This document shows, piece after piece, positions 1 to 64,000 of a DNA stretch of 64,000 bases. The stretch is taken from positions 40,064-104,063 of the forward strand of contig CAZFBA010000008.1 of assembly GCA_964517135.1 (NCBI GenBank), written 5' to 3'. This DNA comes from an uncultured Gammaproteobacteria bacterium (GTDB taxonomy: Bacteria > Cyanobacteriota > Vampirovibrionia > JBFMGH01). The notes under the pieces are model-generated. The model did no database searches and had not been told where the DNA came from. It saw only the letters and a program-made list of their open reading frames with translations. Both the position numbers and the translations under genes were made by a program. Position 1 is the first letter of the stretch. Every line of letters begins with the position of its first letter.

Positions 1-688
1 CTTTAAGAAGTGTGTCAATCTTGTTTATACACTGATTAACGGTTGCTTCTCTGTCTTTTCTGCTTTGAGAAACAAGTTGTGCAATTTCCAGATATTTATC
101 GGGGTATATATAGTTAAGTGATAGGTCATCAAGTTCTGCTTTAAGTTTTCCCATTCCCATTCTATTGGCCAGAGGAGAAAATATTTCCAATGTTTCTTTG
201 GAGATTTCTTTTTGTTTTTCTCTTGTCATGTGGTGTAGTGTTCTCATGTTATGGAGTCTATCAGCAAGCTTTAGGAGTATTACCCTTATATCATCAGCCA
301 TGGCAAGAAACATTTTTCTAAAATTCTCGGCCTGACGCTGTTCTCTTGAGCTGAAGCTGAATTTGCCCAGTTTTGTAACCCCTTCAACGAGACTTAAGAC
401 GCTTTCTCCAAATTGTTCTCTAATTTCATCAGGATTTACATCGGTGTCTTCCAGCATGTCATGGAGAAGAGCGGCAATTAATGTTTCTGTATCCGATTGC
501 AATTCAGCCAGAATGCAGGCAACCTCAACCGGATGTGCTATATAGGGGTCTTCACTGGCTCTATATTGACCAGCATGATACCTTTCCGCCATTAAGTAAG
601 CTTTTTTAATTGCTTCTATATCCTTTTCAGGGCGGCTCTGGCTGATTAGCAGTCCCTCTAACTTTTGAAATAACGTGCTATTGACCAT
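1..688 (-). CDS. RelA/SpoT-family (p)ppGpp synthetase/hydrolase, N-terminal HD domain; C-terminal part lies beyond the window
   Basis: Own translation of minus strand from ATG at 688: MVNSTLFQKLEGL...YIAHPVEVACILAELQSDTETLIAALLHDMLEDT, the HD-hydrolase motif of RelA/SpoT. In-frame stop lies just upstream of this Met. Not in the ORF track because the stop is outside the window. Confidence 0.8.
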   Translation of the reverse strand, partial: MVNSTLFQKLEGLLISQSRPEKDIEAIKKAYLMAERYHAGQYRASEDPYIAHPVEVACILAELQSDTETLIAALLHDMLEDTDVNPDEIREQFGESVLSLVEGVTKLGKFSFSSREQRQAENFRKMFLAMADDIRVILLKLADRLHNMRTLHHMTREKQKEISKETLEIFSPLANRMGMGKLKAELDDLSLNYIYPDKYLEIAQLVSQSRKDREATVNQCINKIDTLLK

Positions 689-800
689 AAAATTTTCTTG
701 TTCCGTGTATAATTAATATAATTATTTTTCAATTGTAACTTAAAAATAATTGTAATTTCTATAGGGTAAAGCGTTTAAATTTCCTGAAAGTGAGTAAAAG

Positions 801-1103
801 TTGTCGGTTAAAATTTCAAAAACAGCGATAGGTATTAAGTTTAGTGTAAGGGTAGTGCCAAAGTCTTCTAAAAATCAGTTGTTGTTGATGGATGAAGGTA
901 TTATAAAGGTTAAAATAACTGCTCCACCGGTTGAAGGTAAGGCTAATGAGTGTTGTATTGCATATCTTGCAAGTATACTGGGAGTGACAAAATCTCAGGT
1001 ATCAATATCATCTGGAGAAAAATCAAAGACAAAAGTTTTTGAGGTCACTGGTAACCCTGATACACTTTCTGCTAACCTTGTAAAGGCTATTAAAAAGGCT
1101 TAA
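801..1103 (+). CDS. DUF167/YggU-family small protein
   Basis: 100 aa; ITAPPVEGKANECCIAYLASILGV...VSISSGEKSKTKVFEV resembles the DUF167 core (TAPPVDGKAN...SG.TSR.K). Start is TTG; no early in-frame ATG. Confidence 0.6.
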   Translation: MSVKISKTAIGIKFSVRVVPKSSKNQLLLMDEGIIKVKITAPPVEGKANECCIAYLASILGVTKSQVSISSGEKSKTKVFEVTGNPDTLSANLVKAIKKA

Positions 1104-1108
1104 AAGGC

Positions 1109-1984
1109 TTAAGGCATTAGGGTATGTTTATCCATGACAGCACTTAGCAGGTTTTCAGCAAAGTTTATACTTGATCCTGTAAGGTTAGCTCCCCTGAAGT
1201 CAGTATATTCAACGTTTGCACGTTCGAGAACAGCATCAACGAGGTTTGCATTCCTAAAGTCAGCATTGCTTAAATTGGCTTCTGTAAGGTTGGCCTGTTC
1301 CATCTGGCAGTTTTTAAAGATTGTTTTTTCGAGGTTTGCCTTTTGCAGGCTGGCTTCTGTCAGGTTGCTTTCTGAAAGGTCGCACCAGAAGAGAGTTGAG
1401 TTGTCTAGTATGCATTCGATAAGTGTAGAATACCTCATGTCTGCTCTTTCGAGGTTAACCCCGGAAAGATTGGCTTTTGAGAGGTCGCTGTTACTGATAT
1501 CTGTCCAGTAGAGGTTTGAATCGCTGAGGTTTGCCCCTTCAAGTATAGCGTTTGTAACCAGTGCCTTGTTTAAAGTGCTATTTGTAAGCTCTACGTCAGA
1601 TAAATTGCAACCTTCCAGATTAGCTCTGGTTAATTTGACAGAATTGAGCTTGCTGCCTGTGAAGTCTGAATTTGTTGCTTCAGCCCAGTCAAGGTCGGCG
1701 CCGGTCAGGTCTGCAAATTGTATGCTGCAACTCTTCATAGTGGTATTTTTGAGGTCGGCATTTATCAGAATAGCATCGTTAAAGTTGATATTAGACAGGC
1801 TTGCTCCCATTAAATTGGCTTCTGTCAGGTTGGCATTACTAAAGTTAAGGCCTGTGAGGTGTGTCCCAGAGAGATCAGCATTGCTTAGATCTATTTCTAA
1901 ATCAGGGTTTTCTTGTCTGTATTTTGAAAATTCACTTGCGTCTTTTTTAAGTAGCTCTATAATATTCTCTTTTGTTAGTGCCAT
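1109..1984 (-). CDS. Pentapeptide-repeat protein
   Basis: 291 aa made almost entirely of A(D/N)LxG/ANLxx pentapeptide units (ADLSGTHLTGLNFSNANLTEANLMGASL...). Confidence 0.85.
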   Translation of the reverse strand: MALTKENIIELLKKDASEFSKYRQENPDLEIDLSNADLSGTHLTGLNFSNANLTEANLMGASLSNINFNDAILINADLKNTTMKSCSIQFADLTGADLDWAEATNSDFTGSKLNSVKLTRANLEGCNLSDVELTNSTLNKALVTNAILEGANLSDSNLYWTDISNSDLSKANLSGVNLERADMRYSTLIECILDNSTLFWCDLSESNLTEASLQKANLEKTIFKNCQMEQANLTEANLSNADFRNANLVDAVLERANVEYTDFRGANLTGSSINFAENLLSAVMDKHTLMP

Positions 1985-1995
1985 GGTTGGTTCTC

Positions 1996-2949
1996 CTATA
2001 CAGTAGAGGTGGTTTCTTCTTGTATTGCATCAAGATACTTGATTGCAGATGTTGCTGCAATGGCACCATCGGATGCAGAGACGACAATCTGTCTTAAAGG
2101 TGTGTTGCGTACGTCACCTGCACCGAATACCCCCGGTATGCTTGTTGACATATCTTCTTTGCAGAGCAGATAACCTCTATCATCGAGTTCTATCTGGTCT
2201 TTAAAGTGATCTGTATTGGGTGTGGTTCCTACATAAGGGAATACTCCTGATATGTTATAGTTAGATATATCATTTGTTTTGACGTTTTTAACAACGATAT
2301 TCTTTACTCCTTTTTCATCACCCTGTATTTCGAGTGGTATAGTGTCCCATAAAAAGTGTAGTTTTGGGTGTTGAAAAAGTTTTTGCTGATAAAGTCTGCT
2401 GGCACGGAGTTGATCTCTTCGATGTATAATTGTGACAGATCTGGCAAACCGGGTTAAATAAAGTCCTTCTTCGGCAGCAGAGTTGCCTCCGCCAATAACA
2501 CATATGTCTTTATCTTTAAAGAAAGCACCATCACAAACTGCACAATAGCTTACACCTCTTCCGGTATACTCTTTTTCACCTGTAATGTTGAGCTTTTTGG
2601 GGTTGGCTCCTGTGCTGATAATAATTGTTTTTGCTTTATATATCTGTTCGATGGTTGTAACTGTTTTAATTGTGTCTGTTAGATTTATGCTCTGGACTTC
2701 CTGAAACTGTTTGACAGGTATATTGTGCTTGTTGAGCTGTTCTTGAAACTTCTCAATCAGCTCAAATCCTTTAACTGTCAGGTATCCTGGATAATTCTCG
2801 ATGTCCTGTGTGAGGTTAAGCTGCCCGCCTGTGGTCATTTTTTCAAGAAGGAGGCATTCAATCATACCTCTTGCTGCATAAATGGCTGCTGATATTCCGG
2901 CGGGTCCTGCCCCCAGTATGATTAAATCGTATATTTTTGATTCTGTCAT
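1996..2949 (-). CDS. trxB: Thioredoxin-disulfide reductase
   Basis: 317 aa; FAD motif ILGAGPAGISAAIYAARG, redox-active CAVCDGAFF, NAD(P) motif VIGGGNSAAEE, C-terminal GVFGAGDV. Confidence 0.9.
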   Translation of the reverse strand: MTESKIYDLIILGAGPAGISAAIYAARGMIECLLLEKMTTGGQLNLTQDIENYPGYLTVKGFELIEKFQEQLNKHNIPVKQFQEVQSINLTDTIKTVTTIEQIYKAKTIIISTGANPKKLNITGEKEYTGRGVSYCAVCDGAFFKDKDICVIGGGNSAAEEGLYLTRFARSVTIIHRRDQLRASRLYQQKLFQHPKLHFLWDTIPLEIQGDEKGVKNIVVKNVKTNDISNYNISGVFPYVGTTPNTDHFKDQIELDDRGYLLCKEDMSTSIPGVFGAGDVRNTPLRQIVVSASDGAIAATSAIKYLDAIQEETTSTV

Positions 2950-3018
2950 GTTTAATTCCTTTATATTTTTCCCCTGTGAGTATACTATAACAGCGAGAAA
3001 AAATCATAAGACGATTTC

Positions 3019-3612
3019 TTATCTGTTTAATTCGAATACTGGCGGTTTAGAGCCTGATAGTTTTTGTCCGTGTAGCTTAAACAGGGCTTGTTCGATTCTT
3101 ATGAGTTTTCCTGCTTTAAAATATTTAAGTCGCATGTTGCTGTATCCGGCGAAGTTGTCTCCATTGACTTCGATGGTAACCTGTTCCATCTGGTCATATT
3201 TTCTATTTGGTTTTGTGCTACAGGTAAATGTTGCACGGTTATTGTCAACTTCGTTTACTGTAATGTATGTTTCAGAATAGTTATTAGGGTTTGCCAGTCG
3301 TATTTTGTTTTCTACTTGTTGAAGCAGCCAGATGTCAGCTGTCTTTTGTTTAAATGTATTGGGTGCATTAGTGCTTACCAGTGTTCCGTTGACCTGCCAT
3401 GTGCCGTAAAGTTCGTCAGGAAGAAACTGCTCTTCTGCTATTCTGCCGGTTAGAACTGGTCTGAGTGGTTTGAAATCTTTGTTGCTTGAAGGCATTTCTT
3501 CTTCAAGAGATGGTGAATACTCTATATCAGATACCTGAGCAAATGCTGTGTTGCCGTTAATCATAAAAATGACAACCAATATCAGGCTAACCACGTACTG
3601 TAAAGATATCAT
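3019..3612 (-). CDS. Hypothetical secreted protein
   Basis: Track ORF 3019-3723 overlaps acyP. Internal Met at 3612 begins a signal-peptide-like MISLQYVVSLILVVIFMINGNTAFAQ. No family recognised. Confidence 0.5.
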   Translation of the reverse strand: MISLQYVVSLILVVIFMINGNTAFAQVSDIEYSPSLEEEMPSSNKDFKPLRPVLTGRIAEEQFLPDELYGTWQVNGTLVSTNAPNTFKQKTADIWLLQQVENKIRLANPNNYSETYITVNEVDNNRATFTCSTKPNRKYDQMEQVTIEVNGDNFAGYSNMRLKYFKAGKLIRIEQALFKLHGQKLSGSKPPVFELNR

Positions 3613-3865
3613 ATTCTCCGGTATACTCTTTTTTAAATGCCTCAACATCTGTAACATAGGCCATAGGTGGGCCTTGGTAACACCATGATAACATTTGATC
3701 AACGAGTTCTTCTTCGCCTTCAAATAATGCTTCTACCCTGCCATCATAGAGGTTTCTTACCCAGCCTTTCAGGCCTAATTTTTGAGCCTGATGGACTGTG
3801 CTATACCTGTAATTAACGCCCTGAACCCTTCCGGATATATATACGTGCATACCGATTTTTGTCAC
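3587..3865 (-). CDS. acyP: Acylphosphatase
   Basis: 92 aa; VYISGRVQGVNYRYSTVHQAQKLGLKGWVRNLYDGRVEA matches the acylphosphatase signatures (V.G.VQGV.FR, GWV.N..DG.VE). Confidence 0.85.
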   Translation of the reverse strand: MTKIGMHVYISGRVQGVNYRYSTVHQAQKLGLKGWVRNLYDGRVEALFEGEEELVDQMLSWCYQGPPMAYVTDVEAFKKEYTGEYDIFTVRG

Positions 3866-3901
3866 TAATACCTCCTGGCGGTATTACTTTTACTAAGTGC
3901 T

Positions 3902-4501
3902 TTAATTGTCTTCTATATCACCATCAAAAATATCATCATCAAGGTCATCTTCATATTCTGGAGATGTATAACCTTCGGTGTCAAATTCTTCCGGGAGATA
4001 CTGGCTATCTGGCCATATTGTAAACTTGTCAAATCGTGATTGAGGAAGATTGTATGATCCGGAAAGGTCTGTATCTGTCAGGTCTGCTTCTCTCAGGTCG
4101 GCTCCATTCATGTTGGCTTCAGTGAAATCAGCTTCTATAATAGTTGCCCCAACCAGAATTGTGCCGCTAAGGTTTGAATTATTGAAGTTACAGTATTGCA
4201 AACTGGCGTTAGTAAAGTTAGCAGAAGATAAATTAGTGCTTGTAAGGTCAGAAGAATCGAGGTTGCTGTCGCTGAAGTCTGTTCCGGTTAAATCTGTTCC
4301 ATGTAAATTAATCCCATTGAGATTTAAACCCTTGAAATCTACTTCTGACAGGTCTAAGTCAGTTATTTCATTCTCTTCTATTAGTTTATTAAAACCGTCG
4401 ACGTTCTCGTTAAGAGCTAGTTGAATTAATTCGTCTTTAAAACTGGTCATACATTTCTCCTGGACGTAGCTATTAATCGAATAAATCTCTTTAAACTGCA
4501 A
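3902..4501 (-). CDS. Pentapeptide-repeat protein with acidic C-terminal tail
   Basis: 199 aa; tandem pentapeptides (LSEVDFKGLNLNGINLHGTDLTGTDFSDSNLDSSDL...) followed by a D/E-rich tail (EYEDDLDDDIFDGDIEDN). Confidence 0.85.
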   Translation of the reverse strand: MQFKEIYSINSYVQEKCMTSFKDELIQLALNENVDGFNKLIEENEITDLDLSEVDFKGLNLNGINLHGTDLTGTDFSDSNLDSSDLTSTNLSSANFTNASLQYCNFNNSNLSGTILVGATIIEADFTEANMNGADLREADLTDTDLSGSYNLPQSRFDKFTIWPDSQYLPEEFDTEGYTSPEYEDDLDDDIFDGDIEDN

Positions 4502-4799
4502 AAAACGGTTTTTGAAGATTATAAAGCGTTTTTGTTTCTACTTAAATTATCTGATATTAAGATATTTTACAGTTGAAAAAGGTTTAGTCTTACAGTATTG
4601 TGCATGAGAACCGTAATCATTTTATGGTTGAACCTTTTCCATGAATTATAATATCAGATAATTGCCTATTTTTATCGAAATTTTTTAAAAAATTTTAGGA
4701 ATTTCACGTAGTTTGATCCTTTACAATGGCTGCTATAATAAATGATGTGAAACTAGAAGTGGTTAATAAAATAAGTTCTTAAATTTTTCAGGAGCGATA

Positions 4800-5837
4800 A
4801 TGTTTGATTTAAAGACATTTTTACCTGTTGATATCTGTAAATGTAAGATTAGAAGAACTTTGTGGCTTCTAAAAAAAAATATGTTGCCTTTTGTTCTGCT
4901 TAAGCTGGTTATTATTCTGGTAGTTTTTTCTCATGATGCTTTTTCTATGAATAATCTAACAAATGCTGGTCTCGTTGCTTATATGCAGCAAGACTATAAG
5001 CGTGCACTGACCTTTCTTTCTCAGGCAGTAAAGGAAAATCCTTATGATGCTGATGCTCTATATTATTTTGCAAATACGCTTGTTAAACTTCATAGAGTTG
5101 AAACTGCTGAAAAATACTATAGAAAAGTTATAGAAATATCTCCTGATTCAGTATTTGCAGAGTATTCATTACAGGCCCTTTATGACATACACAATTATAA
5201 AACATCAATAAGACTTCCTTATGATAGCTTATTGCTTAAAGGCAGCAAGCTTTATACTTCTGAAAATTCGTATATTCATAATATTGTTGAAAATCCGCCT
5301 ATAATTCGATGGGATAAGCTTACTATGCCATTGAAAGTATATATTAATGAGCCTCACTTTAAAGAACATGAAAGCTACATCAGAGATGCGTTTGATCAAT
5401 GGTCTGATATGTCTGATGGTCTGGTAGATTATCAGGTTGTTACTTCTGTAAACAATGCTCATATAGTTGTCCACTGGCGAAAAAACCTCTTAAGTGACTT
5501 TAAAAATGATTTTTACGGTTATGTAGCTCCAGAAATAGAAGGTAATGAGCTTATTAAATATCATATTTATCTTCAGGAATATGGCAGAGATGGTAAGTTG
5601 CTTGATCCTGTTAGAGCCCGTGCAGCAGCAATGCATCAGGTCGGGCACAGCCTGGGGATAACCTATCACAGTGACAGTGAAAAAGACATCATGTATGTTG
5701 AGCCTCTTGAGCCACGTATAACAAGAAGGGATCTCTCTACATTGAATTTAATTTATGCGTTTGATCCTGACATCTCAAATTTTCAGGAAGCCCTTGAAAT
5801 AAAGACTAAAAAAGAAGCTGAAGAAGAAAATGATTAG
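4800..5837 (+). CDS. TPR-containing protein with C-terminal matrixin-like (metzincin) domain carrying HQxGH in place of HExGH
   Basis: 345 aa; ATG with GGAG 5 nt upstream. N-terminal hydrophobic segment and TPR-like helices (ALYYFANTLVKLHRVETAEKYYRKVIEISPDS). C-terminal AMHQVGHSLGITYHSDSEKDIMYV resembles the matrixin HEFGHSLGLSHS...Met-turn. Confidence 0.6.
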   Translation: MFDLKTFLPVDICKCKIRRTLWLLKKNMLPFVLLKLVIILVVFSHDAFSMNNLTNAGLVAYMQQDYKRALTFLSQAVKENPYDADALYYFANTLVKLHRVETAEKYYRKVIEISPDSVFAEYSLQALYDIHNYKTSIRLPYDSLLLKGSKLYTSENSYIHNIVENPPIIRWDKLTMPLKVYINEPHFKEHESYIRDAFDQWSDMSDGLVDYQVVTSVNNAHIVVHWRKNLLSDFKNDFYGYVAPEIEGNELIKYHIYLQEYGRDGKLLDPVRARAAAMHQVGHSLGITYHSDSEKDIMYVEPLEPRITRRDLSTLNLIYAFDPDISNFQEALEIKTKKEAEEEND

Positions 5838-5895
5838 TAAGTGCAAGAAATGCCTGAATCTGAATGTTAAAAACCAGGATAGTTAAGTGTAGAGC

Positions 5896-7842
5896 TTATC
5901 TGTTTTCTGGTAAAGGTTTAATATTGCTGAAGAATATTTTTGCTTCTTCCATTGACCTTATTATAGTCGTTTTGGGCAGGCTGTTGAGTATAATTTGTCC
6001 GTATGATTTACTGAGTAATCTTGGATCCAGCAGGCATACCATTCCACAGTCGGTTTTAGATCGTATCAATCTGCCGAATCCCTGTTTGATTTTTAAAGTT
6101 GCCTCCGGTAGCATGTATTCCATAAACCAGCTCTGGTTATTTGCTTTCATTCGATCGACAGTCGCACTTACAATAGGGTCATCAGGGACACTGAAAGGTA
6201 TTTTGTCAATGATGACACAGCTTAAATCCTCTCCTGGTATGTCGATACCTTCCCAGTAGGTTGCAGTGGCAAAAAGTATGCTGTTATCAGTTTCTTTAAA
6301 CCATTCTATGAGCTTTTTACGGGGCAGATCACCCTGTACTTTGCAGGGGTATATTGTCTGTTCTATGACAGCAGAACTGACATTCTTCATGGCATACTTA
6401 CTTGTAAAGAGGACGAGTGCCCTTCCTTCTGTTATGGTTGTTATTTCCTGTATGGCTCTGGCAATAGTTGCGTTATATTCAAAAGAGTTAGGAGCTGCTT
6501 TAATTTGAGGGAGCATTAGTCTTGACTGACTGGAATAATCAAACGGGCTATCCAGTATCAGGTCTTCGGCTTCAAGACCGAGCTGGTTTTTTGTATAGTC
6601 ACAGTTTTTGTTTATTGCCAGTGTTGCACTGGTTAATATTGCTGGAACATCACTCCATAGCTGTTCTTTAAGTGTTTTTGCTATGAAGATAGGTGCAGAG
6701 TTAATTTCAAAGCTCAGCTTGTCTTTATTTGTCTCTGCCCAGTTAACTCTAATGTCTTCTTCATCTTCAAAGTCAGTGTAAAGGAAGTATTCCCAGCGGC
6801 TGATCAGGTTAGAAGTTTGTGAGAGTAACCTGTCTTTGTGAGACATTTTTTTATGTTTGCTATCTTCACCGAATAACTCTAGCTGATCAAGTTCAAGCTC
6901 GTTTAGCCAGGTTCTTAGTTTTTTGAGCTCATCTATTTCATCATTGACCAGTTCAAAAAAGCTGCTATCAGGGAATATCCTGAATGAATCTTTCCCTTTA
7001 GAGAACAGCCACGATAATATTTCTGTTTCAATAGATGCTATACTTGATGTAATATTATCAGGTACTGGACCTACTCTCTTTTGAATTTTTTGTAAAAGCT
7101 TTGTTGATGCCCATTTCCCGATAGTGATTGTGAAAGCCTTCGTTGCAATATTTTTAATATGGTGTGCTTCATCGAAGATAACAAAGTCATGGCCGGGTAA
7201 AATGGTTCCGCCACCTGAAAGATCTGTGAAATAAAGGGCATGATTGGCAACAATGATATCTGAATCTGCCAGCTCAGAACGGGCTATTCTAAATGGACAA
7301 TCAGAAAAGTAGTCACAACGCTGGTTAAGACAATCATCTTTGTCAGAGTTTATTTCTGCCCAGAGCAAATCAGGTACTACGAAGTCAAGCTCTGCCAGAT
7401 CTCCATTCCATTTTTTATCTACAAGTTTCTCCAGCTTCTTTATAACTTTACCTTCTCTAGATTTTGGAGAGACACTGCGCTGTGTATCAAAGTATTTTAA
7501 TAGGCATAGATAGTTTCTTCTTCCCTTTGCAAGAGTATATTTAAGGTCGGGGTTACATTTTTCCACGACAAATGGGATATCTTTGTTTAGTAACTGTTCT
7601 TGCAGTGCAATGGTTCCAGTAGATATAACGATTTTTAATCCTGAAATAGCAGCAGGTATAAGGTATCCAAATGATTTACCAGCACCGGTTCCGGCTTCAA
7701 TGACCAGGCTGTTTCTCTTTTCGAGGTTTTTGTTGACTGCTTCAGCCATAGTAATTTGCTGTGGCCGGGCTTCATATGTGTTTAATTTAGTGACTGCTTC
7801 ATTGAAAATTTCTTTTATCTGTGATATTTCCTGTGTTGCCAT
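5896..7842 (-). CDS. dinG: DinG/Rad3-like ATP-dependent DNA helicase
   Basis: 648 aa; Walker A EAGTGAGKSFGYL, DEAH-type box VIFDEAHH, Cys cluster CLNQRCDYFSDCPF typical of Fe-S XPD/DinG helicases, C-terminal helicase motifs. Confidence 0.8.
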   Translation of the reverse strand: MATQEISQIKEIFNEAVTKLNTYEARPQQITMAEAVNKNLEKRNSLVIEAGTGAGKSFGYLIPAAISGLKIVISTGTIALQEQLLNKDIPFVVEKCNPDLKYTLAKGRRNYLCLLKYFDTQRSVSPKSREGKVIKKLEKLVDKKWNGDLAELDFVVPDLLWAEINSDKDDCLNQRCDYFSDCPFRIARSELADSDIIVANHALYFTDLSGGGTILPGHDFVIFDEAHHIKNIATKAFTITIGKWASTKLLQKIQKRVGPVPDNITSSIASIETEILSWLFSKGKDSFRIFPDSSFFELVNDEIDELKKLRTWLNELELDQLELFGEDSKHKKMSHKDRLLSQTSNLISRWEYFLYTDFEDEEDIRVNWAETNKDKLSFEINSAPIFIAKTLKEQLWSDVPAILTSATLAINKNCDYTKNQLGLEAEDLILDSPFDYSSQSRLMLPQIKAAPNSFEYNATIARAIQEITTITEGRALVLFTSKYAMKNVSSAVIEQTIYPCKVQGDLPRKKLIEWFKETDNSILFATATYWEGIDIPGEDLSCVIIDKIPFSVPDDPIVSATVDRMKANNQSWFMEYMLPEATLKIKQGFGRLIRSKTDCGMVCLLDPRLLSKSYGQIILNSLPKTTIIRSMEEAKIFFSNIKPLPENR

Positions 7843-7846
7843 TGGT

Positions 7847-8983
7847 TTATTTTTCCTTTATGTATGATTTAGGCTTCTTAATGTTAAATAAATTACTTGC
7901 TACAAAAGCTGTTATAGGTATGCAAAGGATTAATCCTATGCTACCTGCGAGTGCTGCGGTTATTTCACTTACAATAGAGTCTAAATTTATGAGTTTTGTA
8001 AATGAGACATTATTATAAGCAAGAAGCAGCAGAAATAAAGCACTGCCGGTATAAGCAAGAAGCAAGGTATTGGTCATTGTACCCATAATATCTTTGCCAA
8101 CATTCATGCCTGACTTGATTAGATAACTGGTTGTAGCTTCAGGATCAGCTTTTTTAACCTCAAAAATGCTACTTGCTATAGATATACCCACGTCCATAGA
8201 AGCACCCAGTGCCCCTATGATCATAGCTGATGCCAGTATACCTTTAAAATTGAGTGAACTGTCAGAGGCCCATAATGCAATAGCTTCTTCGCCAGGAGTT
8301 CCTGATAGGGGAGCATATTTGATGGTAAGTAAAGCAATGATTCCTGCTGCGCTGACACCTGATACAGTGCCTATTATAGCGCTTAAGCTTTTTAAATTAA
8401 GCCCTGATATTATAAATATAGTAAAACATGTAGCTATACTGCATATAATTATTGTTATAAGTAATGGTGAATACCCATTTAAGATTGATGGAATAAGGAA
8501 ATAAAATATCAGGAAATAGGTAAAGGCAAGGCCTATAAGTGATCTGAGTCCTTTGTTTCCTCCGATAACCAGAATTAAAAGTGTAAATATGCTAAAAAGT
8601 ATAGCAAGCACTGGAAATCTGTAGTAATTAGAAATATTTATTTCTTTTTTGTCTTCAGGTAAAGATTCTATGTGTAATAAAACCCTGTCACCTTCTTTTA
8701 AATTGATGTCAAAGGCCGGGTTGCCTGATAGTCTGTTCTCTGTTAAATGTTCCTGATCTTTTAATTTGCCTGTTAATACTTTTACTTTTATTTTTTGAAC
8801 TTTTTGTTCTGTTCCGAAAGCCTCTAAAGAGGTATCAATGCTCTCATCAAGAACCTTAATAACTTTTCCCAGCTCTTCTTCAGGTGGTGGAGGTACATAG
8901 AATTCATTACTTTGGGCATAAATGCTTGATGTAGTCATACATATAAATAATATTATAATAAAAAATAAAAATATATTTTTCAT
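7847..8983 (-). CDS. YibE/F-family integral membrane protein
   Basis: 378 aa; signal peptide, then multiple TM helices and the characteristic GMNVGKDIMGTMTNTLLLAYTGSAL segment. Start overlaps the ruvB stop (TAATG). Confidence 0.7.
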   Translation of the reverse strand: MKNIFLFFIIILFICMTTSSIYAQSNEFYVPPPPEEELGKVIKVLDESIDTSLEAFGTEQKVQKIKVKVLTGKLKDQEHLTENRLSGNPAFDINLKEGDRVLLHIESLPEDKKEINISNYYRFPVLAILFSIFTLLILVIGGNKGLRSLIGLAFTYFLIFYFLIPSILNGYSPLLITIIICSIATCFTIFIISGLNLKSLSAIIGTVSGVSAAGIIALLTIKYAPLSGTPGEEAIALWASDSSLNFKGILASAMIIGALGASMDVGISIASSIFEVKKADPEATTSYLIKSGMNVGKDIMGTMTNTLLLAYTGSALFLLLLAYNNVSFTKLINLDSIVSEITAALAGSIGLILCIPITAFVASNLFNIKKPKSYIKEK

Positions 8984-10068
8984 TAATCTCCCCGGGTGTC
9001 TGTAAAGAGTGATCCCTGAATGCCCTGATGTTTATATCCAAGATGCCTGTAAGCATAGGGAGAAGCAACTCTACCTCTGGGAGTACGGTTTATAAATCCG
9101 GCCTGAATCAAGAATGGTTCGTAAACATCCTCAATAGTTTTTGCATCTTCACCCAATGCAGCGGCAATTGTGTCGATGCCAACCGGGCCGCCGTTATATT
9201 TCTCTATTATAAGTTTTATTAGCTCTCTGTCGGTTGGTTCCAGTCCATTCTTATCTACTTTCAGAAGTTCAAGTGCTTCATTTGCAATATTATTGTTTAT
9301 AATGTCTTTCTTATGGACCTGTGCATAGTCACGTACACGTTTTAACAGCCTATTTGCTATTCTTGGTGTGCCTCTTGCCCGAAGGGCAATTGCAAGTGCA
9401 CCGTCATCAGAAATATTCGTATCAAGTATTTTTGCTGATCTCTTTATTATATTTGATAGGTCTTCAGGATTATAGAATTCAAGTCTTTGTATAAGGCCAA
9501 AACGGTCCCTCAGTGGTCCGGATAGTGATCCTGCTCTTGTTGTTGCACCGATTAGAGTAAATCTTGGAATAGGTATTCTGAGTGTTTTAGCGCTATTTCC
9601 CTTGCCAGTAGTTCTGTCTAGTTTATAGTCTTCCATAGCAGGGTATAAAATCTCTTCTGTGATTTTGTTTAGCCGGTGAATTTCATCAATAAACAGTATT
9701 TCTCCGTTTCTCATGCCCATTAAAATACCTACAATGTCCCGAGGCCGCTCAAGTGCTGGTGCTGAACTGATCCTGATATTGACATTCATTTCTTTTGCTA
9801 TAATAGTTGCCAGTGTTGTCTTACCCAGACCGGGTGGACCATACAGCAATAGATGATCAATCGCCTCATTTCTTTCTTTAGCAGCTTTAATTGATATTAA
9901 GAGCGTGTTTTTAAGTTGTGTTTGCCCTGTATAATCATCCAGGTTGTCTGGTCTTAATGATTTATCAAGTGATATATCTATCTCTGTCTCGTCGGCTTCT
10001 ATAGTACGGGCTTTAATTTTCTTTTTATGCTTGTCGATACTTGAGTTATTTGATGATATTATCGTCAA
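8983..10068 (-). CDS. ruvB: Holliday junction branch-migration helicase RuvB
   Basis: 361 aa; [15 protein letters not shown]alker A, FIDEIHRL Walker B, sensor and arginine-finger regions, winged-helix C-terminus. Confidence 0.9.
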
Positions 10069-10315
10069 TATTCTGCCCCTCTGGTTTTAAAATTACCGGC
10101 GGTAAAATTATAAACCAAAAATGTTCTTTATACACATTATGTTATCAACTATTTTTTTCTCTTAATGCTTTCATGGCAATTATTTAGCCTCACAGGGTTT
10201 CTGATGTTTACTTGGTTTGCTGTGTATTTAGGTAAACAAATGGAGATTTTTGCTTGTTATCTTGATATTATTCATGTTTTATTATTATTAAGATATAGTA
10301 ACATGGAAAATTCAA

Positions 10316-10789
10316 ATGAATAAATTCTCGAATATCTTTTGTCTTGTTATCATAACAGTTTTTTTTGTCTTTCAAAGTATTGTCTGTTCAGTTTGTTCGC
10401 AGGAAAAACAAAATGTACTGCCTGTAAAACCTATTGATGTTAAGGAATTGTCAGATGTCAATTGTTTTAAAGCATCTTTTGATGCTGATAGGCTTATAGT
10501 AGTTAACTTTTATTCCAGCTGGTGTAGAACATGCAGGCTGGTTGAACCTGTTTATGAAATTACTGCTGCTATATATTCTGATAAAATTAGCTTTTATGCT
10601 TTTGATGTCGATGAATACCCGGATTTAGGTAGCAATTTTGATATTGTTTATTTGCCAACTGTTTATGCTATAAATCCTACATGCAATGATATTAAAGAAA
10701 TACCGGTACGTTATATGCTTGATAGGCAGACATTGTCAAAGAAACTCGATGAGCTTATAGCTAAATTTGCTACTATATGCACTAAATAG
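10316..10789 (+). CDS. Secreted thioredoxin-fold protein (CRTC motif)
   Basis: 157 aa; N-terminal signal-like hydrophobic segment; VVNFYSSWCRTCRLVEP has the thioredoxin layout but W-C-R-T-C instead of WCGPC. Confidence 0.65.
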   Translation: MNKFSNIFCLVIITVFFVFQSIVCSVCSQEKQNVLPVKPIDVKELSDVNCFKASFDADRLIVVNFYSSWCRTCRLVEPVYEITAAIYSDKISFYAFDVDEYPDLGSNFDIVYLPTVYAINPTCNDIKEIPVRYMLDRQTLSKKLDELIAKFATICTK

Positions 10790-10878
10790 CTCTTAAATTA
10801 TTCTTTTCCGTTCTGTTGCTCAAGAATTGTGGTATGATTGATAGATATTCAGTTAGCTTATTTTTTGGGGAAACCATC

Positions 10879-11352
10879 ATGAAACCTATAAAAATCTTTA
10901 ATATAGTGTTGCTTCTGGCTTTTCTAGTGCTTTTAAATACGGCATGTTGTTGCTGTTCGGATAGTAGCTGGAAAAGTATTGACAGGCCCAGGCCATCGTC
11001 ATACAATACAGGGCCAACTTATGAGGATGCTATAAGTGCCAATAAGCCTGTTATAGTGTATTTCTATTCAGATTTTTGCGGTGCATGTACTACTACGGCT
11101 CCTATTTTTGCTGATATCAGGTCAGAATATCAGGATAAAGCCAGTTTTGTAATGCTTAACCCTGATACACACGGATACCTTTTTAGAGAATACAATGTTA
11201 ACAGCTATCCGACTGTTTATATAATTAATCCAGATTCTAAATACCGTGAAAAAATTCCTTATAGAGAAATTACAACGAATGACAGCTTTAAAGCTTATCT
11301 GGAAAAGAATCTTGAAGAATTCAGGCCACAAAAGAAAGTAATGTTATATTAG
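10879..11352 (+). CDS. Secreted/lipoprotein-like thioredoxin-fold protein (CGAC motif)
   Basis: Start placed at internal ATG (MKPIKIFNIVLLLAFLVLLNTACCCC...). VYFYSDFCGACTTTAPIF thioredoxin-like CxxC. Paralog of the preceding gene. Confidence 0.6.
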   Translation: MKPIKIFNIVLLLAFLVLLNTACCCCSDSSWKSIDRPRPSSYNTGPTYEDAISANKPVIVYFYSDFCGACTTTAPIFADIRSEYQDKASFVMLNPDTHGYLFREYNVNSYPTVYIINPDSKYREKIPYREITTNDSFKAYLEKNLEEFRPQKKVMLY

Positions 11353-12699
11353 TCTCCCTTTTAATGACCAGGGAGAAGCCTCTTCGACAAAGATTTTAAC
11401 AGTTTGACCTGTCAGTTCTTTCTCTCCTTTAAAGTGTGTGAGCTTATTGTTTCTTGTTCTTCCATTGAGAATAAAGCCATTTTCTTTTTTTGTATAACTT
11501 TCAACCAGTACTTCCTGTATTGTATTCTGGTATTTTAAGCTGGCTTTCAGTGCAGCTTCTTTAACATGGGAGTTTAATATGTTAATACGTTCTTTTTTAA
11601 TAGATACTGGTAACTGTTTATCTTTCCATGTAGCAGCAGGTGTTTGCTTTCTTGGGGAGTACATGGCTGTATTGCATTGGTCAAAGCCTAAATCGTTTAT
11701 TGCCTTTACTGTATCATAGAACTGTTCTTCGGTTTCACCAGGAAATGCTACTATAAAGTCTGATGTAATGGCAACATCGTTGATTTTGTTCTTGATCTTA
11801 TTGACCAGTGTATAGTATTCTTCAGAGGTATAGCCTCTTTTCATTTTTTTTAATATTTCTGTATTGCCGCTTTGCATTGGTATATGGAAGTATTCGCAGA
11901 CCTTATCAAGCTCTGCAACAGTATCTATAAGATCATCAGTTATATCTTTAGGGTGAGAGGTTACAAACCTGATACGATAGAGATTAGAGATCTTATTAAG
12001 CCTTTTTAGAAGTGCAGGAAGGTTGACATTGTTATCATTGATGTCGTTGCCATAAGAGTCTACTGTCTGTCCCAGTAGTGTAACCTCTTTATAACCTTGA
12101 TTTGCTAGTTTTTCAACTTCCTGAACGATTTCATCAAAAGGTCTGCTGCGTTGTCTGCCACGTACGTAGGGCACCACACAATAAGTACAGAAATAATCGC
12201 ATCCTTCGATGATGTTGACCCAGGCTGTTATGGTGTTATCTCTGACTGCTGTAAAATCTTTCCTGGTGCCCTGGTAAGGTGTTTTAAGTATTGAACACTG
12301 GCTCGTATGTTTGCTTTCTTGCTTCTTAATAAGTTCAGGTAGTTCATCTATGTTATGTGTACCAAAAATTATGTCTACATAAGGTGCTCTTTTAAGAATT
12401 TCTTCTTTTCTTTGCTGTGCAACACACCCACAAATGGCAATTTTGATATCAGGTTTAGTCTTTTTCATCTTTCCCCAGACTCCTAGATAGCTGAATGCTT
12501 TATCTTCTGCGCTGGCTCTTATTGTACAGGTGTTTATGATCAGTAAATCAGCTTCTTTGTGGTTAGATGTTTGATAATAATTTAGTGTTTCCAATATGCC
12601 AAGTATCTTTTCGCTGTCTGATTTGTTCATCTGGCAGCCCAGTGTTTCTATATAGACTTTTTTTCTGTTGTTTTTCATAGTTTTGCAGTGTTTAAACAT
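11344..12699 (-). CDS. miaB: tRNA methylthiotransferase MiaB (radical SAM)
   Basis: YIETLGCQMNKSDSE N-terminal MTTase domain, radical-SAM CDYFCTYCVVP, C-terminal TRAM-like region. True start probably the second Met at 12678 (MKNNRKKVYIETLGCQMN). Confidence 0.85.
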   Translation of the reverse strand: MFKHCKTMKNNRKKVYIETLGCQMNKSDSEKILGILETLNYYQTSNHKEADLLIINTCTIRASAEDKAFSYLGVWGKMKKTKPDIKIAICGCVAQQRKEEILKRAPYVDIIFGTHNIDELPELIKKQESKHTSQCSILKTPYQGTRKDFTAVRDNTITAWVNIIEGCDYFCTYCVVPYVRGRQRSRPFDEIVQEVEKLANQGYKEVTLLGQTVDSYGNDINDNNVNLPALLKRLNKISNLYRIRFVTSHPKDITDDLIDTVAELDKVCEYFHIPMQSGNTEILKKMKRGYTSEEYYTLVNKIKNKINDVAITSDFIVAFPGETEEQFYDTVKAINDLGFDQCNTAMYSPRKQTPAATWKDKQLPVSIKKERINILNSHVKEAALKASLKYQNTIQEVLVESYTKKENGFILNGRTRNNKLTHFKGEKELTGQTVKIFVEEASPWSLKGRLI

Positions 12700-12776
12700 C
12701 CGGAGTTCTAAAAGTATAGCATAATAGTGTCTGAATAATATTTGAATTGTTAAATTATATAAATAATCTGCTATTG

Positions 12777-13535
12777 TTAAAGTTTGAAATGATACTTTTT
12801 CATTATTTCTTTTGCTGTTGAAGATTTAAGGAAGTTATTAAAGTCTCTAACATACCAGTTTTTGTCTTTATATCTGGCTATTGCACTTGCATAGATGATA
12901 GGTGAATGAAGCCTGGTGTTTAAAATGTCTGTCACGTGTACAAAAGATCTTTTTGCAAAGCTACAATACATTATACCTCCGTCATTCAGGCTTGATCCTG
13001 CTTGTCTGGCTATTTCATCATTTGTATTGTAGTAAATAATTTTTTTGTTTAGCTTTGTCAGGAGGTTTAAATTTTTTAGTGCTTCTCTGGTATATTCTCC
13101 AAGTGCGGTTTCATAAGGGTTGCCAGCTATAATAGCTTTTGTGACAGTTGTTTCAGGGTATAGCATAAATGGTCTTATTATACTGCTTTTCTTTATCACA
13201 ACACACAGGCTGTCACTGCCCAGTTTTTTCAGGGTTCCTTTGATAAGTAATTCTTCTTCTGCCCATTCTTCAAGAATACTGCTGTTGTCGAGTATGACTA
13301 TATCTATATTGTGATGTTTTTCAGAAAGTCTTTCTTTTAAACCCTTCTGTTTAAAGTTTAGAATGTTTATATATATCTCTGGATGTTTTTTGTTGTAGGT
13401 ATCTTTAATTTCTGTAACAATTGGAATAAGGTCTTTTATTGTAGCAACACTAACTTCATTTGCTAATACGTTTGGTATTAGAGTAAAAAACAATACATAT
13501 GTAGTTAAGATGCTTATGGTTGTAAGTTTATGCAT
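12777..13535 (-). CDS. ModA-like periplasmic solute-binding protein (molybdate/tungstate-type fold), orphan
   Basis: 252 aa with signal peptide. Overall layout and C-terminal AKEIMKKYHFKL resemble ModA-type binding proteins (A.EIFKRYGF). No permease or ATPase adjacent. Confidence 0.4.
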   Translation of the reverse strand: MHKLTTISILTTYVLFFTLIPNVLANEVSVATIKDLIPIVTEIKDTYNKKHPEIYINILNFKQKGLKERLSEKHHNIDIVILDNSSILEEWAEEELLIKGTLKKLGSDSLCVVIKKSSIIRPFMLYPETTVTKAIIAGNPYETALGEYTREALKNLNLLTKLNKKIIYYNTNDEIARQAGSSLNDGGIMYCSFAKRSFVHVTDILNTRLHSPIIYASAIARYKDKNWYVRDFNNFLKSSTAKEIMKKYHFKL

Positions 13536-13595
13536 GAGTATATTCCGAACTGTGCCTTTAAAGAGGTTGATAAGGCCGTTCTTTTACAGTTATTT

Positions 13596-14729
13596 TTATT
13601 TGCTATCAACGTTTTGCCATAATGCTATCCCGAACCAGACCAAATTTTGACCGTAATAGTCTTTGGGGTTACCCCAGAATCCTTTTATATAGTCTGCAGC
13701 CAGTTTTTGATGATATATTTTTTTTGCAACCTGTGGATTTATAATTGCTATAGCAGGTAATACAGCTCCGTAGATTGCGTAAGATTCTTCTCCTTTTCTT
13801 ATTACTCCGTCAACGGTAACACTTGTGGGCAGAGATCCGTTTATTTCCCAGTAGTCAATGAAGAATTTGGTTGATTTTTTCAGGTAGTCATAGGCTCTGG
13901 GATCTTTGTTTAGTATGTAATCAAGGGCTATACGCCAGTGTGTTCTTATTGCATCATAAGAATAGTCGCTTTCTTTCTTGTTGATGGTTTTGTCTATGGT
14001 TATTTCACCTGTGTTTTTATTTATGTAGCACCAGTCAGGCGGCAGGTAAAAGACAGAGAAGGATGATGCTTCTTTAATAACTTCGTATGAAGAGTCAACG
14101 AGAGAATTCCAGTCGTGATCTTTATCTATGGTAGCAAAAATCCTGTATGCATAAGGTGCAAAATATGATGGATTAAGTTTAACATTGACATCATGAACTG
14201 CCCAGTCTCCTGCTGTAAGGTAATTTTTACCTTTTATGTTAATAACTTCTTTATCCCACATATCTTTGAGAATTGCTCTGGCCTGTGTTTTGTAGCAATC
14301 ATTATTCCACTTTTTGCTTGCAAGTATAAGGGCAAGAGCAATGTCTTCTTCTGCATCTGTAGCGCTTGCTTTATCTATTATTGACCATTCTCCATTATTG
14401 TTTTGGCCCCATTTCCAGCCAAACAGGTTGTCGCCTCTTATCTTCAGGTTATTATTAGCCCAGTTTAAGGCTTTATCAAATATTTCTTTATCATTATGCC
14501 ATAATGCACGCAACATAGCATATGATTGACCTTCGGATGTAGTAATGTTATTTCCATAGAAGTCTATTACCCTTCCATCATCCTGTATGAAAAAGCTTTT
14601 ATAGGTTTTCCATGATTGTTTGAGCTGCTCATTACTGCTTAGTTCTGAGCATATGCCGTTTCTCATTGATAAGAAGATTAATCCGGTTGTTATTATTCCT
14701 GCTAATAGGTATATATATAGCTTATTCAT
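13596..14729 (-). CDS. Glycoside hydrolase family 8 (endoglucanase-like)
   Basis: 377 aa with signal peptide. TSEGQSYAM and ASATDAEEDIALALILASKKW match the GH8 signature A-[ST]-D-[AG]-D-x2-[IM]-A-x-[SA]-[LIVM]-[LIVMG]-x-A-x3-[FW] except Glu in place of the second Asp. Confidence 0.8.
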   Translation of the reverse strand: MNKLYIYLLAGIITTGLIFLSMRNGICSELSSNEQLKQSWKTYKSFFIQDDGRVIDFYGNNITTSEGQSYAMLRALWHNDKEIFDKALNWANNNLKIRGDNLFGWKWGQNNNGEWSIIDKASATDAEEDIALALILASKKWNNDCYKTQARAILKDMWDKEVINIKGKNYLTAGDWAVHDVNVKLNPSYFAPYAYRIFATIDKDHDWNSLVDSSYEVIKEASSFSVFYLPPDWCYINKNTGEITIDKTINKKESDYSYDAIRTHWRIALDYILNKDPRAYDYLKKSTKFFIDYWEINGSLPTSVTVDGVIRKGEESYAIYGAVLPAIAIINPQVAKKIYHQKLAADYIKGFWGNPKDYYGQNLVWFGIALWQNVDSK

Positions 14730-14737
14730 GGTTACTC

Positions 14738-15421
14738 CTAAACTAAACCATCTTTTAGCGCTTTTATTGCTGCTTGTGTTCTGTCATCTACAGACAATTT
14801 TTGAAGTATACTGCAAACATGCGCTTTAGCGGTATGTATACTAACTACGAGGTGTTTGGCTATTTCAGCATTTGAGTTCCCGTCAACCAGTAATTTTAAG
14901 ACTTCTAGTTCTCTTTCAGTTAGCTGGGCTTTCTCATGTGGGCTATCTTGCTGGGATGGTAGAGCTGATTTCTTGATAGGCCTGCTGGAAATGTTTTTCA
15001 ATACAATGCTGGCTATGGCAGGGTCAAGCCATGCAGCACCATCATATATGGATTGTACTACGTGTATTAGTCTATCAGGTTCGATATCCTTTAGGCAATA
15101 AGCATTGGCGCCCGAGCTGAGAGATGCCCATACTTCTTCTTCGTTATTGTGTGATGTTAGTATAATTACTTTAGTGTTTTCATTAGCTGCTTTTATTTTT
15201 TGCGTTGCTTCAATACCATTTATGCCAGGCAGGCCAAGATCCATGAGAACTATATCAGGCATAAGCTCTTGTGCAAGGGTTACTCCTTCTTCACCTGTTT
15301 CTGCTTCTCCTATCACCTCGATGTTATCAGCTTCTCCAAAGGCTGTTTTTAACCCAAATCGGGTTAGTGTATGATCTTCAACCAGTATAATACTGATTTT
15401 TTTGCTTAAAGTTTTGCTCAT
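14738..15421 (-). CDS. Response regulator, NarL/LuxR family (REC + HTH)
   Basis: 227 aa; receiver domain (ILVEDHTLTRFG...DIVLMDLGLPGINGIE) and C-terminal LuxR HTH (LTERELEVLKLLVDGNSNAEIAKHLVVSIHTAKAHVCSILQKL). Start overlaps the kinase stop (TAATG). Confidence 0.85.
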   Translation of the reverse strand: MSKTLSKKISIILVEDHTLTRFGLKTAFGEADNIEVIGEAETGEEGVTLAQELMPDIVLMDLGLPGINGIEATQKIKAANENTKVIILTSHNNEEEVWASLSSGANAYCLKDIEPDRLIHVVQSIYDGAAWLDPAIASIVLKNISSRPIKKSALPSQQDSPHEKAQLTERELEVLKLLVDGNSNAEIAKHLVVSIHTAKAHVCSILQKLSVDDRTQAAIKALKDGLV

Positions 15422-17547
15422 TAGCTGCTTTCCTCGATGTTAATTGGTAATGAAACGAAAAAAGTGCTCCCTTTGCCTGGTGTGCTTTCTACCCATATTT
15501 TACCATTATGTGCCAGAATAATTTGTTTGGAAAGGTAGAGTCCAAGGCCCGTTCCTACTTTTCTGAATTTTTTAGAGCTGGTAAAGTACCTGTCAAAGAT
15601 GTTTTTGAGGTCATTTTCAGGTATTCCTTTTCCGTTGTCTATTACTTTAATGATTACATTTTCTTCGTTTTGTTCCGATTCAATTTGTATAGTGCCGTTT
15701 TCCTGTGTGTATGTAATAGCATTGCCGATCAGGTTTATAAAAACCCTTTTTATTTCATTGATATCGACCGTAACCGGTGCTAAAATCTCTTTTGTATTGT
15801 TTATAATGCTCTGGTAATGTTTGGCTGCCAGCGGGTATAGCTCATTTATGCATTCTTTCAGGAGATTGTTGAGGCTTGTTTTTTCTTTGTACAACTGCAA
15901 TGTGCCGGATTCATATTTGTATACATCCAGCAGTGTATTGACAAGCTTTATGAGATCCTGGTTTGATTTTAGCATAGTCTCTGCTGCCAGCTTCTGTGTT
16001 TCTGTAAGGTCTCCATATGTGCCTTTTAGCAGATATTTTAAAGCGTTATTTTCTGCTAATAGTGGGACTCTAAGATCATGGGTGAGGGTTGCAACAAAGT
16101 TTTCTTTTACCTTTTCGAGTTCTTTAAACTGGGTTATATCCATTAAAACTGTCACAAATGATTCTTTGGACTTTGTTAGTCCGTGGATGATAGAGCTGTT
16201 CAGGGCAACAAAAGTAGTCTTTCCTGATTGTTTATTGGTTATTGTCCCCTCCTTGGGCATTTCTTCGGGCCAATAGGCAGCAATAGGGCATACTGATGGG
16301 TCTGTACAGTCTATATCGCTCATCTTAATGTTACACCTGCATTTAACAAATTCGTTAAAGTGGTGTCCTACAATCTTTTCAGATGACGCACCCGCCCATT
16401 GTGTTATAGTGGGGTTAACATTAATGATTTTAAGATCGCTTGTAAGTGTTATTATGCCGTCTGTTGACGAATTGAATATAGCTTCAAGGTTATCTTTTTT
16501 AGATCTTAGTTCATCCTGATAAGCTATAATCTCATAGTCTCTCTTTTTAATTGCTTTAAACATATCGTTAAGGTTTTCTGCTATTGATGAGCATATTTTT
16601 TCTGGCGTATGGTCAATCTGGAAATCTAAATTGCCTTTTTTTGCTTCTTTTATGCCTTTGTTTATAGATTTAACACTATGTTGAAGATTCTTATGTGATA
16701 AGAATGCAAAGCCAAACATTATTAAAAAAGTTAATATCAACGTCAGGGTAATTATTTTGATACTTTCAGATTTGATGGGTGTGTATTTTGAAGGGCTTAT
16801 ACCTGCTATAATAGCACCAATTGTTTCATCATTAAAGTTTTTAAGTGCTTTCGCAGTGCCTGTAAATTCCTGTCCACTGATGTTTAAATATCCATAATAG
16901 CTTCTTTTTTCTGAGAGCTTTTTTTTAAGAAGACCGGTTTTAGTTTTAATTCTTCTTAGTTTATAACTATCAGGGATGCCTTTAATGCCTGTTGGTTCTG
17001 CATCGAGGCTTCCCTGTACCATACTGGTCCCTTCCAGGGGTATAATAGCAAGTAAAATAGATTGTTTATTCAGAGGAATAGCAATAACCCGTGATATGCG
17101 TTCATCATAAAGCTCACTGGAGCTTATTATATATCCTGTTGAACATTTTTCTAACAGCTTTTGAAAATGGTTAAAGTTTTTATTTCTAAAGTCTTTATGG
17201 TTGATAATATCCAGAAAATAAAATTGGTGTTCATTTTTCAGGTTGATTAGTTCTTTTTGAAGGCTGTCAATATCGTTTTTATAATATGTCATAAGCTTAA
17301 GTAGCCTGTTTTCAATCGTTTTTAAATATAAGCTTTTTTCTGTAAGTTCTGTAATTATTATATTATTTGAATAATCGATAGTTTCTTCATTGATTTTGCT
17401 TGTTAAAAGAAAATTTGAAAACATCAAAAGCAGGCTTAATGCTATCAGCACAAAGATAATGAAGCTTACAATAAAATCTTTCCCGACAGGAATATTCCGG
17501 TAGATTTCTGTTTTTGTTTTATTCTTATTATGATTAATGATTTTCAA
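15421..17547 (-). CDS. Sensor histidine kinase (periplasmic sensor + PAS + HisKA + HATPase)
   Basis: 708 aa; two TM segments flanking an extracytoplasmic domain, PAS-like region, H-box LTHDLRVPLL, ATPase motifs DNGKGIP and GTGLGLYLSK. Confidence 0.85.
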   Translation of the reverse strand: MKIINHNKNKTKTEIYRNIPVGKDFIVSFIIFVLIALSLLLMFSNFLLTSKINEETIDYSNNIIITELTEKSLYLKTIENRLLKLMTYYKNDIDSLQKELINLKNEHQFYFLDIINHKDFRNKNFNHFQKLLEKCSTGYIISSSELYDERISRVIAIPLNKQSILLAIIPLEGTSMVQGSLDAEPTGIKGIPDSYKLRRIKTKTGLLKKKLSEKRSYYGYLNISGQEFTGTAKALKNFNDETIGAIIAGISPSKYTPIKSESIKIITLTLILTFLIMFGFAFLSHKNLQHSVKSINKGIKEAKKGNLDFQIDHTPEKICSSIAENLNDMFKAIKKRDYEIIAYQDELRSKKDNLEAIFNSSTDGIITLTSDLKIINVNPTITQWAGASSEKIVGHHFNEFVKCRCNIKMSDIDCTDPSVCPIAAYWPEEMPKEGTITNKQSGKTTFVALNSSIIHGLTKSKESFVTVLMDITQFKELEKVKENFVATLTHDLRVPLLAENNALKYLLKGTYGDLTETQKLAAETMLKSNQDLIKLVNTLLDVYKYESGTLQLYKEKTSLNNLLKECINELYPLAAKHYQSIINNTKEILAPVTVDINEIKRVFINLIGNAITYTQENGTIQIESEQNEENVIIKVIDNGKGIPENDLKNIFDRYFTSSKKFRKVGTGLGLYLSKQIILAHNGKIWVESTPGKGSTFFVSLPINIEESS

Positions 17548-17633
17548 TTTTAGCAGGATAAAATAAACTTCTTAATCTGTTATATTGTTGATGTTACAGC
17601 AAATATTTCTTCTACACAAATGAACATAGCCCG

Positions 17634-18434
17634 ATGGATTTAGGATTTTACATATTTTTATTTATTGCTGGCGCTCTTACAGGGGTGTTTTCAGGCCTTT
17701 TAGGTATTGGTGGGGCACTGATTATTATTCCGGTATTGCTTTATGTGCCCGCTTTTTTAGGTTTGCATGTTATGTCACTCCACGTCATAACAGGTATAGC
17801 CGCAATGCAGACGACTTTTGGTACCCTTACATCAGCTATTTTTCATCGCCAAACAGGAAATGTTAAAGATAGTATTGTTTTTAAAGTAGGCTTTGGTGTT
17901 GCTGCTGGTGCTATAACGGGAGCTATATTATCTAAATTTCTTTCTGCTCTCGTTCTAATGTGGATTTATGCACTTTTTATGGCAGTTGCTGCTTCTTTAA
18001 TTCTGATAAGAAAAGAGCCTGGCCCTTCGCATGATCCTCCCAGTGAAGAATATGTACCTGCTTATAAGGGTATCATTGTTGGTGTCATTGCAGGGTTACC
18101 CTCAGGTGCACTGGGGTTTGCAGGTTCTGTTATAATAATTCCATTATTAAACACCATATTTCGTGTGCCTATGAAAATATGCATAAGCACAGGTACTCAT
18201 ATAGCTTTTTTGGCTGCATTAATGTCTCTTATAGGTAAGATGTCTACAGGTCAGATAGAGATAATTAGCGCTGTCATAATATCGGTTTCTGCTACACTGG
18301 GTGCTTATGGGGGTACTATGTTAAATAAAAAAGCTAACCCGGCGTTTTTAAGGTATTTGTTGTTGGTGCTAATACTTCTTACTCTTGGTAAGGTGCTCTA
18401 TGACATCGCTATAATGACTGTTAATCCTGGATAA
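17634..18434 (+). CDS. TauE/SafE-family sulfite/anion exporter
   Basis: 266 aa polytopic membrane protein with internal duplication and GxxGIGGAL-type motifs (LLGIGGALIIIPVLLYV). Confidence 0.7.
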   Translation: MDLGFYIFLFIAGALTGVFSGLLGIGGALIIIPVLLYVPAFLGLHVMSLHVITGIAAMQTTFGTLTSAIFHRQTGNVKDSIVFKVGFGVAAGAITGAILSKFLSALVLMWIYALFMAVAASLILIRKEPGPSHDPPSEEYVPAYKGIIVGVIAGLPSGALGFAGSVIIIPLLNTIFRVPMKICISTGTHIAFLAALMSLIGKMSTGQIEIISAVIISVSATLGAYGGTMLNKKANPAFLRYLLLVLILLTLGKVLYDIAIMTVNPG

Positions 18435-18642
18435 TGGACTCAATTATCTCAACGATTTTGTCTTGACTGTCAGAGATGTTGTCTATGGGGATTTCTTTTT
18501 CAACTTTGTTTACCAGCGTATCCAGGTTGATGTAGTCAATGTTTTGAAGCTTATTGTTGATTTCAGCTGCCTGATTTTTGTACATTGCCTTTATTACAGT
18601 TATAATGGAGACAATAATAGAGTGGGTCGTTTGCTGCTGCAT
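18421..18642 (-). CDS. Small acidic hypothetical protein (73 aa)
   Basis: ATG preceded by AGGGGG about 7 nt upstream on the minus strand; acidic C-terminus. No family recognised; could be spurious. Confidence 0.3.
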   Translation of the reverse strand: MQQQTTHSIIVSIITVIKAMYKNQAAEINNKLQNIDYINLDTLVNKVEKEIPIDNISDSQDKIVEIIESIIQD

Positions 18643-18788
18643 GAAATGCCCCCTTGAATATAAAAAAAATGCTGCTATTTTTATAATAGCCTAAATAAAA
18701 GGATTTTGCCATAAGTCTTTAGTTGAATTTTCGATCAGACTTATGGTTGAAAGTTTATAAGAGCTTTTTTTTAATGTATATATGCTTC

Positions 18789-19442
18789 TTAGTCTTCTAT
18801 TATAGTATAGTTTCGTTTTTGTTCGGCAGTAATCGCCTCTTTCATTGTGGGTACAGGTGCCTTCTTGTATGCGTAATATTTGCTGCGTTTATATGCTACA
18901 TAGTTTAAATATTTAGGAAGCTTTACCAGGTAATCTATAGGGTTAACATAACCCCCATTATAGTGAACTTCAAAGTGTAAATGAGGGCCAGTTGATCTTC
19001 CTGTTGACCCTACGAGGGCAATTATATCACCTCTTCTTACATACTGGCCTGCCCTGACAAGGTTTTTAGAATTATGTGCATACATTGTTTCTATGACAGG
19101 TAACTCGGGTATATCAGGGTATTCATGCCTCAGTATAACAACATTTCCGTAACCTCCTTTGCCCCCTACGTATACAACATAGCCTTCTTGCAGTGCATAA
19201 ATAGGAGTAGATTCTTTGGCTGCTATATCAAGACCTGCATGAAAGGCATGTTTGCCTGTGAAAGGGTCTTTACGCCAACCAAAGAGTGAGGAGATACTAC
19301 CTTTTGTCGGTCCAACAAAGGTTTTGCTCGTTGTTTGCTGTGCAAACGTTGCTGAACAAAGGTATATAAATGTTACAACGACCATAATCCCTGTAATAAA
19401 GAACGTTTGAACTTTATATCTGGAGTAGCTGCTAATTTCCAT
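18789..19442 (-). CDS. M23-family metallopeptidase
   Basis: HAGLDIA...GYGNVVILRHEY...GSTGRSTGPHLHFEVHYNG are the LytM/M23 zinc-binding motifs (HxxxD, HxH). Confidence 0.85.
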   Translation of the reverse strand: MEISSYSRYKVQTFFITGIMVVVTFIYLCSATFAQQTTSKTFVGPTKGSISSLFGWRKDPFTGKHAFHAGLDIAAKESTPIYALQEGYVVYVGGKGGYGNVVILRHEYPDIPELPVIETMYAHNSKNLVRAGQYVRRGDIIALVGSTGRSTGPHLHFEVHYNGGYVNPIDYLVKLPKYLNYVAYKRSKYYAYKKAPVPTMKEAITAEQKRNYTIIED

Positions 19443-19737
19443 GCACCTAATTTGTTATCCCTACTAATATAATAATCCCATATTAACAAATTTCTACATC
19501 CAGCAAATAATGTAAAAATTCTTTAAATGTTGATTATGTTACAATACGGTTTTGATCACATATTTACATCTTTGATGTATTGATGTAACCTGAATTAAGC
19601 TTGAATATCAAAACCTGTTGACCCTTAAACTTCTTACCTCTACGATATTTCAACAGTGTGATAAAATCTGCTTGAACCTAAAATACTAATATAATTGGTC
19701 GTTTTTGTAGTTGTATTGTTGACAGGCTGTAACTAAT

Positions 19738-20589
19738 TTGAACTTTGATGTAATTAAATTTAATTTTAAAGCCGCCAGTTTATACCTGCTTGGAAGAGAA
19801 ATAGGAACATCGGACTTTCAAAGAAGCTATAATCTCTTAGCATCTTCCTATGATGATGAGTGGTATAAGTATCTTGATGTAGTTACGACCGAAATACTGG
19901 CTGAAATAGATGATCAAAAGCTTGATTATATACTTGATGCAGGCTGTGGTAGTGGTACTACAACACTAAAGCTCAGAAAAAATTATCCTGATGCACATAT
20001 AGTAGGCCTTGATTTTTCTAAGAAAATGTTAATTCAGGCCAGACAAAAATTAGGTGATAATAAGGCGCTATTATTTAGGGATAGACTTGAGTCTGGTTTA
20101 AAAAAATTTAAAGATGGTCAATTTGACTTAATTGTTTGTGCATGGAGTCTTGGATATGCCAGAAATAAAGAGGTATATAAAGAACTGGCACGAATATTAA
20201 ACCAGAATGGAAAGTTATTGATAATGACAAATAAGCACGATACACTTAAAGCAGTTCAGCACAGCTTAAAATATACGATGTGCCGCCACTGGAATAAACT
20301 TCAAAAACTTCCATTGCATAAATTCCCTAAAGATAAAAAATCTTTACTCGCAAAACTGCAAAATGATTTTCAGGAAGTCAAATATGGTGAAGGAAGTTTT
20401 TCTATTGACCTTTCAGATAAACAAAATATAGTTGATTGGCTGCTTAATTCTGGCATACTTGCAGGGTATGAGTTTGTTTTAGACCTCAGAAGAGACAAAA
20501 TGACCAGAAAAACCTGTGAAGATTATATTAAATCTAACTATAAAGAGGTCATTCACAATTATATGTGGGTGCTGCTCCATAAAAAGTAA
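19738..20589 (+). CDS. Class I SAM-dependent methyltransferase
   Basis: 283 aa; motif I LDAGCGSGTTT, followed by acidic-loop and motif II-like segments. TTG start; no in-frame ATG near the N-terminus. Confidence 0.7.
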   Translation: MNFDVIKFNFKAASLYLLGREIGTSDFQRSYNLLASSYDDEWYKYLDVVTTEILAEIDDQKLDYILDAGCGSGTTTLKLRKNYPDAHIVGLDFSKKMLIQARQKLGDNKALLFRDRLESGLKKFKDGQFDLIVCAWSLGYARNKEVYKELARILNQNGKLLIMTNKHDTLKAVQHSLKYTMCRHWNKLQKLPLHKFPKDKKSLLAKLQNDFQEVKYGEGSFSIDLSDKQNIVDWLLNSGILAGYEFVLDLRRDKMTRKTCEDYIKSNYKEVIHNYMWVLLHKK

Positions 20590-20812
20590 TACATATGTAT
20601 TAGATACTTAAGAGGCTATATCGCCTGTAAAAATAATGTTGAGGCTGTTTTAATCTTCCCTCTCTTTATACAGTAAGGCTTTAAAGATATTTCTTTGACT
20701 AAAATCATTATTTCTGTTTAATGCCGGTTTACATCCCGTAGTCTTAACTTGATAAACTTGTCGATTGGCAATAAAATCTATTTGGTGTGTAGTTTTGTAT
20801 TAGAAGGTGAAA

Positions 20813-22087
20813 ATGGTTGATAAAGCTGTAAATATAGGATTATTAGGTCTCGGTACGGTAGGAATTGGCGTTTATAAAATCTTACAAAATTTTCCTGAGG
20901 TAAAAATCAAGAAAATAGCAGAAAAAAACCTGGATTTAAAGCGTGATATCAATGTAGATAAATCTATTATGACGACAGATATTATGGAAGTCGTTAATGA
21001 TCCGGAGATTCAAATAGTTGTAGAAGTTATTGGCGGTACAGATCCTGCTTATGATGCTATTGTACAATCTATAAATGCTGGTAAACACGTTGTAACAGCG
21101 AATAAAGAATTAATAGCTAAACGTGGGCCTGAAATATTTGATCTTGCTAATAAAAAAAATGTATCAGTTCTCTATGAAGCCTCTGTTGGCGGTGGTATAC
21201 CTCTTATTATGCCACTTAAACAGAGTCTTGTATCTAACAAAATTACCTGTATTGCAGGCATTTTAAATGGTACAACAAACTATATTCTCTCGAGAATGGA
21301 AGAAGAACGGGCAGAATTTAAAGATGTTCTTGCTGAAGCACAGAAAATGGGCTATGCGGAAGCTGATCCTACGTCTGATGTTGAAGGTTATGACGCAGCA
21401 TACAAGATTGCTATTCTTGCTTCTATCGCTTATGGCGTAAAAATTGATGTTAACAAAATTTATCGTGAAGGTATCAGTAAAATTACGCTGGTTGATATTG
21501 ACTATGCAGCTGAGCTGGGCTATAAAATCAAGTTAATTGCCATGGCAAAGCAAGAAGATAATGGCAAAATTGATGTGCGTGTTCATCCTATGCTTGTTCC
21601 AACAGGTCATCCACTGGCTCATATAAATGGTGTTACCAACGCTGTATCAGTTGTAGGTGATGCGGTCGGGGAAGTTAATTTTGTAGGCCCTGGTGCTGGC
21701 CAGATGGCAGCTGCAAGCGCAGTAGTAGCTGATCTTCTTTCGGTTGTTAATGAAATGGGCTTTACTGCAAATATTCTTCCGTCTATGCGCTGTAAACATA
21801 CCACGGATGGTGATATAATCCCAATTGAAGAGACGTATAATTCTTACTATGTCAGATTTCAATCATCGGATAAGCCTGGCGTTATCGGAAATATGGGGCA
21901 TTCATGTGGAAAATATGGCGTTAGCCTCCTTGGTGTAATACAAAAAGATATGCTTGAGGGTGGTGTTGCACGTATTATCCTTTTAACCCATGAGGTTACT
22001 GAGTCTGCTATTCAGGCAGCGCTTAGAGAAATAGAAAAACATGATACGACAAAACTTATAGCTAACGTTATAAGGGTTTTTAAATAA
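20813..22087 (+). CDS. hom: Homoserine dehydrogenase (with C-terminal ACT domain)
   Basis: [17 protein letters not shown]-binding motif, catalytic region, C-terminal ACT-like fold. ATG at 20813 preceded by GAAGGTG; track ORF begins at GTG 20807. Confidence 0.85.
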
Positions 22088-22098
22088 GGAAAATTCCC

Positions 22099-23166
22099 AT
22101 GAGCAAGTTTTTTACACCACTAATTGAATACTATAAAGAATACTTACCCGTAACAGACAAAACACCTGTTGTGACTATAAATGAGGGTTTTACGCCTCTT
22201 ATAAAGGCTGACAAAATAGCAGAAAAGACAGGCATAAAGGGGCTTAATCTTTATTTAAAGTATGATGGAGCAAACCCTACAGGCAGTTTTAAAGATCGTG
22301 GCATGACCATGGCAATAAGTAAAGCCCTGGAAGAAGGGTCAAAAGCTGTTATGTGTGCCAGTACAGGCAATACAAGTGCTTCTGCGGCTGCTTTTAGTGC
22401 AAAAGCAGGGCTTAAGTGTTATGTGCTTATACCTGATGGTTATATCGCTCTGGGTAAGCTTTCACAGGCAATGCTGTATGGTGCAGATATTATAGCTATA
22501 CAGGGTAATTTTGATGAAGCTCTCGAAATAGTACTTGAGCTGACAGATAATTATCCTGTTACGCTTGTAAATTCTTTGAATCCTTATCGTATAGATGGCC
22601 AACAAACTGCTGCACTTGAGGTTTGTGACTGTCTGGGGCATGCTCCAGACTACTTATGTATTCCTGTTGGCAATGCAGGTAATATTACAGCCTACTGGAA
22701 AGGCTTTAATACATACTTTAATGCTGGAAAAATACCTCAGAAACCAAGAATGTTTGGCTTTGAGGCTGAAGGTGCTGCTGCAATTGTCAAAGGAGAGAGA
22801 ATTTATAAGCCTGAAACCATTGCTACAGCTATTAGGATAGGTAATCCTGCAAGCTGGAAATCTGCAGTAGCAGCAGCTGAAGAATCTTGCGGGCAGATTG
22901 ATTATGTGACAGACCAGCAAATTATTAATGCTTATAGAGATCTTGCCAGACTTGAAGGGGTTTTCTGTGAACCTGCCAGTGCTGCAAGTGTTGCAGGACT
23001 TTATAAGGCAGCATGTGAAGGTAAAATACAGGAAGGGTCAACAATTGTATGTGTTCTGACGGGTAATGGCTTGAAAGATCCTGATTGTGCTATTAATAAC
23101 TCTAATTGTGAAGTCAAGAAAGCCTCTTCTAATATTTCTGACATCAAAAACCTTCTTAAACTCTAA
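22099..23166 (+). CDS. thrC: Threonine synthase
   Basis: 355 aa; PLP-lysine motif [13 protein letters not shown] and downstream PLP-fold motifs; immediately downstream of hom. Confidence 0.9.
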
Positions 23167-23410
23167 TTAGAGCTATTTTTGTTGTGAAAATACTCATCAT
23201 GTGTTGGTTGCCTTAAAGTAAATCTATGTATTTCTTTTTAATATTGTATCTTTCAATATGAGTCTTCTGTATAGTTTGTGGCCAGGTGCGTTTATTCCTT
23301 TGTAACGCTTTTATTAAAAATTTGCAGTTTTTACAACAACCATTAAAATTATATTGAAGGTTTAAAAACCTGTAGTTTGTTAGCTGGATGCAGTAAAAAC
23401 AGGTAATCAA

Positions 23411-23956
23411 TTGAGTAATAACTGGTTAGAGCTAAGAGAAGCGACGCAAGAGCTTGATATGGAGCTTGAGTATCTTTGTGAACTGGTAATTAACGGTCAG
23501 GTAAGAACAACAACAGATAAGGATAGGCTATTGATTGATTTGACCAGTGTGCCGATTGTTGATGAAAGAGATAATCTTCTTGATGCAGAGCAGTATGACT
23601 CACTTGAACAGGAAGTAGAATCTTTAAAACTTGAATGTGCTTGGCTTAAATCTGAAAATATGAGAAGTGACCGTATTATCAATGAATATTTTGATAAATT
23701 TACTGATTTAAAGAAGATTCAGGAAGAACTTGTTCAGATTATCAATCAGCAGTCAGAAATTATAAGAGAATTAAAGGGATATTCTAAGCCAAAAAAGCAA
23801 AACATTAAAAAAGTTAAACCGAAAAGGAATTCAGTTCTATCTTTGTGGATGTTTTTTCCTATTGCAGGTCTTTTTCTGACAGCGTTTATAGAAGTTGTTA
23901 GAACCTATCAGATCAGCAATGTCTCTGATTTCCTGAAATTAATCGGGGTTGTTTAG
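23411..23956 (+). CDS. Hypothetical coiled-coil protein with C-terminal transmembrane segment
   Basis: 181 aa; heptad-like central region (EQEVESLKLECAWLKSEN...), basic stretch, hydrophobic LSLWMFFPIAGLFLTAFIEVV. TTG start, or ATG at about 23459. Confidence 0.45.
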   Translation: MSNNWLELREATQELDMELEYLCELVINGQVRTTTDKDRLLIDLTSVPIVDERDNLLDAEQYDSLEQEVESLKLECAWLKSENMRSDRIINEYFDKFTDLKKIQEELVQIINQQSEIIRELKGYSKPKKQNIKKVKPKRNSVLSLWMFFPIAGLFLTAFIEVVRTYQISNVSDFLKLIGVV

Positions 23957-23963
23957 TCTTTAT

Positions 23964-24860
23964 CTACATCAAAACAGTTATTGGTTGTATTTTATCCTCT
24001 ATTTTCAGGTATTGACAGATAGCAACAGGCTGGTTAGTCTTTGTTAAAAGTAATAGTTTTTGATCTTCAGAGAAAAGCTCTTTTAATGGTTTAAAATGTT
24101 GTCCCTTTGTTATCCGTTCGACCTGGCCATAGCCGATAGTTAAAGAGGGTAAATTTATTAAATCTATAGGTGATGCAAGTATATCATTAACCTGATCGTT
24201 TATTGTCTTTTCTTCAAGTTCTTCAAGGGTAATGCTATCTTCAAGCCTGAGGCCAGATGAGAGGGTACGGATTAATTTACTGAGGTGAGCTCCGCAACCC
24301 AGCTCTTGACCGAGGTCATGGGCTATGCTTCGTATGTAGGTACCTTTGCTGCAATCAATGGTAAGTTTAAGTAAAGGATTTCCGTTTGCTGATTCTGACA
24401 ATTCTGTTAAGCCTATATTATAGATAGTAACTGACTTTGTAGGTAGTTCATCTACCTCTATTCCTTTTCGGGCATATTTATAGAGTTCTTTTCCCTTGTG
24501 TTTTGTCGCTGAATAAAGAGGTACCTGCTGTATGATTTCTCCCTGAAACTTTTTAAGTGCTGTTTTGACTTCGTCTATTGATACTTCCGGATTGGTTTTA
24601 GAAACAATAGAACCTTCTGCATCGTATGTATCGGTTGATATGCCTAAGGTTATTTCTGCTTTATACTGTTTATCAGTTGATAAATACTGTATTAGTCTTG
24701 TTGCTTTACCAGTACAAACAGGCAATACACCGGTTGCCATGGGGTCGAGGGTGCCTGCATGTCCGATTTTTTTCATTTTTAAGATTTTTCTTAGTTTATT
24801 AATGACATCATGAGATGTTAAACCGGCTGGTTTGTTAATGTTTAATATACCATTAAGCAA
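23964..24860 (-). CDS. truB: tRNA pseudouridine(55) synthase
   Basis: NKPAGLTSHDVINKLRKI...GHAGTLDPMATGVLPVC with catalytic Asp; C-terminal PUA-like region. Confidence 0.9.
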   Translation of the reverse strand: MLNGILNINKPAGLTSHDVINKLRKILKMKKIGHAGTLDPMATGVLPVCTGKATRLIQYLSTDKQYKAEITLGISTDTYDAEGSIVSKTNPEVSIDEVKTALKKFQGEIIQQVPLYSATKHKGKELYKYARKGIEVDELPTKSVTIYNIGLTELSESANGNPLLKLTIDCSKGTYIRSIAHDLGQELGCGAHLSKLIRTLSSGLRLEDSITLEELEEKTINDQVNDILASPIDLINLPSLTIGYGQVERITKGQHFKPLKELFSEDQKLLLLTKTNQPVAICQYLKIEDKIQPITVLM

Positions 24861-24863
24861 GTT

Positions 24864-25214
24864 TTAGAGTTCTCCCTGCGATATTTTATTAATCAATTCA
24901 GTAACTCTGGAGCCTCTTTCAAGTGAATCATCTTGTTTAAACTTGATTTCGGGTGTAAATCTCATAGGTATTCTCTTGCCAACTTCGCTTCTTATAAAGC
25001 CAGTTGATGATTCAAGTGCTTCCATTGTGCTTGAGCGTTCTTCTTCGCTGCCATAAACGCTTACAAAGATTTTAGCATGTCTGCAATCGCTGGAAACTTC
25101 TACATCAGAGACAGAAACAATACCAGCTATTCTGGGATCTTTTATTTGTCTTTGAAGCAAGTCACTTATCTCACGTATAAGAGCTTTTCGTACTTTATCT
25201 GATCTGCTAACCAT
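24864..25214 (-). CDS. rbfA: Ribosome-binding factor A
   Basis: 116 aa; RVRKALIREISDLLQRQIKDPRIAGIVSVSDVEVSSDCRHAKIFVSV is the typical RbfA KH-like core. Position between infB and truB. Confidence 0.9.
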   Translation of the reverse strand: MVSRSDKVRKALIREISDLLQRQIKDPRIAGIVSVSDVEVSSDCRHAKIFVSVYGSEEERSSTMEALESSTGFIRSEVGKRIPMRFTPEIKFKQDDSLERGSRVTELINKISQGEL

Positions 25215-25247
25215 TCTTTCTTCCTCACTATGGTTGTTAATTGAGAA

Positions 25248-28073
25248 TTAGTTAAGGCTTTCTCTTTCTATTTCTACTAACTGGCTGACTTTGATTAAGT
25301 CTCCTTCTCTGAGGTCATTGAATTTGTTAAATGATATGCCGCATTCAAATCCTGATTGAACTTCTTTGGCATCGTCTTTGAATCGTTTCAGGTTATCCAG
25401 ATTGCCTCTAAAAATTTCTTTGTTTTCTCTTAGTACGGTTGCAATACGATTCCGGACAATTTTTCCTTCAAGAACATAGCAGCCTGCGATAACAAAGTTT
25501 TTACCAACGGTAAATAGGTTTCTGACTTCTGCTGTGCCCAGTTCAATTTCTTTTAACTCGGGTTTAAGTAGGCCAAGCATGGTTTTTTCTATATCTTCTG
25601 AAATCTGATAAATGATATCGTATGTTCTTATAGTAACCTGTCCTTCAGAGTTTATTTTTGCAACATTAGGGTCTTCTTTGGATCTAAAACCTATGATCAT
25701 AGCATTACTTGTTGATGCCAGCATTACATCGGCTTCTGTTATGTCTCCAACGCCTGTGTGTATTGTTTTTACAGATACTTCCCGGGATTTTAATTCCTGT
25801 AAGACGGCTTCAACAGCTTTTACTGAACCGTCAGAATCTGCTTTAATTATAATATTGAGTTCTTTGATTCTTTCTTCTTCATCTTTTTTGAGTTTGGCTT
25901 TGAATATAGAGTCTTTTTGCAGTTTTGTAGAAGCTGAAGAAGAGAATTTACGTTCTTTTTCTTCTCCTTTACGTTTGTTAATTATTTGTTTGAGATCTTT
26001 GTCATCATTAACAATTTCGAAAATGTCTCCTGCTTCTGGCACTTCATTGAGTCCGAGTATTTCTACTGGTGTGCTGGGGCCTGCTTCATTAACTCTTTCA
26101 CCCATATCATTTATGAGTGCTCTAACTTTGCCACCGACGCTTCCTACTACAATGTAGTCACCGATTTTCAGTGTGCCATTTTGAACTATAACTGTTGCCA
26201 GTGGGCCTTTTCCTTTATCGAGTTCTGATTCAATGACTGCTCCTGTTGCTTTTGCTGTGGGATCAGCTTTAAGCTCCTGCACTTCTGCGACCAGTGCAAG
26301 CATTTCGAGAAGATCATTAATACCATCTCCTTTGAGGGCACTAATTGGAACAGTTATTGTTTCTCCTCCCCATTCTTCTGGAAGCAGTTCATGTTCAGTT
26401 AATTGCTGTAATATTCTATCTTTTTCAGCACCTGCTTTGTCCATCTTGTTTATTGCTATTACTATAGGTACTTTTGCAGCTTTTGCGTGGTTTATAGCTT
26501 CTATTGTTTGTGGCATAATGCCATCATCTGCTGCGACGATAAGGACAGCGATGTCAGTAACCTTAGCTCCACGTGCTCTCATAGCTGTAAAAGCGTGGTG
26601 GCCGGGAGTATCTATAAAGGTTACTTTCTTTCCGTCTTCTAGTTGAGCAGTGTAGGCGCCGATAGTTTGTGTAATACCTCCTACTTCAGCGTCTACAAGT
26701 TTTTGTTTTGATTTTCTTATAGAGTCAAGGAGGGTAGTTTTTCCGTGGTCGACATGGCCCAATATTGTTACAATAGGGGCACGTGGCACGAGTTTGCTTT
26801 CATCTATATCAAGCCTTTTGGCTGGTTCTTTAGTGCTTTCTGTTGATGCTTCAGTTTTTTGGCCTTCACTGGTTGCTTGTTTGATTGTATATCCAAGTTT
26901 TTCAGTGACTTCTATAGCTGAATCCTGCGTAATTGTTTCGTTTAATGTTGCAAATATTCCCATTTTCATTAACTCTTTAATTATTTCTGTGGGGCTTAAA
27001 ACAAGTATTTCTCCGAGTTCAGCGATTGTAAGTGCGCCTAGGATGGCTACTTCTGTTGGCTTTTCAGGCTCTTCAACTTTTTTTTCTTGTTTTTTCTTTT
27101 TAAATACCTCGGTGATAGGTTTTAAATCTTGAAATTTGTTTTTATCTTTTTGAAAATAGTCTTTTTTCTTTTGAGATTCCTTTTTGTGGGCAGGTTTACC
27201 AGGGCGTTGTGTTTGTGTATCAGGTGTTTCAGCAACTGGTTTCGTTTTAGCCGGGCTAAATTTTGGTTTTTCTTTCGGTCTAACTTCAGGTTTATGAGGT
27301 TTAAATTCTTTTTTGATTTTGGTTTGTGGTTCCTCGGGCTTTTGCCGTGTTTCAGCTGATTGTTCAGATGGTTTGCTGACAGGTTTTTGATGTTGTCCTG
27401 GGTGTAGAGGAGCCGGTTTAGCTACTTTTTGTGTATGATTGGTTTGAGTTGTGCTGGCTTCTCTTTGTGGTGTTTGAAATCTTCTGCCACTGTATTTGCT
27501 AACTTTGCCTTCAGTTCTTGTTTTTCCTTCGGGTTTATGTCTGTATTTATCTCCAGATACGTGATAGAGTCTTTCGGCAGTTCTTTTTTTGTCAGTTTCT
27601 TTTGTTGCTGTAGGTGATTTATGAGTTTTTTGTTGATGCTGTTGTGTTTGGGGTTGTCTTTCTGTCCTGTAAAAGGGTTTATTTTCTAGTTGTGGAGTAG
27701 GTCTTTTATAGTCAGTCTGTTCTGGCTTCTGGTAGGATGGTTTTCTTTCTCTGGGCTGGCTTACGGTATCTTTTTGAGGAGTTTGTTTCGGGGGCTCTTG
27801 TTTTTGCTGTGGCTCTTCTCTGGGTGGGTAATCAGGTTTTTTTTCTGGTATAACCTTTTCAGGTTCTGGTTTAGGTGCTTCTTTAACAGTTGCATCAGAA
27901 CTTTTTTCAGCGTTAAGAATCTTTTTCAGCTGATCTGCCTCTTCAATACTTATTGTGCTGGAGTGGCTTTTGACTGTTATCTTTAGTTTATCTTTTAAAA
28001 TAGTTATCAGAACCTTGTTAGGGGTGCCCAGTTCCCTTGCAAGGTCATATATTCTTACCTTATCCGTAGCCAT
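25248..28073 (-). CDS. infB: Translation initiation factor IF-2
   Basis: 941 aa; IF2_N domain (MATDKVRIYDLARELG), long P/E/K/Q-rich linker, G domain (GHVDHGKTTLLD, DTPGH, NKMD), C-terminal beta-barrel domains. Confidence 0.95.
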   Translation of the reverse strand: MATDKVRIYDLARELGTPNKVLITILKDKLKITVKSHSSTISIEEADQLKKILNAEKSSDATVKEAPKPEPEKVIPEKKPDYPPREEPQQKQEPPKQTPQKDTVSQPRERKPSYQKPEQTDYKRPTPQLENKPFYRTERQPQTQQHQQKTHKSPTATKETDKKRTAERLYHVSGDKYRHKPEGKTRTEGKVSKYSGRRFQTPQREASTTQTNHTQKVAKPAPLHPGQHQKPVSKPSEQSAETRQKPEEPQTKIKKEFKPHKPEVRPKEKPKFSPAKTKPVAETPDTQTQRPGKPAHKKESQKKKDYFQKDKNKFQDLKPITEVFKKKKQEKKVEEPEKPTEVAILGALTIAELGEILVLSPTEIIKELMKMGIFATLNETITQDSAIEVTEKLGYTIKQATSEGQKTEASTESTKEPAKRLDIDESKLVPRAPIVTILGHVDHGKTTLLDSIRKSKQKLVDAEVGGITQTIGAYTAQLEDGKKVTFIDTPGHHAFTAMRARGAKVTDIAVLIVAADDGIMPQTIEAINHAKAAKVPIVIAINKMDKAGAEKDRILQQLTEHELLPEEWGGETITVPISALKGDGINDLLEMLALVAEVQELKADPTAKATGAVIESELDKGKGPLATVIVQNGTLKIGDYIVVGSVGGKVRALINDMGERVNEAGPSTPVEILGLNEVPEAGDIFEIVNDDKDLKQIINKRKGEEKERKFSSSASTKLQKDSIFKAKLKKDEEERIKELNIIIKADSDGSVKAVEAVLQELKSREVSVKTIHTGVGDITEADVMLASTSNAMIIGFRSKEDPNVAKINSEGQVTIRTYDIIYQISEDIEKTMLGLLKPELKEIELGTAEVRNLFTVGKNFVIAGCYVLEGKIVRNRIATVLRENKEIFRGNLDNLKRFKDDAKEVQSGFECGISFNKFNDLREGDLIKVSQLVEIERESLN

Positions 28074-28137
28074 ATCTTAAAATTCTACTCCTCTAATTAC
28101 CTATCAATTGTATCATATCATTTTAAAAGAATAATTA

Positions 28138-28389
28138 CTATTTGACCATTCTCTGTAACATTTCAGTGATCTGATTGTTAAGTTTTGTATGTAACGCTTT
28201 TTGCAATTTTCCTTTTTTCAGAGCGGTTTCAATACATGATTTATTGTAACAAATGTATGCACTTCGGCCCTGAATCCTTGAACATGGCTGTATGTACAGT
28301 TTTTGGGCCTTATGCTCTTTTAGTATTCTTATGAGTTCAGTACGTGGAAAGTATTTTCTGCAGCATACGCATTGTCTTTGCGGTATCAA
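28138..28389 (-). CDS. ylxR: YlxR/DUF448-family RNA-binding protein
   Basis: 83 aa; RQCVCCRKYFPRTELIRI matches the DUF448 Cys-rich N-terminus. Canonical position between nusA and infB; 4-nt overlap with nusA. Confidence 0.8.
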   Translation of the reverse strand: MIPQRQCVCCRKYFPRTELIRILKEHKAQKLYIQPCSRIQGRSAYICYNKSCIETALKKGKLQKALHTKLNNQITEMLQRMVK

Positions 28390-29495
28390 TACTCCTCTTC
28401 CTCGTAGTATTCTTCTTCTACCAGGAATGATTCATCATTTTCAATCTGGCTAAGGCTCTTAATATCTAATTTCCAGCTGGTAAGCTTAACAGCAAGTCTT
28501 ACGTTTTGGCCTTCTTTTCCTATAGCAAGGCTGAGCTGATCATCAGGTACTACAACGAGAGCTTGTTGACTTGACGGATCATCATTTAATATTTCGACAG
28601 AGATGATTTTAGCTGGTGAAAGTGCATTCATAATGAATTCTACCGGGTCAGGTGAATGTCTTATGATATCAATTTTTTCACTTTTTAATTCATTAACAAT
28701 AGCTTGAATCCTGCTGCCTCTTGGGCCTATACATGCTCCAACAGGATCTACTTCAGGGTCTGAGCTGGCAACAGCAATTTTTGTCCTATAACCTGCTTCT
28801 CTTGCAATAGATTTAATTTCGACGATGCCGTCTTCTATTTCTGGTACTTCAAGTTCAAAGAGTTCTTGAACGATCATAGCGTGTACCTGTGAGACGATGA
28901 CTCGTGGCAATCTGGATGTTTCAGTTACGTCAAGGACATAGACTCTCAGTCTGTTTCCTGGTCTGTAATATTCACCCTGTATCTGTTCTCTTGGTGGCAA
29001 TATTGCTTCTGTTCTGCCGATGCTGATGACAACGTTTCGGCCTTCCAGACGTTGTATTATGCCTGTTGTCATGGTTCCTTTTTTATCCATGAATTCTTCA
29101 AGAATCAGGCGACGTTCAGCTTCTCTGATTCTTTGTGTTATGACCTGTTTTGCAGCCTGTGCAGCTATGCGTCCGAAGTCTTCGGGTGTTACTTCTTCTG
29201 TTATTATGCTTCCTATAGTTACTGTTTCGTCTCTTTCTCTGGCTTCTTCAATTGTTATTTCAGTCTGCTCGTTGGTTATATTTTCAACGACAATTTTTTC
29301 AGAGTAAATACCTATTTCTCCTGATTTCTCGTCTATCTTTGCATATATACCGGTAGTATCTGGTTTTTTGCTATATTTTCGGTATGCAGCCATCATGGCG
29401 TCGCAGAGAGAGTCCAGTACTACAGCTTTAGGTATTCCTCTTTCCCGTTCTAGCTGGTCGGTAGCTTCCATTAAGGCTGAACCAATTTTAATCAC
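28386..29495 (-). CDS. nusA: Transcription termination/antitermination factor NusA
   Basis: 369 aa; N-terminal domain, S1 domain, two KH domains (GACIGPRGSRIQAI), acidic C-terminal tail. Confidence 0.9.
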   Translation of the reverse strand: MIKIGSALMEATDQLERERGIPKAVVLDSLCDAMMAAYRKYSKKPDTTGIYAKIDEKSGEIGIYSEKIVVENITNEQTEITIEEARERDETVTIGSIITEEVTPEDFGRIAAQAAKQVITQRIREAERRLILEEFMDKKGTMTTGIIQRLEGRNVVISIGRTEAILPPREQIQGEYYRPGNRLRVYVLDVTETSRLPRVIVSQVHAMIVQELFELEVPEIEDGIVEIKSIAREAGYRTKIAVASSDPEVDPVGACIGPRGSRIQAIVNELKSEKIDIIRHSPDPVEFIMNALSPAKIISVEILNDDPSSQQALVVVPDDQLSLAIGKEGQNVRLAVKLTSWKLDIKSLSQIENDESFLVEEEYYEEEEY

Positions 29496-29516
29496 AGTTT
29501 ATTCTCCTTATGTTAA

Positions 29517-30032
29517 TTAGCCTTCTAGTTGAATAGTTTTGATTCCTTTAAGTTTATATCTTTTTTGTTGGTTATCTTTTTCAATGATTGCTTCTTCCAT
29601 GTTGTCAGAGAGTCCAATTAGTTTTCCAGTAATGGTGGATGTGGTTTCTTTTTCAGCGAGTTCTTTTTTCAGGGTTATTTTTACTTCTCTATCTTTGAAA
29701 ACAGTATATTCTACAGGGTTTTTAAGTTTTCTATTAATCCCGGGGCTGCTAACTTCAAGAGAATAAGAAACAGGTATCAGGTTTGATTCATCCAGTTTTG
29801 CATTCAGTGTTCTTGTCATATTAACACAATCTTCATGATCTACAGGTTTTTCAGGGTTATAAATAAAGATCCTTAAGAAATACTGTCCTTTTTCTTTGTT
29901 GAATGTTGTTTCCAAAACAATTAAATTAAGATCTCCGGCGGTTTCTTCTACCACTGGTATCAGGTTTTCAATTATCTGCTGTCGGTTAACAGATATTTCA
30001 GGGTCAGCTTTTTTTTTAGAACTTTTAGACAT
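29517..30032 (-). CDS. rimP: Ribosome maturation factor RimP
   Basis: Internal Met at 30032 gives MSKSSKKK...; RimP-like core (LNLIVLETTFNKEKGQYFLRIFI...) and canonical position upstream of nusA. Confidence 0.8.
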   Translation of the reverse strand: MSKSSKKKADPEISVNRQQIIENLIPVVEETAGDLNLIVLETTFNKEKGQYFLRIFIYNPEKPVDHEDCVNMTRTLNAKLDESNLIPVSYSLEVSSPGINRKLKNPVEYTVFKDREVKITLKKELAEKETTSTITGKLIGLSDNMEEAIIEKDNQQKRYKLKGIKTIQLEG

Positions 30033-30336
30033 AAGTATTCTTAAACAAAAAAGTGGGTAGAACACCCACTCCCTGTAACGAGAAGCAATTAGTATATTAG
30101 CACGTAGTCAATGAAATGACAATATTCTATTTTGATTTCATTAGTGCATTGCAATTAAAAAAAGAGTTTGTTAAAAATTAAAGAACATCAGTTTAAATCT
30201 GTTAAGCTTTTGTAACCTTATTTTGGCTGTATTATTAAATATTACAATCCGTAATGACATGCGTTACCATGAAACAAATCAATTTTTTGTAGTATTTATA
30301 AAATTAATTGCTGCGTTAAACTGAACTAGAGATCTT

Positions 30337-32625
30337 TTGAGAGGAATAAATAATTTGACGATCACTGATAGTGAAAATAAAAATAAATCAGGGCTAGCGA
30401 AATACTTTAAATATCTACTAACTCTTGAAGGAAAAAGACTTGTTATACTTGTCGTTACTCTATTATTGATTACACTGGTGCTTTCGAGTCGCTATTTTTC
30501 TTTTTATTCAGTCATTTCAAATGGTGTAAGCAACCAGACAATTGTAGCCCATAAGACGATAGAAGTCGTGGATGAAGAAGAAACTCTGAATAGAAAGCGT
30601 GAAGAAGCAGCAAAAGTTAAACCAGTTTTGAAACCTGTTGAAGAAAATGTTGATGAAATACTCCAGGATAACCTTAGAGAGATTGAAGAGAAAATAATAG
30701 AGCTCAGACAACATTCAAAAGATGAGCCAATAAAGGATCTAGTTAAGAATACAAGGCTTGAATCCATAGATACAAAGATACTTAACTATCTGGTTAGAGA
30801 TGCCAGTGATTATAACTGGGAAAATATTATAAGAAAAGAGGCCAGTGCAGTATTAACATCTATACTGGATAGGAAATTTACTGCAAGCGATCTGCGTGAA
30901 AGTAAATCGGGGCTCATTAGGCCATATCTTAAGAGAGCTACAACAGAAACAAATTCTGACGCTATTGTAGCTATTGTTAGCGCTGCACTTGATAGACCTA
31001 ATTATATTATTGATGAGGAAGCAACTAACATTGAACGAAAAAATAAGATGGAAACAGTTGATCCTGTTATTGTGCAATTTGAAAAAGGTCATGTAGTAGT
31101 ATCAAAAGATGATAAAGTAAGCCCCAAACATTATGAAGCCCTGAAAAAGCTGGGTTATACTGTTAAGCATATTGATTGGTCCGTTATATTTGGTATTGTA
31201 TGTCTTGTTATTATTGCAATATATATTGTATGGTATTACCTGTCACGCCATGAGCCTGAATATGCTAATTCTACAAGGTATCTGGCTCTTATTGCAACAA
31301 TGGTTTTAATCACTCTTATTCTTATCAGAATGATACCTTATCTTTCAAGGCTGTTTCATTTTGATATACCAGTATATGTAATACCTGTTCCGGCTATGAC
31401 ACTTATATTGTCGTTCTTTATTAATGCTCGTGTTGCTCTTTTATCTACTGCAATGTTATTGTTGATGGTTGGAGTGGTGTTTCATTTTTCTATTGAAGGT
31501 ATTTCGGTTCTTCTAGTTGGCGTTATTGCAGCTGTGTTTGAATCCAGTAAAATGCGCTATTACAGAGATTTCTCACTAATAGAATGCGGGGTTAATGTAG
31601 GTCTGGCACAGTTATTGGTTGTGTTGTGTAATTATTTTATTACCAACAACGTTTTTTACAGCGTTGAACTTCAGGAACTATTTATAAAATGCTGTATTGC
31701 TCTTGTAAGTGGCTTCTTAACTGGTGCTCTGACAATTGTTGCTATGCCCTATCTGGAGGCTATTTTTAAAATTATTACTGCTCACGGCCTTATGGAGCTT
31801 GCAGACCATAACCAACCGCTTTTAAGACAGTTACAGTTTGAAGCACCAGGTACCTATCACCATAGTTTGATGGTGTCAACACTTGCAGAAGCTGCTGCAG
31901 AGGCTATAGGTGCTTCAACAGTTCTTGTAAGGGTAGGTGCATTTTATCATGACATAGGTAAACTAAAGAGACCGGCTTATTTTATTGAAAATCAGGCTTA
32001 TCTTGGTATTGAAAACCCTCATGATAAGCTTAATCCCAAGTTAAGTAAAATGGTTCTTATGGCTCATGTCAAAGATGGCATGGATCTTGCCCGCCAATAT
32101 AAGCTACCTAAAGCACTTAAAGACTTGATTAATGAGCACCACGGTGATGGAGTAATGCTTTATTTTTATCGAACTGCGCTTGAAACAGAAGGAGAAGATA
32201 AAATACACAAAGAGCAATTTAGATATTCAGGCCCTAAGCCATGTTCAAAAGAAAGTGCTATAATAATGCTTGCAGATGCAACAGAATCGGCTGTTAGATC
32301 CCTTAAAAATCCTAGTATAACTGCAATAGAAGAAAAAGTCATGACTATTATTAATGAACGTCTTGATGATGAGCAACTTTCAGACTCTCCGCTTACATTG
32401 CGTGATATTAAAGTGATTTCTCAAACCTTCATAAGGATTCTCAAAGGAATGCAGCACCACAGAATAGACTACCACGAAACAATACTGAAAGAACTTGGTG
32501 ATAAGCACTTTGAACAGGCTAAAAATAAAATTGAAAAGATAGAAAAGCTACAAGATAAAACAAATAAAACTGATAGTGACAATAAAAATATAGACGAAGA
32601 AACAAAAGATGAAATGCCCGGTTAG
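30337..32625 (+). CDS. 7TM-HD membrane phosphohydrolase (PgpH/YqfF-like)
   Basis: 762 aa; N-terminal extracytoplasmic domain, 7 TM helices, HD domain (HHSLMVSTLAEAAAEAIGA...AFYHDIGKLKRP). TTG start; lysine/acidic C-terminal tail. ybeY immediately downstream. Confidence 0.85.
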   Translation: MRGINNLTITDSENKNKSGLAKYFKYLLTLEGKRLVILVVTLLLITLVLSSRYFSFYSVISNGVSNQTIVAHKTIEVVDEEETLNRKREEAAKVKPVLKPVEENVDEILQDNLREIEEKIIELRQHSKDEPIKDLVKNTRLESIDTKILNYLVRDASDYNWENIIRKEASAVLTSILDRKFTASDLRESKSGLIRPYLKRATTETNSDAIVAIVSAALDRPNYIIDEEATNIERKNKMETVDPVIVQFEKGHVVVSKDDKVSPKHYEALKKLGYTVKHIDWSVIFGIVCLVIIAIYIVWYYLSRHEPEYANSTRYLALIATMVLITLILIRMIPYLSRLFHFDIPVYVIPVPAMTLILSFFINARVALLSTAMLLLMVGVVFHFSIEGISVLLVGVIAAVFESSKMRYYRDFSLIECGVNVGLAQLLVVLCNYFITNNVFYSVELQELFIKCCIALVSGFLTGALTIVAMPYLEAIFKIITAHGLMELADHNQPLLRQLQFEAPGTYHHSLMVSTLAEAAAEAIGASTVLVRVGAFYHDIGKLKRPAYFIENQAYLGIENPHDKLNPKLSKMVLMAHVKDGMDLARQYKLPKALKDLINEHHGDGVMLYFYRTALETEGEDKIHKEQFRYSGPKPCSKESAIIMLADATESAVRSLKNPSITAIEEKVMTIINERLDDEQLSDSPLTLRDIKVISQTFIRILKGMQHHRIDYHETILKELGDKHFEQAKNKIEKIEKLQDKTNKTDSDNKNIDEETKDEMPG

Positions 32626-32637
32626 TATTAGCTAGAA

Positions 32638-33165
32638 ATGGTATGCATTATGAGTGTAACAATTTCATTTAGTTCAAGTGTAAAAATCGAAGAGCGGATA
32701 AATTTATCTGAAGACTATGTGGAAAGGATATTGCAGTCGCTGGCAGAGCTTATATTTTCTGACTCTCAGATTATAGCTATGTCTGATTTTAGTGATTCTC
32801 TGGAGGATGAGGATTTAGAAGCAGAAATTGGTTTTTATTTCTGTGATGACGAAGAAATGCAGGAGTTAAACTTAAAATATCGTGATTTAGATGCTCCAAC
32901 AGATGTTCTGTCATTTTCAATGCAGGATGAAGATACCTCTGTTGATCTGCCGGTTTTTTCTCTTGGTGAAGTTATTATTTCTACGGATAAACTGGCAGAG
33001 CAGGCACGGCAAAATGAACATTCAAACCTCAATGAGCTTATTATTCTTGCCAGCCACGGTGTCCTTCACCTGCTTGGTATACACCATGAAACGAGTAAAG
33101 AGCTCCACGATATTCTGGATATACAACAAAGGCTTCTTGAAGCCATTCTGGATTATTATGAATAG
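32638..33165 (+). CDS. ybeY: rRNA maturation endoribonuclease YbeY
   Basis: 175 aa; zinc-binding SHGVLHLLGIHHE motif (H..LHL.G.DH) near the C-terminus; acidic N-terminal segment; start uncertain. Confidence 0.8.
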   Translation: MVCIMSVTISFSSSVKIEERINLSEDYVERILQSLAELIFSDSQIIAMSDFSDSLEDEDLEAEIGFYFCDDEEMQELNLKYRDLDAPTDVLSFSMQDEDTSVDLPVFSLGEVIISTDKLAEQARQNEHSNLNELIILASHGVLHLLGIHHETSKELHDILDIQQRLLEAILDYYE

Positions 33166-33166
33166 C

Positions 33167-34891
33167 CTATTTCAATGACTCTGCCCATGCCAGCATAAAC
33201 ACCAGCGGGGCATTATAGTCAATAGCATATTCATTGGTGGCATAAGATTTTTTGTTATCAATATAGCTTTTTATTTTCAGTCCAGGTATTGCGACATTAT
33301 CATTTGCTGTATCGTTAGGGCCTCCAACCATAAAGCCAGGTAGTGTTTCTCCTGTTGCCATCATATAGCGATGATGTATATTTTGAGGTGGGTTGTCACC
33401 CAGGCCTGTTACAAAAGACTTATTAAGCGGGTTGCACCCAAATACATAGTTGATTGTTTTTAAACCATAATCTTTGTAAATGACTTTGCCTGTTAGTTTA
33501 TAGGCATATGCTAGTGTGATACCTTCGCTTAAAATCGTAGCGTTTGAAGCCCACCTGAATTTATCCATGGGTATAAAATAAGGGTTAGAGCTCATTTGGG
33601 CAACAATATTGCTGGCATTTTTTATTATTAGTTGTTTCATTGATTCTTTAAGCTGTAAATCTTTACAGTCGCTGGTTGCTATTTCAATAATGCCCATAAT
33701 AGCCGTGTTTTTCCAGGAAAAATGATCATAATCGACCCGGTCAACATTATTTTTAAAGTAATTGAGATAGGCAGGATCTTTTGTGGCCAGATATAATTCG
33801 GCTGAAGCCCAGACAAGTTCGTCCTGATCGCTGTAGGCAAAGCGTTCAGTGTCATAGTTAGGATCAGGATATCCACCGGAACCGCTGTTATCAGAAGACT
33901 GATAATCAGTATTGTTTGGGAATGTTATCATGTGATTCCAGGCTTTTATGGCTGCATTTAGATATTTGTCAGAGCTTTCAGTATTGTAGTTTCTGAATAT
34001 TCTTGATGCTTTTGCCATGGTGGCAGCGAATTTACCTGTTTCCTGGCTAGATATGCCATATATATACCGTTTTTGAGTGTCATCCTGTGCGAGTGTGGTA
34101 TCAGAAGGCCAGTTTTCTCCTGAACATTTTCTGTATACTGCGCCGTCTTCCCTTTGCAATTTTAGCATCCAGTCAAGTGCATAGCGGGTTTCTTCCAGTA
34201 TATCAGGCAAGTCAGAGTCATTATCCTTATAATACATATGTATTTGTTTTGTCTCAGTATTTATTTCGCTGGTTGCCATTAGCAGTGCAGCTGCTATTGT
34301 AGTAGAAGCTATATATTTCCCGTAGTCACCAGCATCATGCCAGCCACCCGTAGCATCTATCTTTGTTTCAGCTGTATTATAGCTGTCTGTTCTTTTTATG
34401 TAACCGTCATTTCTGTGGCATGGTGGATGTAGTAAAGTGTTATTTTTGTATTTGACTTCTCTTCCACAATTCTGAAGGTAAAAAGTTGATGTAGTAAGCT
34501 TTAGTGCTGTATTATAGATCCTGTATTCTATTCTGAAATCAAAGGATCTGTTGTTTTTATACTTTATAAAATAGTCACCAGGTGTCTTAAGGCTATCAAA
34601 TGTAATTTTACTTACTTTATTACCTGTGAATTTGTCAATTATTGGTTGATGAATTTCAGCATTCATAATGACTTTATTGGTTTTAGATTCTATTATCTCT
34701 GCAATGCCGGCATTACCAGGATTCTCAATCAGAGCATATTTTTCAGTTGAAGGATAATACCCGATCTGGTTTACGTATATCTCCTGTGCTATTGTGTTAT
34801 TTAATACGCATGAAACCCATAAGCCGGCTGTTAAGAAGGCAGTTATGAATATTATGAAGTTCTTTGAGCGTTTCTGTAACATATTGGTCAA
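33167..34891 (-). CDS. Glycoside hydrolase family 9 endoglucanase with N-terminal Ig-like domain
   Basis: 574 aa with signal peptide. IDATGGWHDAGDYGKY GH9 signature, N-terminal Ig-like domain (YVNQIGYYPSTEKYALI), C-terminal catalytic-region motifs. Confidence 0.85.
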   Translation of the reverse strand: MTNMLQKRSKNFIIFITAFLTAGLWVSCVLNNTIAQEIYVNQIGYYPSTEKYALIENPGNAGIAEIIESKTNKVIMNAEIHQPIIDKFTGNKVSKITFDSLKTPGDYFIKYKNNRSFDFRIEYRIYNTALKLTTSTFYLQNCGREVKYKNNTLLHPPCHRNDGYIKRTDSYNTAETKIDATGGWHDAGDYGKYIASTTIAAALLMATSEINTETKQIHMYYKDNDSDLPDILEETRYALDWMLKLQREDGAVYRKCSGENWPSDTTLAQDDTQKRYIYGISSQETGKFAATMAKASRIFRNYNTESSDKYLNAAIKAWNHMITFPNNTDYQSSDNSGSGGYPDPNYDTERFAYSDQDELVWASAELYLATKDPAYLNYFKNNVDRVDYDHFSWKNTAIMGIIEIATSDCKDLQLKESMKQLIIKNASNIVAQMSSNPYFIPMDKFRWASNATILSEGITLAYAYKLTGKVIYKDYGLKTINYVFGCNPLNKSFVTGLGDNPPQNIHHRYMMATGETLPGFMVGGPNDTANDNVAIPGLKIKSYIDNKKSYATNEYAIDYNAPLVFMLAWAESLK

Positions 34892-34961
34892 CTCCCTGGT
34901 TCTGGTATTAAAATGTTTTCAGGAAAAGTTTGGTAACGATGATATCGATTTTAATTCAATT

Positions 34962-35342
34962 ATGACGGCAAATAAAGCAAAAAATGTTTTTGAAAGTTTT
35001 AATTATGCCCTTAATGGTATTGAATATGCTTTGAAAACACAGCGCAACCTCAGAATACACTCTGTTATAGCAGTGCTGGTAATCATATTGTCTGGTTTGT
35101 TGTCTTTAAGTAATTATGAATGGGCAATAGTTGTTTTGTGTATTTCTCTGGTATTCTTTGCAGAGCTTTCTAACACGGCTCTGGAGGTTTTAATGGATTC
35201 TTATTATGGAGATAAGCTTTCTGAGCTGGCTAAAAATGCTAAGGATATTGCAGCTGGTGCAGTTTTCTGTTCTGCTATGGGTTCTTCAATAGTGGGTATA
35301 TTAATTTTTGTTCCTAAAATTCTTGGTTTGATAGTACTTTAG
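34962..35342 (+). CDS. dgkA: Diacylglycerol/undecaprenol kinase DgkA family
   Basis: Start placed at internal ATG 34962 (MTANKAKNVFESFNYALNGIEYALKTQRNLRIH...). LNTALEVLMD and AKDIAAGAVF match DgkA. The upstream Met at 34794 would overlap the GH9 gene. Confidence 0.75.
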   Translation: MTANKAKNVFESFNYALNGIEYALKTQRNLRIHSVIAVLVIILSGLLSLSNYEWAIVVLCISLVFFAELSNTALEVLMDSYYGDKLSELAKNAKDIAAGAVFCSAMGSSIVGILIFVPKILGLIVL

Positions 35343-35356
35343 ATGGTTTAGATTTT

Positions 35357-36484
35357 ATGAGTTTAGTTATTGGTTTACTGGGTAATAAAAATAATTCTGA
35401 TACTTCTCTGAAATGGCAGGGTATAGAAGATGGATTGGCTGTTCTGGGCCATAAGTGTTATTATCTCGATGCATTTGAAACGACAGAAGAGATCAATAAT
35501 GCACGTATAAACATGCTTTTTACTATTAATAAACAGGGTATGGATAAGTGGAAACACCTTTTAGAATTACCTATCCCTTTTGTTATGTGGTCAACAGGGT
35601 TTTCAGTTGACTGTATTGAGCTTATTCAGTCTTATAGAAGCAGGATAAATTTTGTTGTTCTCTCAGATTCAGGTGATTTTCTGAATTATATTCGTTATCG
35701 GTTTCCTGAAATTAAGCAAAGTGTCTTTTATGATGTTTTTGAAACCTTTTATAGTAAGGATAAAGAAGAGAATAAAGTTTATGACGTTTCTTACATAGGA
35801 GATATATCTGATATACGATCCATAAAAAATGAATTGAAACAAAATCTCAGCAATGAAGCATATCAAATTATGCATGATATAGTTACATTGATGCTGAGAA
35901 ATTCTGAAATGACTTTATGGGAAGCTTATCGTTATTATTCTTTAATCTATGGTTATGATAATAGAGATCATGAGCTCTTTATAGATTTATATACCAAGCT
36001 GTCAGGCTATATTACAGATATGAAAAAGATTAACATCCTCTCTAAACTAAAAGGGCAGAGGGTTCATATCTGGGGTGATCCTCTCTGGAAGAAGTATCTG
36101 CCATCCGAGCTGAAATATATGGGTGATATTTCTTCTGATCAGAAAGATGAGATTATTAGAAAGTCTAAAATAGTTCTAAACATCGATGATAGTGAATATG
36201 TACATTCTTTAAATCCTTATGTTTTAAAGATTATGTCTAATAAGACTCTACCTCTTACGACTTATAACATACACATGCAGAGAGAATTTCCTCAAAAAGA
36301 TTATGATATTTACTATAGCCTGATGAATAATGATCATTTAAAGTTAAAAATGAATGATTATCTTGATAATCCGGAAAAAATTCTAACTATGACTGAAGAA
36401 ATCTATGATCATGTTAGCCTGAAGTTTACCTGGCAGGAGAGAATGAAAAAGTTTGAGACAATGTTTGTTGCGGGGTCTAAATGA
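35357..36484 (+). CDS. CgeB-like (Glyco_trans_1_2-type) putative glycosyltransferase, paralog 1
   Basis: 375 aa; C-terminal region (RKSKIVLNIDD...HVSLKFTWQERMKKF) resembles CgeB-family GT C-terminal domains. Clear paralogy with the next gene (GDPLWKKY vs GSPLWKEH; RKSKIVLN vs RKSKIVLH). ATGA overlap with next gene. Confidence 0.5.
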   Translation: MSLVIGLLGNKNNSDTSLKWQGIEDGLAVLGHKCYYLDAFETTEEINNARINMLFTINKQGMDKWKHLLELPIPFVMWSTGFSVDCIELIQSYRSRINFVVLSDSGDFLNYIRYRFPEIKQSVFYDVFETFYSKDKEENKVYDVSYIGDISDIRSIKNELKQNLSNEAYQIMHDIVTLMLRNSEMTLWEAYRYYSLIYGYDNRDHELFIDLYTKLSGYITDMKKINILSKLKGQRVHIWGDPLWKKYLPSELKYMGDISSDQKDEIIRKSKIVLNIDDSEYVHSLNPYVLKIMSNKTLPLTTYNIHMQREFPQKDYDIYYSLMNNDHLKLKMNDYLDNPEKILTMTEEIYDHVSLKFTWQERMKKFETMFVAGSK

Positions 36485-37602
36485 AAGAATTATCAATAGG
36501 TGTATATGGCTCAGACAGCTATCAGGGTGGCGTATACAATATGCTGGCAAGCTTTGGTGTAGGCTTTTATAATGCTTTGAAGAAGACTGATATTACTGTC
36601 AAATATATGAAAGACTATTTTGAATCAGGAGAAATGCCTAATCTAACAGTGGCGTTCAATGTTTCAGGAGTTGAAAGCTGGCACAATACCCTGGATAAAG
36701 GTGTCCCACATATGATGTGGTCTGTTGATTCTCCTTTCTGGCATATGCCTACTATACAGAAGTTTTACAACTACAAACACTTTATTTTTACCGGTGTGTC
36801 TCCGGTTGATAAAGAGCCAGCAGAGTTTTTCTTTCCGGGGCTTGAATATTTGTATATACCTCATGCTTCTGACCCTGAGCAGTGGTATCCTGATGAAACT
36901 GAAAAAGAGTATGACCTTGTTTTTATGTCATCTTTACGTGATTTTAAAGAAGACATAGATGAATTAAAAACCTCTTTGCCTCCTTCTATGTTTGATATGT
37001 TTATGGATATGTATTATTACGCCATGAGAAACCCTGAATCTTCTTTCTGGGAAATATATAGTTTATATTCTGATCTCTATGGCTATAATTTGCACGAGTT
37101 ATCACTTTTCTATGTTTTCTTTATGAAGATTTGTTATGCTGTTACCTATCAAAGACGTATTGATATGGTTAAAAAGCTTAATAATTACAACCTTAAAATA
37201 TGGGGATCTCCTTTATGGAAGGAGCATATAGAAGGAAAAGTTGAGTATATGGGTACTGCTGACTTCTTTGATGCAAATGATATAGTTCGTAAGTCCAAAA
37301 TCGTTCTTCATATACAGCCAATGCAAATTCTTTATGGACTACATGAAAGAGTTCTAAATGCAATGAATTCTGAAGCGTATGTTATATCTGATAACAATGC
37401 ACAAATGGAAGTTACTTTCCCTGATATGATTAGTTATTTTAATAGTTATAGTTTTGAAAATCTTGAAGAGTCTATTGAATACTGTTTAAAAAATGAAGAA
37501 GTGCGTCAGGCAAAGGCAGAAACCGCACGGCAGGCAATCCTGGCCCAGCATACCTGGGATGCCAGAGCTAGCAGTTTTCTAACCCTTCTCAAAGGGAACT
37601 AA
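36481..37602 (+). CDS. CgeB-like (Glyco_trans_1_2-type) putative glycosyltransferase, paralog 2
   Basis: 373 aa; C-terminal RKSKIVLHIQP...AILAQHTWDARASSFLTLL resembles the CgeB-like domain ending (HTW..R). Paralog of the preceding gene. Confidence 0.5.
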   Translation: MKELSIGVYGSDSYQGGVYNMLASFGVGFYNALKKTDITVKYMKDYFESGEMPNLTVAFNVSGVESWHNTLDKGVPHMMWSVDSPFWHMPTIQKFYNYKHFIFTGVSPVDKEPAEFFFPGLEYLYIPHASDPEQWYPDETEKEYDLVFMSSLRDFKEDIDELKTSLPPSMFDMFMDMYYYAMRNPESSFWEIYSLYSDLYGYNLHELSLFYVFFMKICYAVTYQRRIDMVKKLNNYNLKIWGSPLWKEHIEGKVEYMGTADFFDANDIVRKSKIVLHIQPMQILYGLHERVLNAMNSEAYVISDNNAQMEVTFPDMISYFNSYSFENLEESIEYCLKNEEVRQAKAETARQAILAQHTWDARASSFLTLLKGN

Positions 37603-37740
37603 ACCCTTTTAATCCTGTCATAAGTTTTCAAACGATTTTCTGGTATATTTACCGTTGGATTCTCTCTCATTAATGAATACAATAATATCAGGGCACTAGC
37701 TCGCTTGTTTTTGGTTTTTCTCAATGTAGGATCATTTAAT

Positions 37741-38757
37741 ATGAAATTCAAATGGTTCTTTGCAGTATTAATAGTTTCGTTTTTAGTGCTAAATGTTCCT
37801 GTTATAGCACAGTATCAAAAGAATGCCCTAGGCAAGGTTTCTGTAAGTCAGGATGAGCACGAAAATGTTAATGTCTATAAGCTCGCAAGTCCTGCAGTGG
37901 TTACTATAAAGTCTATATATGGTTCTGGTGCTGGTTGTATTATTGATCCATCTGGTATTGTTATAACAAATAAGCATGTTATAGGCTCATCAAGCGTAGT
38001 TCAAATTATGATGGCTGATGGTAACACTTATAATGCTAATCTTATTGACGTGGATAACGATGATCTGGCGTTGATTAAGATAAATGCAAACAGGCAATTT
38101 CCTTATATCAGGATGGGAGATTCTTCAAAGGTTCAAGTAGGTCAGAGGGTGCTTGCAATAGGCAACCCATTTGGGCTTGAAAGAACTCTTACAACAGGTA
38201 TTATCAGTCGTATTGATTATACTCACAACAGGATTCAGACTGATGCTGCAATAAATCCCGGTAATTCAGGAGGCCCGCTTTTGAATGCCAGAGGAGAGTT
38301 AATAGGTATTAATCAGGCTATTCTAAATCCTTCAGGGCGTTCCAGCGCAGGTATTGGTTTTGCTATACCTTCAAATACAGTTAAAAGGTTATTGGTACTT
38401 TCTAAAAACGCCAGAGTGGTTCAGTCCAGAGCTAATCCGCAGATGCCTGGCAGGCAGGCACCTTCAAAGAATTTTCCTTCTATTGTTTATCAAAGTGCGG
38501 TTTTTCTGGGTATTGCTGGTAAGGATATGCCAGACGGCAGGGTTTTAGTTTCAGGTGTAGCCCCGGGTTCGCCTGCTGATAAGGCAGGACTTAGATTTAA
38601 GGATATTGTACTTGCTGTTGATACTATAAAAGTGACTTCATTTAATGATATTGGCTTTGCTCTCAAAGATAAAAAGCCGGGTGATAGAATTAATCTGCTT
38701 TATATGCGTGATGGGATGGTAAATACTGCAACAACAACCTTGGTACCAAGGAATTAG
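37741..38757 (+). CDS. HtrA/DegP-family trypsin-like serine protease with PDZ domain
   Basis: Signal peptide MKFKWFFAVLIVSFLVLNVPVIAQ; catalytic His (ITNKHVIG), Asp (DDLALIKI), Ser (GNSGGPL); C-terminal PDZ (GVAPGSPADKAGLRFKDIVLAVD). Track ORF starts at TTG 37705. Confidence 0.85.
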   Translation: MKFKWFFAVLIVSFLVLNVPVIAQYQKNALGKVSVSQDEHENVNVYKLASPAVVTIKSIYGSGAGCIIDPSGIVITNKHVIGSSSVVQIMMADGNTYNANLIDVDNDDLALIKINANRQFPYIRMGDSSKVQVGQRVLAIGNPFGLERTLTTGIISRIDYTHNRIQTDAAINPGNSGGPLLNARGELIGINQAILNPSGRSSAGIGFAIPSNTVKRLLVLSKNARVVQSRANPQMPGRQAPSKNFPSIVYQSAVFLGIAGKDMPDGRVLVSGVAPGSPADKAGLRFKDIVLAVDTIKVTSFNDIGFALKDKKPGDRINLLYMRDGMVNTATTTLVPRN

Positions 38758-38763
38758 TATAAC

Positions 38764-39708
38764 TCAAAAGCTTGATAGCTTTATTATATAGTTTTTTGCG
38801 TCTGTATTGCTGAGCAATATTTCTTTTAAGTTAAGTTTTTCAAGTATTCCCATTGCTATAACGATTCCAGCGAGGATGACTTCTGCCCTGCTTTCTGTTA
38901 ATCCTGCGTCTTTTCTGAATATTTCATCAGGGTATTTTTCTTTAAACCAGTTAAATCGTTCTTCAATGCTGTATGAGGCAAGTTTAATAGCTGTATATTC
39001 AAGTTCTTCAAATTTTATAGGGCTCATATCATCTTTAGATCGTGTCATCAGGTGCATTATTTTTAATGTGCCGCCTGCACCTGCAAGGTATTCAGGGGTA
39101 GTTTCCGGGCTGAAGTCTTCCAGATCAAACTTTGCAAAGTATTGTATAGCCCTGTTTAGCTTATATTCACTAATTTTACGGTTTAGGCCAAATTCTTCGC
39201 TGACCCTGTTGCATCCTGTCTGAAAGGATTTACCATCTACAAAGTGGTTTTTTTTCCCGGCTGAAAGTTGAAAGCTTCCTCCTCCAATATCAAGTACATA
39301 GTAATAGTTGTTGTTATCATTAGTAATACCTTCTAAGGTTCCTAAAAATGTGTATTCTGATTCTTCTCTTCCGCTTAGAATTTTTGTATGAGGCAGTTTA
39401 TACTTTTCTTTTAGCTGGTTGATAAAATCTTTGCCGTCTGTAGCGTTCCGGCAGGCGGCAGTTGCTGTTACCATTATATTTTGATGGTCAATATTATAAC
39501 TTTCACAGGTTTTTAGATATTCTTCAATATGCTGAATGGCCAGTTCTTTTGATTCAGGGTCAAGATAGCCTGTTTTATGAATACCTTTGCCCAGTCTTGA
39601 CATTCTGCGTTTGATTTCAAGCGGTTCTATTTCCTGATTTTCTTTTATTTCTGCTATAAAAAGTTTAACCGTATTGCTTCCAATGTCGATGACTGATCTT
39701 TTAACCAT
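38764..39708 (-). CDS. ppx: Ppx/GppA-family phosphatase (exopolyphosphatase / guanosine pentaphosphate phosphohydrolase)
   Basis: 314 aa; ASKHA-fold motifs VIDIGSNTVKLFIAE, ATAACRNATDG, VLDIGGGSFQL. Confidence 0.8.
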   Translation of the reverse strand: MVKRSVIDIGSNTVKLFIAEIKENQEIEPLEIKRRMSRLGKGIHKTGYLDPESKELAIQHIEEYLKTCESYNIDHQNIMVTATAACRNATDGKDFINQLKEKYKLPHTKILSGREESEYTFLGTLEGITNDNNNYYYVLDIGGGSFQLSAGKKNHFVDGKSFQTGCNRVSEEFGLNRKISEYKLNRAIQYFAKFDLEDFSPETTPEYLAGAGGTLKIMHLMTRSKDDMSPIKFEELEYTAIKLASYSIEERFNWFKEKYPDEIFRKDAGLTESRAEVILAGIVIAMGILEKLNLKEILLSNTDAKNYIIKLSSF

Positions 39709-39725
39709 TCTTAATCCTTTAATAT

Positions 39726-42536
39726 TTATGTTTCCTGTTTGACAGGGATTACTATTGTGAAAGTGCTTCCTTTGCCGGGTTTGCTATCAACAAGTATCTG
39801 GCCTTTGTGCTTTTCAATGATTTGATAGCAAATTGATAGGCCCAGGCCCGTTCCAACTCCTACGCCTTTGGTAGTAAAACCTGGGTCAAATAGCTTTTTC
39901 ATGTGTTCTTCGCTGATTCCTGATCCTGTATCACTTATTGCAACAGAGACACTGTTGTTTATACAGCTGGTAGATATACTTATTGTACCTTTGTCAGTAA
40001 TACTCTGGTAGGCGTTGATTATTATGTTCATAAATACCTGATTTAGCAGGTTGGGATAGCATTCTATGGGTGGGAGATCGCCATACCGGGTATTGATATT
40101 TATTTTATCCTTTAGCTCATGCCGGATAAGCTGAAGAGTACTTTCTATTCCTTCGTGGATATTGACTGTTTTCAGATCTGACTCATCAAGCCTTGCAAAG
40201 TTTTTAAGGCTCTTAACAATCTCTTTTATTCTGTCAGTGGCCAGTATATTAATTTTATTTGTCTCATCTATTAGTGATACCAGCTGTTTTATTTTGTTGA
40301 TATCTGCTATTTCTTCTGAAAGTGCTTTCTGTATTTTATCTGTGCATTTCTTAAAAATACTGTTGTTAGAGGCAATTGAACCGACCGGTGTATTTATTTC
40401 ATGGGCTACACCAGCAACAAGCTGACCCAGTGATGCCATTTTTTCTGATTGTATGAGTTGAGCTTGTGTTTCTTTTAGCTTCTTTAAGGTTATTTCTAGT
40501 TCAGTTTTTTGTTTTTGTGTCTGTTCAAAAAGTATAGCCTGACTTACTGTTACTGTTATCTGGTCAGTTAGTATTTTAAGAAGATTTAAATCATCTGTAT
40601 GCCAGTCACGCTGTGCTGAAGCATCAGCAATAATTATGATACCTACTTCTCTATCCTGGTGTGTGATGGGGTCTTTTATATTTACAGGTGTCAGCAGGAT
40701 CGTATTAACAAGATTATCTTCCATAAAGCTTTTTATGTCTTCAGAAAGAAGCTTATCTGTTTGTTTCCATATAGTGATATCTCTGTTTTTAAGTGTATCA
40801 GTATTAAGTTTATCTTCAAGAAAACTCTCAAAATTGCTGTTAATGGAACTTTTATCATTGTTACTATATTCATAGATTGAATATTCTCTATTAGCTTCGC
40901 TGTAGTACCTGAAAAGGCAGTGTTTTACATTAAGTGTTTGGCCTAATTCTTTAACCGTAGTGTTTAAGACATCTTCAATTTTTAGAGACTTTCTGATAGA
41001 GCTGACAATTTGATTTATAAGTGTTTCTTTAAGAGCCTGAGTTTGTGTTTTCCAGTATAATTTAGCATTTTCTACTGCTATGGCAATCTGACCGGCTATT
41101 TGAGACATTATTTCGATGTCTGAGTCTGAATAACGGTTTTCTATCTGGCTGCCAACATAAAATATACCTGTAACTACCCCTTTGTTGATCATGGGTATTA
41201 TTATAGCTGACTTGATACCGCTTTTTTTTAATAGTGTTGTATCAGTAAACTGCTCATCATTGCTGATATCTAACATGACAGGCTTGAGATTATCGATGGC
41301 CCAGCTAATGGCGCTTCCGCTTATGATCAGAGGGCCAGTTCTTAATATATCTACCTGGCCGGTGTTTTTGATACGGGCAAAGAGTTTTATCTGTTGTGAT
41401 TTTTCATCAAGAGTGGCAATGCTGGCCCTGTCAAACTCTATAAGTCTTCTTATTTCTCTTCCGATGGTTTTCAGGACATCATCGATTATGAGCGTAGAGT
41501 TTACAGATTTTAAAATTTCATTTAGTACTGATATCTTGATGTTTTTAGATGTAGTATCTTCAAAAAGCCTGGCGTTTTTAATTGATATTGATATCTGATC
41601 TGCAATAGATTGAACCAGATTTATTTCTTCCGGGTGCCAGTCTTTATTTTTTCTGATTAGTAAGAGTATTGCAAAAAGTTCTTCATGGTGTATTACAGGT
41701 ACTATGAGCTTGTATTTTGTTGCCTGTATTTGATTTCCGGGATCTGTATGGATTCCAGTTGCAGGTCTATGAGTATCGAGCACTTCTTGCATATAGAAAT
41801 CGTTGTTGATATTAATTGTCTGGTTTAGATGTTCTGTTTTCCCTGATACTGTATATTCCTGTGTTATTGGCAATTCTGTTTCTCCTGGTATATTCTTGAT
41901 GAGTAGGGTGCTATCGGTGCCCAGGGTTTTACCAAGTTCTTTAACAGAGGCCTGAAGTATTGTATCTATTTCCAGTGAAGTTCTTATGGATGTTGCAATC
42001 TTGTTTACCAGTGATTCTCTTATTGCCTGTGATTGTGCCTGTGACTTTAGCTGTTCATTCTCTTTGATTTTTTCTTTTAATTTCCTGTTAGTTTCTTCCA
42101 GATCTTTATAGGCAATGTTGTAGTCTTTTAGAATCTTTTCTGAGAATGTTATGAGATAACCTGTATTCTCTATATAGTATGATTTAATTGTATAAAGTAA
42201 CTTGATGTCAGGTGAATATTCATATTCTGCTTCAATTGTACAGTTAATAGGGCTTTCAAGTATTACTGTAAAAGGAGAATAGTTTGCAATATCTATGGAA
42301 TCATCTAATATACAGCTCTCAAAGTTGAATAGAAAACCTGAATCTCTTAGATTGTGAGATCCTTCCTGTAATATATTTTTTGCAGCATTGTTAGCATAAA
42401 GAATATCACCATCTGGGCTTGAAATTATTACTATATCTTTTAATCCATCGATAAAATTATTCAGCCAGTTTTCTTTTGTCACTGGTTTTGCAGCTATTTT
42501 ATCCAAGAGGTTTTTCAGTATACTTTCTGTGTTCAC
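39726..42536 (-). CDS. Cytoplasmic multi-sensor histidine kinase (PAS/GAF repeats + HisKA + HATPase)
   Basis: 936 aa without obvious TM segments; N-terminal PAS-like region, at least two GAF-like modules separated by coiled-coil linkers, H-box region VAHEINTPVGSIA, ATPase motifs DTGSGIS and GTGLGLSICY. Confidence 0.85.
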   Translation of the reverse strand: MNTESILKNLLDKIAAKPVTKENWLNNFIDGLKDIVIISSPDGDILYANNAAKNILQEGSHNLRDSGFLFNFESCILDDSIDIANYSPFTVILESPINCTIEAEYEYSPDIKLLYTIKSYYIENTGYLITFSEKILKDYNIAYKDLEETNRKLKEKIKENEQLKSQAQSQAIRESLVNKIATSIRTSLEIDTILQASVKELGKTLGTDSTLLIKNIPGETELPITQEYTVSGKTEHLNQTININNDFYMQEVLDTHRPATGIHTDPGNQIQATKYKLIVPVIHHEELFAILLLIRKNKDWHPEEINLVQSIADQISISIKNARLFEDTTSKNIKISVLNEILKSVNSTLIIDDVLKTIGREIRRLIEFDRASIATLDEKSQQIKLFARIKNTGQVDILRTGPLIISGSAISWAIDNLKPVMLDISNDEQFTDTTLLKKSGIKSAIIIPMINKGVVTGIFYVGSQIENRYSDSDIEIMSQIAGQIAIAVENAKLYWKTQTQALKETLINQIVSSIRKSLKIEDVLNTTVKELGQTLNVKHCLFRYYSEANREYSIYEYSNNDKSSINSNFESFLEDKLNTDTLKNRDITIWKQTDKLLSEDIKSFMEDNLVNTILLTPVNIKDPITHQDREVGIIIIADASAQRDWHTDDLNLLKILTDQITVTVSQAILFEQTQKQKTELEITLKKLKETQAQLIQSEKMASLGQLVAGVAHEINTPVGSIASNNSIFKKCTDKIQKALSEEIADINKIKQLVSLIDETNKINILATDRIKEIVKSLKNFARLDESDLKTVNIHEGIESTLQLIRHELKDKININTRYGDLPPIECYPNLLNQVFMNIIINAYQSITDKGTISISTSCINNSVSVAISDTGSGISEEHMKKLFDPGFTTKGVGVGTGLGLSICYQIIEKHKGQILVDSKPGKGSTFTIVIPVKQET

Positions 42537-42756
42537 CCGAACTCCCTGCTTTGCCTGCTTTGAGGCTTATGACTGTTTAATTTTAGTTTCTTCTTTATTT
42601 TATCTTCAAGTAAGCAAGAAAAAAAGTTGAGCTTCAAATGGAGTATTTGACATGATTTTTCCATGTTATACATGTATAAACTTTTTAAATATGCTTTTAA
42701 TAAAGGATTCGTTTGTTGTGTTTTAAATAAACAAAGTTAAAGGGGTACCGGGTAGG

Positions 42757-42772
42757 CCTGAATGCATTCAGG
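42757..42772. repeat. Perfect 16-bp palindrome CCTGAATGCATTCAGG in a GC-rich island of the divergent intergenic region
   Basis: Read directly from the sequence; KpnI-like GGTACC lies just upstream. Possible operator; not statistically compelling alone. Confidence 0.3.
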
Positions 42773-42999
42773 TGTGCTGATACATGGATTATTGTAACGC
42801 TTTTTGTCTTTGTATTACTCTTATATTCGCTCTTTTAGTTTTTTATTTCTGGTTATGAATAGCTATTTTTGATGAATTTTGGTTTAAACTTATAAAAAGA
42901 AAGAGCATAAGTGGTTTTTGACTGAAATCCTTTATAAGAATGCATTTTGATGCTTTTGATATAATAAACCAAGTATTATTAACCATAGAGGGGAATTAT

Positions 43000-43668
43000 A
43001 TGTCAACACAATTATCCGAAAAACTAGAGGCTGAATTTGTATCACTTGTGAAGCAAAGCTGGAAGACCCACCAGATCTATTTTTGGAATAACAGCGTAGA
43101 TGAAATTCTTATTGGTGCAGTTATTAACGCCAGTCTTGAAAAAGGCTATCTCCTGATAGATATTGCTTCAGAACGCCCATATCCTTATTCTGCTGCTACA
43201 ACATCCACAACAGGAGCATCTACTACAGGGGCGCCACCAACAGGCCCGATCTCTGCTATCCCTATTAATGCTCACTTTTTAAGATTTGAAAGTCCAAAAG
43301 ATAACAGTAGATTAATTTATCAGCTTGAAAGGATTACTACTGACCTTGCTGAAACGAAAGTTCTTGGTCAGCTTGCCAGAGTTACAATTGGATACGGAGA
43401 AAAGGCCAGTAACTTTAGTCAAACACTTGATATACTAAAGCAAGAGCTAAAATCAACTTTCGTAGATACAAGTGAACCCGGCATTATTACTTTCGATGCC
43501 AACATGAGTTCAGGCTATGTATATGCTCAGGTAACAATTATTATTAATATCGCCGACTATAACCTTGAGGATAAGATTAGCCATATCGACTACGATAAGC
43601 TGAATTACCACATTGAAGCGGTCGTTCACTCTCTAAAAAAATATCTAAAAGGCAGAAACATAATATAA
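43000..43668 (+). CDS. Hypothetical protein (two domains joined by a Thr/Gly/Pro-rich linker)
   Basis: ATG at 43000 preceded by AGAGGGG about 7 nt upstream (track ORF begins 42940). MSTQLSEKLEAEF...; linker SAATTSTTGASTTGAPPTGP; no family recognised. Confidence 0.55.
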   Translation: MSTQLSEKLEAEFVSLVKQSWKTHQIYFWNNSVDEILIGAVINASLEKGYLLIDIASERPYPYSAATTSTTGASTTGAPPTGPISAIPINAHFLRFESPKDNSRLIYQLERITTDLAETKVLGQLARVTIGYGEKASNFSQTLDILKQELKSTFVDTSEPGIITFDANMSSGYVYAQVTIIINIADYNLEDKISHIDYDKLNYHIEAVVHSLKKYLKGRNII

Positions 43669-43680
43669 AGGAGATTATAA

Positions 43681-44223
43681 ATGGGATTTTTTCAACTGGT
43701 ACAGGAATTTGCACACAAAAGGGAAATGCGTGAAAGCAAAGATGAAATACTCTTTGGTGAACTTATTAGATTAATGGTCAGAAATTACGGTCCACTTGTG
43801 GAACTCGAAACTTCTTCATACAGTGATCACAAACAGGCACGTTTTAGACTTCTTAATCATCCCCTGTTACATTCTGTTACCATTAAAGTAAATCGCTGGA
43901 CTGGCACAGGGGCTGTTTCAGAGGCGTTATTTGGAAGCATAGGCTCAGTCACCATAGTAGGAGAAGTTAAAAACTATGTTGCAGATCCTGATGATGTCTT
44001 AAATATGTGGAAAACAGACTTTAGTAATATTGGCAAAATACCTCTTCTAGGAGGCATAAAGGTTAATCACCAGATGAACTCTATTCTTGCAACCAAAGCA
44101 CGCAAGATAACTATCGGTGACTTCGTTAATAGCCAGCAAGAAGAACGCCAGAAACTCCAGGAAGAAATTAAAAGCGATATTAACGAGCTCTGTGAACAGC
44201 TTAAAAAGTTTAAAAAAGCCTAA
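43681..44223 (+). CDS. Hypothetical protein
   Basis: 180 aa; ATG preceded by AAAGGAG 7 nt upstream, directly after the stop of the preceding gene (operon). Coiled-coil-like C-terminus (QEERQKLQEEIKSDINELCEQLKKFKK). No family recognised. Confidence 0.55.
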   Translation: MGFFQLVQEFAHKREMRESKDEILFGELIRLMVRNYGPLVELETSSYSDHKQARFRLLNHPLLHSVTIKVNRWTGTGAVSEALFGSIGSVTIVGEVKNYVADPDDVLNMWKTDFSNIGKIPLLGGIKVNHQMNSILATKARKITIGDFVNSQQEERQKLQEEIKSDINELCEQLKKFKKA

Positions 44224-44252
44224 AATTGCTAATTATTAGTAATGATTATTGT

Positions 44253-44289
44253 ATGGCGTGGCTTTGCTACGCCATACTTGCTTTTGTAT
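44253..44289 (+). terminator. Putative intrinsic terminator
   Basis: Inverted repeat ATGGCGT-ggctttgct-ACGCCAT (7-bp stem) followed by the moderately T-rich acttgcttttgtat, 30 nt after the stop at 44223. Confidence 0.45.
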
Positions 44290-44752
44290 AATAGTATCAT
44301 TCCTTGCTGCCAATTGTATTGTAAACCAGAGATTACAATATAATTGATAATCAATAATAAGTGTAGTATTGAGATTGGCTGAATCCTGATATGTACTATA
44401 GGTGTAAAAAGTAAACCTAATTGTAACATTTACATTAATATTTATACAACTGTTTTGACTCATACCGGCCCGAATATATTAAAACAATCAGCTATATTCG
44501 CTTAAACATTTTGTTATAAACACTCGCAGAAAATGTTCCATTGTGATATGATGATAGCCACTTTTTTAGTGTTTATACAACAATTAATTTAATAAACCTG
44601 TTGGCTGAATTTATTATCCTGAAAGGTTTTTAGTGATTTTTATCCATATGAAACCAATACATAAATCTTGAAGTATTGTTAAGTTTCCTTTCTTTGCATG
44701 TCAACTTTTTCATAAAATGTGTTTTTAAACATATAGAATAATTAAGTTTTAG

Positions 44753-44784
44753 TTGACACAAAAAGGAGGGTGCATATGACATAA
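44753..44784 (+). promoter_or_regulatory. Leader element: TTGACA hexamer, strong SD (AAGGAGGG) and 2-codon mini-ORF ATG-ACA-TAA upstream of the HEAT-repeat gene
   Basis: Read directly: ttgacacaaaaaggagggtgcatATGacaTAAaagtaaagggcattAAGGAGGacctaaATG. A second SD then serves the real start at 44812. Confidence 0.35.
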
Positions 44785-44811
44785 AAGTAAAGGGCATTAA
44801 GGAGGACCTAA

Positions 44812-45663
44812 ATGGGCATTAATACAAATAAAAAGCAAAAACAAGTAGAAAAAACCTTCGACGAGTTAATATACGAGCTTCAAAACAGTCCATCCGAAAA
44901 AGTTAGATACAATGCAGCCAGAATGTTAGGCGAGTTAGGTGATTCAAGAGCAGTAGAGCCACTCATAGGTGTTTTACAGGAAGATAAAAACGGTTCTGTT
45001 CGTCTTTATGCCGCCAGAGCTTTAGGTGAATTAGGTGATATACAGGCCACTGAACCGCTGATTAACTCTTTAAAAGAAGATAGAAACGTTGATGTTCGTG
45101 TTAGAGCCGCCAGAGCGCTTGGTAAATTAGGTGGCAAAACGGTTGTAGCACCGTTAGTAGAAGCTTTAAGTGACAATAATAGTCAGGTTTGTTTAACAGC
45201 TACTGATGCATTAATAGAAATTGGCGAAATAGCTGTGGAAGCTCTTGTTGAATCTCTCTATCATGAAAAAGTTAATGTTCGCTGTGATGCAACCAGAGCA
45301 CTGGGTGAATTAGGTAACATAAAAGCTGTTGAGCCTATTATAGGAATGCTGGAAGATGAATGGGTTAATGTTAGAATCTATGCTGTTAACTCTCTTGGCA
45401 AACTGGGCGATACAAAAGCTGTTCCGGCTTTAGTAAAAGTTTTACAGGATGAATCTGAAAATGAACTCGTTAGAGCTGGCGCCGCTGCTGCACTTGGTGC
45501 ACTCAGAGATGTTAGAGCATTACTCCCTCTGAGAGAACTTATCATGGCTGCTGAAGAGCTTGGAGAACTTGAAGATACAGCTCTGAAAGCTTTCAAACAG
45601 ATTATGGCTGCCAACTGGAAAAATGTTCCTGGCGCTACAAATAAAAAAGCCATAAATAAATAG
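44812..45663 (+). CDS. HEAT-repeat protein (PBS-lyase HEAT-like repeats)
   Basis: 283 aa; tandem ~31-aa repeats of the form VR..AARALGELGD..AVEPLI..L.D (at least six), typical of PBS-lyase-type HEAT repeats. Confidence 0.85.
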   Translation: MGINTNKKQKQVEKTFDELIYELQNSPSEKVRYNAARMLGELGDSRAVEPLIGVLQEDKNGSVRLYAARALGELGDIQATEPLINSLKEDRNVDVRVRAARALGKLGGKTVVAPLVEALSDNNSQVCLTATDALIEIGEIAVEALVESLYHEKVNVRCDATRALGELGNIKAVEPIIGMLEDEWVNVRIYAVNSLGKLGDTKAVPALVKVLQDESENELVRAGAAAALGALRDVRALLPLRELIMAAEELGELEDTALKAFKQIMAANWKNVPGATNKKAINK

Positions 45664-45686
45664 ATTTAAAAAGGTTTTACAATTAT

Positions 45687-45718
45687 CAAAAAATACGTCT
45701 GATGGCGTATTTTTTGTG
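45687..45718 (+). terminator. Putative intrinsic terminator
   Basis: AAAAAATACG-tctgatgg-CGTATTTTTT hairpin (10-bp, A/U-rich stem) with U tract, about 25 nt after the HEAT gene stop. Confidence 0.45.
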
Positions 45719-45762
45719 TTATTGTGGTTTCTGGCTTTTAACTTACAGACAGAGGTAGATAA

Positions 45763-46809
45763 ATGTTAATTGTAATGAACCACAACGCAACCGAACAGCA
45801 AATAGAAAGAGTTCTTACACTTGTAAATCAGTTTGGTTTTGATATACACAGGTCTTCAGGTAAGACTAATACGGTTATTGGCGTTGTTGGTGAGAATACA
45901 CATAAGGTTGATCATCGTGTCTTCGAGCTCCTTGATGGAGTCAGGGAGGTTATAAAAATATCGTCACCCTATAAACTGGCCTCAAGAGCATTTAAAGAAG
46001 AAGACACAATTGTAAAAGTAAGTCAGAACACATCTATTGGTTCTTCAGAAATAATAATTATGGCTGGTCCCTGTGCTGTTGAGTCGAAAGAATGCCTTCA
46101 ATCCACAGCAGACTGTGTTAAGGTGGCTGGTGCAAAGGTACTAAGAGGCGGGGCCTTTAAACCACGTACTTCACCCTATGCCTTTCAGGGCCTGGGAGAA
46201 GAAGGTCTTCAATATCTCAGAGAAACTGCTGATAAACTGGGTATGGCTGTTGTGTCTGAGGTTATGGAAATCAGTCAGATTGAATTGTTCCTTAAATATG
46301 TTGATATTATTCAAGTCGGAGCAAGAAATATGCAGAACTTTAACCTCTTAAAAGAACTGGGACAGGTTAAAAAGCCGGTTATGCTCAAAAGAGGTCTCTC
46401 TGCGACCATAAAAGAGCTTTTGATGTCTGCGGAATACATCCTGTCGGGCGGCAATAATGATGTTATACTCTGTGAGAGAGGTATCAGAACCTTTGAAAAT
46501 TCAACACGAAATACGCTTGATATATCAGCAATACCGGTCATTAAATCCTGGAGTCACCTGCCTATAGTAGTAGATCCCAGCCATGCTACAGGTCTGAGAG
46601 ATAAAGTAGCACCGATGGCCAGAGCTGCTATTGCAGCGGGTGCTGATGGGCTAATTATAGAAGTGCACTGTGATCCTGATATGGCACGCTGTGACGGCGC
46701 TCAGTCACTTTATCCACAGCAGTTTAAACAGCTGATGAGAGAACTTAGTATCATTTCGCCTGCGGTTGGCCGGGAAATTAACACAAATGTAGTCGAAAAG
46801 GCTTTTTGA
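45763..46809 (+). CDS. aroF: 3-deoxy-7-phosphoheptulonate (DAHP) synthase, AroF/KDOPS-like class with N-terminal regulatory domain
   Basis: 348 aa; N-terminal ACT/ferredoxin-like domain, then TIM-barrel catalytic core (IMAGPCAVES..., KVLRGGAFKPRTSPY, DIIQVGARNMQNF, KRG). ATG with AGAGG upstream. Confidence 0.85.
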   Translation: MLIVMNHNATEQQIERVLTLVNQFGFDIHRSSGKTNTVIGVVGENTHKVDHRVFELLDGVREVIKISSPYKLASRAFKEEDTIVKVSQNTSIGSSEIIIMAGPCAVESKECLQSTADCVKVAGAKVLRGGAFKPRTSPYAFQGLGEEGLQYLRETADKLGMAVVSEVMEISQIELFLKYVDIIQVGARNMQNFNLLKELGQVKKPVMLKRGLSATIKELLMSAEYILSGGNNDVILCERGIRTFENSTRNTLDISAIPVIKSWSHLPIVVDPSHATGLRDKVAPMARAAIAAGADGLIIEVHCDPDMARCDGAQSLYPQQFKQLMRELSIISPAVGREINTNVVEKAF

Positions 46810-46977
46810 TTTAAGATAAGGCTTTGAACAACGCTTCCTGGGGTATTATTTCTCCGGAAGAGTGTTATCTAATTTGAAAAATGAAAATAAAAAACTTGAT
46901 ATCAGCTTTAAGCACTAACTTCTACTAGAACATGACTGTTGATAGCAACTGGTATGATAGTTATTTATCCGTTTTGA

Positions 46978-49230
46978 TTAATAGAAATTGACGACTTTTT
47001 TAGCTTCTTCAGCGCCTTCTGTGCTGCCTGTGCTGAACAGGTTCAGGTATTGATCTAAGCTGCCGCTTTCTTTCCAGCTGAAGTTTTCCTGCATAGCGTT
47101 GTAAGCAATTTTATTGAAGCTTTCAGGCTTATTATAGAACATTCTGATGGCATCTTTAAGTGATTGATTATAGCTTCTGGCTGATTTTTGGAGGTTTTGT
47201 TTGGATGCGGCTTTGTCTCCAGGCACTTCAGGAACGTATTCTTTTGACAGGAAGCCTGTTTTACCATCAACAATAGTATTTGATAACCCTCCAGTTGGTG
47301 TTGCGACAGGTATGTTACCTTTTGCCATGGCCTGTAGTTGCCCCAGACCGCAGGGTTCAAATTTACTGGGCATAATGAACATATCGCCAGCAGCCTGAAT
47401 CATATGCATTAGGTCTACGCTGAAGGCGTTCATAAATACGACACGCTTTGATAATTCGGGCGGTAATTGTTTTTTAAGGGCATTTAATTTGTTTTCATCT
47501 CCACCATTACCGAGAATAACAACTACTGGTAGTGGTTTAGTTTTGTCTACTGGCCTTGTTAAGACATTTCTAATAGCAGCAGCTGTCAGGTCAATGCCTT
47601 TTTGGCCTTCAAGACGGCTAACCATGGTTAATAAAGGTGTCTTTTCAATTTCACTTTCTTTTAAAAATTCAAGTTTGCTGCCGTCTGTAGATTTAACACC
47701 CAGGTATTTTTCATCTTCAAAGGCTCCCTGTTGAAGCAGTTTGATGAAAGCCTTTTTGTTGTGTGTTTTTGCTTCAATAAAGTCTTCTAAAGATGTTTGC
47801 CTGCTGTATAATTTAAATTCAGGAAGGTCTGTTTTGCCGCTCTGCTCTTTGTATGCGGCTAGCTTGCCATAAACTTTCTTTGCCAGTCCTCCGTCAGGGG
47901 CGATACCGCCCTGTCCGATACCATTGACAATACCAGTGAGGTTGCCTGCTTTGTGTCTGCTATCAAGCACACTGACAAAGTCATAGCCGAAGAATTTGTC
48001 TGTGGCTATTTCTCTGGCATAGTTTGGAGAAACAGCTATTACTGCATCAGCAAGTGCCAGGCCGTGAATAGCAGCATTGTAAGTGTCTCTTACCATAACA
48101 GATTTTGGTGAAGGGTATTTCTGGAGGTTCTTTTTGCCGCCTTCTACGATTGATTCAGTCATATTGGGCATATAGGAGTTTGTGAATACACTGTCTGCAT
48201 AGTCTTCATATAGCATATTGAGTATCTTTGAAGTGTTTTTATTATCCCAGCCCTGATATTCAAGGTTATGAACAGTGTAAACAATGGGCAATTCTTTCAG
48301 TTCATTAGCAATATTCTGGCTTATACCGTCTTTATTGGCAGCTTTAGCGGGCATTAAGACTTTTAATTGAGCTGCCAGCGGACCGGCATGCCAGTCATTT
48401 GCATCGATGACATTTGGTGCATCTTCAGGATTCGTTTCTTTAAGTTCTTTAATATAATATGCAGTGGCTTTTGAGAGGAATGCAAATCGTTCAGACTCTT
48501 CTACGCCTGATTTATTTTTTATGTATGGTGTTACTTTTTTCCCATCATTGGGAAGCCCACCGAAAAATTCTTCATTTTGCAGGAACCTGTACTCTGTTCC
48601 GTTTAGTTCACCCTTTAAGACTCTAACTGTTGTAGATTTACCATCACCTATCGGGACGTTTACTGCAACACCTGTATCAACCAGGTTGATTGATCCACCC
48701 ATAGGCTTGCTGGTATAAGTATATGTACCATTTTTGTTGTCAGTTAATTTAACAAGATCGCCGCTTTCATAAAGTGGCTGTACGATGGTCATTTTAGCAC
48801 CCTGACTGTTAAATTCTTTGTTGAAGGCTTCAGGTAGGTCTACAGCAACGTCACCAAGGCCGCCAGTTTTCATGAATGTTTTTGTTTCAGAAGTTACCAT
48901 CCATACGTTAGGCGTTGAAACATTCCAGGAGGGCTTTGATGTTATTTGTGATGATGCAATACCCCTTACTTCAGGCACCATTTCCTGTGGGATTCTCTTT
49001 GATGAGTTGAGTTCTAATTTATAATTCGGATAAGTCTTTACTTTGCCGTCGTTTTGGGGTTTTGCGCCAAAAGAAATAAAGTTCAAGTATCCTAAAAAGT
49101 TTAAATCACCGGCTGATTTCTGCTGAATGGTTTCTTGTACTGGTTTATGGGCATTTTGAAATGGGTTTGCTTTGAAGGCTGGGCCTGTGGTGACCTTCTT
49201 TGCCGGGAAGATAGTGTTATTGATATCCAT
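46978..49230 (-). CDS. glgA: Glycogen/starch synthase-like GT5 glycosyltransferase, unusually long (750 aa)
   Basis: KTGGLGDV motif (FMKTGGLGDVAVDLPEAF) and C-terminal MPSKFEPCGLGQLQAMAKGNIPVATPTGGL (cf. SRFEPCGL..Q..A...G..PV...TGGL). About 110-aa N-terminal extension, internal insertions and a long C-terminal tail. Confidence 0.7.
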   Translation of the reverse strand: MDINNTIFPAKKVTTGPAFKANPFQNAHKPVQETIQQKSAGDLNFLGYLNFISFGAKPQNDGKVKTYPNYKLELNSSKRIPQEMVPEVRGIASSQITSKPSWNVSTPNVWMVTSETKTFMKTGGLGDVAVDLPEAFNKEFNSQGAKMTIVQPLYESGDLVKLTDNKNGTYTYTSKPMGGSINLVDTGVAVNVPIGDGKSTTVRVLKGELNGTEYRFLQNEEFFGGLPNDGKKVTPYIKNKSGVEESERFAFLSKATAYYIKELKETNPEDAPNVIDANDWHAGPLAAQLKVLMPAKAANKDGISQNIANELKELPIVYTVHNLEYQGWDNKNTSKILNMLYEDYADSVFTNSYMPNMTESIVEGGKKNLQKYPSPKSVMVRDTYNAAIHGLALADAVIAVSPNYAREIATDKFFGYDFVSVLDSRHKAGNLTGIVNGIGQGGIAPDGGLAKKVYGKLAAYKEQSGKTDLPEFKLYSRQTSLEDFIEAKTHNKKAFIKLLQQGAFEDEKYLGVKSTDGSKLEFLKESEIEKTPLLTMVSRLEGQKGIDLTAAAIRNVLTRPVDKTKPLPVVVILGNGGDENKLNALKKQLPPELSKRVVFMNAFSVDLMHMIQAAGDMFIMPSKFEPCGLGQLQAMAKGNIPVATPTGGLSNTIVDGKTGFLSKEYVPEVPGDKAASKQNLQKSARSYNQSLKDAIRMFYNKPESFNKIAYNAMQENFSWKESGSLDQYLNLFSTGSTEGAEEAKKVVNFY

Positions 49231-49537
49231 TGCCTTACTCCGTATTGTGAAGATAATTTGTTTTTTTGACCTCTAATGGGGGATACTTTTTTAAGGGTTG
49301 TAAATATGTCATTGTGCTAAATTCCCTCCAATGAGTTACATTTTGTTACACCCTGGAGCAGTTCTTTTTGAAGGCTTTTGTGAAGTAATACATACGTATT
49401 GATAACCATTTGCCTTAATACCACAAAATTATCATTTGATAGAACTTTTATATGTTAATATTTTTGCCTTATTGCCAAAACTGAGATAGAGTTTTAATGA
49501 TCCTGTAAAGAGTTTGAGGGGTGAAAACAGTCTGATT

Positions 49538-51646
49538 ATGAGTGAATTGACCATAGAACAATTACTTGATGAGTATTTAAATAACCGGCTTGATAATGTT
49601 ACTGTTGAAGAGGTCTCGAAACATCTTGATGACCCGGATCCTTTGAAAAGAAGAGTTGCCCTGGAGTTGTTGTATAATCTGACCGGTGATGCCAATTACT
49701 TAATGAAGATTATGCCATTGTTACAGAATGATGTTGCGGCCTTGTGGGATTTCTTGAATGATTATTGCTCATCACTCAATGATAGATTTGTTGTTTCAGT
49801 GCTTATTATGGAGGCCTTAAAGTATATTGACCCGGTTAAAGAGCATGAAAAAGCAGGAAGCATACTTTTTAACTGGCGTCAATTAAACCCGCCTTCTTTA
49901 TTTTTGCCGGATGATGTTGAAGATGCGTCGAAAATTAAAGACCTTGAAGTTGTTTCTCTGCCTGTTATAGCGAATGTTCTTGCTAACTGGATAGCTCTGG
50001 GTGTCAAGCAGTTACCATTTTCAGAATTTCATTATTTCCCGTACTTTTTGGCCAATCATTCAGGTATCAAACTAACGATACCAGAACAGTATTTGAATGC
50101 AATCAGCGAACTGCCGGATAAATTCAGGTCTCATTATGACCTGGGTGTTATGGCAGTCATTCATTCAGACCTCAAAACTGCTAATAAGCATTTTATTGAA
50201 GCAGCCAGAGAAATCCTCTCACGGGATGACCCGGCAAATGCCTTCAATATAGTGGCTAAGTGGCATACCTTTGCCGGACCGTTTCTTAATAAACACCCTG
50301 ATCTACTGGCAGACCTTGAAGATATACTCTGGAAAGTTATTCATGAAGTCTATATAAGAGAATCTGAATCACTTCAGGTCTTTGTAATGTCTATCTTTCT
50401 CTATTGTGATATAGCCTCAAAGCTTATAGGATACAGCCTGTTTAACTATCAACACATACTGGAACTCTCTGAACTCTTTGAAAAGAAAATTTTATTCTTT
50501 AAAATGATCAAGCATATTGAATTTAAACATGAAATTAAACCTAAAGACAACCTTAATATCGGTTTTATTGCATTTAGTCTAAATGAAGGCCCTGCAGGAT
50601 CTATTGTTAACAACTTTATAAGACATCATGATAAATATAAATTCAAGATATTTTTCTATGATTGTGGCTTTGCTCCTCAGATAACAGCTCTTAACCTGAA
50701 TGAAATGCAAAAACATGCTACTGTCAGGCTGCTTGAATATCAAAACCATGATGAAAAGATACTGGATGCAGTAAATTTTGCTTCTCAAATTCACGAAGAT
50801 CAAATAGATATACTGATTTATCTGGACTGGCTGGTGAACCCTGTAGGTCATGCAATTTGTTGCCTGAAACCAGCTCCACTGAATGTCAAGATAGATCTTG
50901 TGGGAATAACTTCTGGCCTATCAAAAATACCTTATATGATTGATTATCTGGGGATTGCAAAAGATAGTAACCTGCCCTTTACTGAAGAATTAATAGAAAT
51001 GCCCCTTACTTTTCCTATGCCAGAAGAAATAGAGAGCTTTGATGGTATAAGTTCTGCTATACTGGGCAATAAAACACTTATGTATTCCTTTGTGGCCCCT
51101 GAGAACCTTGAAACTGAAGACTTTAAAGAAGCTATTGTTAAGATACTTGCCAGAAATCAAGATGCTCACTTTAGTTTTTCATCCAGATGTGATGTCAGGC
51201 CAGTATTATCATATTTTGATGTTGCCGGAGTTGCTGATAGAGTGACCTATCTGGGTACTGATAGTTCGAGGAAGACTGTCTGTGAAAATATCAGGTTATG
51301 TGACATTTACCTAAATCCTTATCCTCTGTCAGGGCGTTCAGATGTATATTATGCAATGACCAGGGGTAAGCCTGTTGTTGCGCTGTCTGGTACTAAAGAT
51401 GATTTACTGGCAAAAAGAATTGGGGCTAAAATTTTAAATGAGCCTGATATTATTGCTCAAAATTATGATGAATATGTTGAAAAAGCTTCCAGATTGATTC
51501 AGTCGCCTGATCTTCGATCTGAAACAGGTAACAGGCTTGCTGAAAGGGCCAGTAACGAATTTAATTCTGATAATGTTGTTAAAAAGCATGAAGAGCTATA
51601 CAGAGAGCTTTATAACCGGCTTGTTTCTGAAAAATCTTCAGTATAA
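49538..51646 (+). CDS. Putative glycosyltransferase with OGT/SPINDLY-like (GT41-like) C-terminal domain and helical N-terminal domain
   Basis: ATG at 49538 (track ORF starts at TTG 49514, overlapping a GAGGGG SD). C-terminal half (NIGFIAFSLNEGPAGS...KFKIFFYD...LKPAPLNVKIDLVGITSG...DIYLNPYPLSGRSDVYYAMTRGKPVVAL) resembles GT41 O-GlcNAc-transferase catalytic domains. By-eye alignment only. Confidence 0.45.
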   Translation: MSELTIEQLLDEYLNNRLDNVTVEEVSKHLDDPDPLKRRVALELLYNLTGDANYLMKIMPLLQNDVAALWDFLNDYCSSLNDRFVVSVLIMEALKYIDPVKEHEKAGSILFNWRQLNPPSLFLPDDVEDASKIKDLEVVSLPVIANVLANWIALGVKQLPFSEFHYFPYFLANHSGIKLTIPEQYLNAISELPDKFRSHYDLGVMAVIHSDLKTANKHFIEAAREILSRDDPANAFNIVAKWHTFAGPFLNKHPDLLADLEDILWKVIHEVYIRESESLQVFVMSIFLYCDIASKLIGYSLFNYQHILELSELFEKKILFFKMIKHIEFKHEIKPKDNLNIGFIAFSLNEGPAGSIVNNFIRHHDKYKFKIFFYDCGFAPQITALNLNEMQKHATVRLLEYQNHDEKILDAVNFASQIHEDQIDILIYLDWLVNPVGHAICCLKPAPLNVKIDLVGITSGLSKIPYMIDYLGIAKDSNLPFTEELIEMPLTFPMPEEIESFDGISSAILGNKTLMYSFVAPENLETEDFKEAIVKILARNQDAHFSFSSRCDVRPVLSYFDVAGVADRVTYLGTDSSRKTVCENIRLCDIYLNPYPLSGRSDVYYAMTRGKPVVALSGTKDDLLAKRIGAKILNEPDIIAQNYDEYVEKASRLIQSPDLRSETGNRLAERASNEFNSDNVVKKHEELYRELYNRLVSEKSSV

Positions 51647-51652
51647 GATGAA

Positions 51653-53872
51653 TTAGACTCTTTTAACGGATATAGCCTTTTCTGTGGGTTCTATTTCCTG
51701 TAGAACCTGTGCTTTTGCTATTGCTACTACGAAATGTATCTCTTCATTTTTATTAACATTTAGTTCTTTAAAGGGTATTGCAAGTTCTATTACGGAGCTT
51801 GCTGCTACTTTTGTGTTTGTTTGGGGATGTATTTTCCAAAGATTGTTTTCAGTTGCTTCTGACAGGGTTGTTTCTATGTGGTTATCCTTTGGGGATATGT
51901 ATATTTCGTAGGCATATTTATATTTAAGTGTTTCAACAAAATTCTCAGACAGCGTCCTGATTCTTACAGGGCTGTTATCTCTTGCTTTGCCCGGGTTGTA
52001 TGCATATATATAGGTGTCATATTCTTTATTTGAGATAGAGTGGGTAGTATCAATTCTTATGTTAAGATGATCTCTATCGAAGCCAAACCATATTCGTCTT
52101 AGCAGGCGGTCACTTTGATACATTGCTCCTGACTTGAACTCTATTACACCGGCTTCTCTCCATTCGTCCTGAGTGTCTGCTTCTCCGTTGATGCTGGGTG
52201 TAAACCATGCAGAAGGGTATTTAAGTGATCTACCAAGGTATACCTCTACCGGTACAAATAATTTTGTTGGTATAGGTTCATTTAAGACACGATAGACATT
52301 CTGAAGGTGTAGCCTGAACTGTTCGTCAAAGAGGTCATCCTGCGCAGAGAAGTTAGGGTCACCGTACCACCAGAACCAGTCAGAGCCTTCAGCTATATAG
52401 AGCTCTTCCCAGGCTTTTTCAATGGTTTCAGTGTCGTAATCATTTTCTTCTATCAGCCTGATAAGGTCATCCCGGGTGTTTTTCAGGTATTGCCAGCCAG
52501 TGTTTTTAGCGGGATCACCTATCCAGATGTGAAAATCTCTATTTATCCAGGAGCCAGAATGGATGTTTTGAAGGGTTCTGGCTGGCGGATTTTTTTCAAG
52601 GTATTCACTGACAGTACAGACATCAATAGATGTATCTTCACTAAGTCGAGTATAGAGGTTTTTCAGGAATGGTATACCGTCAAGATCATAGTATTCCCAG
52701 CAGTTTTCACCATCCAGCGCAATGGTAACAAGGTGGTTGTCGGTTGAGTGAGAGAGTTTATCCTGTACATCTTTTATGCGGTCATAGAGTTCCCAGGCGG
52801 CTTGTTTGGGATCCATTTTGCCCAGTTGAAAGCCGATTAGGTCTGAGTAGACCACGTTTCTAAAAATCATGTCTACGGTTTTACCGTCGATGTTGATTTT
52901 ATAGGGCTGGCATAGCTCTTTAGGTTTTTCAAGATTGCCATAGAAGTTTCTATGAAAGTCTTTTCCCAGTGATGCAGATAGAACTCCTTCATCGGAGATA
53001 GCCCACTGTATTCCTTCATCAGCCATTAACTTAATGGTTTCAGGGCTGACAGACTGTTCGGATGGCCACATGCCTTTTGGATGTCTGCCGAATAGTTCTT
53101 TATACTTTTTAACAGCTCTTTTTACATGTATTTTTGCATCTTCAGGGTGTTGAAAAGGTTTTTCTGGTAGCTGCATTTCGGGCCGGGCAATTTGTGCTGC
53201 ATTTGTATCAATCAACAACGGCAGTATCGGGTGATAGTAAGGACTAATGGTGACTTCTATCTGTCCTTTTTCTTGATAAGCTTTATAGGCTGGTATTATT
53301 TCGCTGATGATTTTTCGTTGAATTTGTAAAAGTTGTTTTCTTTGCTCTAGTGAAAAGTTTTTTTCTTGCTTTACAAAGCTTTTTAGTTCTGGTATCTCGC
53401 TAATCCAGCGTGGGTCAAACCAGACAAGATTAAACCACATTATAATATCTGCATATTCCTGGCTGGAAAAGTTATCTATATTTGATCCGGCGCTGAGTGT
53501 CTTGTTTCGCTGGTAAAGGCTGTGGTAATATGCATTTTTGGCAATCATGTTTTGATAATTAGCATCGAAAAAACGTTCCAGAATGAAGATTTTATCATCG
53601 TTGGTGAACTCTTCTTCTGGTTTAATCATTAGTATTGAATGTTGATCATGGGCTTCGTTATAAGCATAGTCGTTAAGTTGATCTACTAAAGAAGGTACTA
53701 TATTAAACGTTTGCCTTATTTCAGGGTAATCTTCAAGAATTAATACCATATCAAGGTAGTCTTTGATGGCATGCAGACGTACCCATGGCATGAAATACTT
53801 TCCTGTTAGGTGATCTTTATAGAGTGGTTGATGCATATGCCATACAAAAGCGACGGATAACTTTTTGGCCAT
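51653..53872 (-). CDS. Glycoside hydrolase family 57 (alpha-glucan-active; branching enzyme / glucanotransferase-like)
   Basis: 739 aa; N-terminal FVWHMHQPLYKD signature of GH57 (HQHQP-type), catalytic-region acidic residues, long C-terminal helical/beta extension. Confidence 0.75.
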   Translation of the reverse strand: MAKKLSVAFVWHMHQPLYKDHLTGKYFMPWVRLHAIKDYLDMVLILEDYPEIRQTFNIVPSLVDQLNDYAYNEAHDQHSILMIKPEEEFTNDDKIFILERFFDANYQNMIAKNAYYHSLYQRNKTLSAGSNIDNFSSQEYADIIMWFNLVWFDPRWISEIPELKSFVKQEKNFSLEQRKQLLQIQRKIISEIIPAYKAYQEKGQIEVTISPYYHPILPLLIDTNAAQIARPEMQLPEKPFQHPEDAKIHVKRAVKKYKELFGRHPKGMWPSEQSVSPETIKLMADEGIQWAISDEGVLSASLGKDFHRNFYGNLEKPKELCQPYKINIDGKTVDMIFRNVVYSDLIGFQLGKMDPKQAAWELYDRIKDVQDKLSHSTDNHLVTIALDGENCWEYYDLDGIPFLKNLYTRLSEDTSIDVCTVSEYLEKNPPARTLQNIHSGSWINRDFHIWIGDPAKNTGWQYLKNTRDDLIRLIEENDYDTETIEKAWEELYIAEGSDWFWWYGDPNFSAQDDLFDEQFRLHLQNVYRVLNEPIPTKLFVPVEVYLGRSLKYPSAWFTPSINGEADTQDEWREAGVIEFKSGAMYQSDRLLRRIWFGFDRDHLNIRIDTTHSISNKEYDTYIYAYNPGKARDNSPVRIRTLSENFVETLKYKYAYEIYISPKDNHIETTLSEATENNLWKIHPQTNTKVAASSVIELAIPFKELNVNKNEEIHFVVAIAKAQVLQEIEPTEKAISVKRV

Positions 53873-54215
53873 TGCTGATTCCTTTTATAGTGGTGAAATA
53901 TCTGATAGTTGAAGAAATAAATTCTACATCCTAATAGTGATTATAAATTAATTTTAAGTTTATTTAAAACAGTTCATATTTCACTGGTGTGATGGGTTAA
54001 TGTGCTCAAGCCTAAAAAGGCGTTATAGCAGGTGTTTTACGGTTATTCTGTATATACAGAAAAATGGCCAAAAAAAATACCCTTTACCCAGGGTAGGAGA
54101 AGCATTAACATCATCTAACAGGCGTATTTGAAACATTAAGTGGGTTTAGGTTGGCAAGCAAAGCTCAACCTGTTTTATCTTAGGTTTGATTATTGTTAAA
54201 TTTAATCAGTTAAGA

Positions 54216-54545
54216 TTAAGCGAAGGTTTTGAATGACATATCGATGTTCTTATCGATAACTTTCTGGACAGCTTGAATTTCAGTTTGTACAGCTTGTTGT
54301 TGTGTGTCAACTCTTCTTAACTGCATTTCGAGTCTTTTGTCGATTTGTTGAATCGCTTCAACACGTTTTTGTTCTTGTTGCATTTTGGGGTCATCCGGTG
54401 TCATGTTGGCTTGACCTTCCATCATTTTGCTCATCTGGTTGGCCAGTGCCATCCTTGCCTGGTTAATGGATTGACCCTGCATTTCAAGATCGCTCTTCCG
54501 AGCTGTTAACATTAAGAATCGTGCTTGACTTGCTGCTAAACCCAT
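54216..54545 (-). CDS. Small coiled-coil hypothetical protein (109 aa), strong SD
   Basis: GGAGGAAA SD 8 nt upstream of ATG on the minus strand; Q/M-rich heptad-like sequence (MGLAASQARFLMLTARKSDLEMQGQSINQARMALANQ...). Isolated by 340-bp and 800-bp non-coding spacers. Confidence 0.55.
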   Translation of the reverse strand: MGLAASQARFLMLTARKSDLEMQGQSINQARMALANQMSKMMEGQANMTPDDPKMQQEQKRVEAIQQIDKRLEMQLRRVDTQQQAVQTEIQAVQKVIDKNIDMSFKTFA

Positions 54546-55343
54546 TTAAAATTTCCTCCGTAAAACTCTCTTTCTTTACCTTTTTAAAAGTCCTCTCTCT
54601 TTGATAATGAATAAATTTCCTTCCAACATTTTTGCTTGAAATTAAAATCACCTTGCGGTGTAATATTTATTCTTTTATCACCTCACTTTTCCTCAAAATA
54701 AATTCCGCAAAGAACATAATAATTCCTATAGTTATAAAAACAAATCTTGATTTCGAATTGCCCGAACCCTTGCAGCAGAGCTATTTTCATGATTTCATCA
54801 GTGTATATTTCGTATTTATAAGGTATTGACTTAATATTTATTATATATATATTAAGATGGTTTTCGGGGATGGTTTTTGTTACATTCTTCATACTTAATA
54901 TTTTGTTACTTTATATAAACAAACAATACTTCTTTCCTGCTAGAACCTTTTAATGCAAGGATTTAGACGATTGCCTTTTCTCTGATATCTATTCAAAAAA
55001 AATCTGGTTATATTTAAAAATCAATGTTGGAGCTATTTTATGCCTGATTTGAGGTTTATCAGGCTTTCAATAAAGTTTATATAATATAAAGAAATGTATC
55101 GCCAGTTAAAGATGACAGGTTTTTGGTTTTGCTGCCCTGGCTTTAAGTGAGTGTTATAAACTACTATGACGAAAGAATACCTGCCAGTATGCTTCATTAA
55201 ACAGTTTTTATTAATTGTAATTGTTTTACTTCGTTCAATATCCATGAATTATTCAGTATTGCTTTTGATTTATATTATGTTTGAGATATCCTCTCAGGAA
55301 GAAGTCAAAAAGTCTTATAAAGAAAACAATACAGATATACCGG

Positions 55344-56702
55344 ATGCAAAAACATGTCTTGATAATTGGTGGTGGTCTTGCTGGTTCTGAAGCAGCTCTT
55401 TTTCTTGCACAAAAAGGTATTAAAGTTACACTTTATGAGATGCGGCCAGCTTTTCAGACCGCTGTTCATAAAACAGGCTGGATGGCAGAACTTGTGTGCA
55501 GCAATAGTCTTGGGTCATATGCTCTTGACAATGCTTCGGGAGTAATGAAAGAAGAGATTATCAGGCTGGGGTCTTCTCTTATACCTGCTGCTTATCATTG
55601 CAAGATACCGGCAGGTGGTGCCCTCGCTGTTGACAGGGATCAATTTGCTCTCTATGTTACTGAAAAAATTGAATCTCATCCGATGATTGAAGTTAAATAT
55701 GAACCTGTACATGATATACATGTATATGTTGATTTATTTGATGCAATATTAATTGCAACTGGCCCTCTAACTTCTGATGAGTTTGCTCTTAATCTTGCAA
55801 AAATGACTGGTGAAAGCTATTTACACTTCTATGATGCGGTGGCTCCTATAGTAGAGTTTGATTCTATAGATATGTCAATTGCTTACAAAATGGATCGTTA
55901 CAATAAAACAGGTGAGGCCTCTTATATAAACTGCCCGATGACAGAAGAAGAGCATAGCAGGTTTTATGATTATCTCATTAATGCACCCGTAATAGAACTT
56001 AAAGACTTTGAAAAAGACTGTAAATACTTTGAAAGCTGTATGCCAGTAGAAGTGATTGCCAGCAGGGGAATAGACACCCTTAGATTTGGCCCTATGAAGC
56101 CTGTGGGACTTCCTTATCCAGGAACTGATAAAATCCCTTATGCTGTAGTGCAACTTCGTCAGGATAATGCTATTGCCAGTCTGTATAATCTGGTTGGTTT
56201 TCAGACAAATTTAAAGTGGTCTGCCCAGAAGGAACTTATTAAACTGATCCCGGGACTTCAGAATGCCAGTATAGTTCGCTATGGCGTTATGCATCGCAAT
56301 ACATATATTAATAGTCCTGTGCTTTTAAATTCGTCGTTGAACTTTAAAGCATCTCCATCAGTTTTTATTGCCGGTCAGCTAACAGGGGTAGAAGGCTATA
56401 CAGAGTCAATAGCAACAGGTCTTCTTGCTGCAATCAATATATTATGCTATTTATATAAAGAACCTTTGTTAGAACTATCTTCTGATACTGTTCTGGGATC
56501 TCTCTGTAATTATATAACTTCTGCTGATCCCGGGCATTTTCAGCCTATGAACGCAAACTGGGGTATTGTTAACCCGCCGGATGCTTATGAAAAGCTTAAA
56601 AACAAAAAAATGCGCAGGCAATTCTACTCTCAAAGGGCTTTGAGATGTATAGATAATTGGGCTAAAATCTTAAGTCAAAGGTTAACAGAAGTTATGCGCT
56701 AA
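55344..56702 (+). CDS. trmFO: Methylenetetrahydrofolate--tRNA-(uracil54-C5)-methyltransferase TrmFO
   Basis: Start at ATG 55344 (MQKHVLIIGGGLAGSEAALFLAQKG FAD-binding motif); AELVCSNSLGS conserved TrmFO/Gid motif. Track ORF begins at TTG 55281. Confidence 0.85.
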   Translation: MQKHVLIIGGGLAGSEAALFLAQKGIKVTLYEMRPAFQTAVHKTGWMAELVCSNSLGSYALDNASGVMKEEIIRLGSSLIPAAYHCKIPAGGALAVDRDQFALYVTEKIESHPMIEVKYEPVHDIHVYVDLFDAILIATGPLTSDEFALNLAKMTGESYLHFYDAVAPIVEFDSIDMSIAYKMDRYNKTGEASYINCPMTEEEHSRFYDYLINAPVIELKDFEKDCKYFESCMPVEVIASRGIDTLRFGPMKPVGLPYPGTDKIPYAVVQLRQDNAIASLYNLVGFQTNLKWSAQKELIKLIPGLQNASIVRYGVMHRNTYINSPVLLNSSLNFKASPSVFIAGQLTGVEGYTESIATGLLAAINILCYLYKEPLLELSSDTVLGSLCNYITSADPGHFQPMNANWGIVNPPDAYEKLKNKKMRRQFYSQRALRCIDNWAKILSQRLTEVMR

Positions 56703-57183
56703 AAATAAACCCGTTTTTAGCGTCATTTTGAGAAATTTTGTTAAGAAATTCACCTGGCCTGAATAGTCCCAGTACATTAAAAGATTCTTCAACCCTCTTT
56801 TTAGCTTTGACAGGTCTGGCCTGGGGGTTTGTCTGGTCTGAAAAGATGTTTTCCATAAGACTTTTACTATCATCATTTTCAGAACCATTCCTGTTGTCAG
56901 CCAGTTGTTGTTTCTGTCTTATTTCGTTGTTTGACTGTAAACTGCCGACAAGACTCTCATATGAGCTTAATAGCCCATTATGAGATTTAGCATTAGGGTT
57001 TGTTGAATGCTTTAGTCTGGTGCTATTTTGATCAGGCCTGATGTCCTTAGAATAAGGCTGTTTTTGACTCGCAAGCCCAAACAATGCTAAGTTTTTAGCC
57101 ACGTCGTTACAAATGTTGTCCACCGCGATCCTCTCTCTTACCCAAGTTTCCCTTAACTTAGTTAGATCAGGATTTAAACACAA
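56692..57183 (-). CDS. Hypothetical low-complexity protein (doubtful)
   Basis: 163 aa from a TTG start, Ser/Asn/Gln-rich, overlaps the trmFO 3' end by 11 nt; no RBS or family recognised. Confidence 0.25.
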   Translation of the reverse strand: MCLNPDLTKLRETWVRERIAVDNICNDVAKNLALFGLASQKQPYSKDIRPDQNSTRLKHSTNPNAKSHNGLLSSYESLVGSLQSNNEIRQKQQLADNRNGSENDDSKSLMENIFSDQTNPQARPVKAKKRVEESFNVLGLFRPGEFLNKISQNDAKNGFIFSA

Positions 57184-57548
57184 AGTAATGATAGACCCAC
57201 TATTGTGAGATTATAGCGTTGTGAAGCTAAACTGCCGTTAAGAAAAATTAGCTACCTGAAATCTAAAACCCGGTTGATCCGTAAATAAGTTCTATTTTTA
57301 TAATAACATTTGTTTGGTTTTTGAAAACCATGAAATGCTTGATATTTTAAATTATTAATAATAAATTTCCAGTTTTTCTCCTTTTATTTATATTCTTTGT
57401 ATACACCGGGTATATATGATAGATCTATTGATTTGCCTGTAATTTTTACAATTGTTTGCTTTTACAATTCTTTATATAAAGATTATTGAAAAGTAATGAG
57501 TAAGGTTGTTATGATAGAGCTTGACTATTTTATAGGTTTTTTTAAAAT

Positions 57549-58835
57549 ATGTATTACTTATATAATCTTATTCTTACCTTTTTGCTGGTACTCTTATTGC
57601 CTGTATGGCTTATTATATTGCTTTCAGGCAGGAAATATAGAGCAGGATTTAAGCAAAAAACAGGTTTTTTGCCAGTTGCATTGAAAGAAAAAATAAAGTC
57701 TTTTGCCAGAAAACCAGTGTGGTTTCATGCTGTATCTGTTGGTGAAACTATTGCTGTCTCTGATCTTGTTAAAGAATTTAAATATAAATACCCTGAGTAT
57801 CCGGTTGTCTTTACTACGGTTACTTTTACTGGCCAGGAAATAGCTAAAAAGAGGCTGGGAGAAATAGCAACAATCTTTTATTTCCCTTATGATATTGGTT
57901 TTATTACTCGAAAAGTCATAGAAATAATAGATCCATGCCTTGTCGTTATAGTTGAAACTGAAATATGGCCGAATTTTGCAGCAAATCTTTATAAGAAAAA
58001 TATACCTTTACTTCTGATTAATGGTCGCTTATCACCAAAGTCTTACAGAAATTATAAGTTCTTTAAACCTCTGGTATCAATCGTTCTAAAATATTTTTCT
58101 CGCTTCCTCATGCAAACTGATCTTGATGCGAAACGTATTATAGATATAGGGGCTGATAAAGATAAAGTTGATATTACTGGCAACCTTAAATATGATATTA
58201 AAAAGGCTTTTACTTTTGACCAGGTTGAAGATCTCAAAAATGAACTGTGTTTAACAGATGCAGATAAGGTTATTATTGCGGGTAGCACACATAGTGGTGA
58301 AGAAAGTATTATTCTAGATGTCTTTCTAAAGCTTTGCAGAGATATTCATGACCTTAAGCTTATAATAGTACCCAGGCACCCGGAACGCTATGACGAAGTA
58401 ATTAATATTTTAGACTCTTCTAAGGTTAGTTTTTGTCGTAGAAGCCTTAAAAATAGCTTTAAAGAAGCTCCGGTGTTTCTTCTTGATACTATGGGAGAAC
58501 TTTCTGGTTTTTATTCAATAGCTGATGTCGCTTTTATAGGCGGTTCAATCATTGAGAAAGGTGGACATAACCCTCTGGAGCCTGCTGTTTACTCAAAACC
58601 TGTTGTTATTGGGCCACATACATTTAACTTTCATGAAATTACTAAATATATGGTAGAAGCTGGTGCCGCTATACAGTTCAATGATCAGGAGCAGCTCTAT
58701 TCTGTTTTGTCTGCTCTGCTGACAGATAATAGCTATTATGAGAAAGCACAGGTATCATGTAAAAAGGTTTTTGAAGCTAATAGAGGTGCTACCGAAAGAA
58801 CATTGCATGTCATTGCAACTTATTTAAATGAATAA
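57549..58835 (+). CDS. waaA: 3-deoxy-D-manno-octulosonic acid (Kdo) transferase
   Basis: 428 aa; N-terminal membrane anchor, PVWFHAVSVGETIAV motif typical of KdtA/WaaA, C-terminal GT-B domain (GGSIIEKGGHNPLEPA). Confidence 0.85.
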   Translation: MYYLYNLILTFLLVLLLPVWLIILLSGRKYRAGFKQKTGFLPVALKEKIKSFARKPVWFHAVSVGETIAVSDLVKEFKYKYPEYPVVFTTVTFTGQEIAKKRLGEIATIFYFPYDIGFITRKVIEIIDPCLVVIVETEIWPNFAANLYKKNIPLLLINGRLSPKSYRNYKFFKPLVSIVLKYFSRFLMQTDLDAKRIIDIGADKDKVDITGNLKYDIKKAFTFDQVEDLKNELCLTDADKVIIAGSTHSGEESIILDVFLKLCRDIHDLKLIIVPRHPERYDEVINILDSSKVSFCRRSLKNSFKEAPVFLLDTMGELSGFYSIADVAFIGGSIIEKGGHNPLEPAVYSKPVVIGPHTFNFHEITKYMVEAGAAIQFNDQEQLYSVLSALLTDNSYYEKAQVSCKKVFEANRGATERTLHVIATYLNE

Positions 58836-58848
58836 GCTTAAAATATCC

Positions 58849-59730
58849 TTATTTGCTTTTAACTATAATAGGTATGTCTTCTGTGGTTATGTTTTTTCCG
58901 GATGCTGAAATTTCTAAAACCTTTATATATTCAGGTTTTAGTTGAAGTATTTGTGTTCTTTCTTTGCTGGTATTTTCTTCATCGCCCTTACTCATATAGA
59001 TTTTCCACAGCAAATAATGTACATCGGGGTTATTAGTATCTATTTCCAGTGCAATTTTAGCTGTTCTTAAGGCATCTTCAAGCCTGTTATCTGCTATATA
59101 TGACTCTGTAAGATAAATGTGGGCATCTAAATCTCCTGGTATGATGGTAATTGCATTCTCAAGCATGTCTACAGCCTTTTTAAACTCACTTTTTTTATAG
59201 TGAGCCTTACCCAGATAGATGTATGCTTCAGACCATTCCGGGTCTATAGAGACGGTTTTTCTCAAGTAATCAATAGCAAAGTCATACATTTCTTTCTTTA
59301 AATAAGTTAAACCAAGGTAGTAGTGGGCTTCTAGAAAATCAGTTTTAATGGTTATCGCTTTTTTTAGCATTTTTTCAGCCTTGTTAATTTCATTCATCTC
59401 ATAATTTAGTCTGCCAACCCAGTAGCAGGCCCGTTGATTATCAGGATCAGAAAAATAGGCACGTTTAAAGCTTTCTATAGCCCCTTCTCTGTTAAGTTTA
59501 TGATAGTGTATGATACCCATGTTGATCAGTGCTTCAGATAAATCAGGGTTGAGAGCCAGGGCTTTAGTGTATTCTTCTTCGGCCTGGTCTAACTGTTTGC
59601 TTTCCATGTACTTATTGCCGAGGTTAAAGTGTGCCTGAGCTTCGGCTTTTTCTTTCTTGCTTAATTTTTTACCGCTAAAACCTTTAAAAGTGCTTTTAAT
59701 AAATAGTTTTAAGTTTTCTATTATTCCCAT
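58849..59730 (-). CDS. TPR-repeat protein
   Basis: 293 aa; consecutive 34-aa TPR units (AHFNLGNKYMESKQLDQAEEEYTKALALNPD; AYIYLGKAHYKKSEFKKAVDMLENAITIIPGD...). Confidence 0.8.
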   Translation of the reverse strand: MGIIENLKLFIKSTFKGFSGKKLSKKEKAEAQAHFNLGNKYMESKQLDQAEEEYTKALALNPDLSEALINMGIIHYHKLNREGAIESFKRAYFSDPDNQRACYWVGRLNYEMNEINKAEKMLKKAITIKTDFLEAHYYLGLTYLKKEMYDFAIDYLRKTVSIDPEWSEAYIYLGKAHYKKSEFKKAVDMLENAITIIPGDLDAHIYLTESYIADNRLEDALRTAKIALEIDTNNPDVHYLLWKIYMSKGDEENTSKERTQILQLKPEYIKVLEISASGKNITTEDIPIIVKSK

Positions 59731-59741
59731 TTTAGACTCTT

Positions 59742-60629
59742 TTAAACCTTACCTGCTTTTGCTTTGAGCAAACTTGCTGCTGTTTCACCGATAATAGCCG
59801 GGCTGTTACAGACAGTAATTCCTGCTGCAACGAGTGCGGCCATTTTATCTTTTGCTGTACCTTTGCCGCCTGAAATTATTGCGCCAGCGTGCCCCATTCT
59901 TCTTCCCGGAGGAGCAGTTTGTCCTGCAATGAAGCAAACAACAGGCTTTTTAACATTTGCTTTTATATATTCTGCTGCTTCTTCTTCTGCGGTTCCACCT
60001 ATTTCGCCGATCATGCAGATGATTTCAGTTTGAGGATCTGCTTCAAATGCTTTTATACAGTCAATAAAGTTTGTTCCTATTATAGAATCTCCTCCTATAC
60101 CAACGCAGGAAGATTGTCCGATACCCAGTTTGGTCAGCTGATAAACGACTTCGTAGGTTAATGTTCCGCTTCTGGATACTACACCAGCGATACCTTCTTT
60201 ATGTATATGTGCTGGCATTATTCCCATTTTGGCTTTGCCCGGTGAAATGATGCCGGGGCAGTTGGGCCCGATGAGTCTTGACGTACTCTGGTTTAATAGA
60301 TGTTTTACTTTCAGCATATCAAGGGCAGGGATCCCTTCTGAAATGCACACAATAAGTTCTATTTCAGAATATATTGATTCAATAATTGCGTCAGCAGCGA
60401 ATGCTGGTGGAACAAATATAAGGGAAGCACTAGCCTGTGTTGCTTCTTTTGCTTCCTTAACCGTATTAAATACTGGTAAGTCAAGGTGTGACATGCCACT
60501 TTTTCCGGGTACAACTCCTCCAGCAATCTTTGTGCCATAGTCAATACATTGTGTGCTGTGAAATGTACCTTCTTTACCGGTAAAACCCTGTACAATGACT
60601 CTTGTATCTTTATTTAAAAATATGCTCAT
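59742..60629 (-). CDS. sucD: Succinate--CoA ligase subunit alpha
   Basis: 295 aa; CoA-binding N-terminus ([13 protein letters not shown]), phosphohistidine loop region ([14 protein letters not shown]...GE), canonical sucC-sucD order. Confidence 0.9.
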
Positions 60630-60644
60630 AGTGTTTCCCCTTAA

Positions 60645-61802
60645 CTAGCTGACTGCCTGTGTTACCATTGTGGCTGCTTCTGCCATGGTATCTGCAACAG
60701 AAAATTTTAAATTTGAATTTTTTAGTATATTTTTGCCTTCTTCAACGTTTGTACCTTCCAGTCTAATTATGACAGGCAGGTTTACCTGTGATTTTTCTGC
60801 TGCTTCGACTACCCCTTTTGCGAGATTATCACACCGGAGTATGCCACCGAAGATGTTGATTAGAACAGCCCTGACATTTTTGTCTTTTAGCAGTATATTA
60901 AAGGCATTTTCAATACCTTCTACAGTTGCACCGCCCCCTACATCAAGGAAATTAGCAGGCGAGCTTCCAGCCAGTTTTATTATGTCCATTGTTGCCATGG
61001 CAAGCCCTGCACCATTGACCATACAGCCTACGTTACCATCTAGTTTGATGTAGTTCAGGCTATATTTAGAAGCTTCTACTTCTAGCGGATCTTCTTCATC
61101 AGTGTCTCTGAGTGCTTGAATATCTTTGTGTCTGTGTAAAGCTGAGTCGTCAAAATTTAATTTGGCATCCAGGGCTAAAATATGGTTGTCTTTAGTAAGA
61201 ACCAGCGGATTTATTTCAGCAAGACTACAGTCTTTTGAGATGAAAAGGTTATATAAATTAGCTATAAAACTCATGGCTTCTTTGTGTACTTCTTTTGGAA
61301 GATTAAGTTTGGTGACGATATTCCGTGCCTGAAAGGGTTTAAAGCCAATCATGGGGTTAATGTATTCTTTGATAATGAGTTCGGGTGTTTTAGCTGCTAC
61401 TTCTTCGATCTCCATTCCGCCGGCTGAACTGGCCATTATAACCGGGCATGCGCTTGATCTGTCAATGACAATGCCGAGATAGAGTTCTTTTTCAATTTCT
61501 TTGATTTCTTCAATTAGAATCTTTTTAACGATTTTTCCTTCGGTGCCGGTTTGTTTAGAGACAAGTTTCATTCCTATTAGTTCATTAGCAAACTTCTTAA
61601 CGTCTTCTTTTGTTTTAGCAAGTTTAATTCCACCTGCTTTGCCTCTCCCACCTGCGTGAACTTGTGCTTTTAAGACGCAAACATTACCCAGATTGTCTCC
61701 GATTTCAATGCTTTTTTCGGTTGTTTCTGCTACTTCTCCTGCTGGTACCGGTATACCAAATTCTTTGAGCAGGTTTTTTGCCTGATATTCGTGTACTTTC
61801 AT
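60645..61802 (-). CDS. sucC: Succinate--CoA ligase subunit beta
   Basis: Start at internal Met 61802 (MKVHEYQAKNLLKEFGIPVP, canonical SucC N-terminus) with GAGGA SD upstream; ATP-grasp and CoA-ligase domains. Confidence 0.9.
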   Translation of the reverse strand: MKVHEYQAKNLLKEFGIPVPAGEVAETTEKSIEIGDNLGNVCVLKAQVHAGGRGKAGGIKLAKTKEDVKKFANELIGMKLVSKQTGTEGKIVKKILIEEIKEIEKELYLGIVIDRSSACPVIMASSAGGMEIEEVAAKTPELIIKEYINPMIGFKPFQARNIVTKLNLPKEVHKEAMSFIANLYNLFISKDCSLAEINPLVLTKDNHILALDAKLNFDDSALHRHKDIQALRDTDEEDPLEVEASKYSLNYIKLDGNVGCMVNGAGLAMATMDIIKLAGSSPANFLDVGGGATVEGIENAFNILLKDKNVRAVLINIFGGILRCDNLAKGVVEAAEKSQVNLPVIIRLEGTNVEEGKNILKNSNLKFSVADTMAEAATMVTQAVS

Positions 61803-61920
61803 TGCTTTTTTCCTCTGAATCTCTTCCAATATTTTTTGATTATAACTTTAAAATGTTTGATTTTATACAATTTTTTAAATAAATTTTCGCAATTATTGAA
61901 GGATGTAAAGTCTTTGAGAG

Positions 61921-62892
61921 TTATTTATACGGATAAATTAGGGCAAATGTGCGGGGGAAGTTAGATGTTTTAAAAAATTTGGTCTGAAATGATAGTGTGT
62001 TAAATTCATCCGGACTTCCTGTGTCGATTTTGATTCTTGTTAGCCTGATTAAGCTATCCATAAGTTCTAATTTTGATATTGATGGTGGAATATCGTTATA
62101 CAGAAAAAGGTTATTTACTGGTTTTAATAATGGATAGGTGTTGAGATCGGGTTTAATGCTGCATAGAAAGCTTTTGTTGTTTATTGAACTGCTTTTAATT
62201 AGTATGCTTTTGCGTTTGGACATTTTTGAGGAGAATACGCCCCATATGCTTTTATTTTTGTATATTAATGCTATGTGATAAAGGTATATGTCTGATGAAA
62301 AGATATCCATGATGCCTAAATCACCTTCTATTAGTGCTGGTATAAAGAATGATTTAGAAAAAACTTCTTCCTGTGTTTTAGAGGAAATGATGCTATATGT
62401 TACAGGTGTATCAGGTAGAGGGAGTGAGTTTTCAGAATTAATACAGGTAAATTCTTTAATGGCAGGGATCATATCGTATATCCAGAGTCGTTTTTGCGTA
62501 TCTAGAAACAAAAAACCTGTATAAGAATCTTTAATAAATTCGTCTTTGTTGAAATTTTCTTGCCAGAGATTTAATATTTGCTTCTGTGCTGGGCTATCTT
62601 TAGCAAATAAGTCAATATCTTCTTCATCGACAGAGGTTATCTCTGCTATTCTGGGCTTTATTGTATTAATAAGAGCGATAACATCTCTCACTTTTGATTT
62701 AATGTCAAAAGTGATAATCTTATTCTGTTTGATGTTCAGGTTAAATTCTATCAGTAATTCTTTTTCATAATCTTCAAATTGTCTAAAGAGTTGAAAATAT
62801 TCATCTTTATCTTTATTGGTTAGACTTAAAGCAACTCCTGAAAGGCTGATAGAACTTTTATTAGAAAAAGCGAAACCGTTAACTTTAGTCAT
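61921..62892 (-). CDS. Hypothetical protein (323 aa)
   Basis: Long ORF 9 nt downstream of the zinc-ribbon ORF on the same strand (operon). No recognisable motifs. Confidence 0.5.
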   Translation of the reverse strand: MTKVNGFAFSNKSSISLSGVALSLTNKDKDEYFQLFRQFEDYEKELLIEFNLNIKQNKIITFDIKSKVRDVIALINTIKPRIAEITSVDEEDIDLFAKDSPAQKQILNLWQENFNKDEFIKDSYTGFLFLDTQKRLWIYDMIPAIKEFTCINSENSLPLPDTPVTYSIISSKTQEEVFSKSFFIPALIEGDLGIMDIFSSDIYLYHIALIYKNKSIWGVFSSKMSKRKSILIKSSSINNKSFLCSIKPDLNTYPLLKPVNNLFLYNDIPPSISKLELMDSLIRLTRIKIDTGSPDEFNTLSFQTKFFKTSNFPRTFALIYPYK

Positions 62893-62901
62893 AAAAATAG
62901 T

Positions 62902-63963
62902 CTATGGTTGTGTTTGAGTCTCTGGAAACTTAATATAGTTTGTTAATAGTATTTCTACGTTAAAACATACTGGTGCAACATTAGCACTGGGTACCATTTC
63001 TTCCAGTTTGTTTCTCCACCAGGTACCTATTTCAGATCTATTACTGACAATATATGCGTTATTGATTATAGCATTTGAGCATGCTTCTAAAAGTAATCTT
63101 GAAATTGCCATTCTTTCTGTAACATTGGGTGGTGTAATCAGCAACCAGTTTTCAGAGCTTGTTAAAGCTTGATATGCAAGGTACCATGTTTTAGGGTTTG
63201 TTTGTGGATTATTTATATCGACTGGATATAAATCCGGATAGGCAGCTGAGGAGCACTTTTTGCATATGCCTGCAACGGTGTTAGAATAGTTTTTCTGGAA
63301 GGTTTTAGTGCCGCATGCCGGGCAATAGAATATAGATGTTATTCCTCCAAGAGGGTAAATCTTCCAGTATTTGTCTGATGTAGCTTTTTTAATATCATTT
63401 ATACTGAAATCTGCTTCGCTTATGGATAGTAATTTTATGATTTCGCTATCATATCCTGAAACTATAATAACACCTGACTTTGGATATTTTGCCAGTAAGG
63501 TTTCCAGGCCGCTGAGTTCCTGAGAATTTTTATCAAGAGATTTTAAAAGTTTTGCTATAGTGTTTAGAAAGTCTGTATCGGGCTTTGTGTTAGGGTTTAT
63601 AGAAAGATTGTTTAGTGTGTTTCGCAGTTCCACAACAGCTTTTGTTTGTTCTGGAGTATTGATACTGTCAATAAATATGACAAAAGGGATATCAGGAGAC
63701 TTAACTTTCCCTATAGGAGCCATTTTGTGTGAGGTATATGCTGGAGAATCCTTTTTAGGTGATTCTGTTATGCCAGATTGTAGTGGCTGAGTGCTTGCTG
63801 GAGAAAGAACACTGTCAATTATATTTGTCATTTTGTTTATCAGATCTTCAGGTACATTTTCTTTTTTTGCGGTATCCATTACTTTATACCACTCTTGGAT
63901 TTCTGAAATAGTGGTTCCTGAGTTTATCAGTTCTATTGTCCTTGATAAACCATATTCAAACAT
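62902..63963 (-). CDS. Hypothetical protein with Cys4 zinc-ribbon (CPACG...CKKC); may extend beyond window
   Basis: 353 aa from Met at 63963; the frame stays open upstream to the window edge (64000), so the true start may be outside. Zinc-ribbon-like FYCPACGTKTF...GICKKCSS. Confidence 0.5.
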   Translation of the reverse strand: MFEYGLSRTIELINSGTTISEIQEWYKVMDTAKKENVPEDLINKMTNIIDSVLSPASTQPLQSGITESPKKDSPAYTSHKMAPIGKVKSPDIPFVIFIDSINTPEQTKAVVELRNTLNNLSINPNTKPDTDFLNTIAKLLKSLDKNSQELSGLETLLAKYPKSGVIIVSGYDSEIIKLLSISEADFSINDIKKATSDKYWKIYPLGGITSIFYCPACGTKTFQKNYSNTVAGICKKCSSAAYPDLYPVDINNPQTNPKTWYLAYQALTSSENWLLITPPNVTERMAISRLLLEACSNAIINNAYIVSNRSEIGTWWRNKLEEMVPSANVAPVCFNVEILLTNYIKFPETQTQP

Positions 63964-64000
63964 TTGCCAGTCTTTTCTTTTTAGAGCAACCTTTAGCCTT

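Follow-up and report, generated by a model that had tools for sequence, protein, structure and literature searches.

Protein A, the product of a gene cut by the edge of the analysed DNA, is probably a degenerate SIR2-fold protein that serves as a dedicated partner of the pilus retraction ATPase PilT, as a regulator or adaptor of retraction, in the Vampirovibrionia/Melainabacteria and related non-photosynthetic Cyanobacteriota. Its gene lies on the minus strand at the end of the window, by which we mean the whole stretch of 64,000 nucleotides, and is followed by the gene of a second protein, B, and by sucCD. The initial annotation had described two consecutive minus-strand ORFs of at least 353 aa and 323 aa with a 9-nt gap, and their coordinates were confirmed as follows:

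61921 to 62892, minus strand: ORF-B, encoding protein B, 323 aa, cytoplasmic and beta-rich
62902 to 64000, minus strand: ORF-A, cut by the window edge, encoding protein A, a sirtuin-fold zinc-ribbon protein coupled to PilT

The stop of ORF-A was located at 62902 on the minus strand and the first in-window ATG at 63963, which gives 353 aa in the ORF list; the gap between the two ORFs occupies 62893-62901. Reading of the sequence from 63963 to the window edge at 64000 showed the frame to be free of stops, and it had been proposed that the protein might be longer. An exact-sequence look-up of B returned 23 contigs from the same organism, some of them up to hundreds of kb in length, and on identical longer contigs the full-length protein A was found to comprise 377 aa (L001:8858-9991). 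Extension of the window had been suggested as a check, and it revealed no upstream stop that would shorten ORF-A, but a longer and conserved protein. The true initiation codon precedes the in-window ATG by 24 codons and falls ∼35 nt past the window end. The 24 residues that are absent from the in-window ORF, MAYAESESMALKRLKVALKRKDWQ, were almost invariant among the homologues and form the best-conserved stretch of A, and the upstream start is therefore taken as the real one. Within the close clade, almost all of residues 3-23 were invariant, while the in-window ATG encodes residue 25, a position at which most family members carry Leu. On the evidence of sequence, both ORF-A and ORF-B are real genes; short ORFs of 74-78 aa on the opposite strand were considered and rejected as competitors to them.

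The domain organisation of A was derived as follows:

63805 to 64000, minus strand: N-terminal helical domain, residues 1-77, with four predicted helices; its first 12 residues fall outside the window
63691 to 63804, minus strand: disordered linker of variable length, residues 78-115, with pLDDT <50 for model residues 67-103
62920 to 63690, minus strand: SIR2-like Rossmann core without the canonical NAD and catalytic motifs, residues ∼116-372
63253 to 63324, minus strand: Cys4 zinc module (C238, C241, C258 and C261) at the position of the sirtuin zinc ribbon

The AlphaFold2 model, obtained with a 17-sequence alignment, had a pLDDT of 81.8 and a confident alpha/beta core at model residues 106-360. 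Conservation was unevenly distributed across these regions. The strongest constraint was on the N-terminal domain, with a mean majority-residue fraction of 0.62, against 0.40 in the core and 0.20 in the linker, which also showed large length variation across homologues. The N-terminal domain carries the family motif M-x-[FY]-[PA]-E-x-E-x-M-x-[IL]-K-R-L-x-V-A-L-[KR], in which E5, E7, K12, R13 and A17 were at least 90% conserved among the 57 homologues. A reading of this domain as an HPt domain, raised by a 'KLHEKFH' segment in distant members, was discarded as the His is not conserved in the clade of the window and no Pfam Hpt match was obtained. The CPACG and CKKC motifs, already recognised as zinc-ribbon-like at the outset, are present in ORF-A (codons 63322-63324 and 63253-63255), and the four Cys of the zinc module are the sole invariant columns in the 57 homologues. 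This Cys4 set is a true, conserved zinc module.

The initial annotation had assigned neither protein to a recognised family. This holds at the level of profile libraries, where scans of A and B with Pfam, NCBIfam, PADLOC and PHROG gave no match above threshold; it does not hold at the level of the fold, where A proved to be a remote, degenerate sirtuin homologue. A Foldseek search with the A model returned 35 matches at E<=1e-3, nearly all of them sirtuins, SIRT5 and CobB included, and the best was the SIR2 protein of the SIR2/HerA complex 8wld (E 5e-6). The model displayed a large domain of Rossmann type into which a small domain is inserted, and it resembled solved sirtuins overall. A comparison of the A family profile with the PDB placed Sir2-Af2 and Sir2-Af1 at sub-threshold values (E 0.13-0.3). 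In this profile-versus-PDB comparison, the strand preceding the zinc module, together with the initial CxxC of A, aligned to the Sir2-Af2 segment 'LHGSLRVVRCTSC', and 'iPlfGlsnlFkCskC' of A fell on 'ihLHGSLRVVRCTSC' within an alignment of 80 residues. Matches to sirtuin profiles were likewise sub-threshold throughout. NCBIfam models of NAD-dependent protein deacylases were hit weakly by nine of the 57 A members (best E 9.5e-5) and Pfam SIR2 by two of them (best E 4.4e-4); the window protein itself had no Pfam SIR2 match, and its best NCBIfam deacylase match reached E 0.05 and 13 bits against a cut-off of 221.

The canonical sirtuin motifs were then mapped onto the A family by an alignment of sequence and secondary structure rather than by superposition. 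The hhalign alignments of the family with the single E. coli CobB sequence were not significant (E 0.2-0.5) and were used for motif mapping only; one, at low stringency in local mode, spanned the full length and was collinear over 217 columns, and a second, short alignment fell at the HG/zinc-ribbon segment. The correspondences were:

GAGxS: replaced by FIDS or FYGQDSS, not conserved; the glycine-rich loop is absent
TQNID: replaced by T-[NTS]-S-x-S; the Q and N are absent
Catalytic His of 'HG': A position 230, occupied by F in 25 members, L in 8, G in 6, Y in 4, A in 3 and other residues in the rest; His in 0 of 57
Gly after the 'HG' His position: retained in 56 of 57 members
GTS: replaced by [NH]-P-[PS]

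Polar residues nevertheless persist at several former NAD-contacting loops, namely T192, S194, S196, N234, [NH]301 and [SD]-K-D at 331-333. The high-GC homologues of A carry KL[AGCN]GS, which resembles the KLHGS motif found in SIR2 proteins of the defence type, except that another residue takes the place of the His.

Classical zinc-ribbon sirtuins (CobB, Sir2Tm of Thermotoga, Archaeoglobus Sir2-Af1 and Sir2-Af2; PF02146) have the Cys4 ribbon in common with A. When A was held against the features of this class (PF02146, PRK00481), the ribbon was present, whereas the catalytic His, the GAGxS and TQNID motifs, including the Q and N of the latter, and a score above the HMM cut-off were all lacking across the 57 members. 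A differs further from the classical proteins in its additional conserved N-terminal helical domain and disordered linker, and in its constant pairing with pilT. In keeping the zinc ligands and lacking the catalytic residues, A shows the reverse of the pattern in defence SIR2 proteins, and it was therefore not filed as a functional sirtuin. It looks like a classical zinc-ribbon sirtuin in which catalysis has been lost, an assignment that we make at the level of fold and superfamily only.

These observations bear directly on whether A might still be an active NAD-consuming enzyme with a non-canonical site, such as a deacylase or ADP-ribosyltransferase that acts on PilT, pilins or other targets. 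The full retention of the sirtuin fold and zinc module would agree with this, and the small polar residues conserved at several NAD-contact loops could permit a non-canonical activity or nucleotide binding. However, the catalytic His was found in none of the 57 members, the Q/N of TQNID and the GAGxS loop are gone, no sirtuin HMM was matched at threshold, and the best-conserved part of the protein is the N-terminal domain and not the pocket. We consider an active enzyme unlikely and favour a catalytically silent partner of PilT.

The partnership with PilT is indicated by the genomic context. The ATG of A is located 2 nt past the stop of a gene for a 382-aa ATPase of the T2SSE family, just outside the window. 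This ATPase scored 440.5 bits with TIGR01420 (cut-off 319.1) and aligned end to end with the Geobacter PilT structures 5zfq and 6ojx (E 4e-101, residues 25-371). Its Walker A and B motifs, Asp box and His box are intact, and they were invariant across six partner PilTs. As judged from these matches, the gene upstream of A is an orthodox type IVa pilus retraction ATPase, PilT. In this organism serS, pilT, A and B form a tightly packed run, and A and B are assigned to this pilT operon and not to sucCD. The order serS-pilT-A-B-sucC-sucD-TPR was identical in eight loci of the clade of the window; two shorter contigs stop inside this serS-to-TPR block, one within B (L010) and the other just after A (L015). 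In every locus of this clade, the end of serS shares 4 nt with the start of pilT (ATGA, L001:7707-7710), and translational coupling between genes for a tRNA synthetase and a pilus motor is unusual. The clade also conserves the arrangement upstream of serS (L001:1-6069), where genes for two membrane proteins of the DUF2298 type are accompanied by two divergently oriented radical-SAM genes; one of the latter has a BATS domain and is HydE/HydG-like.

The adjacency of pilT and A was invariable. A pilT gene directly preceded A in 12 of the 12 contexts with a visible upstream gene, four of which have unrelated flanks; as eight of the 12 share ancestry and gene order, they amount to only ∼5 independent cases, and the high-GC homologues are not among them. 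In the four distant members, which are 19-30% identical to A, a PilT orthologue was found directly before A at gaps of 4-27 nt, while everything else in the neighbourhood was different, and both B and sucCD were absent. Because the distant loci keep pilT-A only, this pair is regarded as the conserved unit, and both B and the adjacency to sucCD as clade-specific. A 398-aa gene upstream of pilT in one distant locus (L018) was examined as a possible relative of B and found to be unrelated.

In three distant Gastranaerophilales-like loci, the start of recO lies 1-3 nt past the end of A or within A, with an overlap of 14 nt (L019:6894-10034, L020:6864-9939, L021:5426-8697). These pilT-A-recO operons may hint at a link between PilT-A and DNA uptake or recombination. 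They can also be read in another way, with the pilT-A adjacency as mere inherited order and A as a free-standing zinc-binding scaffold, possibly in DNA metabolism. The spacing of recO in these three loci, at most 3 nt after A or overlapping it, would suit this reading, as would the origin of all contexts from one class-level lineage. Against it, pilT and A have remained contiguous, with gaps of 2-27 nt over all contexts and A identity down to ∼19%, though both flanks change. We therefore hold inherited order to be distinctly unlikely as the explanation of this pair, and retain PilT as the probable partner of A.

The SIR2-HerA (Nezha) system likewise combines a SIR2-fold protein with a ring-forming ASCE ATPase, the two genes being adjacent and translationally coupled, and its SIR2 (8wld) was the best Foldseek match. 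It could accordingly be asked whether pilT-A, with or without B, is an anti-phage or conflict module of this kind, in which a hexameric ATPase senses infection and a SIR2 effector kills or arrests the cell. In defence SIR2 proteins the catalytic N/D/H residues are retained and the zinc finger typical of classical sirtuins is missing (PMC11472057), whereas A has the zinc finger and no counterpart of N, D or H. The partner ATPase is an orthodox PilT and not HerA, and PADLOC returned no system match. The loci also differ from defence islands in that their place in the core genome is fixed, they are flanked by housekeeping genes even at deep divergence, and their GC content is similar (32-38%); no copies of A on plasmids or phages were found in our searches. 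A defence module is on these grounds very unlikely.

Protein B and its distance to sucC were the other elements of the original description. Homologues of B were 40-51% identical and 319-323 aa long, except for the 181-aa P0023, which comes from a 1.2-kb contig. Detectable relatives of B were far fewer than those of A and were found only in the clade of the window; a B profile run against six-frame translations of the distant A loci gave nothing. Conservation of the two genes as a pair, which had been suggested as a check, therefore holds in this clade, but only A is widely conserved. The structural matches of B were generic Ig-like folds (immunoglobulin/FN3-like beta-sandwich) that imply no specific family. 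B may have joined the pilT-A module as a clade-specific adaptor, putatively with a beta-sandwich fold.

The spacer between B and sucC was annotated as follows:

61803 to 61920, minus strand: B-sucC spacer, with TATAAT at 61839-61844 and, ahead of the sucC ATG at 61802, an AGAGG Shine-Dalgarno sequence

A spacer of ∼90 bp had been reported, and this agrees with the 91 nt to a TTG at 61829, but the distance to the ATG at 61802 chosen by the gene caller is 118 nt. The TATAAT is a perfect one and precedes the sucC ATG by 37 nt. TATAATC was observed in seven of eight orthologous spacers, the rest of the spacer being divergent, and the AGAGG Shine-Dalgarno was also kept in the alignment of the eight, while spacer length varied from 99 to 211 nt. 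A generic scan of the spacer for a terminator or a full sigma-70 consensus found none; it missed the TATAAT because the -35 element is poor. The TATAAT is probably the promoter of sucCD itself, and its conservation with the Shine-Dalgarno in a spacer of variable length suggests that sucCD is transcribed separately.

The placement of the pair directly upstream of sucCD had been singled out as unusual. This position occurs in one clade only, sucC has its own TATAAT, and the four distant homologues have no sucCD nearby, so the emphasis on this placement was not borne out. A functional tie of A and B to succinyl-CoA synthetase, for instance through regulation of sucCD in the manner of a desuccinylase, might be read from their position directly upstream of sucCD in all eight loci of the clade, and from the fact that some sirtuins are desuccinylases, with SIRT5 and CobB being among the fold matches of A. 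The lack of sucCD in four of four distant loci, the conserved TATAAT and Shine-Dalgarno elements in the variable spacer, and the missing catalytic residues of A all speak against this, and we regard it as highly improbable. Inherited gene order without functional meaning is the best explanation for the position of A and B beside sucCD.

The A family extends well beyond the clade of the window. There were 16 close homologues at 39-66% identity, among them one named Vampirovibrionia MAG and one GTDB representative, a Cyanobacteriota MAG. The exhaustive profile search recovered ∼100 clusters at 50% identity, with 98 representatives at E<=1e-3 and 75 at E<=1e-10; the closest had an E of 1e-165, and identity reached down to ∼17%. 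A genome scan and a metagenome scan with A each gave one locus. Named members belong to Vampirovibrionia/Melainabacteria or to unclassified Cyanobacteriota, and these members, or their neighbours, indicate three groups, namely Candidatus Gastranaerophilales, 'Cyanobacteria bacterium UBA8530' and further MAGs of the Cyanobacteriota; a single partial sequence carries the label Bacteroidota. The high-GC homologues (P0086, P0092-P0105) belong to MAGs that bear the names Cyanobacteria bacterium UBA8530, Oscillatoriaceae, Chroococcales and, once, Bacteroidota. Several of them end in a basic KKKHRR or KKKTRR tail that the low-GC members do not have.

Given the above, a role for A at the pilus motor can be proposed. 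The Rossmann/Cys4 body would be tethered through the flexible linker to the conserved N-terminal helical domain, and it is most likely through this domain that A would bind the PilT hexamer. Rather than working as an NAD-dependent enzyme, A would regulate, adapt or localise pilus retraction; its remodelled former NAD pocket may sense a ligand, and B may contribute a clade-specific interaction to the PilT-A module. The assembly would parallel those of SIR2 with HerA that were solved recently, where the SIR2-fold partner is docked on a ring ATPase. By this analogy we tentatively consider a more specific arrangement, possible though not the outcome that we would expect, in which A caps or rings the PilT hexamer as SIR2 does HerA, and the dead pocket senses an NAD-derived or other nucleotide and gates retraction, and possibly DNA uptake. 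[quoted passage not shown]

Pilus motors have a number of accessory factors, including PilZ and FimX (PilB), PilU (PilT), the MshEN c-di-GMP domain, and the cyanobacterial Hfq and EbsA, which act with PilB1. A would resemble these as a lineage-specific cytoplasmic protein genetically attached to a motor ATPase, a likeness of function alone, as its fold is unrelated and none of the known factors is sirtuin-like. To our knowledge, few protein partners of PilT have been described, and how retraction is controlled is under active study in the type IV pilus field. Our literature searches turned up no description of a sirtuin-like partner of PilT. The novelty lies not in the sirtuin fold, which is known, but in its catalytically dead form, the N-terminal module and the obligate linkage to pilT. 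A family that follows pilT across a whole bacterial class is a concrete candidate for a retraction regulator, and A would exemplify a bacterial sirtuin turned pseudoenzyme. The Melainabacteria are gut and environmental relatives of the Cyanobacteria, with no cultured hosts and almost no experimental genetics, and ∼100 clusters of their 'hypothetical proteins' would hereby gain a name and a testable hypothesis.

Several other genes in the window were noted. Two adjacent plus-strand ORFs of 242 and 180 aa (42940-43668 and 43681-44223) had no Pfam match; they are presumably the first uncharacterised pair, to which the heading of the initial annotation alludes in calling A and B the second. The same applied to a 163-aa minus-strand ORF between trmFO and waaA (56692-57183), a position at which a gene of 136-163 aa was called in several syntenic loci. 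The minus strand at 39726-42536 encodes a histidine kinase of 936 aa, in which GAF, HisKA and HATPase_c domains are present, and which is followed by a HEAT/PBS-lyase-repeat protein (44812-45663), here in a non-photosynthetic lineage.
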